DNA of 62,599 nucleotides, counting the filler, from Basidiobolus meristosporus CBS 931.73 (taxonomy: Eukaryota > Fungi > Basidiobolomycota), in assembly GCA_002104905.1 (NCBI GenBank). It is 4 parts of 4 records of this genome, joined end to end, with 100 filler letters (N's around TTAATTAATTAA, not from the genome) between each part and the next. Parts side by side here need not be neighbours in the genome. Positions count along the whole stretch, not along the records: positions 36,927 to 50,829 come from MCFE01001191.1; 3 more parts are not named here. The stretch is one strand, 5' to 3'. How positions within the stretch are numbered: the first letter of the stretch is position 1; each line of letters starts with the position of its first letter. Positions 1-62,599 of the stretch are shown here, piece after piece. A model generated the notes under the pieces. The model was not told the DNA's origin and searched no databases. It saw nothing but the letters and a program-made list of their open reading frames with translations. The translations under genes and the position numbers were made by a program.

Positions 1-1725
1 GTATGGGATACTCATTCTTCATGGTAACTGAGTTGAGCGCTCTGTAGTCAATGCACATCCTAAGTGTTCCATCCTTCTTCTTCACAAAAAGGACTGGTGC
101 TCCTCAAGGTGACATGCTGGGACTGATACATTCTTGCTCCAGTAACTGATATATTTGTCTCTTCATCTCTTCCAACTCCAATGGACTCATTCTGTAAGGT
201 GTCTTACCCACTGGAGGGCTATCTCCTGTTTCAATGGCATGATCCATATCTCAGACTTGAGGTAGGCTTACAAGCTCTTTTGGAAATACACTTGAATATT
301 CCTTCAAAAGAGTCTGGACCTTCTGAGGTACTGGAGTAAAGAAATCCTCCTGTAATACTGTCATGAGGAACATCTGGGTGCCTTTTCTTAGTACTCTACA
401 GAACTGTGTCTTGCTAAGTTCACTTGTTTCATACACACTGGAATTGACCAAGTTAAAATCCAGTCTGGCAGGTAATAGCTCATAGGTCTTGTTGTCCTTC
501 TGGATTTGAGTAGCATGGGTTCTCCAGTTGATTAATGGATTACAACAAAATAGCCAGGTTTTCCCAAGTACAAGGTCAAACTTGCAGTTCCCAAATATAT
601 AGGCCTGTAGGTCTTATTTATAGTCGTTGATCTTCATCCTTACTGGCTGAGTAATACAGTTGATTATGTGAGAGTTCCCATTAGCTGTTGAGACTGAAGC
701 TGATATGGTGGGTTCCAAATTGATTCCAGTGTTCAAAGCAAATTGCTCTGGCTTGTACTCTTGCAATGCTCCTGAGTCAATCATGATCTTGGCAGGTACT
801 CCATTGATTACTTCATGCATGTACAATAGCCTTCCTGAGTTTGAGGTTATCAGGGATAGGTATTCTTCTGTTATATGCAAGGTGAGTGCTGAGTCTTCTT
901 CAAATTCTTCCTCCATGTTACTATACTCTATGGCCTCAATATGGTTAAAGGTTCTATCTGGAGCAATTCCCTTAGCCTTGAAAGCATCTTCAGTCTGGTA
1001 CCAGTTGACCTTCACATTAAAGTTGCTCTTGACAGGGTTTTGCTGGCTTTGGGCCATGGTAGTCATTCCTTGTTGTTGCTGGCCAAGGATCTGGAGTAAC
1101 TGTTGTTGCTGGGCCAGGATTTTTTGCATAGTATTCTTCCATTCTTGAATTTTGGACATCTGGTGGCAGGCTTCTTCTTTCTTTAGGGGGGATGTTTCTG
1201 GTTATTGCTGCTACCAATGTTACAGGTCTTGGTATAAAGGTTGTAGAGGAATAGGGAGTTTAGCTAATATTGTATTCACTAAACTTGAACTGATCTTTAT
1301 TGAGGTTCCATCAGCCCCTTATATATATTCTGCCAGACCAATCGCTGACTAATTGTATTTCCCAATGTAGGCTGTGGCTGATGACTCACTTGATTGCATC
1401 ATCATCATCCAATAAGATACTACCTAAGATATTTATTTCTGTCCAATAAGGATCTGCTAATTCATTTGCTGACTAATGCTACTGATTTGATAGGTAATAC
1501 TGATATACTGATAACCTAAACATACAACTAATTGATTTAACTAAAAACTGATCTAACTTAAACATTCAAGAAGCAGATCATAGCAATACTAACACTGATT
1601 TAGCAAAGTGTATGCATAGGTAGGCTTTATATGACTTCAATTCAATACTGATAAGCTAAACATACAAATAAATGATTTGACTAAAAACTGATCTAACTTA
1701 AACATTCCAGTGGCAAATCATAACA
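1..1725 (-). mobile_element. Ty3/Gypsy LTR retrotransposon copy 1 (5' LTR, deleted gag, protease, start of RT; cut by window edge)
   Basis: Minus-strand gag/protease ORF 614-1159 (IMIDSGA motif) and RT N-terminus, collinear with copy 2 at 5.9-7.2 kb. LTR 1218-1725 (TG...CA) is followed on the minus strand by PBS TGGTAGCAGC (1207-1216). Confidence 0.92.
1218..1725 (-). repeat. Gypsy 5' LTR, long form (508 bp) with internal 66-bp direct repeat (1505-1570, 1645-1710)
   Basis: TGTTACA...ATAACA termini; aligns with 3219-3586 and 7205-8331. Confidence 0.9.
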
Positions 1726-3596
1726 CAGTAAGCACTCATCTGTAAGCATGCAAGCAGTAGCATGTACATAATCATAAGTGTTAGCCTGGATTGGAGCCAC
1801 TTGATATTTGGGAACCACTCTATAATGAACTTAGTGTATTCATAAAATTGACAATATCTTAGCCTGCTCTGTAAGCCCTGCAACAAATTATGCAGTGTTG
1901 CAGGCTTGGGTAGTGCTTCATAAAGCTAGAGATGTTAACTGGGAACACCAAACTCTCATGGTAAAGGGCATTATAGGCCACATTGATATGCACCAGCGTA
2001 TTGAGATTACAACACTGGGTAAGGACTCCAATGGGGCCATATGTCATGCTCAAGAAGCATTTGTCTACAGATTAGTTGTTGTTCTGTTATACTCTGTCAG
2101 GGCATGCAGCACAATCCATGGCCATTAAGATCAACCAGGTGCAATGCTGTAACTAACAGTGAGCTGGACTACTCTGGGAGAATACTGAACTATGAGAACT
2201 AATCTCACAAACTATAGAACAGTCACACACAAGGTTTGTACAGATGATCATGTCAACTTGTAGCATTTGCATCACTTGTGCACTTAGATACTGTTGCGAC
2301 TTAAGAAGTGATTTGAATATGAGGAACTTATCAAGAATTAGTGACAATAGTTCAACTGTTATTTATTCAAAAAGAGGCTGAGTATTTAGACCTTTCTAGA
2401 AGTAATATAGTGGTAACACCAAGTAAGGAGGGTTTTACAACATTCTGGAGCACTCTGTAACAGCTTCAGGGTTAGCACACAATATTTGGCAAAAGTGCTA
2501 ATTTGCTCTTGAATATAGGAGATTCTAGGATCAAAGATATGAAGAAAGCAGCAAAGTTAGGGCTGTAAATTAGTCCTACAGTAGGTTTTTGGCTGCTGAA
2601 TGATGCCAAGTAGTCCAATACTTCAATACTCCCCCTCAGCTTAGTGAGCTCTTAATCCTAATTCCTCTCTGAGAGTGACAAATTGTGACTTAGCCAGTAG
2701 CTTTTTCAATATATCTGCCACCATGTTGTAAGTTTAGCAGTAAACCAACTCTACTAAGTTATTTCCTACAGCATCCCTGATAAAGTGTGTGTATCTATGT
2801 GCTCAGTTCAAGCATGATTAGTGGGATACCTAGCTAATAGTGTACAACTTGGATTATCCTTGTAAATATATGTTAGTTTGTCTGAATTAAAACTTAAGCC
2901 TCTGAATATTATATACAGCCATATAGCCCCCTTAGTTCCTTGATAAGCAGCCATATATTCAGCTTTGGTTGTAGATCTGATCCATAATTCTTCATGAATT
3001 GACAGCCCATTACAACTGCCATTGCAATAACAGACGTATAGACACCATTGAGTACATTGAGCTACCAACCATTGACTGTTACAAACGTTTTGGTCCATAT
3101 TTGGGCTGTCTTCACCCACAATAGCCAAGATATACTTAATTTCAAGTTATTGATCATAGAGATAGCTGCAGGCTTGCAATCTTCCACATTGAAGCATCAA
3201 AGAGTGTCCCCAGTGTACTGTCACAAGTCTTGGTATAAGAGCTGTAGAGGGACAGGGAATTTAGCTAGTATTGTATTCACTAAAAGTTGAACTGATCATT
3301 ATTGAGATTCCAGCAGCTCCTTATATGCATTTTGCCAGATCAATTGCTGATTAATTGTATTTCCCAATGTAGGCTGTGGCTGATAATTCATTTGATTGCA
3401 TCATCATCACCCAATAAGATCCTACTTAGTAGATACATTTCTGTCTGATAAGGATCTGCTGATTCATTTGCTGACTAATGCTACCAATTTGATAGATAAT
3501 ACTAATATACTGATAGCCTAAGCATATTCTAAATGATTTGACTAAAAACTGATCTAACTTAAACATTCAAGTGGCAGATCGTAACATTCTCCCCTA

Positions 3597-6500
3597 CTAG
3601 GGTAGAGAAGGTTCTCCTGAATCTTTTTTCTTGTGATACCAATATCTTGATGGTTCAGTATTATCAGCAAGTCTTGCAGGCTTGAGTCTGTCCCTATGTA
3701 CTAAGTCTTCCTGGATATTGCCTTGTTTGTCTGCTAGTTGGTAAGTTGCAAATGGAGATTCTCTGATGATCTCAAATGGTCCTGTCCATTGTGGCTCAAA
3801 CTTCTTCTGGGTGTTGTTTCTTAGTAATACAAAGATCCCAACTGTCAATGCTTCTGGTCCTATAGTCTTGTCAAATTTCTGCTTCATCATTTCTGCACTT
3901 TGAGATACTTTAGTCTGTGCCTCTTGACATCTTTGTTCCAGTTGCTGGTGTCTACATGTCTGACTGAGTTCATCTTCTAAGGTGTCTGCAAGCTTTGATT
4001 GCGTGAGATCTCCTGGAATCCTTGGTTCACATCAATACACTAAGAGAAATGGCAATTGCTGGGTGGTTTTGTGTACTCTGACTCTGCATGCAAAGAGTGC
4101 TTGGTCTATTTACTCATCCCATCTACTAACAACTCCATTTGCATACTTGGTCAGCATTTTTCCAAATAATCCATTAAACTGTTCAGTGACTCCATTAGTT
4201 CTGGGGTCATATGCCAAGGTTTTCAAGTGTTTGATCTGCTGCATTTCCAGGTAAGCTTCCATTGTCTTTGCCATAAAGTCTACTCCTCTATGAGATGAAA
4301 TCTCTACAGGGCGTCCAAACTTTTAAAGATCTCATGATAAATGAAACTTGCAACTTCTTGTTAACTGGCTATAGGTATGGCTTTAGCAACTGGCCATTTG
4401 GTGGCATGGTTAATTGCTACTAGGAACTAACAATTGCATTTCCTGGTAGTTGGCAGTCTTCCAATAAAGTCAATTCCCCATATTTTGAATGGTCTTACAG
4501 GCCCCAAGGGAGAAAGTTCAGCAAATCACTGTGGTTGGCCTTGGTTGATTTGGCAATTTAGGCATGTTTTCACTTGCTTCTCTATGTCTTGTTTCATTCT
4601 GGGCTACCATGCTCTGGCTTTCACAAGGCTATAGGTTCCTTCAATTCCAAGATGTCCATATCCATTGTTTAGCTTATGTATTAAATCCAGGTGAGAAACA
4701 TAAAGGCAATAGGCAATAGAGCTTTCATCTACAATTTAGTGGAGTGTTTCATCCTGTACAGCAAATTGGCTGGCTTCATCCCGGAATATCTACTTGATAT
4801 CTTCATACGCCTCATTAGGAATGGCTTGGTACTCCAAGTACTTTGGTAATAGGCTAGGCCAATCTGATTCATGCACCAAGTTTAGTTGTGCAACTTGTTC
4901 TAAGCTTGATAAGGCATCAGCAACCATATTGTTTTTTCCAGGGCAGTAGATAACCTCAAAGTCAAATTGCTCAATGTACTTACTCCATCTTGTCATTCTT
5001 CTAGAGAGTATCTTCTGAGTATATATATACTTGAGGGAGGCATGCTCAGTCTTCACATTGCATTTGACTCCTTCAATGTGGCATCTACATGTCTTCAAGC
5101 AGTGTACTATAGCAAGCATCTCCTTCTTGTGCACTGAATATTTTTGTTCTGCTGGGTGCAGTTTCTGGTATTCAAAGGCAACAGGGTAGTCCTTTCCCTT
5201 GTGTTCTTGGCTCAAAACTCCACCAATGGCATAATCTGAAGCATCTGTACACAGTGTAAACTATTTTCTGAAGTCAGGTATTCTTAAGCATGGTAGTTTA
5301 GCAAGTTCATTCTTGAGCATCTTAATGGCTGTCTCACAAGCTATGTCCTACTTAAAGGTGTTGCCTTTCTTGCGGATATCAGTTAAAGGGGCTGCAATAC
5401 TTGCAGAGAGCTTGACAAATCTCCAATAATAGGAAACCATTTCATGGAATGATCTGAGCTCTGGTATGGTATGAGGCTGCTTCATATTTTTGATAACTTC
5501 AACCTTCTTAGGGTCTAAGGTCACTCCTGTGCTAGTGACCATGTGTCCCAGATATTCAACATGTTCCTTGAAGAATTCACACTTGGCTATCTTGCCATAT
5601 AGTTTGTTCTCTCTCAGCTTCTTCAAGACCTTTTAATGTGCACCACATGTTCCTCTTCTGTCTTGCTGTATATCAATATGACATCTAGGTATATTATCAC
5701 AAACTTGTCTAAGTACTCCTGAAAGACAGTCTGCATCAGTGTCATGAATGTTGCAGGGGCATTAGTGAGGACAAAACACATGAATAAGTACTTGTAATGT
5801 CCATATCTGGTCCTGAATGCTGTCTTAGGGATGTTTTCTGGCTTCACCCTAATCTGGTTGTATTCTGACATGAGGTCAATCTTGAATATAGTGGCTCCAT
5901 TGAGTTGATCCAAAAACTCATCAATCCAAGGTATGGGGTACTTATTCTTCACAGTAACCAAGTTGAGGGCTTTGTAGTCAATGTACATTCTAAGTGTTCC
6001 ATCCTTCATCTCCACAAAAAGAACTGGTGCTCCCCAAGGTGACTTTTTGGGTCCAGTATATCCTTGCTCCTGTAACTGATCTATTTGTCTCTTCATCTCT
6101 TCCATCTCCAATGGACTCACTCTGTAAGGTAGCTTACTTACTTGGGGGCTATCTGCTGTGTAAATGGAATGATTTACATCTCTGACTGGTGGTAGGCTTA
6201 CAAATTCTTCTTGAAATACATCTGAATATTTCTTCAAAAGAGTCTGGACCTTCTGAGGTACTGGAGAAGAGGAATCTTCCCGTAATACTGCCATGAGCAA
6301 CATCTGGGTGCCTTTTCTTAGTGCTCTACAGAACTGTGTCTTGCTAAATTCACTAGTTTCACAAATACTGAAATTGACCAAGTTAAAATCCAGTCTGGCA
6401 GGTGATAGCTCATGGGTCTTGTTGTCCTTCTGGATTTGAGTAGCATGGGTTCTCCAGTTGATTAATGGATTACAACAAAATAGCCAGGTTTTCCCAAGTA

Positions 6501-7146
6501 CAAGGTCAAACTTGCAGTTCCCAAATATGTAGGCCTGTAGATCTTCTTCATAGTCATTGATCTTCATCCTTACTTGCTGAGTGAAACGGTTGATTATGTA
6601 AGAGTTCCCATTAGCTATTGAGACTGAAGTTCATATGGTGGGTTCCAAGTGGATTCCAGCTTTCAGAGCAAATTGCTCTGACATGCTCTTGTGCATTGCT
6701 CCTGAGTCAATCATGATTTTGGCAGGTACTCCATTGATTATCCCATTCAAGTATAATAGCCTTCCTGAGTTTGAGGTAATTCAATACAAACTCATCCCAG
6801 GTAGAGATTATAGGGCATACCACTGTGGTGTCTGACCTGATCTTGTTATGGTACCACTTTAAAGCTGCATCTGCCAGGTAAGAGGCTGCATAATGTCGCT
6901 TGCTTTCTGGAGCAATTCCTTACCCTTGAAAGCTTCTTCAATCTGGAAGAGACATGTTCCCAGGTATTTAATGACTCTACCATGGTACCAGTTGACTTTC
7001 ACACTATTGTTGCTCTTGACAGGGTTTTGCTGGCTTTTGGCCATGGTAGTCATTCCTTGTTGTTGCTGGCTAAGGATATCAAATAACTGATGCTGCTGGG
7101 CCAAAATTTGCTGCATAGCATTCTTCCATTCTTGATTTTCAAACAT
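3597..7146 (-). pseudogene. Gypsy gag-pol with multiple stops and frameshifts
   Basis: ORF pieces 6859-7146 (gag), 5623-6567 (PR-RT), 5348-5626, 4790-5215 (RNase H), 3597-3890 (integrase C-terminus). Confidence 0.9.
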
Positions 7147-7412
7147 CTTGAGGGTGGCTACTTCTTTCTTCAGGGGGGAGGTCTCTGGCTATTGCTGCTA
7201 CCAATGTTACAAGTCTTGGCATAAGAGTTGTAGAGGAATAGGGAGTTAAGCTAGTATTGTATCACTAAAACTTGAACTGATCTTTATTGAGGTTCCAGCA
7301 GCTTATATACATTTTGCCAGATTGATTGCCAACTAATTGTGTTTCCTAATGTAGGCAGCGGCTGATGCCTCCTTTGAGTGCATCATCATCACCCAATAAG
7401 ATCCTACTTAAT

Positions 7413-8113
7413 AGACTTGTTCCGTTGGATAGTGCCACATTGAGCCATGAGTGCCAAATGATGCCATAGTATGCCAGGGAGGCCAAGTGAGTCTATACTT
7501 GGCCACAGAATGTGAAACATAGCTTTGCAGCTTCATGCAAAGCAGCCCCTGTGTTTCACTCATTGTACAGGCAAAAATTCATTTTTTGACCTTTTTTTTT
7601 AAATCAATGTTGGGTAGGATGTATATGAGTACAGAAGTTCTAAAGACATGCATCAGATACTCAATACCCATGGCACTCTGAATCTAACTCCTATAGCTTG
7701 TAAAATGTCACAAAACTGCATGCACCATATTTAATTATTAGCCCAAAGTAAGATATATACAAAGCACTTATGGCGCCAGATAGTAATAGTGGACTAAGAT
7801 AGTTCCATGCATTTTTGTGACATGTTACAAGCCACAGGAGTTAGAATCAGAGTGCTATGTGTATTGAGTACCTGATGCATGTTTAGCTCTTTTGTACTCT
7901 TACACATCCTGCACAACATTGATCCACAAAGAAATGTAAAAAAATGGATTTTCTCATGTGTCATAGGTGAAACACAGGGGCTGCTTTGCATAAAGATGCA
8001 TAGCTATGTTTCACACTTTGTGGCCAAGTATAGGCCCATTTAGCCTCACTGGCACACTATGGCATCATTTGGCACTCATGGCTCAATGCAGCACTATCCA
8101 ACAGAACAAGTCT
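7413..8113. mobile_element. Foldback MITE copy 1 (701 bp) in the Gypsy 5' LTR
   Basis: Termini AGACTTGTTCCGTTGGATAGTG / CACTATCCAACAGAACAAGTCT; AAT duplicated (7410-7412, 8114-8116); the empty site is visible in the other two LTRs; ~30-bp deletion in the left arm. Confidence 0.92.
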
Positions 8114-10869
8114 AATATATCTATTTCTGTCTGATAAGGATCTGCTGATTCATTTGCTGACTAATGCCACTGATCTGATAGATGATACTGATATACTGAT
8201 AACCTAAACATATAACTAATTGATTTAACTAAAAACTGATCTAACTTAAACATTCAAGAAGCAGATTGTAGCAATACTAACACTGATTTAGCAAAGTGTA
8301 TGCATAGGTAGGTTTAATATGACTTCAATTCCAAGAAAATAGCTTAATTTTCCAATTTATATCATCCTAAACTTGCTGAAGAGTTCTGATTTTGCCTGTT
8401 GAAGTTCCGCCTGGTCACTTGTAGATATTATTAGGTTGTCCACATAAAGAACTAGGATGATCACACCTATTTTAAGCTGTTTTACAAATAAACTGTAATC
8501 TGCAATGTTGCATATAGGCCCAATTTACTCTAGATATGTGTTAATCCTGTTGTGCCAGGCTCTAGGCTCCTGCTTAAGCCCAAACAACAATTTCCCAAGT
8601 CTGTGCACCTTCTGTAAGCCTTTTTGAGTAGTAAAACCTTCTGGTTGCTCCAAATATATAGTATCTTGCGAAACCCCAAATAGAAAGACTGTTTTGACAT
8701 CCATTTGGTGTAAATTTAGACTGTGTATGCTGCCAGGGCTAGACCTGTCCTAATGGAGTTAAGCTTGGCAACCAGAGCAATTGTTTCCTCACAGTCTAGT
8801 CCCTGGATCTAAAGATATCCTTTTGCCACCAATCTAGCCTTGTACTTATCAATGGTACCATTTGAGGCTATCTTGGTCTTCTAGACCCATCTCCATCATA
8901 TTGGTTTTCTCCCATTTGGTAAGTCTACCAGTTCCCACTTTTTTGCATTGATCAGTGATTGGTCTTTTCCTACATGGCTTCTTGCCACATGGTGGCATCT
9001 GGACTTTGTATAGCCTGTTCCAGATTCTGAGGCTTAGAACTTAAGGCAAGACAAGCATCTCCATGATCATTGGATGTCCCCCACTAGGATCCAGGTGCAT
9101 TCCTTATTTGGGTATGTCTCATTACTGGGATAATCTGCTCTGATCTGGAACTGTCTGAATTATCTTCTGTATCCAGCTGAATTTGGTATGTATCTTCATG
9201 GATGTTGATTGCGTCATATGGCAGCTGGCCAATGATTTCAGTAGCTTTCTGATCTGATTTCTCCTTGAATAAAATGTCCCTGTACTATCAGCTTCTAAAT
9301 TTTACCATTTTGCATTCTATATCCTGTAGTATCCTCACAATACGCAACAAGGATCCCTTTCTACTCTTTGGTTACAACTTTGAGCATTTTTTGTGATCAA
9401 TGTGATAAAAGACATCACTGTCAATGATCCTGAAGTTCTGGAGGTCTGGTGTTTTGCCTGTATATTCTTCAAATGAGTGAAGACTTGTGTAGTGCTGTTG
9501 TTGGCCATCTATTCCTGATGTATACCCTGGTAACAACAGATTCAGCCCAAAATTTGTAGTACATTCCCTTATCATTTTGCATAGGTTCACCATCTATACT
9601 ATTGCTCAATTTGCAAGTTCTGCTACCCTATTTTGCAGTGGACTATGTGGAACAGAAGTCTGTTGAGCTATACCAGTAAATGAGAGCTATTTTGCAAGCT
9701 TCATTGAGTAGTATTCCACTACACTATCACTTTGAGGTACCTACAATTTACACCCATCCTGTGTTTTACCATGTTCTTGAAATGCTTATCTCTTAGATCC
9801 AAAGGACAGTGATTGTATGTAGCTGCATATATCTGAGTGTTCAATAGCCAATGTTTTGGTGGTGTTGATTCCTCCCAAGCACTTGAAACATTACTTAGCA
9901 TGTATGCATCCCTAACTGACATTGAACTTGATTAGAATTATGTAATCTTGGCACAAAGCAAGCTGATTTTTTACAAATTGGCTCATTTTCTGTTCCCCAA
10001 TGTATACTAGCCTCCTATGCCATGTCTCCCAGCTAGGGCATCAGTCTTAGCAGTGTAGAAATAGTCAGATACAATGATCTTGCATTGTAAATTATATATA
10101 TTGTGATATCTGATTTCCAAAGCTAGTTTTAGTCAATTTACAATTACTGCTGAGCAGCACAGCTTGGTAAAGACATATTCCAGTCTCTGAGTTGTTGCTT
10201 GTCTAACTGAGAGTAGGCTCTTAGCTATTCCAGGCACACAGGGTATATCGGTCAGCTTTCAAGTTGTGGCTCCTTAGATATCACTCATATTTAGTTGTAT
10301 ACACCTAAAGGTGGTAGCTACTAGTATAGAGTTGTCTCACAGATAAACCTTTCTTGCAGGAATAGCTTTTAAGTTACCAAACCACTCCTTTATACCAAAA
10401 AAATGCTGTGATTCTCCAGAGTCAATACACCATTCATAGCTTTGATTATTTGCACTCAACTGAATTGTATGCATTGACAGGGTACATGGTGCTCTTGTCA
10501 AGGGTGTTGGCATTGATTGAACTGATGTATGCTAGCACACTGGCAATGCATAGGATGATAAGGAATCCAGTAAGGTATGCTGGCATTAACAAGACCTAGC
10601 TGTACACAGTCTGTATATTCAAAAAGATCACCTCTTGATTGTTCACAGTATTCACTTGCTCTCTCTCTGATACTTTAGAACTGTTGCCTTGATGAGTGTG
10701 GTGTAAATTGCTCTCAGAAGCTCCCTTTGATAAATAATTTGGTCTAGCAGGCAAATCCAATCAAGATCAGCCTTCAGGATTCCACTATGATTTAGCTACA
10801 AGCCAGCAGCTTGGGATTACTGGCTCTCTATACAATCTTATAATGGAATTGTATTGGCTATATTTTAAT

Positions 10870-12480
10870 TTTTTTTGTCAAACAAAGTAAAAAACTCTAC
10901 AGTATTTTGGCAGTTTCTCAACAGGAATTTATGGCATCTTGACTGTCTTCATAAGCTCTTTATTTACTTAGGTGCATCTAGCAAGCCAATACATCTATTT
11001 GCCTTATATGGTAACAAACTTGACAGTGTCCTAACAGCCTCATTACTAACTTCTGCTTGCATCATTATGGCAGTACAGAGGCCTACAGATTGATCTTCAA
11101 TGCCAATGTACCAGCTTAAGAAATGATATTTTCTGTTTCTATCTCCCCTGATGCCATTCATACATTGCACTGCAGAGTCACCGCTCTTTATTTGCTTATA
11201 ACCGCAACCATGGGTATTCCATATCCATTATGAATCAAAAAAAGCTATGGCCTCCTGCTTACTAACATTTACATGTATAGACACCTGCTGCAATCCATGC
11301 ACTTCTGTGACCTCATTGTTACAGCATTTCAGTGTGATGCTTGCCATGTTGCCCTATATGCTGTAAGGCTGGTAGCATATATACCTTACATACGTATGCT
11401 AGGTTGCCACCTCTTTTGCCATGAATAACTCCTTAATATCCACAGAGAACTTCTTGGTATTTAAGCAAAAATTTGCTTCTCCCTGCAGAATTCTAGTTGC
11501 CCTCATAGATGCACTCTGGCTGTTGTTTTTGTGAATCTTGTATTGATTGGTGTCAAAATTGGCTTGTGACTGGGAGAAACATAGCATACTTAGGTTGACC
11601 ATTTCTAATATACCCTTGGTAAAATAGCTCCAGAAGGACAGTTAAATAAAAACATATCCTGTTCATCTGGTCTCTGCAATTTACTGTTGCATATGCAAAT
11701 GAATACTTTTTGGAGCTTGCAAGAAGTATCTTGGGTAGCAGACACTCTGTAATATCTTGCCAATTGTTGTAAACTTCTGCAATATCTCTAAGTGCTCACT
11801 GACCTTGAAATGCCTTATGTAGAACTTTCTCATATGTATAGCAATATTGTTGAAGAGTAAAATCAATGCTCCCATTACAAGTCCGTTGCTCCAACAGATA
11901 CCCACTAACTTGAGTATACTTGGTGTGGGATTAATTACATATTCAGGTGGATGGCTTATAGATTGCAAGCATGGCTGCATATGCATGTTGACTTCTATAT
12001 ATTCCCTTGGGTGAAGATGATGTTCTTGGTGCTAGTGTTTGACTAATAATAATATGTGGGAGTTATATAGTAAATCCCCAGTGCCATATTCAGAAAGCTG
12101 AGGTACACCTCAAGGAGTCACAAATTCACCTGATTCAGTTTGCACAAGGTGACAAAGATAGCCAGGTGTCAATATAGAAGTATCAACTGGATAGTAAGAT
12201 GACGTTGGTACAGTAGTGACCAATGAATGATCAAATAATACTTGGGTGGCAAACACTGGCCATGATGCTTGTAATACTTCCTCTGCTGTCTGCATGCTTC
12301 ATGGCTGAGAGGCTTGCCACAATAGCCATATGGTCTTTTTTCTCTTCTCTTATGGCATTGAGTCAAAGCAGTCATGTCCATGGGGCAAACAGTTTGACTT
12401 GCAACAATGTAACACTATCATATCACTCTCTGGTCAATACTTATGTGAGCTTACAACAGTCTTGTATTTGAGACATTGCA
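10870..12480 (-). pseudogene. EnSpm/CACTA-like transposase remnant, copy A (central part deleted)
   Basis: 12060-12420 aligns in reverse with 14820-15170; 11600-11760 (GKILQSVCYPRYFLQAPKSIHLHMQQ) aligns with 18140-18300 of copy B. Boundaries approximate. Confidence 0.65.
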
Positions 12481-12603
12481 CCTATATGAATGTAGGACTC
12501 AATGATGACCTGCCATAGTGAGCATTATAAATAAAGTTTTGCCACCACATACACATATATATGAAACACTATTTCCCCTTTGGTTTGACTAACTTCCATA
12601 TGT

Positions 12604-14600
12604 ATGCCACCAAAAGCTAAAGCAAAGTTGTCTGGTTCTCAACCAAACCCCACCACTAATGGCAACAGAAGAGCAGTTGGACAAAAGCTAACTCTGACAT
12701 TCAGTGCAACAAGCAGGGCTGCATCCAAAAAAAGTCCCTTTGAACAGTGTGCCCATTGAAGGTAGTAATGTGGACTCCTCAGGCTCTCAGTCAAGTAGGC
12801 AATTGGGGGCCTCTAAGAAGCCACAAGCTGACCATTATGCTCAGGTAGATGAGAATGTAGCAAGTGCAGTACGCTCAAATGAAGATCACCAAGTGGCCAT
12901 GATAACATCACCACCACCCATATTAGCAAGTATGTTGTCAGCACATACCAAAGCATTAATGAAGCAATTAGGTGCAGAGGCTGATAGGATAGATGCAATG
13001 GCCCAGAGAAATTGGGAAATATTCCAGAAACAGGATGAGTGGATAATACATGTAGAGCAATCAATACCTCAGATAGAGAAAGCAGTATCTTTGCTGCAAA
13101 GAAGAAACTCAAGTAGCTCAATGTCATAGCCAGGAATTAAGCCATTTCCCAATGTAACAGCATAGGAACACCATACAGTGTTTGAAGCACTACAACAGTG
13201 CCCAAAGATAAAGTCTACAGAAAAATCTATCACAGCATGGCAGGGAGACAGTGTGGTGTTTATACCAAAGCCTAAGACCAAAAGACATTGAAGATTGGTT
13301 AAGCTGTTGAGTGCAATAATGAAGAGTGGGCTAATATACAAGAGGCCATCAGAAGTCCAGCACACCATCACCTTAATGCCAGCATACCATCACTAAAAAC
13401 CGGCGGCTTCCTCAAGAGCCTGTTACAAGCAGGGCAAAAAGCTCCAGACAAGCATCAAACAGACATCAGGTAGCTTGAAAAGTGCCAATTAAGGACAAGC
13501 AGGCAGACACAGATGCATCAGCACAATATTTACCAAGGAAAAAGCATAGTGCCACTCAAGAGGCACCTAGTCAAAGTAGCAGTGAAGGACCTGGCAGTGA
13601 TAAAAACAAACCACTTTTACAGGAGCCTGTCACAGCTACAGTTGAGAGCTCAAATTGAGTGGAAAAGAAACATTAAGCTGCCAGAAGAGTGCCAGCAAGG
13701 GCCAAGCAAGCCAAAACAGATGTGTCAGAGCAGAATTTATTCTGGAGAAAACATAGTTCTTTACAAGAAGCACTCAGTCAAAGTAGCAGTGAAAGACCTG
13801 GCAGTGATAAAGGAAAAGGTAAAGGGAAAAATGTCTACCCAAGCCTGAGACAGAGAGGCATGCAAGAAAAACTGCAGTTCTTGCCAATTGATGCCACAAG
13901 CCAGGAACAGGCTGAATCCCATCAAAGCCAAGAAGAATTACCAACAAAAAAACAGCTGCTTTGACTAAAGTCCAAAGCACAGCCAGTTGAGCTACACTCC
14001 AGCAAGGTAGATGAGTTTGCTAAAAAAGGAGACTTGTCTCCCTTCATTATAGGCAGAGTGGAGATCCCACTGACAGTCAAGATTACAATGTCAAGAGCTC
14101 AAAAGACTATCACAATGCCTTCAGTGGAGTTTTGCAACATTAATAGGCACACCAAGAGGTTGCAGCACTTCTTCAAGAGCAGTGCCCAAGAAAATGCACT
14201 GGAATATTGCAAGGATTGGTTGCAAAGACTGGCAGATGAGGAGCTAGACCTTGCAGTGCCAGCTGAAGACCAGGATGTGTGGGAACAAGCAAATAAACAG
14301 TGGCACAAAGTCATTTGGTTCCTGCCAAAGTTGTGGAACCAGAGTATTGCAGCAGAAATTCTTATTGAGTGGTGTATTTTAATGAAGTTACTTGTTGAGT
14401 ATGGGGTTGGGCTTAGTGTTGGTATAGGATATAGTGACTTGCATAGGTCAATATAATTGGTAATTGAGGTACAACTGAAGTTTCAATGGACATATATCAG
14501 TTAGTACACATGAAAAGTAAGAGAAACAGTTAAATCAGGAAGTAAGGAGTGTGAAAAAGAGGTAATAGCCAATTCATTCACCCAAATTTAGGAGGTGATA
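12604..14600 (+). pseudogene. Long degraded ORF of unknown function, divergent from CACTA copy A
   Basis: ATG at 12604 (MPPKAKAKLSG); pieces 12704-13129, 13689-13964, 14034-14456 separated by stops and frameshifts; duplicated block (QEAPSQSSSEGPGSDK / QEALSQSSSERPGSDK); CpG-depleted like the TEs. No domain recognised. Confidence 0.5.
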
Positions 14601-15975
14601 GAGTGTCTGGGATGAAAAAGTGAGTAAATTGGCAGGGAACCAATCAAAAGCCACTTATACATTGTTGTGATGAAAAATATTGACTAAATTTTTTGTAAAA
14701 TCTGGGGTGCAACTATTTTTCTACAGTCTCCAAATGGTATCCCAATGGGATCTGTACCTCTTAGTCATGGAACTTCAACTTTGTGACACCCTTTTGACAG
14801 TATCATATTAAAAATTTTTCACAGGGTTACATTGTTGAAGGTCAATCTGTTTGCCCCGTGGACAAGACTGCTTTGACTCAATGCCATAATAGAAGAGAAA
14901 AAAGACCATGTGGCTATTGTGGCAAGCCTCTCAGCAAATGAAGCATGCAGACAGCATAGGAAGTATTACAAGCATCATGGCCAGTGTTTTGCCACCCAAG
15001 TATTATTTGATCATTCATTGGTCACTACTGTACCAACATTATCTTGCTGGCCAGTTGATACTTCTATATTGGCACCTGGCTCTCTTTGTCACCTTGTGCA
15101 GACTGAGTTAGGTGAGTTTGTGATGCCTTTAGGCGTACCTCAGCTCTCTGAATATGGCATGCAGAGTGATAGCTCTGACAAAGAAGGCTCACTGATGGAT
15201 TTTGAGCCTATCTCCCCTAACAACAGTACCATGTGTGAGCCCAGTCAAATCCATATATGCAATGAGACAGCACCTGTTGAAACAAATGCCAAGGATACTT
15301 TAAGGAGCCAAGTGAGCCCAGTAATTGATCTACTGGTGAATGGTGTAATGTTGTGGCTAGAGATGAGGTGCGCTTCCACCAATATCAGTAATGGGGGCTT
15401 TGAGGATGTATTACTACTTTTTGCCAAAATCATACCAGGATGCAACTTACCATGTACATGGTACAAGTGGACAACCATCATGCAGCTGGCAACTTAGGAT
15501 CCAGAGACTACCCTGATTCCAGCATGTGTTAACAGTTGCATAGTATCCACATCCAAAAAGGCTACCATTGCAACATGTCCAAATTGCCAGGAATCCACCA
15601 CCATTGAGGGAAAACATTGTACACACTGCAGATATAATTCAGTGATACCCTGTCTGAGGAAGCTGATGCAGTCCAACAAATATTGCAAAGCTATTCAGTA
15701 CCACATTCAGTATCAATCAAAAGCAAACATATCCAGTACATTTGATGGCAAACATTACAAACAACTAAGAAGCAAGGGCTACTTTGAAGGTATGTATGAC
15801 CATGCCTTTGCTTTGGCACTTGACGGATTCTCATTGAACATGTACTTTACTAGCAAATCCTGTTGGCCACTGGTTCTAATCAATCTGAGACTGCCACCCA
15901 TCTGATGGTATCAGAGCATTTATCTGATGGCAGTCTCACTGGTATCTGGGCCTAAATTACCATCCAACTTGGATG

Positions 15976-17182
15976 TGTTGTGTTGTATTATGATTAGTTT
16001 GGGGCTTATTCCACAATGTAGAGGCTAATCAACAATATATAACAACTTCCAGTCTGCTAATACTGAAATAGTTATTGGGAGTTTGATATACTGATAGAAG
16101 ATATAACTTTCACTAATTTCCTCAATCTTAGGCTCAAAATATACTGTAGGCAGTGTTTATCACTTCTACAGCAGTGTTCTGACCTTCTGTTGACTGATGG
16201 GCTTATTTACTTTTATAGTGTCTTTTCCTTATTTGGAAGTCACTTTCCTTTCTGAGAAAATATTTCCTAATATGGAAATTTTGAGCTCCCCTTTGACATA
16301 AAGGGGTGTGTTGTAGAAGTCTCTAAAGGGGTGTCTTTAGAGTAAAGGGGCTTCTTGTAATGGTGTCTAAAGTGGACTTTACACTAAAGGGATGCCTAAA
16401 GGGGCTTCTTTAGAGTAAAGTAGTTTCTTGAAGGGGTCTCTAAAGGGGTCTTTAGACTAAAGGGGTGTCTAAAGGGGTGTCTTTAGAGTAAAGGGGTTGA
16501 GGGGACTTTTCTGACAAAAAAGTGGTAGTTTCTTGTAGAACTTAGATTGGATTCTTATGAGCTTTGCAGTCTCTGTACTGATGTAGTACCAATCAAAGTC
16601 AGAATACTCAACAGTAGAAGTGATGCAGGGGAAGTCTTACAACCCTTAAACTTGTAATTGTAGTGTGGAGATTCTGGAACAAGAGGCTCTCTCTTTATTT
16701 TTCAGCTGGAGAAGTCATATATATGAAAATGTTGAAGAATCAAAGTTTTTGGGCAATTGTGCAATCAATACACATGATACAAAGCTAAAATTTTGCAGTG
16801 GCGCAGATCAAGCATAGGAGCAGCACCTGTAAAAATTTCACGTGATATGATTGGCTGTTTCAAAAGTTACATGCAATCAAAGTAACCATAGTAATCCTAG
16901 CAATAAGGCATAGTATATATAATAATTGGACTCTTTTGGTCATTACTCCTTAAGTACTGCTTCAAATGAGCTGTAATTTGAAAGATGTGTTGGCTACTAC
17001 GTGTTCTGTATGCAATAATATTCTTGGGTGGATTGCTTCTCAGGGTTTGGGGCATATGTTCTTCAAAGTTGGAAATTCTTGATCTATCACTTGTGTGTTG
17101 CAATAGCAAAAAGCAAAATAAAGATATGAGTGCAATATTGGTTTAGAGATATTGTAGTAATGGAGTACTCTCCATTACCACA
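15976..17182. mobile_element. LTR-like insert (1207 bp), TG...CA ends, 4-bp TSD GATG
   Basis: GATG at 15972-15975 and 17183-17186; removing the insert restores the transposase frame (PSNLD-GYLFPLLDE). Confidence 0.8.
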
Positions 17183-17407
17183 GATGGCTACCTGTTTCCA
17201 TTGCTGGATGAATTTTGTATGCCTTCCAGCAGGATAATGGTAAATGGCTGTCATGTAAAAGCACAGGCTATTATCTCCATTGGTGATACCCCAGCCATCA
17301 GCAAGATAGCAGGTTTTTCTGGGCACAATGGACAATATTTCTGTTGAATATGTGAGATCCAGGGGATCTACTCCATCACTCACACACATTATGATTACCC
17401 AAGCAAT

Positions 17408-18138
17408 TGACTTGTTCTGTTGGATAGTGCCACATTGAGCCATGAGTGCCAAACAATGCCATAGTGTGCCAGGGAGGCCAAGTGAGCATATACTTAGCCA
17501 CAGAGTTGCAACATAGCTCTGCATCTTCATGCAAAGCAGCCCCTGTGTTTCACCCATTATGTTAGAGAAAATCCACTTTTTGACCTCTTTTTTAGGTCAA
17601 TGTTGTACAGGAAGTGTAAGAGGACAGAAGGACTGTAGACATGCATCAGGTACTCAATGCCCATGGCACTACAAATCTAGCTCATGTGGCTTGTAACATG
17701 CCACAAAATTGCATGGCACCATCTTGGTCCACTGGTACTATCTGGCACTATATTGAATTATTAGCCCTAAAGTAAGATCAATAGAAAGCACTTATAGTGC
17801 CAGATAGTACCAGTGGACCAAGATAGTGCCATGCATTTTTGTGACATGTTACAAGTCACAGGAGCTAGATTCAGAGTGCCATGGGTATGGAGTACCAGAT
17901 GCATATCTTCAATCCTTTTGTACTCTTACACATCTTGCACAACATTGATCCACAAAAAATATCAAAAAATGGATTTTCTCCTGCATCATAAGTGAAACAC
18001 AGGGGCTACTTTGCATGAAGATGCAGAGCAATGTTTCACACTCTGTGGCCAAGTATAGGTTCACTTGGTCTCTCCGGCACACTATGGCATCATTTAGCAC
18101 TCATGGCTCAATGTGGCACTATCCAACAGAACAAGTCT
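17408..18138. mobile_element. Foldback MITE copy 2 (731 bp)
   Basis: Arms 17408-17752 and 17793-18138 are reverse complements around a 40-bp spacer; flanked by AAT; first TIR base is T instead of A. Confidence 0.9.
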
Positions 18139-19071
18139 AATATATTGCAGGGTATCTGCTACCCTAAGTACTTCTCACTGGCTCCAATTTTTATTCATAT
18201 GCATATTCAACAATACAAATGCAAAGACTGGATGAACTGGATATGAATTTATTCAAGTGGTATTCTAAAGCCATTCCTACCAAGGGTACATTGGAAGCAT
18301 TGGGAGTTGTATGTGGACATTTTAGGAATATTTATCCGGATGCAGATCACCAATGCCAACATGAAACATCTACAGCGGATGTGTGAGGAGTTTGTGACAG
18401 GATATGAGCTGCTGTACTACAAGCATAAAGCTGAATGTATGGATCTCTGCCGCTACTCTATCCATTCTCTACTCCATCTTGTACAGTGTGGGGACAATAT
18501 TGGGCCTTGCTTCACCTTTTGGGAGTTTCCTATGGAGCAGATGTGTGGGGAGGTAGGAAGACAAGTCAAGTTGCAGGTGCTACCATATCCTAATTTCATC
18601 AAGAATATTACCTTCAAGTCTCTCATGGATGTGACCAGTTGGCACATGGAGGACAGCCAAAAAGAGTTGGAAAAAACTGATGACAAATGTGCACATGGAG
18701 ACACCTATGCCTATGGCATTAAGAAGCTAAGCAACCCCAATGCATGTGTAATCAGGTAAGTAATGCAAAGTTAGGTTGTGTGTAACAAGCAACTAATTTT
18801 CATCAGGAAAACTCTACCAAGATATGCCGGATTTCTCATGGTCACATGCCAACTTCTACATCATTCAATACAAAATTCACACAAACAAAAGTCAGAGGAC
18901 ACCAATAAGGGGGACTACAAGCCAGCAGGGAGTAGGAATATATCAGACTTGTTTGGTTGGATAGTGCCACATAGTGCCAGCCTGTTTATAGTGCCAGATT
19001 GATCTGGCACTCTATGGCACCATCTGGCACTATAGTTTCTGCCATTATGCCAGTGGTATGTTATAGTTACT

Positions 19072-19805
19072 AGACTTGTTCCGTTGGATAGTGCCACATT
19101 AAGCAATAAGTGCCAAATGATGCCATAGTGTGCCAGGGAGTCCAAGTGAGCCTATACTTGGCCACAGAGTGTGAAACATAGCTCTGCAACTTCATACAAA
19201 GCTGCTCCTGTGTTTCACCCATTGTGTTGAAGAAAATCCATTTTTTGACCTTTTTATTTAGGCCAATGTTGTGCAGGATGTGTAAGTGCACAAAAGGATT
19301 GAAGATATGCATCTGGTACTCCATACCCATGGCACTCTGAATCTAGCTCCTATGGCTTGTAACTTGTCATAAAAACTCATGGCACTATCTTGGTCCACTG
19401 GTACTATCTGTCATTATAAGTGCTTTGTATACATCTTACTTTAGGGCTAATAATTAAATATACTGCCAGATAGTACCAGTCAACCAAGATAGTGCCATGG
19501 CTTTTTCTAACATGTTACAAGCCACAGGAGCTAGATTCAGAGTGCCATAGGTATTGAGTACCTCATGCATGTCTTCAGCTCTTCTGTGCTCTTACATATC
19601 CTGCACAACATTGATCAACAAAAAAACGTCAAAAAATGGGCTTTCTCCTGCATAATAGGTGAAACACAGGGGCTGCTTTGCATTAAGATGCAGAGATATG
19701 TTTTACACTCTGTGGCCAAGTATAGGTTCACTTGGCCTCTCTGGCACACTATGGCATCATTTGGCACTCATGGCTTGATGTGGCACTATCCAATGGAACA
19801 AGTCT
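19072..19805. mobile_element. Foldback MITE copy 3 (734 bp), opposite orientation to copies 1 and 2
   Basis: Same TIRs; ACT duplicated (19069-19071, 19806-19808); central spacer reversed. Confidence 0.92.
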
Positions 19806-19864
19806 ACTAGGAATTTTACTCAATCATATTTATGTTGCTCACAGTAGCTCTTTTGTTGCTTTAT

Positions 19865-20746
19865 TTACTCTTCATAATGCTCCAGACACATTTCTCTCAG
19901 TGGATGTCTTCTTGTATGAATGTACTGTGCAGTGATAAGAATCTTAACTATTTTACCTATTCTGCTGTTTTCTCCTATATATGACTTTCCTCTATATTTA
20001 CCTGCCAATATGCTGAATCTCTTAGATATCCTATTGTATGATCTACCCTCACTCTGAAATGACTTAATATCTGATTGTTGAGCTTCTACTTCCCGCTAAG
20101 CACACCATTCCTTGGCTCCCTATAACCTATAATACATCCTAATCTCTAACAATTCACTCCTATAGTAGTTAAGTCTGCAATATATTTCTCCCCTCTACTG
20201 AGTTCTGGATGATTCTCTACCCAGGGTGCTTTGTCATGCCTACTTCCAGCAAATGGCCCACTAAACCAGATGATGATACCCTCAATGTCAGACAGTGCTT
20301 GAAACTTCACACAGTGTGCCTTGTACTTGCCAGAATAAAATACCTCTGCCCTCTTGAAGGTCTGCTAACCTTTACTGGAAAGGTATCCAAAATACTCCTT
20401 ATATGGCACCTGTTGCTGAACACTCTGGGATATAGAAGTCTATTGGAGCTTCTGAACCTAGTACTCCATGATTGCTTTAACTCATTCCTACCCTCTGCGA
20501 GGTGGTTCTCCATTGCTGTCTGCTGGGAATGAAAGCTTCTAGGACTCTTGTTGCCATGGATGGTGGGATGAAACCTTGTGGGGAAATAGATCTTGTAATA
20601 GCAGAGTAGCTTAACAAGGGATCTTCTTGAGTAGATTGGGGTAGAAGGTCCACAGTACTTAGTATAGATCTCTTCTAGTGTGTCAAAAAAAATCCAGTGG
20701 TAGCGATGGGAGTGATGAGAAAAGACCATTCTGATGAGTAAGTCAT
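19865..20746 (-). pseudogene. DDE_Tnp_4-type transposase of PHIS copy 1, frameshifted
   Basis: ORF piece 20307-20729 matches the copy 2 transposase (ILDTFPV...RPSRGQR); the rest is collinear but disrupted. Confidence 0.85.
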
Positions 20747-20847
20747 ATTAAAATTGGTAGATCATTGGGCTGAGGTGATTTGGCTTGATTAGCTTTATTT
20801 ATATGATTTTCCATACATTATGATTATATCTCCATCAATTGCCATGT

Positions 20848-21523
20848 TGTTGTATCCAGGAGAAAGGTGTAATAAGCTCTTGAATGAGTTAACTGAACCT
20901 AAGTGACAACTATGTGCAGAATCTTAGCATTGTCAAGAGTGACAGAAATACTAGCAGAGAGGTTCTGGTCTAACATTAGTCTTATAGATAGCTGAATTGG
21001 GTGATAAAGGCAACAGAGTAGGTTTACCATGCAGGCTAGGCTTGGTGTTCTTGAGAGTGCTAGATATGCTAAGCTTGGGTGGAAACTAGAATGGATTTGG
21101 TGAATTCTTAGTTTTGTTGAGGCACACACTAAACCTAAAGGTTCAGTAAACGTTATTTATACTTTTCTGATTGAGTTACATTAATAAGCGCCAAGAGACT
21201 GGACTAGTTGAAATCTGTTGGGATGCTGATAGATGCATAAGATAAATGAAAAATTGCATCATTAATCAACTGATGTCTTGGCAACTGCTAAGTGGTTGGA
21301 TAAATCTCAGATGGCTAATCATTTGGAAAGGCTTAGCAGCTCAGCTGAGGATGTAATAATCACATGAAAATTGATCAGGTGTGACAACTAAAAATAGATT
21401 CTGAGAAGTGATAAAATAAACTGTAACAGGGATTAGTTATGTTTGGGTTAGGGAAAATCAGTTAGGATACCAAATTTTCTAACAAAGTGAAATTGGCCAA
21501 GTTTTAAATTTAGATGCACAACA
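20848..21523. mobile_element. Solo LTR (676 bp), TGTTG...CAACA
   Basis: 5-bp TSD CATGT/CATAT (one G/A mismatch); copy 2 shows the empty site (reverse complement of 23.89-23.91 kb). Confidence 0.85.
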
Positions 21524-22420
21524 CATATATCCCATCATTATGTCACAAATGTCATCCTAAAATAATGACTTGGTATATTTATTGATCTTTTACTCACAAG
21601 TCTATAATCAAATAGGAAATCTGCAACTTATGTGATCTGATCTGTGTCAATGCAATCCAAGATGCATCATGCATAATAGACTTGTTCCATTGTACCGTGC
21701 CAGGGTGCGTGGCGCAATCTGTGGCTGTTAAGAACAATCGGGCGCAATATTATTGCTACCAGAAGGCAGGATTGTTCTTGGACAATTTTGCACTATGCGG
21801 GACAATCTTGCACACTATGGCACAATCTGACACAATGAGGTTGGCACAGATGATTGCGCCAACTTGTAATGTTTGCATCATGTGCACAATTGGATACCGC
21901 TATTATGGCAGGTAAAATCCGGTATTTGGATATGTTTCTTTAATGTAAATGGAAATAAATGTGTATGACACTATAAACTACACTGATGCTTACCATTTTG
22001 GTTACCCTGACTCCAATTGGACGGTATCTCAGTGGTTAATTGGTCCAAAAGTATCCTGAAGCTGGCAGCCCCCAATTGGCTCATTGACTACTATAAAAGC
22101 TACCTGATTTGCCATCAAATATCCCATTTTGCCCATTGAGCAAGTAAATCCCTGATCCTAGTGATTGGACAAGGTGTCATAGCTAGCACGCAAGCAATTG
22201 TGTAGGTGCAAAACAGATTCAATAGCTGCACTGGTATTACAGATGATGCATATATATGCAGGGTGTTTATTTATAGAGGTTCTGTCTCAAATGTGAGAGG
22301 ACCTTGATATTACTTATATCAAACATTTGATGATCACTGATTTGCAATGGCTCAATTTGGATTGCAAAAAAAATGGGTTGTTGGGATCATTACAAATAAT
22401 AGTAATTCAAAGCAATCTCA

Positions 22421-23512
22421 TCATCTTCTCCTGGGTTTTTTTCTCACAGGGATTACTACTGAAGCATTTGGTAGTGGCTCACTTTGCACACCTATACTAC
22501 TTCCTGGCTGACTATCATCTTGGCTACTTGTGTATTTGTAGTCAGTATTTTGCCTCCTAGTTGATGAGTGCAATGCTGCAGCTTGGCCATGCTGAATTGC
22601 TCCAACTGAACCAACTGAACCGGCCTGTAGTGCCACATGCTGACGCGTTCTTTTATTTACCAGGGGCTCTGGTGGTTGAGGCACTTCATGTTGGTCATTA
22701 TCAGTCAGTTCACCAGAAGTAACTTGCTGATGGTCAGGCAAAACGGCATGCGCAGACGCACCTTGACGTGTCGCAATGGCCCTTGGCTGAGTTTGATGCA
22801 ATGCTGCATGTTGACGCAACTTGGTCTGCTCCTATGGACTTGTGTCTAAATGAGCAGTTTGGCAACTTCTTGTAGCTTTGCTCTGAAGCGCGTGCGTTGA
22901 CTTAATGTGAGGCATTCTGGTAAAGGGTGTTGGCATGGTCTGGACTGACGTGCACCGGCACGCTGTGGTTGCAAGAGATGGTAGGGAATCCAGCAAGGTG
23001 TGCTGGCGCAATATGGATGATGTTGCGCGCGGTCTGTATTCTTCCTGCTGAAGCTCACCATCTGATTCCTCATGGTATTCACTTACCCTCTGTCTGATAC
23101 TTTGGAGCTGTTGCCTGGATGAGTCCTGTGTATATTGCTCTTGGAAGCCACTTAGCTCTACTAATATATCACGTAGTACATTAGTCATTTGAGGCAAAAC
23201 CTCATTCAAAATCTCTTTGGTTCCCAAAGATCAGGCACAAACGGACAAGTCCAGCCCGTACTGTGCAAATTGCGCGCAAAATTGTTCCTGCGCGGCTTCT
23301 TTGTCAAATCCCCTAACTCTCAGCTCATTCTTGATTTCAATACTTGTCTTGTTATATATCTTCTTACATACATTGGCTGGCATCTTGATGTAGAACTCAT
23401 ACCACAGCTTTCTACTCAAAATCTTCCATCTTTGTTGACTCTCTGAGGTGTCTTGTTTTGCTAGATTAATCAGTAGTGCCCAAATATCTGTATGAAGGCT
23501 CATCATAGACAC
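22421..23512 (-). pseudogene. PHIS ORF2, putative Myb/SANT (trihelix)-like protein, ~363 codons with two in-frame stops
   Basis: ORFs 23231-23512, 22832-23227 and 22421-22819 are one frame separated by single TGA and TAG codons. N-terminal WKILSRKLWYEFYIKMPANVCKKIYNK resembles the trihelix W..I...L...CK.KW pattern; the C-terminus is low complexity. Confidence 0.65.
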
Positions 23513-24012
23513 TTAGGCCATACTAAAATCATTTGGCAAGAACTCAAACAGATCCAACATTGACTTTTCTGGTCCGTACTGCGCTTGTGAGCTGGGGGAT
23601 GGGTTTTGTCTGGGTTGTACTAAAGATGAGTTGAGGCTTGGTATGGGGACCATAGCAACGGATTTGGATACTTATACAGCAGTATATTGGCATCAACCTG
23701 GTCTTATATGAAATATATATGAGAACTAATGTGATTGTTGAATTTTCCATATATTATGCATGATGCATCTTGAATTGCGTTGACACGGATCAGATCACAT
23801 CAATCGCAGATTTCCTATTTGATTATAGACCTATGATTAAAGCATCAATAAAAGTACCAAGGCATTGTTTGCGGATGATTTTTGCAACATAACAATGGGA
23901 TACATGGCAATTGATGGAGATTTAACCATAATGTATTAAAAATCAGATAAATAACGCAGATTGCGCCAAATCAATTCAAACCACCTCTATACAATCATCC
24001 ACCAATTTTAAT

Positions 24013-24896
24013 ATGACTTACTCATCTGATTGGTCTTTGCTCATCAATCCCATCACTACCACTGGATTTCCTTTTGATACACTAGAGGAGATCTATTCCA
24101 AGTACTGTGGACCAGCAACCCCAATCTACTCAAGGAGATCCCTTGTTAAGCTTCTCTGCTATTACAAGAAATATTGCCCTACAAGGTTTCATCCCACCAT
24201 TCATGGCAACAAAAGTCCTAGAAGCTTTCATTCCCAGCAGACAGCAATGGAGAACCACCTTGCAGAGGGTAGGAATGACTTAGAGCAAGCTTGGATTACT
24301 AGGTTCAGAAGCTCCAATAGGCTTCCATATCCCAGAGTATTCAGCAACAGGTTCCATATCAGGAGTATTTTGGATACCTTCCCAGTGAGGATTAACAGAC
24401 CTTCTAGAGGGCAGAGGCACTTTTATTCTGGCAAGTACAAGGCACACTGTGTGAAGTTTCAAGCACTGTCTGACATTGAGGGTAACATCATCTGGTTTAG
24501 TAGGTCATTAGCTGGAAGTAGGCATGACAAAGCACTCTGGGTAGAGAATCATCCTGAATTCAGTAGAGGGAGAAATGCATGGCAGACTTAGCCTATATAG
24601 GAGAGGATTGTCAGAGATTAGGATGTATTACAGCTTATAAGAAGCCAAGGAATGGTGTGCTTAGCAGGAAGCAGAAGCTCTACATTGAGATATTTAATCA
24701 TTTCAGAGTGAGGGTAGAGCACACATTTGGATATCTGAAGAGATTCAGCATATTGGCAGGTAAATACAGAGTAAAGTCATATATAGGAGAAAACAGCAGA
24801 ATAGGCAAAATAGTTAAGATACTTCTTAATGCACAGTATGTTCATAAAAGAAGACATCCACTGAGAGAAATGTGTCTGGAGCATTATGAAGAGTAA
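24013..24896 (+). pseudogene. DDE_Tnp_4 / Harbinger-IS5-like transposase (~294 aa), one 1-nt frameshift near 24570
   Basis: ILDTFP, YSGKYKAHCVKFQ, GSRHD, ADLAYIG, RVRVEHTFGYLKRF. Copy 1 has GGGGAG where copy 2 has GGGAG, identifying the lesion. Confidence 0.9.
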
Positions 24897-25328
24897 ATAA
24901 AGCAAGGAAAGCACTATTCTGAGCAACATAAGTGAGATTGAGTAAAATTACCAGTAACTGTATCATACCACTGGCATCATGGTAGAAATCATAGTGCCAG
25001 ATAGTGCCATAGAGTGCCAGATCAATCCAGCACTATAAGCAGGCTGGCACTATGTGGCACTATCTAACGGAACAAGTCTAATATATGGAAAATTCAACAA
25101 TTACATTGGTTCTCATATATATTTCATATAAGACCAGGTTGATGCCAATGCACTACTGTATATGTATGCAAATATGTCACTATGGTCCCTATGCAAAGTC
25201 TCAACTCATCTTTAATACAACCCAGACAAAACCCATCCCCCAGCTCACAAGCACAGTCCGGACGGTAAAAATTGATGTTGGATCCATTTGAGTTCTTGCA
25301 AGATGATTATGGTATGGCCCAAGTGTCT

Positions 25329-26427
25329 ATGATGAGCATTCATACAGATATTTGGTCACTACTCATTAATCTAGCAGAACTAGATACCTCAGAGAGTTGA
25401 CAGATATGGAAGAACCTGGGTAGAAAGCTGTGGCATGAGTTCTACATCAAGATGCCAGCAGATATATGTAAGATGATATATAACAAGACAAGTATTGAAA
25501 TCAAGAATGAGCTGAGAGTGAGGGGATTTGATGAGGAAGCCATGTGGGAACAATTTTACACATGGTTTGCTCAGTACAGGCTAGATATGTCCATTTATGC
25601 CTCAACTCTGGGAACCAACAATATTTTAAATGATCTTTTGCCTCAAATTACTAATGTAGTATGTGATATATTAGTAGAGCTAAGTGGCTTCCATGAGCAA
25701 TATAAACAGAACTTGTTCAGGCAACAGTTCCAAAGTATCAGACAGAGGTAAGTGATTACCTTGAGGAATCGGAATAGGAGCTTTGAGAGGAAGAAAACAG
25801 ACTGTGAGTAGCAACATCTAGATTGCACCAACATGCCTTGCTAGATTCCTTACCATCCCGGCAACTTAAGCATGCCAGCACACGTCAGTCCAAACTATGC
25901 CAACACCTTTTGCAAGAGCACCTTGCATCAAGTCAATGTATATTGGGTTGACATGCATGCTACAGGGCAAAACCATCAGAACTTGCCAAACTGCTAATTT
26001 AGACACAAGTCCATTGGAGTGGGCCAAGTTGTGTCTACAAGTGGCATCACATCAAATTCAGCCAAGGGCCATGCAAGCACATCAAGTCACATCTGCGCAT
26101 GCCATGACACCTGACCATCAGCAAGTTTCTTCTGGTGAATTGACTTATGATGACCCACATGAAGTGCCTCCACCACCAGAGCCTTTGGCAAGTAAACAAC
26201 ACATGAGCGCATAGCACTGCAGGCTGGCTTAGTTTGCATTATCTGGAGCAACTCAGCATGGCCAAGCTGTGGAATTGCACTTGTCAACTAGGAGGCAAAA
26301 TACTGACTACAAATGCGCAAGTAGCCAAGAGGATATGCAACAAGAAAGTAGCTTAGGTGTGCAAAGTAAATCACTACCAAATGCTTCAGTAGTAATCCCA
26401 GTAAGAAAAAAACCTAGGAGAAGATAA
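25329..26427 (+). pseudogene. ORF2 of PHIS copy 1, more decayed
   Basis: Collinear with 22421-23512 reversed; most CpGs converted to TG/CA. Confidence 0.8.
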
Positions 26428-26597
26428 TGCAATTGCATTGAATTGCTATTATTTGTCATGATCCAAACAACACATTTTTTTTGCAATCTCCATTGAGTCA
26501 TTGCATATCAGTGATCACTAAAATTTTGATATAAGCAATATCAAGGTTGTCTCACATTTGAGACAGGGCCCCTGTGAATAAACACCCTGTATATGTA

Positions 26598-26697
26598 NNN
26601 NNNNNNNNNNNNNNNNNNNNNNNNNNNNNNNNNNNNNNNNNTTAATTAATTAANNNNNNNNNNNNNNNNNNNNNNNNNNNNNNNNNNNNNNNNNNNN
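26598..26697. other. Assembly gap with TTAATTAATTAA linker
   Basis: 44 N + 12 nt + 44 N. Confidence 0.97.
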
Positions 26698-29600
26698 CTT
26701 GTCATGTTCTCCACTCAAAAATGCAGTATTTACATCCATTTGATGAATAAGGAACTTATATTTGGCTGCAATAGCCAACATTAATCTGATGGTATTAAAC
26801 TTGGCTACTGGTGTGGTGGTGTATAAGTCCAAAGGGCAAAATACGGCCAACACTTCTCAAGTATGAATGTGTGTGGGGTGCTTGCTGGGTGCAATAAACT
26901 CTGGCAAAAGCTTGCTAGGAATACTGGGTCTTTGGTCTAATCTAATGTGAAAGGGGATAAAGCCTCAAGCTTGTCAAGGGAAAACTATTGAACTACAATC
27001 CCCAACTTAGTTGGTGTCTTAACAAAAGTTTATAATGGCTTTGACGTCCTTTGAGATGACAATGTACAAAAGCTTCCAAAGTCAAAACAACTGTAAACTC
27101 CACCAACAGGGACTTGATAAGAATGCAGCTTTGACCAATAGTTACAAAGACTGAAAAGTATCTTTGCCTGTACAAGAACAAACTTGGGAAAACAAACAAA
27201 ATATAATAAAATATACCTACTCTGAGTATTCCTCACAAGTAGTACCTCCAAGGTCAGTTGGCTGTCAGCGCGGTTTCCTGGGAGTATTGTTGGGTCTGAG
27301 TCAGAAAATAGTGGTAATAGGCAGGAAGTTTCCAGAAGGTAGTAGACAGCCAATCATGTCATTGTGTACTAAAAATAGCGCAAATTCTTGGCGGATTGTT
27401 CCATGAGACATAGTAGCACCTAGCCAATTAGGTAGTAGTAATATGAAACCCCTGTGTCATGTAGTTGCCTCTTATGATAGTAGGATAGGAGGGTTATGAA
27501 ACCATGATGGTCACATGACATGGGCACTGTTGGGGGTACTTGCCTTATATGGTAACTATCTTATCTTGGTATCTTGGCAAGGAATAGGAATAGCTTGTAC
27601 AATGGGTTAATAGTGACAAATAGTTTGTCAGGTTGCATAGTGATAATCACATTGACAGAATAGAAATATTGCAACTTAGGATGATACTAATATAGGGGGG
27701 GTAATCCTTTTTAGGAAAGTGAACGTATGGGAATTAGCACATCTGCCTATGGGTGTCACTGTGACCTCACTACACCGGTGCAAAGGTCTCAATGTAGTCA
27801 AGTCCTTTTGTTTGAGAGTATCCTTTGGCCACAAGTCTTGCTTTGAGTCCTTCAATTGTAACATCAGCCTTGTATTTTGTCTTGAAGACCCATCTGCATC
27901 CAATGGATTTTTGGTTGATTGATTTGACTAAGTCCCAAGTTTGATTTTCCATCAGGGCCTGATATTCCTCAGTCATTGCAGATCTCCAAAACTTTGTTTG
28001 AGGGCTATTTAGGGCCTCTTTTACAGTCTGGGGTTCATCAATATGGACTGAATAGGCATAGGCTAAGTTTGTACCCTCATTGATATAGTAATTTGGTCAA
28101 TTTCTTATCTGATTGGATCTCCTGGCATTTAATACTGGAATGATCACTTCTGGGATATTCCTGGGCACTGATTCTGACTGAGCCACAGTTATAGAGTCCT
28201 CTGGAGTGAAAAAATTTTCATTGTTTTTCTCTAATTCAATCTTGACAATTGGTGGATTTGAGATCAGATTTTTGTCATCATCTGATGTCTTTTTTTGTGA
28301 AAATTTTAAATTTTCATCAAACAACACATCCCTGGATGTGATTAGCTTCTTTGCTTTGTATTGTAGAGTCTGTGTGCTTTACTCTCATTGCAGTAGCCCA
28401 AAAATATGCATTTTACATTTTTTGGCTCAAATTTTGACTGATTTCTGGGCAGTTTCTTGGCATATGCTGTACACCCAAATATTCTTAGATGTTCTGCACT
28501 TGGTCTGTATCCATACCATGCTTCAAGTGGAGTAAAATCAAAAAGTATTCTGTTTTAACTCCTATTTTTAAGCTTTACAGCAGCAGCAACTGATTCCACC
28601 TAAATATCAAAGGATAATTTTTGATCATGAATCATGGATCTTGCCATATGAGTTATTGATTGGTTAACATGTTCTGCTGCTCCATTTTGCTGTGGGGAGT
28701 ATGGTTGAGTAGTTTCTTGCTTTATCCCATGAATCTTGCAGAAGTGGATGAAGAGTTTTTATGTATATTCTCCACCATTGTCAGAGTGTATTTTCTTGAT
28801 TTTTTCACCAGTTTCTCTCTCCACCATGGCATTGAGCTCCCTGAGCTTAGACAGAGCTTCTTCTTTCTCTCCATGAAGTAGACCCAGGTGTATCTTGTAT
28901 AATAATCAATAAAAGTGATTAAATACTTGATCCTGCCTACAGATAAATATTGCATAGGTCCACACAGATCTGAGTGAATTAGGTCTAATTTTTTCTTAGT
29001 TTTGATCAGCCCAGAGCTCTTGAACAGTTGTCTGGCTTGTTTCCCGTATATGCAGGCTTCATGGTGCTCCAAATTAGCTGGGAGATCAATTGTTTACTCC
29101 ATAAATTAGCTGATCTTTGATCATTTTGCACAAATAATCAAAATTGATGTGCCCAAATCCCCTGTGCCAAAGCATTGGTGTTTCTTCATTTAAGTTACTT
29201 ATATTGGCTTCCAGATATGATGGAATATAAGTCAACTTGTATAGATTCTGATCTCTGATACCCAAAGCAATACAGGCACCATTCTGATCAGTGAAGTTGC
29301 ATCCAGAATTGTCAAAGCTGAAACTGAGTCCTTCTGCAGTGGCCTTGCTTACAGATAGTAGGTTCTTGGCTATTTCTGGTACATAGAGTACTTCTTTGAA
29401 GGTCAGTATATGGCTTCCTTCACTTCTTCTAAGGTTTACTTGGATAGTTCCTTCTCCCACTGCATCAAGTGTTCTATCATCACCCATGAAAACCTTCTTA
29501 ATTGGAATTTCTTGATATTGGGTAAAAAGTTCTTTTTGGTGTGTAAAGTGTTGAGATGCTCCAGAGTCAATATACCACGTCTCAGAATCCTTGTTTGTGG

Positions 29601-29910
29601 TCATATTTAGTGCAGATATGAATAGTCTATCTTCAGTTGTTGCAGCATTTCATATTCAGGCTTCTTTTGCTGATAATCTTTCTTATTGAAGCACTGATCT
29701 GATGTGTCCTTTCCTTTTGCAGTAGTTACAAAACAGGTTGCTGTTGCCTTTGTAGGGTTTTGAGTACCTCCTTTGTTGGTTATCATTGCTTATTAAAGCA
29801 TTTTCTTCTTCCTTCTTATTGGGGCTTGATTTTCCTAATTCTTCAATCAGGAGCCTTCCATATATGTAATTTAAGGTCAAATCTTCAGTTCTGGACTCTA
29901 GGGCTCATAC
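26698..29910 (-). mobile_element. Copia family A fragment (end of gag to mid-RT)
   Basis: [36 protein letters not shown]; high identity to 40-44 kb. Cut in gag by element X at 29911. Confidence 0.92.
26812..27774 (-). mobile_element. Solo LTR-like insert (963 bp), 4-bp TSD CCGG
   Basis: TGTGGTG...CACTACA; flanks CTGG (26808-26811) and CCGG (27775-27778); the empty site GGCTACCGGTGCAAAGG is seen at 47.82 kb. Confidence 0.88.
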
Positions 29911-32900
29911 TGTTGTAATTATTAAGTTGTCACCAAAACATTCATGCTAACTTAGTCACATAGACCTTTTTCTTTGATTAGCATTTTGTCCTTACCAGTT
30001 TCTTGTTGGGATTTACTTAGAATATTTTCACCAAATTGTCAGGTACCCGGATTATTATTTTTCTCAAAGTCATCCAAAAGACCCCAAACCTTGCACACAT
30101 ATTCTTGGGACCTTCCTTAACAAACTCTACACGTTTGTTTCCTCTACTTTATCAAAACTATGAATATCATACTTTTGATCAATAAATCTACAAGTGAATA
30201 ACATGTAAATCCTCTAGTTCTCCACATCACTTCCAATACTCCTCAGAATATTGCAACAGGTTATGAGCCCCAAGCTTGCTGTCCTCTTGGTGTCTATTTT
30301 GCTTTGGATCCTTTTTTCTGCTAGTCTGGAGAAAGACTTTCCGCACTATTGCCCTGCTAAGGTTTAAGAAGACTACTGCTGCTAAAGGACTATGTTTATG
30401 AGAATATTGTTGTGGAGAAGAAGGCCTTGCCTTCAAAAGATACCTTCAGTAGCAACTCAAGTTAATTATGAAGAAGAGTCAATCAAACTGGCATGTAATT
30501 ATGTCAAGAAATATAGTACCTTAGTGCTCTACTACTACTGAAGAGAATTGCGTAATTCCAGCAATTGAAGGGCTCAGATCTACAATGAAATATACTGCAA
30601 TATGTATTCATATGACCCAACTTGACTGATAGATGAGTTTTTGGATAGGATCTTATCCTGAACTGCAAAAAAAAAGATCATCATTGAATGATTACCGGAG
30701 GAGGATTTTACCAAAATCTGTTGCCACTCAAAATACAACTGAGAATGCAAGTACTGGAGTTGTTAACCACCATTCTGAACTATCTACTGATGGAAAAGGA
30801 TCTCAGAAACAAGCTCCCTGAGTTGTATGGATCCCAAAGATATATAATGCAAATATATCCACCTGGAGTATGGATATGTATTAGACAATCCATTGGAAGA
30901 AGGCTATAATTGTATCAAGTGTTTTGATACTGAAACCAGTGTACCAGGAGCTAAATATGGAGCTGTTAGACGTGCTATCACTCTGTTTAAGTCTCAAAAC
31001 AGTGGGCAAAAGTATTATACAAATTTAGCAAAATCAACTCAAGAAGATTCTACCGCCAGCCAAAAGAGTGAAGCATATAATTTCAAGCCTGATTGAAGTA
31101 TACAACCAAGCAACAGTTGGTCAGTACACAGCTAAGAGCCACTCTGAAGATAACATAGTACTTTATACTTGTTATATTTATATCACTTATTACAGTGGGA
31201 GAAAACACTTGGTGATATTTAACTTCTCTGGATCAGATCAGAAGAATTTTGATTGATCAAATCACTGCCAGGCTACACAACTCAAAGTACTGATATATTG
31301 GAGTCTGATACCAAAGTATTGATGAAGCTAGCTATCAAATGCAGTTTATTTCATCAAATTTGGTCAACTCTATCAAAAGTTATGACTGATCTAAGTGGAT
31401 GCCAATTTTGATCATTTCACTCTCAAATAGTCAGATATTCTGGAACTATGATCTCATGGAGACTCTTGTGCTTAAAAACACTATGGTACCACCTGCAAGG
31501 AAGTCCAGAACCACCCCACAAAAGGAATTATCCCTGGGTCATCAGCAGAAAAAGAAAAGAAGAAAAAATGGAAAATACCACTACCACAAACTAGGGTACT
31601 TCCCAAATGAAGCCAAAGCTTATATAGGCCATATTTGGACTATCTGGCAATGCAGGTATGTTCTATGGAGCCTCTTGTACAAAGTTCTCAAGCCAGAAAC
31701 CCCAGAAGAGCCTTGAAATTTCAACAGGATCTGTCAGATATTGTAGTATATATTGGAACAGATTATTTAATGCAGAAGTCTTGATGTCTGCTGTCTATGG
31801 AGCGGAAAGAAAAAGGTGCAAGGATCAACCAGATAGTTTTTATGGATTCTGAAGACACTGAGAAGATCAGTTAGCCTTGGAAACCAAGCTCAAGGTTCAA
31901 AATAACTATCAGGAGAATAAGGATAATCAAAGCCCTTGTTAAGGAGAATCTCACTTCTGGAAAAGCGCCAATCTCTGTTCTACAAGTATATCCTGATAAG
32001 ACAAAAGCAGCTGTGTCAATCCAAATCAGTAGAAGCACTCTAAAAATAGCTACCAAACAACCTATGGTGTTGTCCAATACCATACTGGGTAAATTAAGAA
32101 CCAAATGGACTTTGAATCTACCGCAAATGAAGTAATCAGTCCAAAGAAAGTTATTGCTATTTAAAGAAGACAAAGATGACCATTCTAGATCATATTTGTG
32201 GATCTGAATCACTATGCAGATGTGGTTCAAGTGGGAGCAGGCCATCCCAGCTCAGAGTTGAGCAAAAACCTTCTTTTTTGGCCATGTTATATGTGCCACA
32301 GTGCCAGGAAACAAGGATAATCTGGATCAGGTGTAAATGACAAAACCTTAACTTGACCCAAAGTAGGTCACTATTTTTTACCTCATATAGCATCTACATG
32401 ATGGAAGTAACTGTCCCTGAGCCTAATATGGACATACAGTGAAGTTGTCTAAATGGATTAGCCTGTTGGCCAGAAATAAGGAAACTCCAGATCTGCCATA
32501 TATGACAAAACTTTAACTTGACCAAAAGTGGGTCACATTTGCTCAAATAAGAAGCATTGGATAGCCCAGAGGCTATATATCATTATTAAAATCTGTCAAT
32601 TAGACTCAGCTTACTTTTCAAGCCCGTGCAACTGATCAAAGTTGATGATTAGTATTATGCTCAGATCATTCAAATTTTTAGGCATACTACCAAGTAGATT
32701 TGCACATTGAGTTCCAAGTTACTTGTTAACTTAAGATGAACACAAATGCATACACTGTTGGATAATACATTAGTCAAGTATGCAATATAGTCAAAATCTT
32801 ACATGCTTATTACAGATTGCACACTCTCAATATGTATTTATTACTCATGAATATTTTGTTGAGCGGGAATGTTGTAATTATTAAGTTGTCACCAAAATAT

Positions 32901-33214
32901 TCATGCTAACTTAGTCACATAGACTTTATTTTTTGAATAGCATTTTGTCCTGACCAAATTTCTTGTTGGGACTTAGAGTATTTTCACCAAATTGTCAGGT
33001 ATCCAGATTATTATTTTTCTCAAAGTCGTCCAAAAGACCCCAAACCTTGCACACATATTCTTGGGACCTTCCTTAACAGACTCTACACGTTTGTTTCCTC
33101 TACTTTATCAAAAGTATAAATACCATACTTTTGATCAATAAATCTGCAAGTGAATAACATGTAAATCCTCTAGTTCTCCACATCACTTCCAATACTCCTC
33201 AGAATATTGCAACA
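29911..33214 (+). mobile_element. LTR element X (3.3 kb), Copia-A-related LTRs, no recognisable RT; probably non-autonomous
   Basis: LTRs 29911-30258 and 32870-33214 (TGTTG...CAACA); PBS GGTTATGAGCCC 30259-30270; purine tract GAGCGGGAA 32861-32869; 2.6-kb interior with gag-like and integrase-like relics. Confidence 0.85.
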
Positions 33215-34459
33215 CACAATCCCTTGGAAGAATGCTATAATTGTATCAAGTGTTTTGATACTGAAGCCAGTGTACCAGGAGCTAAATATGGAGCTGTTAG
33301 ATGTGCTATCACTCTGTTTAAGTCTCAAAACAGTGCAAGAATGTATTATACTAATTCAGCAAAATCAACTCAAGAAGATTCTACTGCCAGCCAAAAGAGT
33401 GAAGCATATAAATTCAAGCCTGATTGAAGTATACAACCAAGCAACAGTTGGTCAGTACACAGCTAAGAGCCACTCAGAAGATAACATAGTACTTTATACT
33501 TGTTATATATATATCACTTATTACAGTGGGAGAAAACACTTGGTGATATTTAACTTTTCTGGATCAGATCAGAAGAATTTTGATTGATCAAATCACTGCC
33601 AGGCTACACAACTCAAAGTACTGATATATTGGAGTCTGATACCAAAGTATTGATGAAGCTAACTATCAAATGCAGTTTACTTGATCAAATTTGGTCAACT
33701 CTGTCAAAAGTTATGACTGATCTAAGTGGATGCCAATTTTGATTATTTCACTTGCAAATAGTCAGATATTCTGGAACAATGATGCATGGAGACTCTTGTG
33801 CTCAAAAACACCGTGATCCCACCTGCAAGAAAGTTCAGAACCACCCCACAAAAGGAATTATCCCTGGGTCATCAGCAGAAAAGGAAAAGAAGAAAAAATG
33901 GAAAATACTACTACCGCAAACTAGGGTACTTCCCAAATGGAGCCAAAGCTTATGTAGGCCATATTTGGACTATCTGGCAATGCAAATATGCTCTATAGAG
34001 CCTCTTGTACAAATTTTTCAAGCCAGAATCCCCAGAAGACCCTTGAAACCTCAACAGAATCTGTCAGATATTGTAGTATATATTGGAACAGATTATTTAA
34101 TGCAGAAGTCTTGATGTCTGCTGTCTATGGAGCTGGAAGAAAAAGGTGCAAGGATCAACCAAGATGATTTTATGGATTCTGCAGACACTGAGAAGATCAG
34201 TTAGCCTTTCAAACCAAGCTCAAGGTTGAAAATAACTATCAGGAGAATAAGGATAATAAAAGCCTGTGTTAAGGAGAATCTCACTTCTGAAAAAGTGCCA
34301 ATATCTATTCTACAAGTATATCCTGATAAGACAAAAGCAGCTGTATCAGTCCAAATCAGTAGAAGCACTCTAAGAATAGCTATCAAACAACCTATGGTGT
34401 TGTCCAATACCAAACTGGGTAAATTAAGAAGCAAATGGACTTTGAATCTACCACAAATG
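33215..34459 (+). repeat. Second copy of element X interior (duplicates ~30885-32135)
   Basis: Direct alignment over ~1.25 kb; ends at a Copia A insertion. Confidence 0.9.
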
Positions 34460-36826
34460 TGTTGTAAAAATTTGGAATTCCACCTAAATATTCACCTGAC
34501 TTAGTCACTTAGATCATCACCTTCAAATCCTAGAAAATACTGACCAAATTCCTTGTTGGGATTTACTTGGAATATTTTCACCAAAATACCAGGTACCCAG
34601 AACATGAAAATTCTCAAAGTTGTCCAAACAGCCCCAAACTTTGCACACATGTTCTTAGGACCTTCCTTAGCCTATCCTATGTGTTTGTAATGCCAAGACC
34701 AGGTAAAAGTATAAATACTACTTTTACATTCAATAAATCATTAAGTGAAAACCACATAATCTACTTGTTCTCCAAATCACTTCCAATATCTCCAAGACTC
34801 TTACAACAGGTTATGAGCCCCAAGCTGTCACTCTCTGCAATGTCTACTACTGCAATTACTGGAATTTTTTCCTCTGCTGAAAAGTTGGATGGATCTAACT
34901 ACCAAGTGTGGAAGGTGAAGATGAAGATGCTGCTACAAGAAAGAGGCCTTTGGGATATTGTCATGGGCAAAGAATGCCCTCCTAAAAACATGGGAGAGGA
35001 AGCCTTAAAGTACCAGAAGAAAGATCAAAGTGCCTTTGACTGCATTTGCCTTAATGTTAAGGACAAATTGCCAATTCAATGCTCAAGAGCAAAAACGGCA
35101 AAGAATGCCTGGAAAGCATTAGAGGACACCTACCAGTCATGTTCAGCTGCTAAGAAGATGTATCTGAGACGAAAATTCTTTACTACAAAGATGCTGCCAG
35201 GAGAAGAAATGAAAAATCTAATTAACAGAATTACCCTGCTGGTAGATGAGATGGAATCTGTGGGCTTACCAACTACTGATGAGGATGTGACAGTTACCAT
35301 CCTGAATAGCCTGACAGACAAGTTTCAGGGCCTTGTATCAGCCCTAGAGTCCAGAACTGAAGATTTGACCTTAAATATGTATATGGAAGGCTCCTGGATG
35401 AAGAATTAAGAAAATCAAGCGCCAATAAGAAGGAAGAAGAAAATGCTTTAATAAGCAATGATAACCAACAAAGGAGGTACCCAAGACCCTACAAAGGCAA
35501 CAGCAACCTGTTTTGTAACTACTGCAAAAGGAAAGGACACACATCAGACTGGTGTCTCAAAAAGAAAGATAATCAGCAAAAGAAGCCTGAATATGAAATG
35601 CTGCAACAACTGAAGATAGACTATTCATATCTGCACTAAATATGACCACAAACAAGGATTCTGAGACGTGGTATATTGACTCTGGAGCATCTCAACACTT
35701 TACACACCAAAAAGAACTTTTTACCCAATATCAAGATATTCCAATTAAGAAGGTTTTCGTGGGTGATGATAGAACACTTGATGCAGTGGGAGAAGGAACT
35801 ATCCAAGTAAACCTTAGAAGCAGTGAAGGAAGCCATACACTGACCTTTAAAGAAGTACTCTATGTACCAGAAATAGCCAAGAACCTACTCTCTGTAGGCA
35901 AGGCCACAGCAGAAGGACTCAGTTTCAGTTTTGACAATTCTGGATGCAGGATCACTGATCAAAATGGTGCCCATATTGCATTGGGCATCAGAGATCAAAA
36001 TCTATACAAGTTGACTTATATTCCATCATATCTGGAAGCCAATATAAGTAACTTAAATGAAGAAACACCAATGCTTTGGCACTGGGGATTTGGGCACATC
36101 AATTTTGATTATTTGCGTAAAATCATCAAAGATCAGCTAATTTCTGGAGTGAAAATTGATCCCCCGGCTAATTTGGGGCACTGTGAAGCCTGCATATATG
36201 GGAAACAAGCCAGACAACCGTTCAAGAGCCCTGGGTTAATCAAAACTAAGAAAAAATTAGATCTAATTCACTCAGATCTGTGTGGACCTATGCAAAATTT
36301 ATCCTTAGGCGGGATGAAGTATTTAATCACTTTGATTGATGATTATACAAGATACACATGAGTCTACTTCATGGAGAGAAAGGAAGAAGCTCTGTCTAAG
36401 TTCAGGGAGTTTAAAGCCATGGTGGAGAGAGAAACTGGTGAAAAAATCAAGAAAATACGCTCTGACAATGGTGGAGAATATACCTCAAAACTCTTCATCC
36501 ACTTCTGCAAAATTCATGGGATAAAGCAAGAGACTACTGTACCATACTCCCCACAGCAAAATGGAGTAGCAGAACAAGCTAACAGATCAATAATTGATAT
36601 GGCAAGATCTATGATCCATGATCAAAAATTATCCTATGATTTTTGGGCGGAATCAGTTGCCACTGCTGTATACCTTAAAAATAGGAGTTATAACAGAATA
36701 CTTTGTGATTCTACTCCATTTGAAGCATGGTATGGATACAGACCAAGTGCAGAACATCTAGGAATATTTGGGTGTACAGCATATGCCTAAAAACTGGCCG
36801 GCAATCAGTCAAAATTTGAGCCAAAA
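34460..36826 (+). mobile_element. Copia family A, 5' half (5' LTR, PBS, gag, protease, integrase); runs into gap
   Basis: LTR 34460-34808, PBS GGTTATGAGCCC 34809-34820, gag ATG 34840, CNYCKRKGHTSDWC knuckle, IRSDNGGEY; several lesions. Confidence 0.93.
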
Positions 36827-36926
36827 NNNNNNNNNNNNNNNNNNNNNNNNNNNNNNNNNNNNNNNNNNNNTTAATTAATTAANNNNNNNNNNNNNNNNNN
36901 NNNNNNNNNNNNNNNNNNNNNNNNNN
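36827..36926. other. Assembly gap with TTAATTAATTAA linker
   Basis: 44 N + 12 nt + 44 N. Confidence 0.97.
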
Positions 36927-37034
36927 ACTCTAGCCGCACGAACGGGTGGAACTTGGTGGCGCAAGTCAAGGCCAAGGTCAAGTTCAAGGTCCGGTGGTGG
37001 TAAGAGGCAATTCCGAACCGACCCATACCCCACG

Positions 37035-37336
37035 ATCAACCTTGTGGTGCACGGAATTTCGGGAAGGCAAGGTTCGAAAGCGTTTAGCGTCGACGAAGCT
37101 AAGAGTACCAAGCGTTTTCGGGGGAGGGACGAACTTGTGCGCTTACCTTTTTTTTGAACTCCGGTGGAAGCTCATCGACTTCAACAGCTTCTTCTCCTTG
37201 TTGCTGAACCGGCTATCCTGCTCGGCGCTGGTTCCCTAAACGACGGGGTGGTGGTGGTGGTGGGGTTAGCGTTCGGGTTTGGCTGAGTGGGTCTTGGTGA
37301 AACGGTCGTACTTTGAAAAATCCTGCGTCCCCCCAT
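37035..37336 (-). CDS. SRRM1-like: SRRM1/SRm160-like PWI-domain splicing factor, 5' exons only
   Basis: Exons 37336-37312, 37235-37147 and 37040-37035 with GT-AG introns give MGDAGFFK|GTSAEQDSRFSNKEKKLLKSMSFPPEFKKK|VD, matching the SRRM1 N-terminus (MDAGFFRGTSAEQDNRFSNK). Needs two 1-nt homopolymer corrections; similarity stops after VD. Confidence 0.78.
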
Positions 37337-38018
37337 GGTACGTTGTGAAGCGGTTTGTGACTACGGTGGAAGTTGAGGCCGAGGCTAAAGCTACGCTTAC
37401 GCTTACGGTTACTGCTACGATGAGAGTAGGGTTGGGTTGTACGTGATAAGGGTGGATTCGAGCCAGATGATATCCAAGAAAATCGGCCAAATCCCTGCGA
37501 TCCAATCGTTACGTTGGATTAATCAGTATCCCGGGCTGGTTTTGGGTCCCATAACTCAGTATCCACCGAATCCCCTTTATAAACCTCCCTCCCGACACCA
37601 GGGGGTTCCCTTAAAAAGGGCCAGTGGCGAGTCAATGCCACGTAGCATGCATTGTGCACTACGCTGAATCGACATCAAGAGATTTTGCTGGCATAATTTT
37701 TTTAAATTGACGGCCTTCTGGCTTCGCTCTGAGCTAAGGCCGTCTTCACCACCAATCATCAGTAGGGCAGTGAGATGCAGTGAGGGATTAATTCGGTTGA
37801 ACTTGCGGGAACCTACCCTACCGTTCCAACCTCTCGGATCGGGGATTTCTCAGGTTGAGGTGATGTATGGGGATCTGATCTCGGGCATAAGGTGTCGTGG
37901 ATTGCCAGCGCACAGAGCTTCGGAGAGTTCTCATCGTTGCGACATGGTTCAATGGTATAAATGGCATGGTTGGCCCCTCTCATCCAAATAGTATTCTTCT
38001 TTCGGTCCAAACCCAACA

Positions 38019-39109
38019 TTGATGAGATCTTCGGCTGCTTGCACCATCCTCTACCTGTTAGTATCAGGCACCCAATGTCTGGCTGGTCCGGTCGATGTGA
38101 AAGCCCTGAAATCCCTGGGCCACACGAGGCTTCTGAGCCATCCACGCCGTTGGCTGCAAACCCAATCCCACACGGTCTCCACGGCTGGCCAACCGTCGAG
38201 CAGCAAAAGATCCCATCCAAAGAAGAGAGATGTTCGCGGCGCGCGTAGAGCACCGAAAGTCAGCTCGACCGGCAAGGTGAAGTTCACCAGGGTCAATCAC
38301 CACCTCCCCAGGAGGTCGAACCATCCCAACGCCCGTGGCTCCAATAGGTTGCCTAGAAGAAACCTTCATCCCCACCTGGATTCGAAGGAAACCGGCAGCG
38401 TACAACGGTTGGCGCGGAGACTGGTGAACAACAGACTGGTGGGTACCGATATCAAAGCATTGAAGCAGGGGAAAGCCCTCGACGCGAAAGTGAAAGCTCT
38501 CCAAGATGCCAACGAGAAGCCTGGTGTGGACGTTGCCGCACTTATCAAGAGGCAGTTGGGCCCCAAGTTGGTCGATGCCAAAGTGGTGGCTCTAACGAAT
38601 GGGAAAACCCTGGATGCCAAAGTCAAGGCCCTTCCGGATGACCAAGGTGAACCGGCGATTGACATCAACGCCCTTGTGAAGCGACAGTTGGTCGCCCCCA
38701 TATCGGAGGGTAGCATGGATGGCTTGAGCGAGGAGGCCTCCGAGGCTAGGCCCGAGCCAATCCAGGGCGCGCCTTCCTTCGTGAAGCGGGCCTAGGCGGT
38801 GACCTGAAGGACGGGAAGCTATTGAACGCAGATATCAAAGCCTTGAAGGACGCCACGGGGACGCACGCCGTCGACGTGGTCGCCATACTGAAGCGGGAAA
38901 TCCAGGAGTTGCTTAGCACCGGTGCTAATGCTGACGAGGGCCTGGATCCCAAGATCGCTGATGGGGAGAGGCACCCCGATGCCCTGGTGAAGCGACTCCT
39001 GGGTGGCAACCTGCTCAGCTCCAGTATCGTGCGCTTGGGGGTTGGGAAGAGTTTATCGCTTAAGGTCAAGGCACTCAATGACCAGGTAAAGATCGATGCA
39101 TCGCCTTAA
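38019..39109 (+). CDS. Secreted repeat protein with multiple KR/RR sites (candidate Kex2-processed peptide precursor), ~363 aa if one G is restored at 38788-38790
   Basis: Hydrophobic N-terminus (MMRSSAACTILYLLVSGTQCLA); repeats of D(A/I/V)(K)VKAL and (V/I)D(V/I)xA(L/I)(V/I/L)KR; the same repeats continue in the next frame (38822-39109). Confidence 0.75.
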
Positions 39110-39289
39110 AGGGCGACGCCAACCCGTTGCCAGGCGGTCAGGTCCAAGTATATGCTGTAGTGGTCACCGCCCCAGCAAAGATTCACCATATACACATGGA
39201 ACGGTTATTTAATAAATTATGCTGATTATGCGTGAGATGAAATCGTGTGACCGTGAACCGATCTGATTGCGATTTAGCCCTGGGTTTCC

Positions 39290-39615
39290 TGTCATCAATG
39301 TGGAACGTAAAGTATCCCTTGGCTTACATCCAAATATTTCCATTTGCTTCGTCATCCCGATTGTCACTTCGCTCTTTGTTGGGATTCTCTTGGAATATTT
39401 CCCCCCCCCATGCCTGGTACCCACAACATCAGGATTCCCAAAGTTGCCCAAGAGCCCCCAAGACTTGCACACAGGCGCTTGATACCTTCCCTAACATATG
39501 TCACGTGCTGGCAAATGTATAACTCCCACTGTTACATCTGATCAATTGTTAAATGAGTCCACATTATCCACTGGCTCTCCCCGTCACTTCCAATGTCTCC
39601 AATACTCTCGCAGCA
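39290..39615 (+). repeat. Old diverged LTR related to Copia A, CpGs retained
   Basis: Shares blocks TTGTTGGGAT, GGTACCCA, CTTGCACAC, TCACTTCCAAT.TCTCCAA with LTR A; no TSD found; boundaries approximate. Confidence 0.55.
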
Positions 39616-39695
39616 ATAATCACTTCCCACAGCTCTCTAGACATAAGGTGCTTTGTGAAGCTCCAGGCTACTTGCAGGCCTTTTGATGTGCTGGG

Positions 39696-40046
39696 TGTTG
39701 TAAGAGTTTTGGAGATATTGGAAGTGACTGGGAGAACAAGTAGGTTATGTGGTTTTCAGGTGATGATTGATTCAATGTAGAAGTAGTATTTATACTGTTA
39801 CATGGTCTTGGCATTACAAGCACATAGAATAGGCTAAGAAAGGCCCCAAGAGCATGAGTGCAAAGTGTGGGGCTGTTTAGACAGCTTTGAGAATTTTCAT
39901 GTTCTGGGTACCTGGTATTTTGGTGAAAACATTCTAAGTAAATCCCAACAAGGAATTTGGTCAGTATTCTCTAGGATTTAAGGGTAATGATCTAAGTGAG
40001 TAAGTTAGGTGAATATTTAGGTGGAATTCCAAATTTTTTTACAACA
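39696..40046 (-). repeat. Copia A LTR (minus) abutting plus-strand gag
   Basis: Full-length reverse LTR; flanks CTGGG and CTAAC do not form a TSD. Confidence 0.9.
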
Positions 40047-43000
40047 CTAACTACCAAGTGTGGAAGGTGAAGATGAAGATGCTGCTACAAGAAAGAGGCC
40101 TTTGGGATATTGTCATGGGAGAAGAATGCCCTCCTAAAAACGCGGGAGAGGAAGCCTTAAAGTACCAGAAGATTGAACAAAGTGCCTTTAACTGCATTTG
40201 CCTTAATGTCAAGGACAAATTGCTAATTCAATGCTCAAGAGCAAAAACAGCAAAGAATGCCTGGAAGGCATTAGAAGACACCTACCAGTCATGTTCAGCT
40301 GCCAAGAAAATGTATCTGAGACGAAAATTCTTTACTACAAAGATGCTGCCAGGAGAAGAAATGAAAAATCTAATTAACAGAATTACCCTGCTGATAGATG
40401 AGATGGAATCTGTGGGTGTACCAATTACTGATGAGGATGTGATAGTTACCATCCTGAATAGCCTGACAGACAAGTTTCAGGGCCTTGTATCAGCCCTAGA
40501 GTCCAGAACTGAAGATTTGACCTTAAATTACGTATATGGAAGGCTCCTGGATGAAGAATTAAGAAAATCAAGCGCCAATAAGAAGGAAGAAGAAAATGCT
40601 TTAATAAGCAATGATAACCAACAAAGGAGGTACCCAAGACCCTACAAAGGCAACAGTAACCTATTTTGCAACTACTGCAAAAGGAAAGGACACACATCAG
40701 ACTGGTGTCTCAAAAAGAAAGATAATCAGCAAAAGAAGCCTGAATATGGAAATGCGGCAACAACTGAAGATAGACTATTCATATCTGCACTAAATATGAC
40801 CACAAACAAGGATTCTCAGACGTGGTATATTGACTCTGGAGCTTCTCAACACTTTACACACCAAAAAGAACTTTTTACCAAATATCAAGAAATTCCAATT
40901 AAGAAGGTGTTCATGGGTGACAATAGAACACTTGATGCAGTGGGAGAAGGAACTATCCAAGTAAACCTAAGAAGCAGTGAAGAAAGCCATACACTGACCT
41001 TTAAAGAAGTACTCTATGTACCAGAAATAGCCAAGAACCTACTCTCTGTAAGCAAGGCCACATCAGAATGACTCAGTTTCAGTTTTGACAATTCTGGATG
41101 CAGGATCACTGATCAAAATGGTGCCCATATTGCTTCGGGCATCAGAGATCAGAATCTATACAAGTTGACTTATATTCCATCATATTTGGAAGCCAATATA
41201 AGTAACTTAAATGAAGAAACACCAATGATTTGGCACAGGAGATTTGGACACATCATTTTTGATTACTTGTGCAAAATGATCAAAGATCAGCTAATTTCTG
41301 GAGTGAAAATTGATCCCCCAGCTAATTTGGAGCACTGTGAAGCCTGCATATATGGGAAACAAGCCAGACAACCATTCAAGAGATCTGGGTTAATCAAAAC
41401 TAAGAAAAAATTAGATCTAATTCACTCAGATCTGTGTGGACCTATGCAAAAATTATCCATAGGCAGGACAAAGTATTTAATCACTTTTATTGATGATTAT
41501 ACAAGATACACATGGGTCTACTTCATGGAGAGAAAGGAAGAAGCTCTGTCTAAGTTCAGGGAGTTTAAAGCCATGGTGGAGAGAGAAACTGGTGAAAAAA
41601 TCAAGAAAATATGCTCTGACAATGGTGGAGAATATACCTCAAAACTCTTCATCCACTTCTGCAAAATTCATGGGATAAAGCAAGAGACTACTGTACCATA
41701 CTCCCCACAGCAAAATGGAGTAGCAGAACAAGCTAACAGATCAATAATTGATATGGCAAGATCTATGATCCATGATCAAAAATTATCCTATGATTTTTGG
41801 GCGGAATCAGTTGCCACTGCTGTATACCTTAAAAATAGGAGTTATAACAGAATACTTTGTGATTCTACTCCATCTGAAGCATGGTATGGATACAGACCAA
41901 GTGCAGAACATCTAAGAATATTTGGGTGCACAGCATATGCCAAAAAACTGGCCGGAAATCAGTCAAAATTTGAGCCAAATAGTGTAAAATGCATATTTTT
42001 GGGCTACTGCAATGCAAGTAAGGCATACAGACTCTACAATACCAAAGCAAAGAAGCTGATCAAGTCCAGGGATGCGTTGTTTGATGAAAATTCAAAATTT
42101 TCACAAAAAATGACATCAGATGATGACAAAAATTTGATCTCAAGTCCACCAACTGTCAGGATTGAATCAGAGCAAAACAATGAAAATTTTTTCACTCCAG
42201 AGGACTCTACAACCGTGGTTCAGCCAGTATCAGTGCCCAGGAATATCCCAGAAGTGATCATTCCAGTATCAAATGCCCAAAGATCCAATCGGACAAGAAA
42301 TAGCCCAAATTACTATATCAATGAGGGTACAAACTTAGCCTATGCCTATTCAGTCCATATTGATGAGCCCCAGACTGTAAAAGAGGCCCTAAATAGCCCT
42401 CAGATGAAGTTTTGGAGATCTGCAATGACTGAGGAATATCAGGCCCTGATGGAAAATCAAACCTGGGACTTAGTCAAATTACCAATCAACCAAAAACCAA
42501 TTGGATGCAGATGGGTCTTCAAGACAAAATACAAGGCTGATGGCACAATTGAAAGATACAAAGCAAGACTTGTAGCCAAAGGATACTCTCAAACAAAAGG
42601 ACTTGACTATACTGAGACCTTTGCACCGGTAGCCAAGTTTAATTCCATCAGATTAATATTGGCTATTGCAGCCAAATATAAGTTTTTTATTCATCAAATG
42701 GATGTAAAAACTGCATTTTTGAATGAAGAACTTGATGAGGAGGTGTATATGGACCAGCCTGATGGGTTTGTTGACCAAGATAACCCCCATTTGGTCTGCA
42801 AGCTTAAAAAGTCACTATATGGTCTCAAACAATCACCAAGAGCCAGGAATTGCAAGATAGATTTTTATTTGGAATCTTTGAGTTTCAAAAGGAGTAATGC
42901 TGACTATAGTATATACTATAAGCCAGATAGAGCAAGTCCAGTTCTATTAGCTCTATATGTGGAGGATCTTATTATAGCCACCAATAACCTAGAAACATTG

Positions 43001-44294
43001 GAAGAGACTAAATCCAGCCTATCTAAGGAGTTCAAGGTGTCCAATCTAGGAGAACTTAGTTACTACTTAGGGATTAAGTTCTTCATAGACAGAAGTACCC
43101 AGACTATTACCCTAAGCCAATCCAAGTATATTCAAGATGTACTAAAGAAGTACAAAATGGAAGACTGTAAACTGGCAGCTACCCAATGGAGACAAACCTT
43201 AACTTGGTCAAAACTCAATTAAATCAAGAGAGCTTGGTGCTATCTGAAAGCCCTGACTTTCCTTATCAATCTATGGTTGGCAGTCTGATGTATATCATGC
43301 TTGAAACACGTCCAGATATCTCATATTCAGTGGGAGTTGTCAGCTAACATAATCAGAATTATGGATCAGATCATATTGCAGCAGTTAAGCGGATTTTTAG
43401 ATACCTAAAAGGAACTGCTGATATCTGCTTAAGATACACTTATAAGGATTCAGAACAGGATCTTGTGGGATACTCTGATGCTGATTGGGGACAAAATTTG
43501 GAAGACAGAAGATCCACCACACAATACACCTTTCTTTACTGTAAAGGAGCCATTTCATGGAATTCAAGAAAGCAACCAACCATAGCACTTTCTACTACAG
43601 AGGCAGAGTATCTGGCAGCCTGTGAAGCTACAAAAGAAGCAATGTGGTTAAGAAAGCTCTTTGCAGATTTAGGCCTATGTCAAAAAATGCCTATTACTTT
43701 ATTTCAAGATAATCAATGATGTATACAATTAGGTAGAAATCCAACTTTTCATGCTAGAACCAAGCACATAGATATTAGACATCATTTCATACAAGAAGCT
43801 ATAGAGAATAACTTAGTTAGCTTAGCTTACTCTCCTACAGATGAAATGATTGCAGACATATTTACCAAACCGTTAGCTAGAGACAAGTTTGAATATCTTA
43901 GGTCAAAATTAGGACTAGTCAGTATGAACATTTAGCTGAGTAGGAGTGTTGTAAAAATTTGTAATTCCACCTAAATATTCACCTAACTTAGTCACTTAGA
44001 TCATCACCTTCAAATCCTAGAGAATACTGACCAAATTCCTTGTTGGGATTTACTTAGAATATTTTCACCAAAATACCAGGTACCCAGAACATGAAGATTC
44101 TCAAAGTTGTCCAAACAGCCCCAAACTTTGCACACATGCTCTTGGGACCTTCCTTAACCTATTCTACGTGTTTGTAATGCCAAGACCAGGTAAAAGTATA
44201 AATACCACTTTTACATTCAATAAATCATTAAGTGAAAACCACATAATCACTTGTCCTCCCAATCACTTCCAATATCTCCAAGACTCTTACAACA
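40047..44294 (+). mobile_element. Copia family A, most complete copy (gag-PR-IN-RT-RH, PPT, 3' LTR); 5' LTR missing
   Basis: ORFs 40058-41071, 41165-43222, 43465-43719; PPT GCTGAGTAGGAG; 3' LTR 43947-44294. Confidence 0.95.
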
Positions 44295-44880
44295 ATATTT
44301 ACACTCTTACCTTGTCTTGGCAAAACAAACACATGCAATATGCTCAGAAAGGCCCCAAGAGCATGTGTGCAAAATTTTGGGCTACCTGGGCAACTTGGAG
44401 ATTTCTGATGTTCTGGATATCTCATGTTTTGGTGAGAATATTCAGGTAAATCATAACAATGAATTTGGTCAGTATTCTCTAAGATTTGTAGGTAATGCTA
44501 TTGATGACTCAGTCAAGTGAATACTTACGTGCAATTAAAAGACTTGCAACACTCCCACTCAACTAGTTATTCATAGTAACTAGTCCCAATTGCTATCTGA
44601 GATATCTGGATTTGTCTCTAGTTAATGATTCAATAAATTTGTCTGCAATCCTTTCATCTGTAGGACAGCAAGCTAAATTAACTAAGCTATTCTCTATAGT
44701 GTCATGTATGATATGATATCTAATATCTCTGTGCTTAGCCCTAGCATGAAGAGTTTGATTGCTATTTAATTGTACACATACTTGATTGTCTTGAAATAAT
44801 GTAGTAAGTGCTATTTGACCTAAGCCCTTAAAAAGATAAATTGACCATATTGCTTGTTCTTTTGCCTCACATGCTGCCAT
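44295..44880 (-). mobile_element. Diverged Copia-A-like 3' remnant (partial LTR, PPT, RNase H)
   Basis: LTR end GACTTGCAACA ~44551 followed by CTCCCACTCAAC; ORF 44593-44880 (LHARAKHRDIRYHII). Confidence 0.75.
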
Positions 44881-44904
44881 ATACTCTGCATATGTACTGG
44901 GAAC

Positions 44905-46163
44905 TGTGGCATGAGTCTTGGAGATGTTATAAGTGATTGGGAGAACAAGAGGGCTATGTGGTTTTCATGTTGAGATTTATTCAATGCACAATTGGTGTTT
45001 ATACTCTTACCTGCTCTTGGAAGACCAAGCCATATGAGTGTGCTTAGAAAGGTCCCAAGAGCATGTGTGCAAATTTTGGTTCTGTTTGGGCAACTTTAAG
45101 AATTTGAATGAACTAGGTACCTGGAGTTTTGGTGAGAATATTGTAAATTCTGTAAGAGTCTTGGAGATATTGGAAGTGATATGGGAGGCCAAGTAGATTA
45201 CATGGCTTTCACTTAATGATTTATTGAATGTAAAAGTAGTATTTATACTTTTACATGGTCTGGCATAAAAAACATGCAGAGTGGGTTACAAAAGGTCCCA
45301 AGAGCATGTGTGCAAAATTTGGGGCTGTTTGGACAACTTTGAGAATTTTCATGTTCTGGGTACCTGGTATTTTGGTAAAAACATTCAAAGTAAATCCCAG
45401 CAAGAAATTTGGTCAGTATTCCCAGGGATTTGAAGGTAATGATCTATGTGACTAAGTTAGGTGAACATTTAGGTGGAATCACAAATTTTTACAACAGTTA
45501 TGAGCCCTGAACTGTCACTCACTGCAATGCCTACTATTGCTATCACTGGAATTTTTCCCTCTGCTGAAAAGTTGGATGTATCTAACTACCAAGTGTGCAA
45601 GGTGAAGATGAAGATGCTGCTACAAGAAAGAGGCCTTTGGGATATGGTAATGTAGAAGAATGCCCTCCTAGAATTGTGGGAGAGTATGCTTTAAAGTACC
45701 AGAAGAAAAAACAAAGTGCCTTTAACTACCTTAGCCTCAATGTCAAAGACAAATTGCTAATTCAATTCTCAAGAGCACAAATGGCAAGGAATGCCCAGGA
45801 AGGCGTTAGGACATACATATCAGCCATATTCAGCTGCTAAGAAAATATATCTTAGACAGTGATTCTTCACTTTGAAGATGCTGCCAGGAGAAGAAATGAA
45901 AGATCCAATAACAGTATTACCATGCTGATTGATGTGATAGAATATATGAGCATACCAACTGCTGATGAAGATGTGATAGTTGTTGTAAAAAACTTGTAAT
46001 TCCATCTAAATATTCATCTATCTTTGTCACATAGATCATTACCTTCAAATCCTAGAGAATACAGACCAAATTCCTTGTTGGGACTTACTTAGAATATTTA
46101 CGCAGAACATGAAAGTTCTCAAAGTTGTCCAAACAGCCCCAGACTTTGCCCACATGTTCTTGA
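44905..46163. mobile_element. Jumble of Copia A LTR pieces and a gag fragment
   Basis: Minus LTR pieces 44905-45496; PBS GTTATGAGCCC 45497-45507 and plus gag to 45978; partial plus LTR 45979-46163. Confidence 0.8.
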
Positions 46164-49100
46164 TGTTGTAAGAGTTTTGGAGATATTGGAAATGATTGGG
46201 AGAACAAGTAGAGTATGTGGTTTTCACTTAATGATTTATTGAATGTAAAGTAGTATTTATACTTTTACATGGTCTTGGCATTACAAGCACATAGAATAGG
46301 CTAAGAAAGGCCCCAAGAGCATGAGTGCAAAGTGTGGGGCTGTTTAGACAGCTTTGAGAATTTTCATGTTCTGGGTACCTGGTATTTTGGTGAAAACATT
46401 CCAAGTAAATCCAGCAAGGAATTTGGTCAGTATTCTCTAGGATTTGAGGGTAATGATCCAAGTAACTAAGTTAGGTGAATATTTAGGAGGAATTACAAAC
46501 TTTTACAACACTCCCACCCAGCTAAATGTTCATACTGACTAGTCCTAATTTTGACCCAAGATATTCAAACTTGTCTCTAGCTAATGGTTTGGTAAATATG
46601 TCTGCAATCACTTCAACTGTAGGACAGTATACTAAGCTAACTAAGTTATTCTCTATAGCTTCACGTATGAAATGATGTCTAATATCTATGTGCTTAGTTC
46701 TAGCATGAAAAGTTGGATATCTACCTAATTGTATACATCCTTCATTATCTTGAAATAAAGTAATAGGTGTTTTTTGACATAGGCCTAAATCTGCAAAAAG
46801 CTTTCTTAGCCACATTGCTTCTTTGTAGCTTCACAGGCTGCCATGTACTCTGCCTCTGTGGTAGAAAGTGCTACGGTTAGTTGCTTTCTTGAATTCCATG
46901 AAATTGCTCCTTTACAGTAAAGAAAGGTGTATCCTGTGGTGGATCTTCTGTCTTCTAAATTTTGACCCCAATCAGCAACAGAGTATCCCACAAGATCCTG
47001 TTCTGAATCCTTATAAGTGTATCTTAAGCAGATATCAGCAGTTCCTTTTAGGTATCTAAAAATATGCTAACTGCTGCAATATGATCAGATCCATAATTCT
47101 GATTATGTTAGCTGACAACTCCCACTGAATATGAGATATCTGGACGTGCTCCAAGCATGATATACATCAGACTGCCAACCATAGATTGATAAGGAAAGTC
47201 AGGGCTTTCAGATGGCACCAAGCTCTCTTGATTTGGTTGAGTTTTGACCAAGTTAAGGTTTGCCTCCATTGGGGTAGCTGCTGGTTTACATTTTTCTATT
47301 TGGTACTTCTTTAGTATATCTTGAATATACTTGGATTGGCCTAGGGTGATAGTCTGGGTACTTCTGTCTATGGAGAACTTAATCCCTAAGTAGTAACTAA
47401 GTTCTCCTAGATTGGACACCTTGAACTCCTTAGATAGGCTGGATTTAGTCTCTTCCAATGTTTCTAGGTTATTGGTGGCTATAATAAGATCCTCCACATA
47501 TAGAGCTAATAGAACTGGATTGGCTCTATATGGCTTATAGTATATATTATAGTCAGCATTACTCCTTTTGAAACTCAAAGATTCCAAATAAAAATCTATC
47601 TTGCAATTCCTGGCTCTTGGTGATTGTTTGAGACCATATAGTGACTTTTTAAGCTTGCAGACCAAATGGGGCTTATCTTGGTCAACAAACCCTTCAGGCT
47701 GGTCCATATACATCTCCTCATCAAGTTCTCCATTCAAAAATGCAGTTTTTACTTTTATTTGATGAATAAAAAACTAATATTTGGCTGCAATAGCCATTTT
47801 TAATCTGATGGAATTAAACTTGGCTACCGGTGCAAAGGTCTCAGTATAGTCAAGTCCTTTTGTTTGAGAGTATCCTTTGGCTACAAGTCTTGCTTTGTAT
47901 CTTTCAATTGTACTATCAGCCTTGTATTTTGTTTTGAAGACCCATCTGCATTCAATTGATTTTTGGTTGATTGGTAATTTGACCAAGTCCCAAGTTTGAT
48001 TTTCCATCAGGGCCTGATATTCCTCAGTCATTGCAGATCTCCAGAACTTTGTATGAGGGCTATTTAGGGCTTATTTTACAGTCTGGGGCTCATCAATATA
48101 GACTGAATAGGCATAGGCTAAGTTTGTACCCTCATTGATATGGTAATTTGGGCTATTTCTTGTCCAATTGGATCTCTAGGCATTTGATACTAGAATGATC
48201 ACTTCTGGGATATTCCTGGGCACTGATTCTGGCTGAACCATGGTTGTAGAGTCCTTTGGGGTGAAAAAATTTTCACTGTTTTGCGCTGATTCAATCCTGA
48301 CAATTGTTGGACATGGGATCAGATTTTGTCATCCTCTGATGCCATTTTTTGTGAAAATTTTGAATTTTCATCATACAGCACATCCCTGGATTTGATTGGC
48401 TTCTTTGATTTGGTATTGTAGAGTCTGTATGCTTTACTCTCATTGCAGTAGCCCAAAAATATGCATTTTACACTTGTTGGCTCAAATTTTGATTGATTTA
48501 CTGGCAGTTTCTTGGCATATGCTGTATACCCAAATATTGTTAAATGTTCTGAGCTTGGTCTGTATCCATACCATGCTTCAAATGGAGTAGAATCTCAAAG
48601 TATTCTGTTATAACTCCTATTTTTAAGATATACAGCAGTGGTAACTGATTCCACCCAAAAATCATAGATTAGTTTTTGATCATGGATCATAGATCTTGCC
48701 ATATCAATTATTGATCTGTTAGCACATTCTGCTACTTCATTTTGCTGTGGGGAGTATGGTACAGTAGTCTCTTGCTTTATCCCATGAATTTTGCAGAAGT
48801 GCATGAAGAGTTTTGAGGTATATTCTCCACCGCTGTCAGAGCATATTTTCTTGATTTTTTCACCATTTTGTCTCTCCACCATGGCTTTGAGCTCCTTGAG
48901 CTTAGACAGAGCTTCTTTATTTCCCTCCATGAAGTAGACCCATGTGTATCTGATAAAATCATCTATAAAAGTGATTAAATACTTCATCCTGCCTAAGGGT
49001 AAATTTTGCATAGATCTGCACAGATCTGAGTGAATTAGATCCAATTTTTTCTTAGTATTGATCAACCCAGAGCTCTTGAACAGTTGTCTGGCTTGTTTCC

Positions 49101-50829
49101 CATATATGCAGGCTTCACAGTGCTCCAAATTAGCTGGGGGATCAATCTTTACTCCAGAAATTAGCTGATCTTTGATCATGTGGCACAAATAAACAAAATT
49201 GATGTGCCCAAATCTCCTGTGCCAAAGCATTGGTGTTTCTTCATTTAAGTTACTTTTGTTGGCTTCCAAACAGGATGGAATATAAGTCAACTTGTATAGG
49301 TTCTGATCACTGATACCCAGAGCAATATGGGCACCATTTTGATCAGTGATCTTGCATCCAGAATTGTCAAAGCTGAAAATGAGTCCTTCTGCAGTGGCCT
49401 TGCTTACAGATAGTAGGTTCTTGGCTATTTCTGGTACATAGAGTAATTCTTTAAAGGTCAGTGTATGACTTCCTTCACTGCTTCTTAGGTTTACTTGGAT
49501 AGTTCCTTCTTGCACTGCATCAAGTGTTCTATTGTCACCCATGAACACCTTCTTAATTGGAATTTCTTGATATTGGGTAAAAAGTTCTTTTTGGTGTGTA
49601 AAGTGTTGAGATGCTCCAGAGTCAATATACCATGTCTGAGAATCCTTGTTTGTGGTCATATATAGTGCCAATATGAATAGTCTATCTTCAGTCATTGCAG
49701 CATTTCCATATTCAGGCTTCTTTTGCTGATTATCTTTCTTTCTGAAGCACTGGTCCAATGTGTGTCCTTTCCATTTGTGGTAGTTACAAAACAGGTTGCT
49801 GTTGCCTTTGTAGGGTCTTGGGTACCTCCTTTGTTGGCTATCATTGCTAATTAAAGCATTTTCTTCTTGCTTCTTATTGGCACTATAGCCATTATGATAT
49901 ACTTACCCATATTTTATCTTATCAGTATTATACCATTCTTCTTTTGCCCATATTATCAGTATTATCCCCATATGATGTTTACCTTGATTAGTTATTAGCA
50001 TTAGTTATCCCAGATGTTATTCAGCTTTGTGATCAGTTTATGTATCCACATAAGGCAAAATACCCACATCAGTACCCATGACACATGACCCAGAATCTGT
50101 GTAACCATCCCTACCATTTTCAATACCATATATGGTATTTCTATGTTGCACAGGTTTCACACTACTGATTCCTGATTGGTTGGATGTGCTGTGCCTTTTA
50201 GAAACTTCCAGGACATTCATGGCATATTTTTTAGCTCATAGTGATGTCATCAAGAATTCCACTGATGCCAAGAATCTTCTAGAACCTTGTGATTAGTAAT
50301 CACTTGGCAATCAGGAAAAGTATATAAGGGAACGCAATCCCTCATCAATAAATCATCCCTTCTATGAGTAACACTTCTACCTTATTGATTAGCAGTTGAT
50401 CACTGCACCTGCCTTCAACAGTACATCTCAGACCTGCCATCAAGGAGCTTTTCAGGGTAGCACACAAGACACACAGAGGCCTTTGGAGACCACTTGGAGC
50501 ACCTAGGAAGCTAGAGAAGCAGGAGCTTTTACCATAGTGACATACTGACAAAGACACCAGCAGTTTAGACACAGAGGTTATTGCACCCATCAAACACTTC
50601 ACACACCTTGAGTTGTGTAACTTCTCCCAGGAGTACCTCTACACCACCACAGCGCTTGATTTTCTTAATTCTTCATCCAGGAGCCTTCCATATACATAAT
50701 TTAAGGTCAAATCTTCAGTTCTGGACTCTAGGGCTGATACAAGGCCTTAAACTTGTCTGTCAGGCTATTCAGGATGGTAACTATCACATCCTCATCAGTA
50801 GTTGGTATGCCCCAGATTCCATCTCATCT
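46164..50829 (-). mobile_element. Copia family A minus copy (3' LTR 46164-46510, RH, RT, IN, PR, part of gag); runs into gap
   Basis: ORFs 46522-46815, 47108-47737, 47774-48031, 48595-49758; PPT GCTGGGTGGGAG on minus. Confidence 0.93.
49884..50651 (+). mobile_element. Solo LTR-like insert (768 bp), 4-bp TSD GCGC
   Basis: TATAGCC (decayed TG)...CACCACA; flanks GCAC (49880-49883) and GCGC (50652-50655); the empty gag site (GCGCCAATA on plus) is seen at 35.42 and 40.57 kb; shares blocks with the reverse of 26812-27774. Confidence 0.85.
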
Positions 50830-50929
50830 NNNNNNNNNNNNNNNNNNNNNNNNNNNNNNNNNNNNNNNNNNNNTTAATTAATTAANNNNNNNNNNNNNNN
50901 NNNNNNNNNNNNNNNNNNNNNNNNNNNNN
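50830..50929. other. Assembly gap with TTAATTAATTAA linker
   Basis: 44 N + 12 nt + 44 N. Confidence 0.97.
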
Positions 50930-50976
50930 TGAACCAAATGTGTGTCGGCGATTTGTTTTCATTTGGATTTGGCTTC

Positions 50977-51042
50977 ACAATCATGCTGCCGGTTGACAAT
51001 TTACAATCATGCTGCCGGTTGACAATTTACAATCATGCTGCC
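50977..51042. repeat. 26-bp tandem repeat x2.5 (ACAATCATGCTGCCGGTTGACAATTT)
   Basis: Two perfect units plus 14 bp. Confidence 0.95.
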
Positions 51043-51412
51043 AGTCGGAGTTCCTGGGCGGTTTCAAGGATATTGGAAATGCTGTTGTTTAGATATCCAT
51101 GACGTGTTGTTGCTCGGAGTTTGAAAGATTGCGCTCCTGTCACATATTTGGGCCATCACTATACTCTCTCGCCAGGGCATCCGTACTCTCCTAGGGGAAA
51201 ATGAAAAGTAAATTCGGAAATGTTTAGGTTTCTTTCGTATCACTACTATGGGTGTGCTGGTTAAGGAGGCCACTCAAGCAAAAATTTGATGATTTTCTAA
51301 TAGGCCAAGTCCCAGTTTTTTAGAGCACTTCTTTCTTCCATTAGCTGTATCATTGCAACTTGATAAGGTGTCCTGGACAAGACAGTTTGCTAAGTAGTCA
51401 AAAAGCCCAAAA

Positions 51413-51502
51413 ACTTTGCCCACATGCACTTGGGACCTTCCTGAGTATATTTTGCTGACTTTGCCCACATGCACTTGGGACCTTCCTGAGTATATTTTGC
51501 TG
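51413..51502. repeat. Perfect 45-bp tandem duplication within a diverged Copia-A-like LTR
   Basis: ACTTTGCCCACATGCACTTGGGACCTTCCTGAGTATATTTTGCTG x2. Confidence 0.95.
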
Positions 51503-52155
51503 AAAGAGTAATGAAGATACTCAAAGTGCTTGGGTGAACAAGTAGAGTATGTGCTTTCGCATGATGCTTTATTGAATGTAAAGAGGATATTTATACTCTT
51601 AGATGATTTTTGCAAAAAAAAACACAATGGATATACTTAGGAAGGCCCCAAAAAGATGTTTGAAGTTTAGGGATCTTTGGAAAGCTTTCAGATATTTCAT
51701 GTCAAAGCACTTGAAGTTTTGGTGTTATACTCTTGGATCCTAGTGGGGAACTTGGCCAAATTACTCTAAGACTTGTAGACTGTAAGCTGAGTGACCAAGT
51801 CAAGAGAAAACTTTAGCACTATCACAAAACTTGCAAGAGCTTTCATCTGATGATTTATCAAGTGTCAAAGTGATATTGCACTTTCCCATGGTCATGGCAA
51901 GGAAGCAGGTGAAAATATCGAGGAGGGTGCAAAGCTTGAGGAGCTTTGGACAGCTTAAGATTTTGATGACCCAAGTGTTGCAAGACACTTGGGAGTATAA
52001 AAGGTGACTCAAGAGCTAGAAAACTGATTGACATTCACTTGTTCTAAACTGCATTCAGTTAGTGTATCTATACTTATAGGAGTGCTTTGTAGTGAAAAAG
52101 TTGATAATGTCTTATAATCACAGAAAGCTGTGCATTATATGTGGGGCTTTTGCAC

Positions 52156-52836
52156 TATTGTAAGAGTTTGGGAGATATTGGAAGTGATTGGGAGTGTTGT
52201 AAGAGTCTTGGAGATATTGGAAGTGATTGGGAGGACAAGTAGATTATGTGGTTCTCACTTAATGATTTATTGAATGTAAAAGTAGTATTTATACTTTTAC
52301 CTGGTCTTGGCATTACAAGCACGTAGAATAGGTTAAGGAAGGTCCCAAGAAAATGTGTGCAAAGTTTGGGGCTGTTTAGACAACTTATCTAATTTTCATG
52401 TTCTGGGTAAATATTCTAAGTAAATCCCGACAAGGAATCTTGGTCAGTATTCTCTAGGATTTGAAGGTGATGATCTAAGTGACTAAGTTAGGTGAATATT
52501 TAGGTGGAAATACGAATTTTTACAACAGGGAGAACAAGGAGATTATGTGGTTCTCACTTAACAAATTATTGAATGTAAAGTAGTAATTATTCTTTCACAT
52601 GATATTAGCAAAAAATACTTTAAACATGTCAAAGAAGGCCCCAAGAGCATGTATGCAAAGTTTGGGCTGTTTGGCCAACTTTTAGAAGTTCCATGTTCTG
52701 GGTACCTGATATTTCGGTGAAAATATTCCAAGTAAATCTCACAAGGAATTTGGTCAGAATTCTCTAAAATTAGTAGACTATGATCCAAGTGACTAAGTTG
52801 GGTGAATATTCAGGTGTATTTACGAAATTTACACCA
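52156..52836 (-). repeat. Older Copia A LTR containing a younger solo LTR (52195-52527)
   Basis: Inner LTR TGTTG...CAACA flanked by 5-bp TSD GGGAG (52190-52194, 52528-52532). Confidence 0.88.
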
Positions 52837-54237
52837 ATTAGGACTTCTCACTTTAACTACAGTCATGTACTATACACTGCTAATGAGTTTTCAATAAACT
52901 AATAGCTAAGCTTCATGATATGCATCAGAATGGTGATATGGTGGCATATACATTGTATGTGGCATGCACCTAACTTATAGAACCTAATCACAGTTCTTTT
53001 ACTGCTTTATAGTATGTTTCTGATAGAGTATGCGTAGTTGAACTTGCGAATGAATGACAAAGAAGTAGAGGAAGGAGCGCTCTAAGGAAGTCTTACGAAG
53101 CTGTGTTCAAAATAAGGGTTTTTGACACGTATGAATCTTGGCATTCCTCTAGAATTTCATAACCTCAAAGAATTGTGATTATATATAAAATCACAATGCC
53201 ACATAATTCCACATACTCTTAGGTGCGGGCAAACAGTGGATTGTAGAGGCAAAAAGAAATTTTCTTTGGGGGAGGGGACTAGAAAGCTGAAGTTGAGTTC
53301 GCTTAGTCTCACAGCTTAATCATTCATATATCTTCAGTTTCTACTTTACAAACCATGATTTGCTAACTGAAGAATTTGCTCGCAAGACATTAGCTTATAT
53401 CATAGTGTATGAATAATTTAGGGACGAAACTATTTAATTCGATTTAAGAATCAATAGACTGACCTCAATTATGTCCATCCCGCAACACTCCTCGATCGAA
53501 GCATGCTTTTTAAAGTTTATTTCCCTACGTAAGCAACAATTGAAATGGCTCCAACATCGGTGCGAGTTGGAAATTTCCTAATCAAACCTCCATCTTTCAA
53601 TAATGTTCATATGGTAGGGCTCTAGAAATATTTACGTGTTCAAAGCGGGCCCTTATCACCTATTAGTAGCTGTGGTATCATTCTTGGCGCTGTCACTTGG
53701 TAAAACGACACCAGGATTAAGCGTCAATTCCCTCTTGATTTATACGTGACCGGCTCTTTTGATATGGTGGCGCTGGAGATTTAGATGTTGCGCATCCTTC
53801 TGGCATTAACTGGATTTGGCAAGATTCTTGGTAGAGTTCCAATATGACTGGTCATCTCTTGGAATCCACGCACAGATGTATTTGAGGAACACCACATGAG
53901 AGCCAACTGCAACATCAAAGCGCAGTTGTGGACTTGCTTTATATGGAAGATCAGATCTTATCATTGCTCAAAGCGAGATACGACTAGCTAAATGCAAGAC
54001 GTTCGGGGCTATCTGATGGAAATCTAAAACTCGGGTACTTCTCAAGGTTGATTAAGTATGGTAATTTGTAACATCCGATGGTGAATCTTATTCTCCAACA
54101 ATATCCATTTTCTGTTGGCTCTCTATCTACATCCATTTTCTGCGGATGAAAATTCCACAAGTGACGCAAGTGGTTACGAATCAGAAGCAGCGTTACAATT
54201 GTAGATATTATGCTCTACACTAGGATTGTCAACAACC

Positions 54238-54280
54238 CAAGCATTCAAGCATTCAAGCATACAGGCATACAGGCATACAG
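54238..54280. repeat. 8-bp tandem repeat (CAAGCATT > CAAGCATA > CAGGCATA), ~5 units
   Basis: Direct reading. Confidence 0.85.
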
Positions 54281-54790
54281 AGAATACGAGCTCTCAAAGA
54301 TTTGCATACGATATATGGCTTCAATTGGTGCATATTTTTAGGTTTAGAATCTTCTACTCAGATCAATGTCCCCTAACCCTAGCCTCTATCCCTCATTGTT
54401 ACCTTTCTAGCATTGACATCAGCGAAACATACCAATGATTTCTCAGAAATACAAATAGAACGTGATGTACATAGAATCAAATCATGTCAATCCTAGAAAT
54501 CGATATCATTGCCTTATCGAGAAATGACTGTGTCACCGACTATTTAGGAATACCCGTCATCTTCCCAGAGCCAATGTATGTTTGGGAATTCTACTGTATT
54601 TTAGGAACACTCATGCTATTTTCGTTTAGTCCTATTCATCTCTGGTACATTGTGTTTATAAGTCGGGCGTTTGCCAGTGTTTGCTCTTTATTTCCGTAGA
54701 GTTAGTGTAGGATTGACAACGTTTGTTCCTTCATGCAGTAGACATTCAAGAATATACACACAGCTTTCATTCGACTCTCTTCCCTGCGAT

Positions 54791-57700
54791 ATGACCGACC
54801 CGAACTCTTTTAATACATACACTGGGGCTGACTATGGTGGACTAAATGTAGACGACAGTCAAATGGACTGGCTAAAGAGTAAAAAAAGGGATGAACCTTT
54901 GATAGCAGCAGCCAGTGGTTCCTCTGTACCCCACATTAGACAGGTATTTCACCGATACAACACTGACGTATCCCGACAAAGGGCCATACCTGCTTTTGGA
55001 ACCAGAACTTGCCGGACCGATGTTTCGACGATCGGACGGCGTGAAGCTAATGACCCAGTATTCCAAGCATTAGATGAAAAGTAGCTGACTCTTGTTTTTC
55101 TGACAGTTCTACATATTTTCTCACCATCGTTTTTATCCTTCCCAGTTCCCCCGAACTTCATTCACTAAGTGAAAAGAGACAGCTGAGCTTCCTCCCAGGC
55201 CTTCGAAACAGGCAAGGGTGGACTTATGATAGAGTACGGGAGGAGTACAAAGAACGAAAAGTGAAAGAACGGTAGGCGAAGACAAAAGGGTAGCACTTCA
55301 GTACCTTTTCTAACACTGTGGCATGATCGACATTAGCGACAATCGATTCGGTCTCAGCCTATGGACGAAGATCAAAACAAAGGTGTACTGTGAACTGTAC
55401 AAAGACAAACTTCTAGGCTTCGTCAATTCTGCAGAGAGAAGGCTCATCTTTGTAAATATCCATCGCACATCACGAGCTCATCAGCAGACGTGTGACTAAG
55501 TCGACACTCCCCATGTAGGTTATACTCGACTTGATCGTCGATTTCCTATTCTGTATTTTGTACATGGTCGAGATGCAAATGTCCGAAGTAACTGGTTTTA
55601 GCCCACATTGGCTCTGGGTTGATCGGCCAACGGTTGTTTGGTACTTGATGATTCTTTTGACGTGCGAAAACATCATCTCTCGCCTCGCACGTTAGTTAAT
55701 CCTTTCTTCTCTTTCTTCCTTGCCTTTGCTAACTTTGCTTAAAGAGATTCTCTTTACCCAGACTACAAGGTAGGTGGTGGCTCGTTTCGTGGAATCCGAA
55801 TGGGTCTTGACAGCCATGTTTTAGGTATTCAACCATCATTAGTCTGTACACTTTCTTGGACGTGGTCACAGGAGCCCCAGTGATCGTCAGTCTATTTATC
55901 AAGCATGGGCAATATCTATATGGTAATTGATGGATAGCTCCGGATTCCATGATCAAATCAACATCTAACCTTCATCACAAGTCCCATATTTTCTTCGAAG
56001 TATTGTGGTGGTCTGGCGTATCAAGCGTGCCATCCGTAACGTCATCTCCATCAACGCAGACAGACTTTACGATCCACTTCTTATGAAGCTCATTGTATTG
56101 GTCGCTTACATCATCATCATCGTCTACAATGGCATGGCAGCATTCCAGTACTTTGAATTGATGTTTGCCAACACCAACTACAATCTCATCGACAGCTTCT
56201 ACTTTACAATCACCACCGTATCTACGGTGGGTTATGGTGACATAGTGCCCAAGTCGATTCCAGCCAAATTCGTGGTGATCCTGCTTATCGTTGTTGTCCT
56301 GACAATCCTGCCCGGCCTCATATCGGGTATGCTAGAAACCTTGAACCAAAAGCATTGTAAGTCTTTGTTCACATGCCTTCACATGAATCCCTTTATCACT
56401 CACTCCGACAATTCCTTCAGCTGGCGGAGGATCCTATGAAAGAATAAGAGACAGTAACCTGATTGTGATATGTGGGGTGTTTGATCGCATCCAAAGTGTA
56501 AGGGATATCCTCAACGGATTCCTTCATCAAGAACGACAGTCCACTACGACACATCTTGTGTTCCTCGGGCGTGAGAAGCCTACGGTGCAAATTAAGGTTC
56601 TTTTCAACATGCCTAGTTACAAAAACCGGGTAACGTACCTACATGGAAGCGTCTTGGTAAGTGTGGATTTCAATAGGCATTTCTTGGATCCAGTGCTAAT
56701 TTCTGCCGTTCTCTTGGACCAGAATACGCAAGATCTGAAAAGAGCTAGTGTGGAAACGGCTAGCGCCGTATTCATGCTATCAGGTATTCGTTCTTTGCAC
56801 AAGGTTTACTTTGAGCAATAGGCTAACCGTTCACCAGATCATAACGTAGCAGATAGTATCGAGGAGGACGAGAACAATACCCTTCGTACCTGGGCCATTC
56901 ATGTCTATGCTCCCCATGTCCCTATATACACGTACAATCACCATCCGTTTACTTCAGCCTATCAGAAGAGAGTTGTACGGCAGACGATCAGCCCTCAAGA
57001 GTTCCAACAGGTAGTCTTGTTGACCTAGTAACCCATCCCAGGGTGTCACAATAGCCTAAACTTTATTTGTAGGCTCTGATTGGACACAATTGCCTCTATA
57101 AGGGATCGGCGACGTTGATTTTGAATCTGCTGTACAACAGTCGGCCCATCGACAAATACTCGGAACCTTGGCAAGCGCAATATGGTAATGGCATACGGAG
57201 TCAGTCAAAGTGGTAAGCATACTAATTTCAGTGGGTATTAGATGACGGTTCAGGAAACGAAATCTATTCTGGTCTCGTGAATCCAATATTTGTTGGGAAG
57301 CCTTTTACTTTTGTCTCGTGGGTGAGTATCGAGACTGATTCGTTTGTTATGCTCATTTTACTAATACCTCGATATCGCAGTATCTGTTCCAAGAGTTTCA
57401 AGCAATTCTGTTTGCAGTGAGTGTGTATGTCAAAAAGTCCAACTCCCACCACATCGTTCTGAACCCTGGGAGTCACTACCTGCTTGGGCCCAAAGACATA
57501 TGTTATTACATCAGCCAGGGTCCCGAAGAAGTTAACGACATCTCCAATCTGGTACGTATGCTTGCCCCACTCCTCCGGCGAAATGTTGAGCTGACGCCCC
57601 TTCCTTCCAGAGTCAAAGTCAATTCGAAACCTCTTTGAAGCATATCGAATATTTGACTCCTTCAGAGCGTGATCTATTGATGAATCCGCATGTGTCCTCG

Positions 57701-59051
57701 AAATACACGGCCTGCAATCGGCGATCAGTCATAGAGAAGTTCCCTTCGTTTAACTCAGACATCATCATTGGGCAACCGCCGCCACGCTACGAAGACTTGG
57801 ACACCCCGCTTTGCCATCTGCTCAAGTACCCAATCGAATCGGCAGAAAAGATCATTCTGCCAGACGCGCGTCGAATGACCGGCCATATTCTAATCTGCTC
57901 TGGCTACTCAGACCCGTTCAGATTGATATGTACCTTAAGGTGAGAGGTATATATACGTATACTCCGACAAGCCCCCATTATTGACCACAGCTCTAGAGCC
58001 GCCCATATTACTTCATCTGAGCATCGTCACATCATCATCCTTCGTAGTCAGCCGCCTACCGAAGATGAAGTCAGAATATTAGGGGTCTTCCCCGATGTCT
58101 ACTTTGTTATTGTAAGTTCATGATGCTCATTTGGGATGTGGCCAGATTTACTAAATACTCTTCAGGGCTTGAAGAGAAGTGAGAAAGATTTGCTTCGTGC
58201 TGGGATATTGGGCTGTAGCCGACTAATCATCTTGAGGAAACAAAATGTTGCTCAAAAACATGATGAATATGTAGATACATCAGTCATGTAAGTAACCCAC
58301 TGCTAAACTACTCTAAAGAGACGAAGGCTAATCCGACACCAACTAGTATGTGCAATCAATTGGCCAGAAGAATATTGAAGCAACATGATGCTTGCAAGTA
58401 TATCATGGTGGAATTAGGTTTGTAGTCTCGCTAGCTATTGGTCTAGTGAAATCAATGCTAACCTTATTGCAGTTGAGCAGGAGAATGTCAAGCTTTTACA
58501 GGCGACGGATAAGCACTGCAAGGATAAATTCACCAAAGTCTTTACCCATGCTGGCATCTACGCGTCTGGCCAGGTGTTCGTCGACTGCTCGATCGACCAT
58601 CTTTTCTACCTGGTACGATATTCTCTTTCCACTCCTCTGTAGGACCCTAGCATTAAATAGATTCCATTTCAGAGCTATCACAACAAAGCCATCATGAAGC
58701 TGGTCAAACTGCTTTGTGGACTGCGTAGCCAGAAAGATCTCGCCCTTGACACGAAGCTCGATATAACATCCTCGTACCTGTGCTATATCAAAGTCCCGGA
58801 GAAGTTTGTGGTCAGTGTTGGTTGGATTTCTCTTTTGCACACACATTAACGCCGATCTTTAATAGGGGATGTCATACAACTCATTGTACAGAGAGCTTGC
58901 CACTGAGCAGGGGATCATACCACTTGGCCTGTTCCGCGCTCCTGATCTGGATCTTGGAAATACAACGCCATTTGTATTTACGAACCCTGTACCAGCCATG
59001 CTGCTTAAGAATGACGATTTGGTATACGTCTTGAAAGTGACGTTTGATTAA
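54791..59051 (+). CDS. Multi-exon Slo-family (KCNT/BK-like) potassium channel with RCK domains; 5' exons uncertain
   Basis: SFYFTITTVSTVGYGD filter (56224-56241), TM helices, RCK motifs (ICGVFD, DLKRASVETASAVFML, NTLRTWAIHVYAP, ALIGHNCLYKGSATLILNLL, IPLGLFR); many GT-AG introns; stop at 59049-59051. Confidence 0.88.
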
Positions 59052-59318
59052 TCTCGACCGTGCCATCATGTTCCATTCACGTATTGTTGTCGTGCTGACT
59101 ATATATCGTGGACGTGTATATATTGTATATTGGGGGAGATGAAAATGAACCAGCCGACAGCTAGAATACGTGCCCATAGAAATATATCAGCTACCTAATC
59201 ACGAGCCTCACCATTGGCCAAATCCGTAAAAAATAAAGTCAAAATTTTGTTCCAGGCAAGGATTGTTATTTACGAGCATCTCCACCTCCCCTATCGCACA
59301 CATTAGTTGAATCGAGGG

Positions 59319-60381
59319 ATGTTCTCACGTTGTGGCTTCAGCACCGCCCTCCGGCAAGTTCAGCGTGGATATACTACATCCAGGGTGGTGGATGCCCGAC
59401 GCAACAGTTTCAAGCCATACCTTCTCCTTGGCGCCGGCTTGTGTCTGGGTGGGTACGGGTATTTAAGCTTTTCGCAGAAGAGAGTAGCTGGCATCGACTC
59501 TGACTGCTACACCCCGTTGTCCATCCAAGAAATCAGAGACGTCAATCACGACTCGAAAATATACAAACTGGCCTATAGCGACCAGGAAGCTCGGGCCGAA
59601 ATCCCAGTCTCCAGCTCGGTGTACGTCAAGGACGATTCTATGCAAATCATGCGACCTTTCACCCCCATCTCCAGTTCCGATAGCAAAGGTTACTTGGAAT
59701 TGCTTATCAAGTTGTATCCGGACGGCTCGATGTCGCAGTTCTTGAAGGACCGCACAGTAGGTGATGTTCTCGAGGTTCGCGGGCCCATTGTAAATTGGGA
59801 ATACCAAGCAAATGCTTACAAGGCCATTGGGATGGTAGGTTTCGCCTGTCTGGGACTGTATGCCAACGATATCCTAATGTATGTTTCGTTCACCAAAAGG
59901 TTGCTGGCGGCTCAGGTATAACACCAATGTATCAAATAATTCGCGGCATACTTCAGAATCCTGAAGATAACACCCGGGTCTCGCTGATATACGCCAACCG
60001 TAGCGAGGAAGATATATTGCTGCGCCAGGAGCTTGAATACCTGGCGAAGCTTCACCCCAAACAGTTCACGTTATATTTCGTTGTGGATAAGGCGCCGGAG
60101 ACTCGGGAGTGGTCGCAGGGAGTTGGCTTCGTGACCAGAGAGATGATTTCTCAGCATCTACCGAAGCCAGCTGGCGACGTCAAGATTCTTGTCTGTGGGC
60201 CAGACGGGTAACGACGCCTTCTTTCGTTGATAAAGTTATGCACGTATGGTACTAATCAACCACTCTCGCTAGAATGATGCGCCATATCTCCGGTCCACGT
60301 GCGCGTGATTGGTCTCAAGGCGGCGTCTCTGGACTCCTAAAAGAGCTAGGCTACAGTGCCGAACAAGTATACAAATTTTAA
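59319..60381 (+). CDS. MCR1: NADH-cytochrome b5 reductase, mitochondrial type (310 aa; exons 59319-59834, 59900-60207, 60273-60381)
   Basis: RPFTPIS, GSMSQFL, RGP, VAGGSGITPMYQ, LIYANRSEEDILL, ILVCGPDG, QVYKF*; basic presequence-like N-terminus followed by a hydrophobic anchor. Confidence 0.9.
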
Positions 60382-60875
60382 ATCATTCCATCTGCATTCA
60401 CATACCATCAAACATGAATAAACTGGCATCAAGTCTGGCCAACCTAGTCCATGAGTAAACAACCAGCTATTACTTGGAACATCAGCCGTAACTCTGAGCT
60501 TTGGGATCAATTTGTGTGTCGTTTTCATTGGCACTCCAGATCCCTTGTTGTGATAATGACTCTGGATGGATGCGATTGGTCAAAATGTTGGTACGTTTAA
60601 TTCGGAGCATTTCCACATCCCCAGGTGGTCCCGGTCTGTGACGTATACTTCCATCTCGCCCTTGTCAAGCTGCACACATTGATGGCGCGTGGTCCGATTC
60701 CGACCAAATTAGTTAGCAGGGACCTGAGCCAGCATCACAGAAATTGAACTTCCGTCCGGTCCTATCGTCCCAGAGAGATGAAACTACACGCGGCATTCCT
60801 AGCATTTTTCAAGCGGGTCCAAATTTGAGTGGTGCTGAACTTGACCTTTTAACTTTTCACTTGTGTTGAATAGAA

Positions 60876-62599
60876 ATGAGTTGGGCAAAGAAAGACGAGG
60901 ATGGAGGTACTGGTTCAGCCTTTCTGTCTTCCCTCGACCTCCCTTCCCCTGTGTGCCACTGTTATTTACCTACTTCTATTGTGAACTTTAGGCGAGTCTG
61001 GCCTTTTGCATCACCTCGACAAAACCACAGTTCTCCAAGAGGCTCGAGTGTTCAACGAGACCCCCATCTCGCCCAAAAAGTGTCGCATCCTCTTGGCGAA
61101 AATCGCCTATTTGTTATATGTGGGAGAGTCGTTTGCCACCAACGAGGCCACCGACCTATTTTTCAGCATCACGAAGCTTTTCCAATCGAAAGATGTACCT
61201 TCCATTCAGCACCCTCACTTTTGCTTCTCACTAACCCTCCTTTGTGTAGACCGCCCTGCGTCAAATCGTCTATTTGGTGATTAAAGAGCTTTCCACCATC
61301 GCTCAAGACGTCATCATGATCACGAGTAGCTTGACTAGGGACATGCAGCCCAACTCCGAAGCTATCTACAGACCAAATGCTATCCGTGCGCTTTGCAAGA
61401 TCGTGGATGTAGGCTTGTCTCCCTTTTTCCAGTGCCTTTGCTCGTTTTATTGATGTAGGTTTGCCTTCTCCACCAACAGGCCCATATGCTGCAAGGAGTC
61501 GAGCGCTTTCTAAAGGCAGCCATCGTAGACAAGACCACCTCTATTTCTTCTGCCGCATTGGTGTCCAGCTATCATATGCTCCCCATCGCCAAAGAAGTGG
61601 TGCGTCGTTGGGCTAATGAAGTTCAAGAAGCCATGAATTGCAAATCTAGTTTGGGATTCATGTCCTCGTCTTCATATAGCGGCAATGGCATCATGTCGCA
61701 ATATCACGCCATGGGCCTCCTCTATCAAATTAGACAGCACGACCGTATGGCAGTGATCAAGCTCGTTCAATCCTTTGCTGGCTCAGGGAGAGGATTCTTG
61801 AGCTCCTCAAGCACACTTCGTAGCACCATGGCCCATTGTCTGTTGATTAGATACGCCTGCAAGGTGATGGAAGAAGATCCTAGGTTTGTAGACTCCTGAT
61901 CCCATCTGCGATCCCGACGAGCGCTCGCTAAACAACAGGTTGACTTCTAGCACGCAGAGACAACTCTTCGAGTTGCTCGAGGGATGGCTTCGCCACAAGA
62001 GTGACATGGTGAACTACGAAGCGGCCAAGGCGATTTGCAACATGCAGAATCTATCCGCCAAGGAGCTGTTCTCCGCTGTCTCTGGTAAGCACCATGTTGG
62101 TTTCTAGCGTAGGGCCACTTCTAATGCACCCATACCCAGTGCTGCAACATTTCCTCTCCTCCTCCAAATCAACCCTTCGCTTCGCCGCCATCCGCACATT
62201 GAACAGGCTGGCCATGACCAACCCCACGGCAGTGTCGGTGTGCAATATGGATATGGAGAACCTCATCACCGATTCCAATCGTAGTGTGGCCACTTTCGCC
62301 ATCACCACCTTGCTTAAGACCGGAAACGAGGCCAGCGTCGACAGACTCATGAAGCAGATCAGTGGGTTCATGTCGAGATCTCGACGAATTCAAGGTATCG
62401 TTCGTGAGGCCATCAGGTCGTTGTGCCTGAAGTTCCCCGCCAAGCATGGCCATGCTTGCGTTCTTAAGCGGCGTGTTGAGAGACGAGGGCGGCTACGAGT
62501 TCAAGAGGGCTGTGGTGGAGGCGATCTTCGATCTCATCAAGAACATCCCCGAGTCCAAGGAGATTTCGCTGTCCCACTTGTGTGAGTTCATCGAGGACT
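60876..62599 (+). CDS. SEC21: Coatomer subunit gamma, 5' part (continues past window)
   Basis: [80 protein letters not shown]; multiple introns; small deletions after ~62370. Confidence 0.95.

Follow-up and report, generated by a model that had tools for sequence, protein, structure and literature searches.

A candidate KEP-type peptide precursor with 44-residue repeat units in Basidiobolus meristosporus and its counterpart in Basidiobolus ranarum

Kex2-processed repeat proteins (KEPs) are fungal precursor proteins defined by a signal peptide and at least three tandem repeats of at least 8 amino acids, which lie between KR, KK, RK or RR sites and none of which is longer than 100 amino acids (PMC7329392). 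They have been surveyed in 250 and in 1461 fungal genomes (PMC6339444, PMC7329392), and Basidiobolus meristosporus CBS 931.73 was the richest of the 1461 strains with 43 KEPs, many of its KEP genes being present in two to three copies (PMC7329392). No genus reported so far is richer in KEPs than Basidiobolus. Although the class is widespread in fungi, very few KEP peptides have been detected or assigned a role (PMC9769878). The motif recognized by Kex2 consists of Arg at P1, preferably Lys at P2, and Leu or another aliphatic residue at P4 (PMC8528282). One such precursor is Rep1 of Ustilago maydis, which is cut by Kex2 and yields peptides of 37 amino acids (PMC6339444).

The gene described here is located in the part MCFE01001191.1 of B. 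meristosporus CBS 931.73 and spans positions 38022-39109 on the plus strand of the window, which is the whole stretch of 62,599 nt that was analyzed and to which all coordinates refer. With a probability of about 0.72, it is a genuine Basidiobolus-type gene whose predicted product is a 362-residue pre-pro-protein fitting the KEP class. It would represent a new, apparently genus-restricted KEP type, which may already be among the 43 reported for this strain (PMC7329392). Since the class is known and well surveyed, the gene is of moderate interest. The features of the locus are given below; L001 denotes the B. ranarum contig JASJQH010001204.1.

~36927-37356, minus strand: 5′ end of a PWI-domain gene, cut by the edge of the piece (tblastx identity of 77-89% in short blocks to L001:3021-3237)
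37613-37746, plus strand: complete U11 snRNA gene of 134 nt, 275 nt upstream of the precursor ATG
37956-37961, plus strand: TATAAA box, 66 nt 5′ of the ATG
38022-38084, plus strand: predicted signal peptide, residues 1-21, MRSSAACTILYLLVSGTQCLA followed by GPV (heuristic reading)
38085-38420, plus strand: basic His/Arg-rich pro-region, residues 22-133, eight dibasic sites, ending in RLARR
38421-38552, plus strand: unit 1, residues 134-177, canonical, 44 aa, end ALIKR, 57% identity to B. ranarum unit 1
38553-38684, plus strand: unit 2, residues 178-221, canonical, 44 aa, Gln start, end ALVKR
38685-38789, plus strand: unit 3, residues 222-256, degenerate and acidic, 35 aa, Gln start, end SFVKR, net charge -5
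38788-38790, plus strand: G-run with the break of the reading frame
38792-38896, plus strand: unit 4, residues 257-292, 36 aa including the break codon, without the first sub-repeat, end AILKR
38897-38995, plus strand: unit 5, residues 293-325, degenerate and acidic, 33 aa, end ALVKR, net charge -6
38996-39109, plus strand: unit 6, residues 326-362, C-terminal, 37 aa, no KR end, with the TAA stop
39211-39216, plus strand: AATAAA, possible polyadenylation signal by motif only, 102 nt 3′ of the stop
40058-43222, plus strand: Ty1/copia copy 1 with gag, integrase and RVT_2, in which ORFs of 337 and 685 aa remain
47108-49758, minus strand: Ty1/copia copy 2, fragmented

The ATG at 38022 opens a frame of 256 codons, whose last residues are APSFVKR at 38789 and which is followed by GCC and the stop codon TAG (38793-38795). 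After this break the repeat resumes in the third frame (GLGGDLK) and continues to the TAA at 39107-39109. The joined product of 362 residues, with an X at the break codon, comprises the predicted signal peptide (1-21), the pro-region (22-133) and six units, and the pieces on either side of the break were searched separately. None of the RNA runs searched contains the gene stretch, an absence that is not equivalent to silence.

The predicted signal peptide has an Arg in its n-region and a hydrophobic core of 13 residues with a mean Kyte-Doolittle value of 1.7, and carries Cys at -3 and Ala at -1 in front of GPV. The sequence QCLAGPV around the putative cleavage site is identical in the B. meristosporus and B. 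ranarum precursors. A preliminary description of this DNA had named a signal peptide and a His/Arg-rich region with several dibasic sites: the heuristic features of the former are as predicted and the N-terminus is kept in the orthologue, and the latter corresponds to residues 22-133 with their eight sites. The frame of the pro-region is backed by the blocks GPVxVKxL, KSLGH and RRWLQT, which are kept in B. ranarum; outside of these blocks it is poorly conserved, at a similar length. An N-glycosylation sequon was found neither in the pro-region nor in the units of the window protein. In B. ranarum, too, a TATAAA is located 5′ of the ATG, at a distance of 87 nt (L001:4914).

All six units can be aligned to one 44-residue ancestor pattern. 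As written in the preliminary description, they are bounded by hydrophobic-KR ends: five of the six terminate with a hydrophobic residue, x, Lys and Arg (ALIKR, ALVKR, SFVKR, AILKR, and ALVKR), and the sixth closes the protein. The seven KAL/VAL cores that it mentioned were recovered as seven [KV]AL, the two units starting with Gln are units 2 and 3, and the only Cys residues, 7 and 19, lie within the predicted signal peptide, so that the statement of no Cys thereafter holds as well. When the mature sequence was shuffled 20,000 times, five ends of the type [ILVF][ILVF]KR were not obtained once (p<5e-5), and for the plain KR, which occurs seven times, the same shuffling gave p=0.01. These ends fit the Kex2 motif with Arg at P1, Lys at P2 and Leu or Ile, once Phe, at P4. 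Directly after the predicted cut sites follow QL, QL, GL, EI, and LL in the window protein and QV in B. ranarum. In units 3 and 5, deletions and heavy substitution have left xVKR in place; unit 3, whose alignment to the 44-residue unit shows a deletion, matches unit 1 in only 17% of its residues, with xVKR still present. Across the units Gly17 is invariant and Leu14 and Leu20 are nearly so, and the KR is not the single best-conserved position, so that a structural repeat could account for some of the conservation.

The canonical peptide is built of three sub-repeats of ~15 residues of the type h-h-D-A-K-V-x-A-L (LLDAKVLAL, TLDAKVKAL, and AVDIDALVK in B. ranarum), with Gly-containing turns between them. 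The canonical unit is amphipathic, with a GRAVY of ~0 and a net charge of ~0 once the KR is removed, and locally its hydrophobic moments differ little between helix and strand geometry. Over all units of the window protein, the GRAVY ranges from -0.55 to +0.38 and the net charge from -6 to +3. Tyr and Trp are absent from every unit in both species. AlphaFold gave a pLDDT of 46 and no fold for the whole protein, and a pLDDT of 63 with three short helices for a single unit; this low confidence and the missing globular fold fit a precursor of short peptides.

A word search in 5.8 billion proteins revealed a sole relative, KAK9761826.1 of B. ranarum, which is annotated as “hypothetical protein K7432_012981” and shares 40% identity with the window protein when the full length is compared, a value that rises to 60% within the repeats. 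In both species the precursor gene is preceded by a U11 snRNA gene and, further upstream, by the 5′ end of a PWI-domain gene. By sequence similarity and gene order, the gene of KAK9761826.1 is the positional orthologue of the precursor gene in the window. Its array consists of five full units and a partial sixth, hence of at least six near-identical units, each with 44-45 residues, a Gln start and an ALVKR end. The frame starts at L001:5001 and is uninterrupted up to position 6107, where the contig ends, and the number of units is a lower bound as the assembly breaks inside the array. The public model with 320 residues ends in an artefactual splice (DAKMTKENQL). Conservation of the KR sites in homologues had been set beforehand as a test of the preliminary description, and it passed, as both the KR sites and the 44-residue spacing are kept in the only homologue, i.e., in one comparison within a family of two sequences.

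At both loci taken together, the neighbours are the PWI-domain gene, RPL29e, a PP1 phosphatase, a Ser/Thr-rich secreted protein, the U11 snRNA gene, and copia elements. The U11 snRNA was assigned by Rfam (RF00548) with 76.8 bits at a gathering score of 39 and an E-value of 2e-13. As Basidiobolus is named in surveys of minor-intron evolution (PMC10639083), a U11 gene is unsurprising here. It is 92.7% identical to L001:3460-3596, whereas the adjoining precursor genes differ in composition, with a GC content of 0.58 and a GC3 of 0.67 in 38022-38789 versus 0.43 and 0.39 in L001:5001-6106. The precursor gene had been described as hidden in a transposon cluster. This applies to the downstream side, where the two Ty1/copia elements are located, but not to the upstream side, which is conserved unique sequence common to B. 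ranarum. The retrotransposon stretch has a GC content of 36-39% versus 55-58% in the precursor gene.

Units 2-5 of B. ranarum share 90-98% identity as proteins and 85-88% as DNA, and a tandem repeat with a period of 132 bp and 84% matches was detected by TRF. Between these units, dN/dS is 0.01-0.09 at a dS of 0.5-1.0. Gene conversion would erase synonymous differences. The synonymous divergence together with the near-identical peptides therefore points to purifying selection on each copy and not to homogenization by conversion. As read from these codon comparisons, this means that long-standing purifying selection acts on each B. ranarum peptide copy. Between the species, pS is ~0.8 and thus saturated, and pN is 0.21. 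In B. meristosporus, pN is already 0.32 between units 1 and 2, two units have turned acidic and no tandem repeat is left at the DNA level in the window gene. This stronger decay of the units in comparison to B. ranarum could reflect a relaxed constraint.

Further relatives were not found in any of the collections searched. In Pfam, the window protein gave sub-threshold noise only (DUF7486 at E 0.11), as did the repeat-rich orthologue (LBP_BPI_CETP and others). When 1.84 billion representatives were searched exhaustively with a profile, nothing further related was found, the two extra matches being look-alikes. Of the 433 pattern matches in JGI metagenomes none was confirmed, a sequence search of the PDB gave nothing below E 0.6, the feature search in the ESM Atlas was uninformative with scores of at most 0.82, and the contigs of prokaryotic genomes contained no match to the precursor. 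The exact sequence of the window product is absent from a collection of 15 billion proteins, and a gene model for the window gene was not found in the protein libraries searched. The window gene illustrates how one homopolymer error can exclude a gene of this kind from public protein sets. The suggestion of an undescribed family is thus borne out to the extent that there is no Pfam family and only one relative, annotated as a hypothetical protein.

Both extra matches of the profile search were judged to be driven by repeats. The first one (P0002) is a protein with 15-residue repeats and no KR. It comprises 1017 residues and is encoded on a 10-kb contig of the ENA metagenome ERZ23498356, which with its tightly packed co-directional genes looks phage-like. 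It contains ~30 copies of TFDIDALVKALDQSK, strikingly like the third sub-repeat of the fungal unit, AVDIDALVKRQVNSK. The second one (P0003) is a STAND NTPase with TPR-like repeats.

The sub-repeats bear on the first alternative, in which the product is a secreted repeat protein that stays uncut, i.e., a fibrous or amphipathic-helix protein of ~15-residue sub-repeats, where the KR in every third one is part of the structural motif. The composition of each 44-residue unit of three similar sub-repeats would be expected in this case, Gly17, Leu14, and Leu20 are as conserved as the KR, and P0002 shows that a look-alike sequence can be repeated ~30 times in a phage-like context without any KR. Furthermore, AlphaFold places helices of ~35 residues across the KR sites and loops at DDQGKP, although at low confidence, and a pLDDT of 46 is too low to back any fold. 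However, on what is predicted to be a secretory protein, the KR ends have an optimal Kex2 context, the kind of site at which fungal kexins cut. They also survive in the two units which have lost most of their other residues, the sole unit lacking them is the last one, which needs no site, and all B. ranarum units begin with Gln. An uncut protein is therefore unlikely, and the processed precursor is preferred.

A second alternative concerns the break of the frame. A sequencing problem had been suspected at 38785-38795, and it is real: contigs of three public runs (X1, X2, and X3) carry one extra G in 38788-38790, by which the frame becomes continuous. The contig depths are 131 (X1), 129 (X2), and 18 (X3), where X1 and X2 derive from one 2016 sample and X3 from another sample of 2013, all within a single study. 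The read-derived contigs also differ from the window at 38234 (T>C), which is silent, and at 38667 (A>G), which converts DINALVKR into DIDALVKR in unit 2, the exact motif of B. ranarum. An intact form of the precursor gene exists, whether the break is a homopolymer assembly error or belongs to a minor allele or paralogue. An 86-nt GT..AG intron (38710-38795) was considered as a repair of the frame and rejected, as it has a weak donor (GTAGCA) and no branch-point motif and would also remove the unit that keeps its FVKR end, and as one letter in the reads explains the break.

If the frameshift is real in its haplotype, the window copy would be a dead or dying allele or paralogue, and the intact form in the reads another copy. 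This is consistent with the three differences in 1.3 kb between the window and the read-derived contigs (38234, 38667, and the G-run), with units much more degenerate than those of B. ranarum, with the two copia elements just downstream, and with KEP genes of B. meristosporus often occurring in two to three copies (PMC7329392). On the other hand, the break consists of one homopolymer letter, and apart from it no stop is present in 38022-39109. The longer G-run is found in all three runs, whose depths are 18-131. In addition, the X1 contigs hold 0.90 of the sampled 31-letter words of the stretch, and the loss of ~10% is approximately the cost of four differences. Such one-letter homopolymer differences are a classic consensus error of long reads, and a dead copy appears less likely still than an uncut protein.

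The weakest alternative is that the gene encodes the precursor of either a modified peptide, namely a RiPP of the ustiloxin/dikaritin type, or a pheromone, namely a signal of the alpha-factor type. This is very improbable. The design of signal peptide and KR repeats is common to such precursors (PMC7329392, PMC6339444), but Tyr, which is required for DUF3328-mediated cyclization (PMC7329392), is missing like Trp from every unit, and no DUF3328 (UstYa) gene was found in the window piece or in the 5 kb upstream of the B. ranarum gene (the neighbourhood seen covers ~5 kb to one side and ~11 kb to the other). In addition, no XA/XP dipeptides for STE13 follow the KR sites, and at 42 residues the peptides greatly exceed known pheromones in length.

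The processed precursor thus remains the preferred reading. Regarding the KEP definition, the window protein has a predicted signal peptide and six homologous units of 33-44 aa between RR133 and five KR, and at least six units of 44-45 aa are present in the orthologue. Wherever the sequence can address the KEP reading, it was found as predicted; secretion and cleavage are inferred. The signal peptide would route the precursor to the endoplasmic reticulum and be removed after Ala21. Next, a late-Golgi kexin would cut after RR133 and after the five L/I/F-x-K-R ends, and a Kex1-type carboxypeptidase would trim the basic residues. N-terminal Gln residues may cyclize to pyroglutamate. In B. meristosporus, the expected products are two canonical peptides of 42 residues, two shortened ones (34 and 37 aa) and two acidic ones (31 and 33 aa), with basic fragments of the pro-region as additional products. 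In B. ranarum, at least six near-identical peptides of 42 residues would be released.

Our tentative best guess for the role of these peptides is a surface-active or wall-associated, repellent-like one rather than that of a pheromone, a RiPP or a pore-forming toxin. In B. ranarum, a gene at L001:3702-4511 on the minus strand is transcribed divergently from the precursor gene. It encodes a Ser/Thr/Pro-rich protein of 269 residues with a signal peptide and a hydrophobic C-terminal tail, which resembles a GPI-anchored wall protein and has no Pfam family. A counterpart is absent between the U11 gene and the precursor gene in the window. This divergent neighbour in B. ranarum gives a weak hint toward a surface role.

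To our knowledge, the Basidiobolus lineage is without hydrophobins. A more specific and rather doubtful idea is that in Basidiobolus the 42-residue peptides take the place of repellents, where they would form a self-assembling, surface-active coat on the aerial, forcibly discharged spores and their Kex2-cut precursor would have arisen independently of Ustilago Rep1. Basidiobolus also lives as a commensal in the gut of amphibians and reptiles and can cause opportunistic infections in people and animals. In a lesser variant of the same idea, gut microbes or host tissue would be the target of the peptides.

As a single locus conserved between two diverged species, the precursor gene provides a clean test case for KEPs. 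The copies are near-identical and under strong peptide-level selection in B. ranarum and diversified in B. meristosporus, and the predicted termini of the peptides are simple to seek by mass spectrometry.

In comparison with the known systems, the precursor shares with the described KEPs the signal peptide followed by tandem units at KR/RR sites, the lack of any other domain and the restriction to one genus, as in most KEP types (PMC6339444, PMC7329392). It differs in its long units of 44 aa, each made up of three sub-repeats, and in having no Pfam family and no related protein outside Basidiobolus in the collections searched.

The alpha-factor precursor also has a signal peptide, a pro-region and tandem KR-ended copies with strong purifying selection on each copy. 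However, the Basidiobolus precursor contains no STE13 XA/XP spacers, its peptides of 31-42 aa are ~3-4 times longer, and the window pro-region is without an N-glycosylation sequon.

Ece1 of Candida albicans likewise consists of a signal peptide and non-identical peptides each ending with KR, and the mixture of KAL-rich and acidic units in the window protein resembles its heterogeneity, whereas the B. ranarum units are near-identical copies and not distinct peptides. In contrast to candidalysin, no window unit forms a long hydrophobic helix, the maximal GRAVY being 0.38 with charges spread throughout. The missing strongly hydrophobic amphipathic helix with a cationic end and the net charges from -6 to +3 do not fit a membrane-inserting, candidalysin-like cytolysin.

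Rep1 peptides act at the hyphal surface, where they form surface-active amyloid-like fibrils. Like Rep1, the window precursor encodes a series of similar peptides with lengths of a few tens of residues, and those of the window are amphipathic and without Cys. The parallel to Rep1 and Ece1 drawn in the preliminary description holds for the architecture only, and the roles suggested there, as surface-active, amyloid-like or effector peptides, are conjectural. The two taxa are distant, Ustilago belonging to the Basidiomycota and Basidiobolus to the Zoopagomycota, and the likeness to Rep1 concerns the architecture and possibly the mode of action, not membership of one family. Among the patterns compared, Rep1 nevertheless seems closest in the size of its peptides, their amphipathic character and the absence of Cys.
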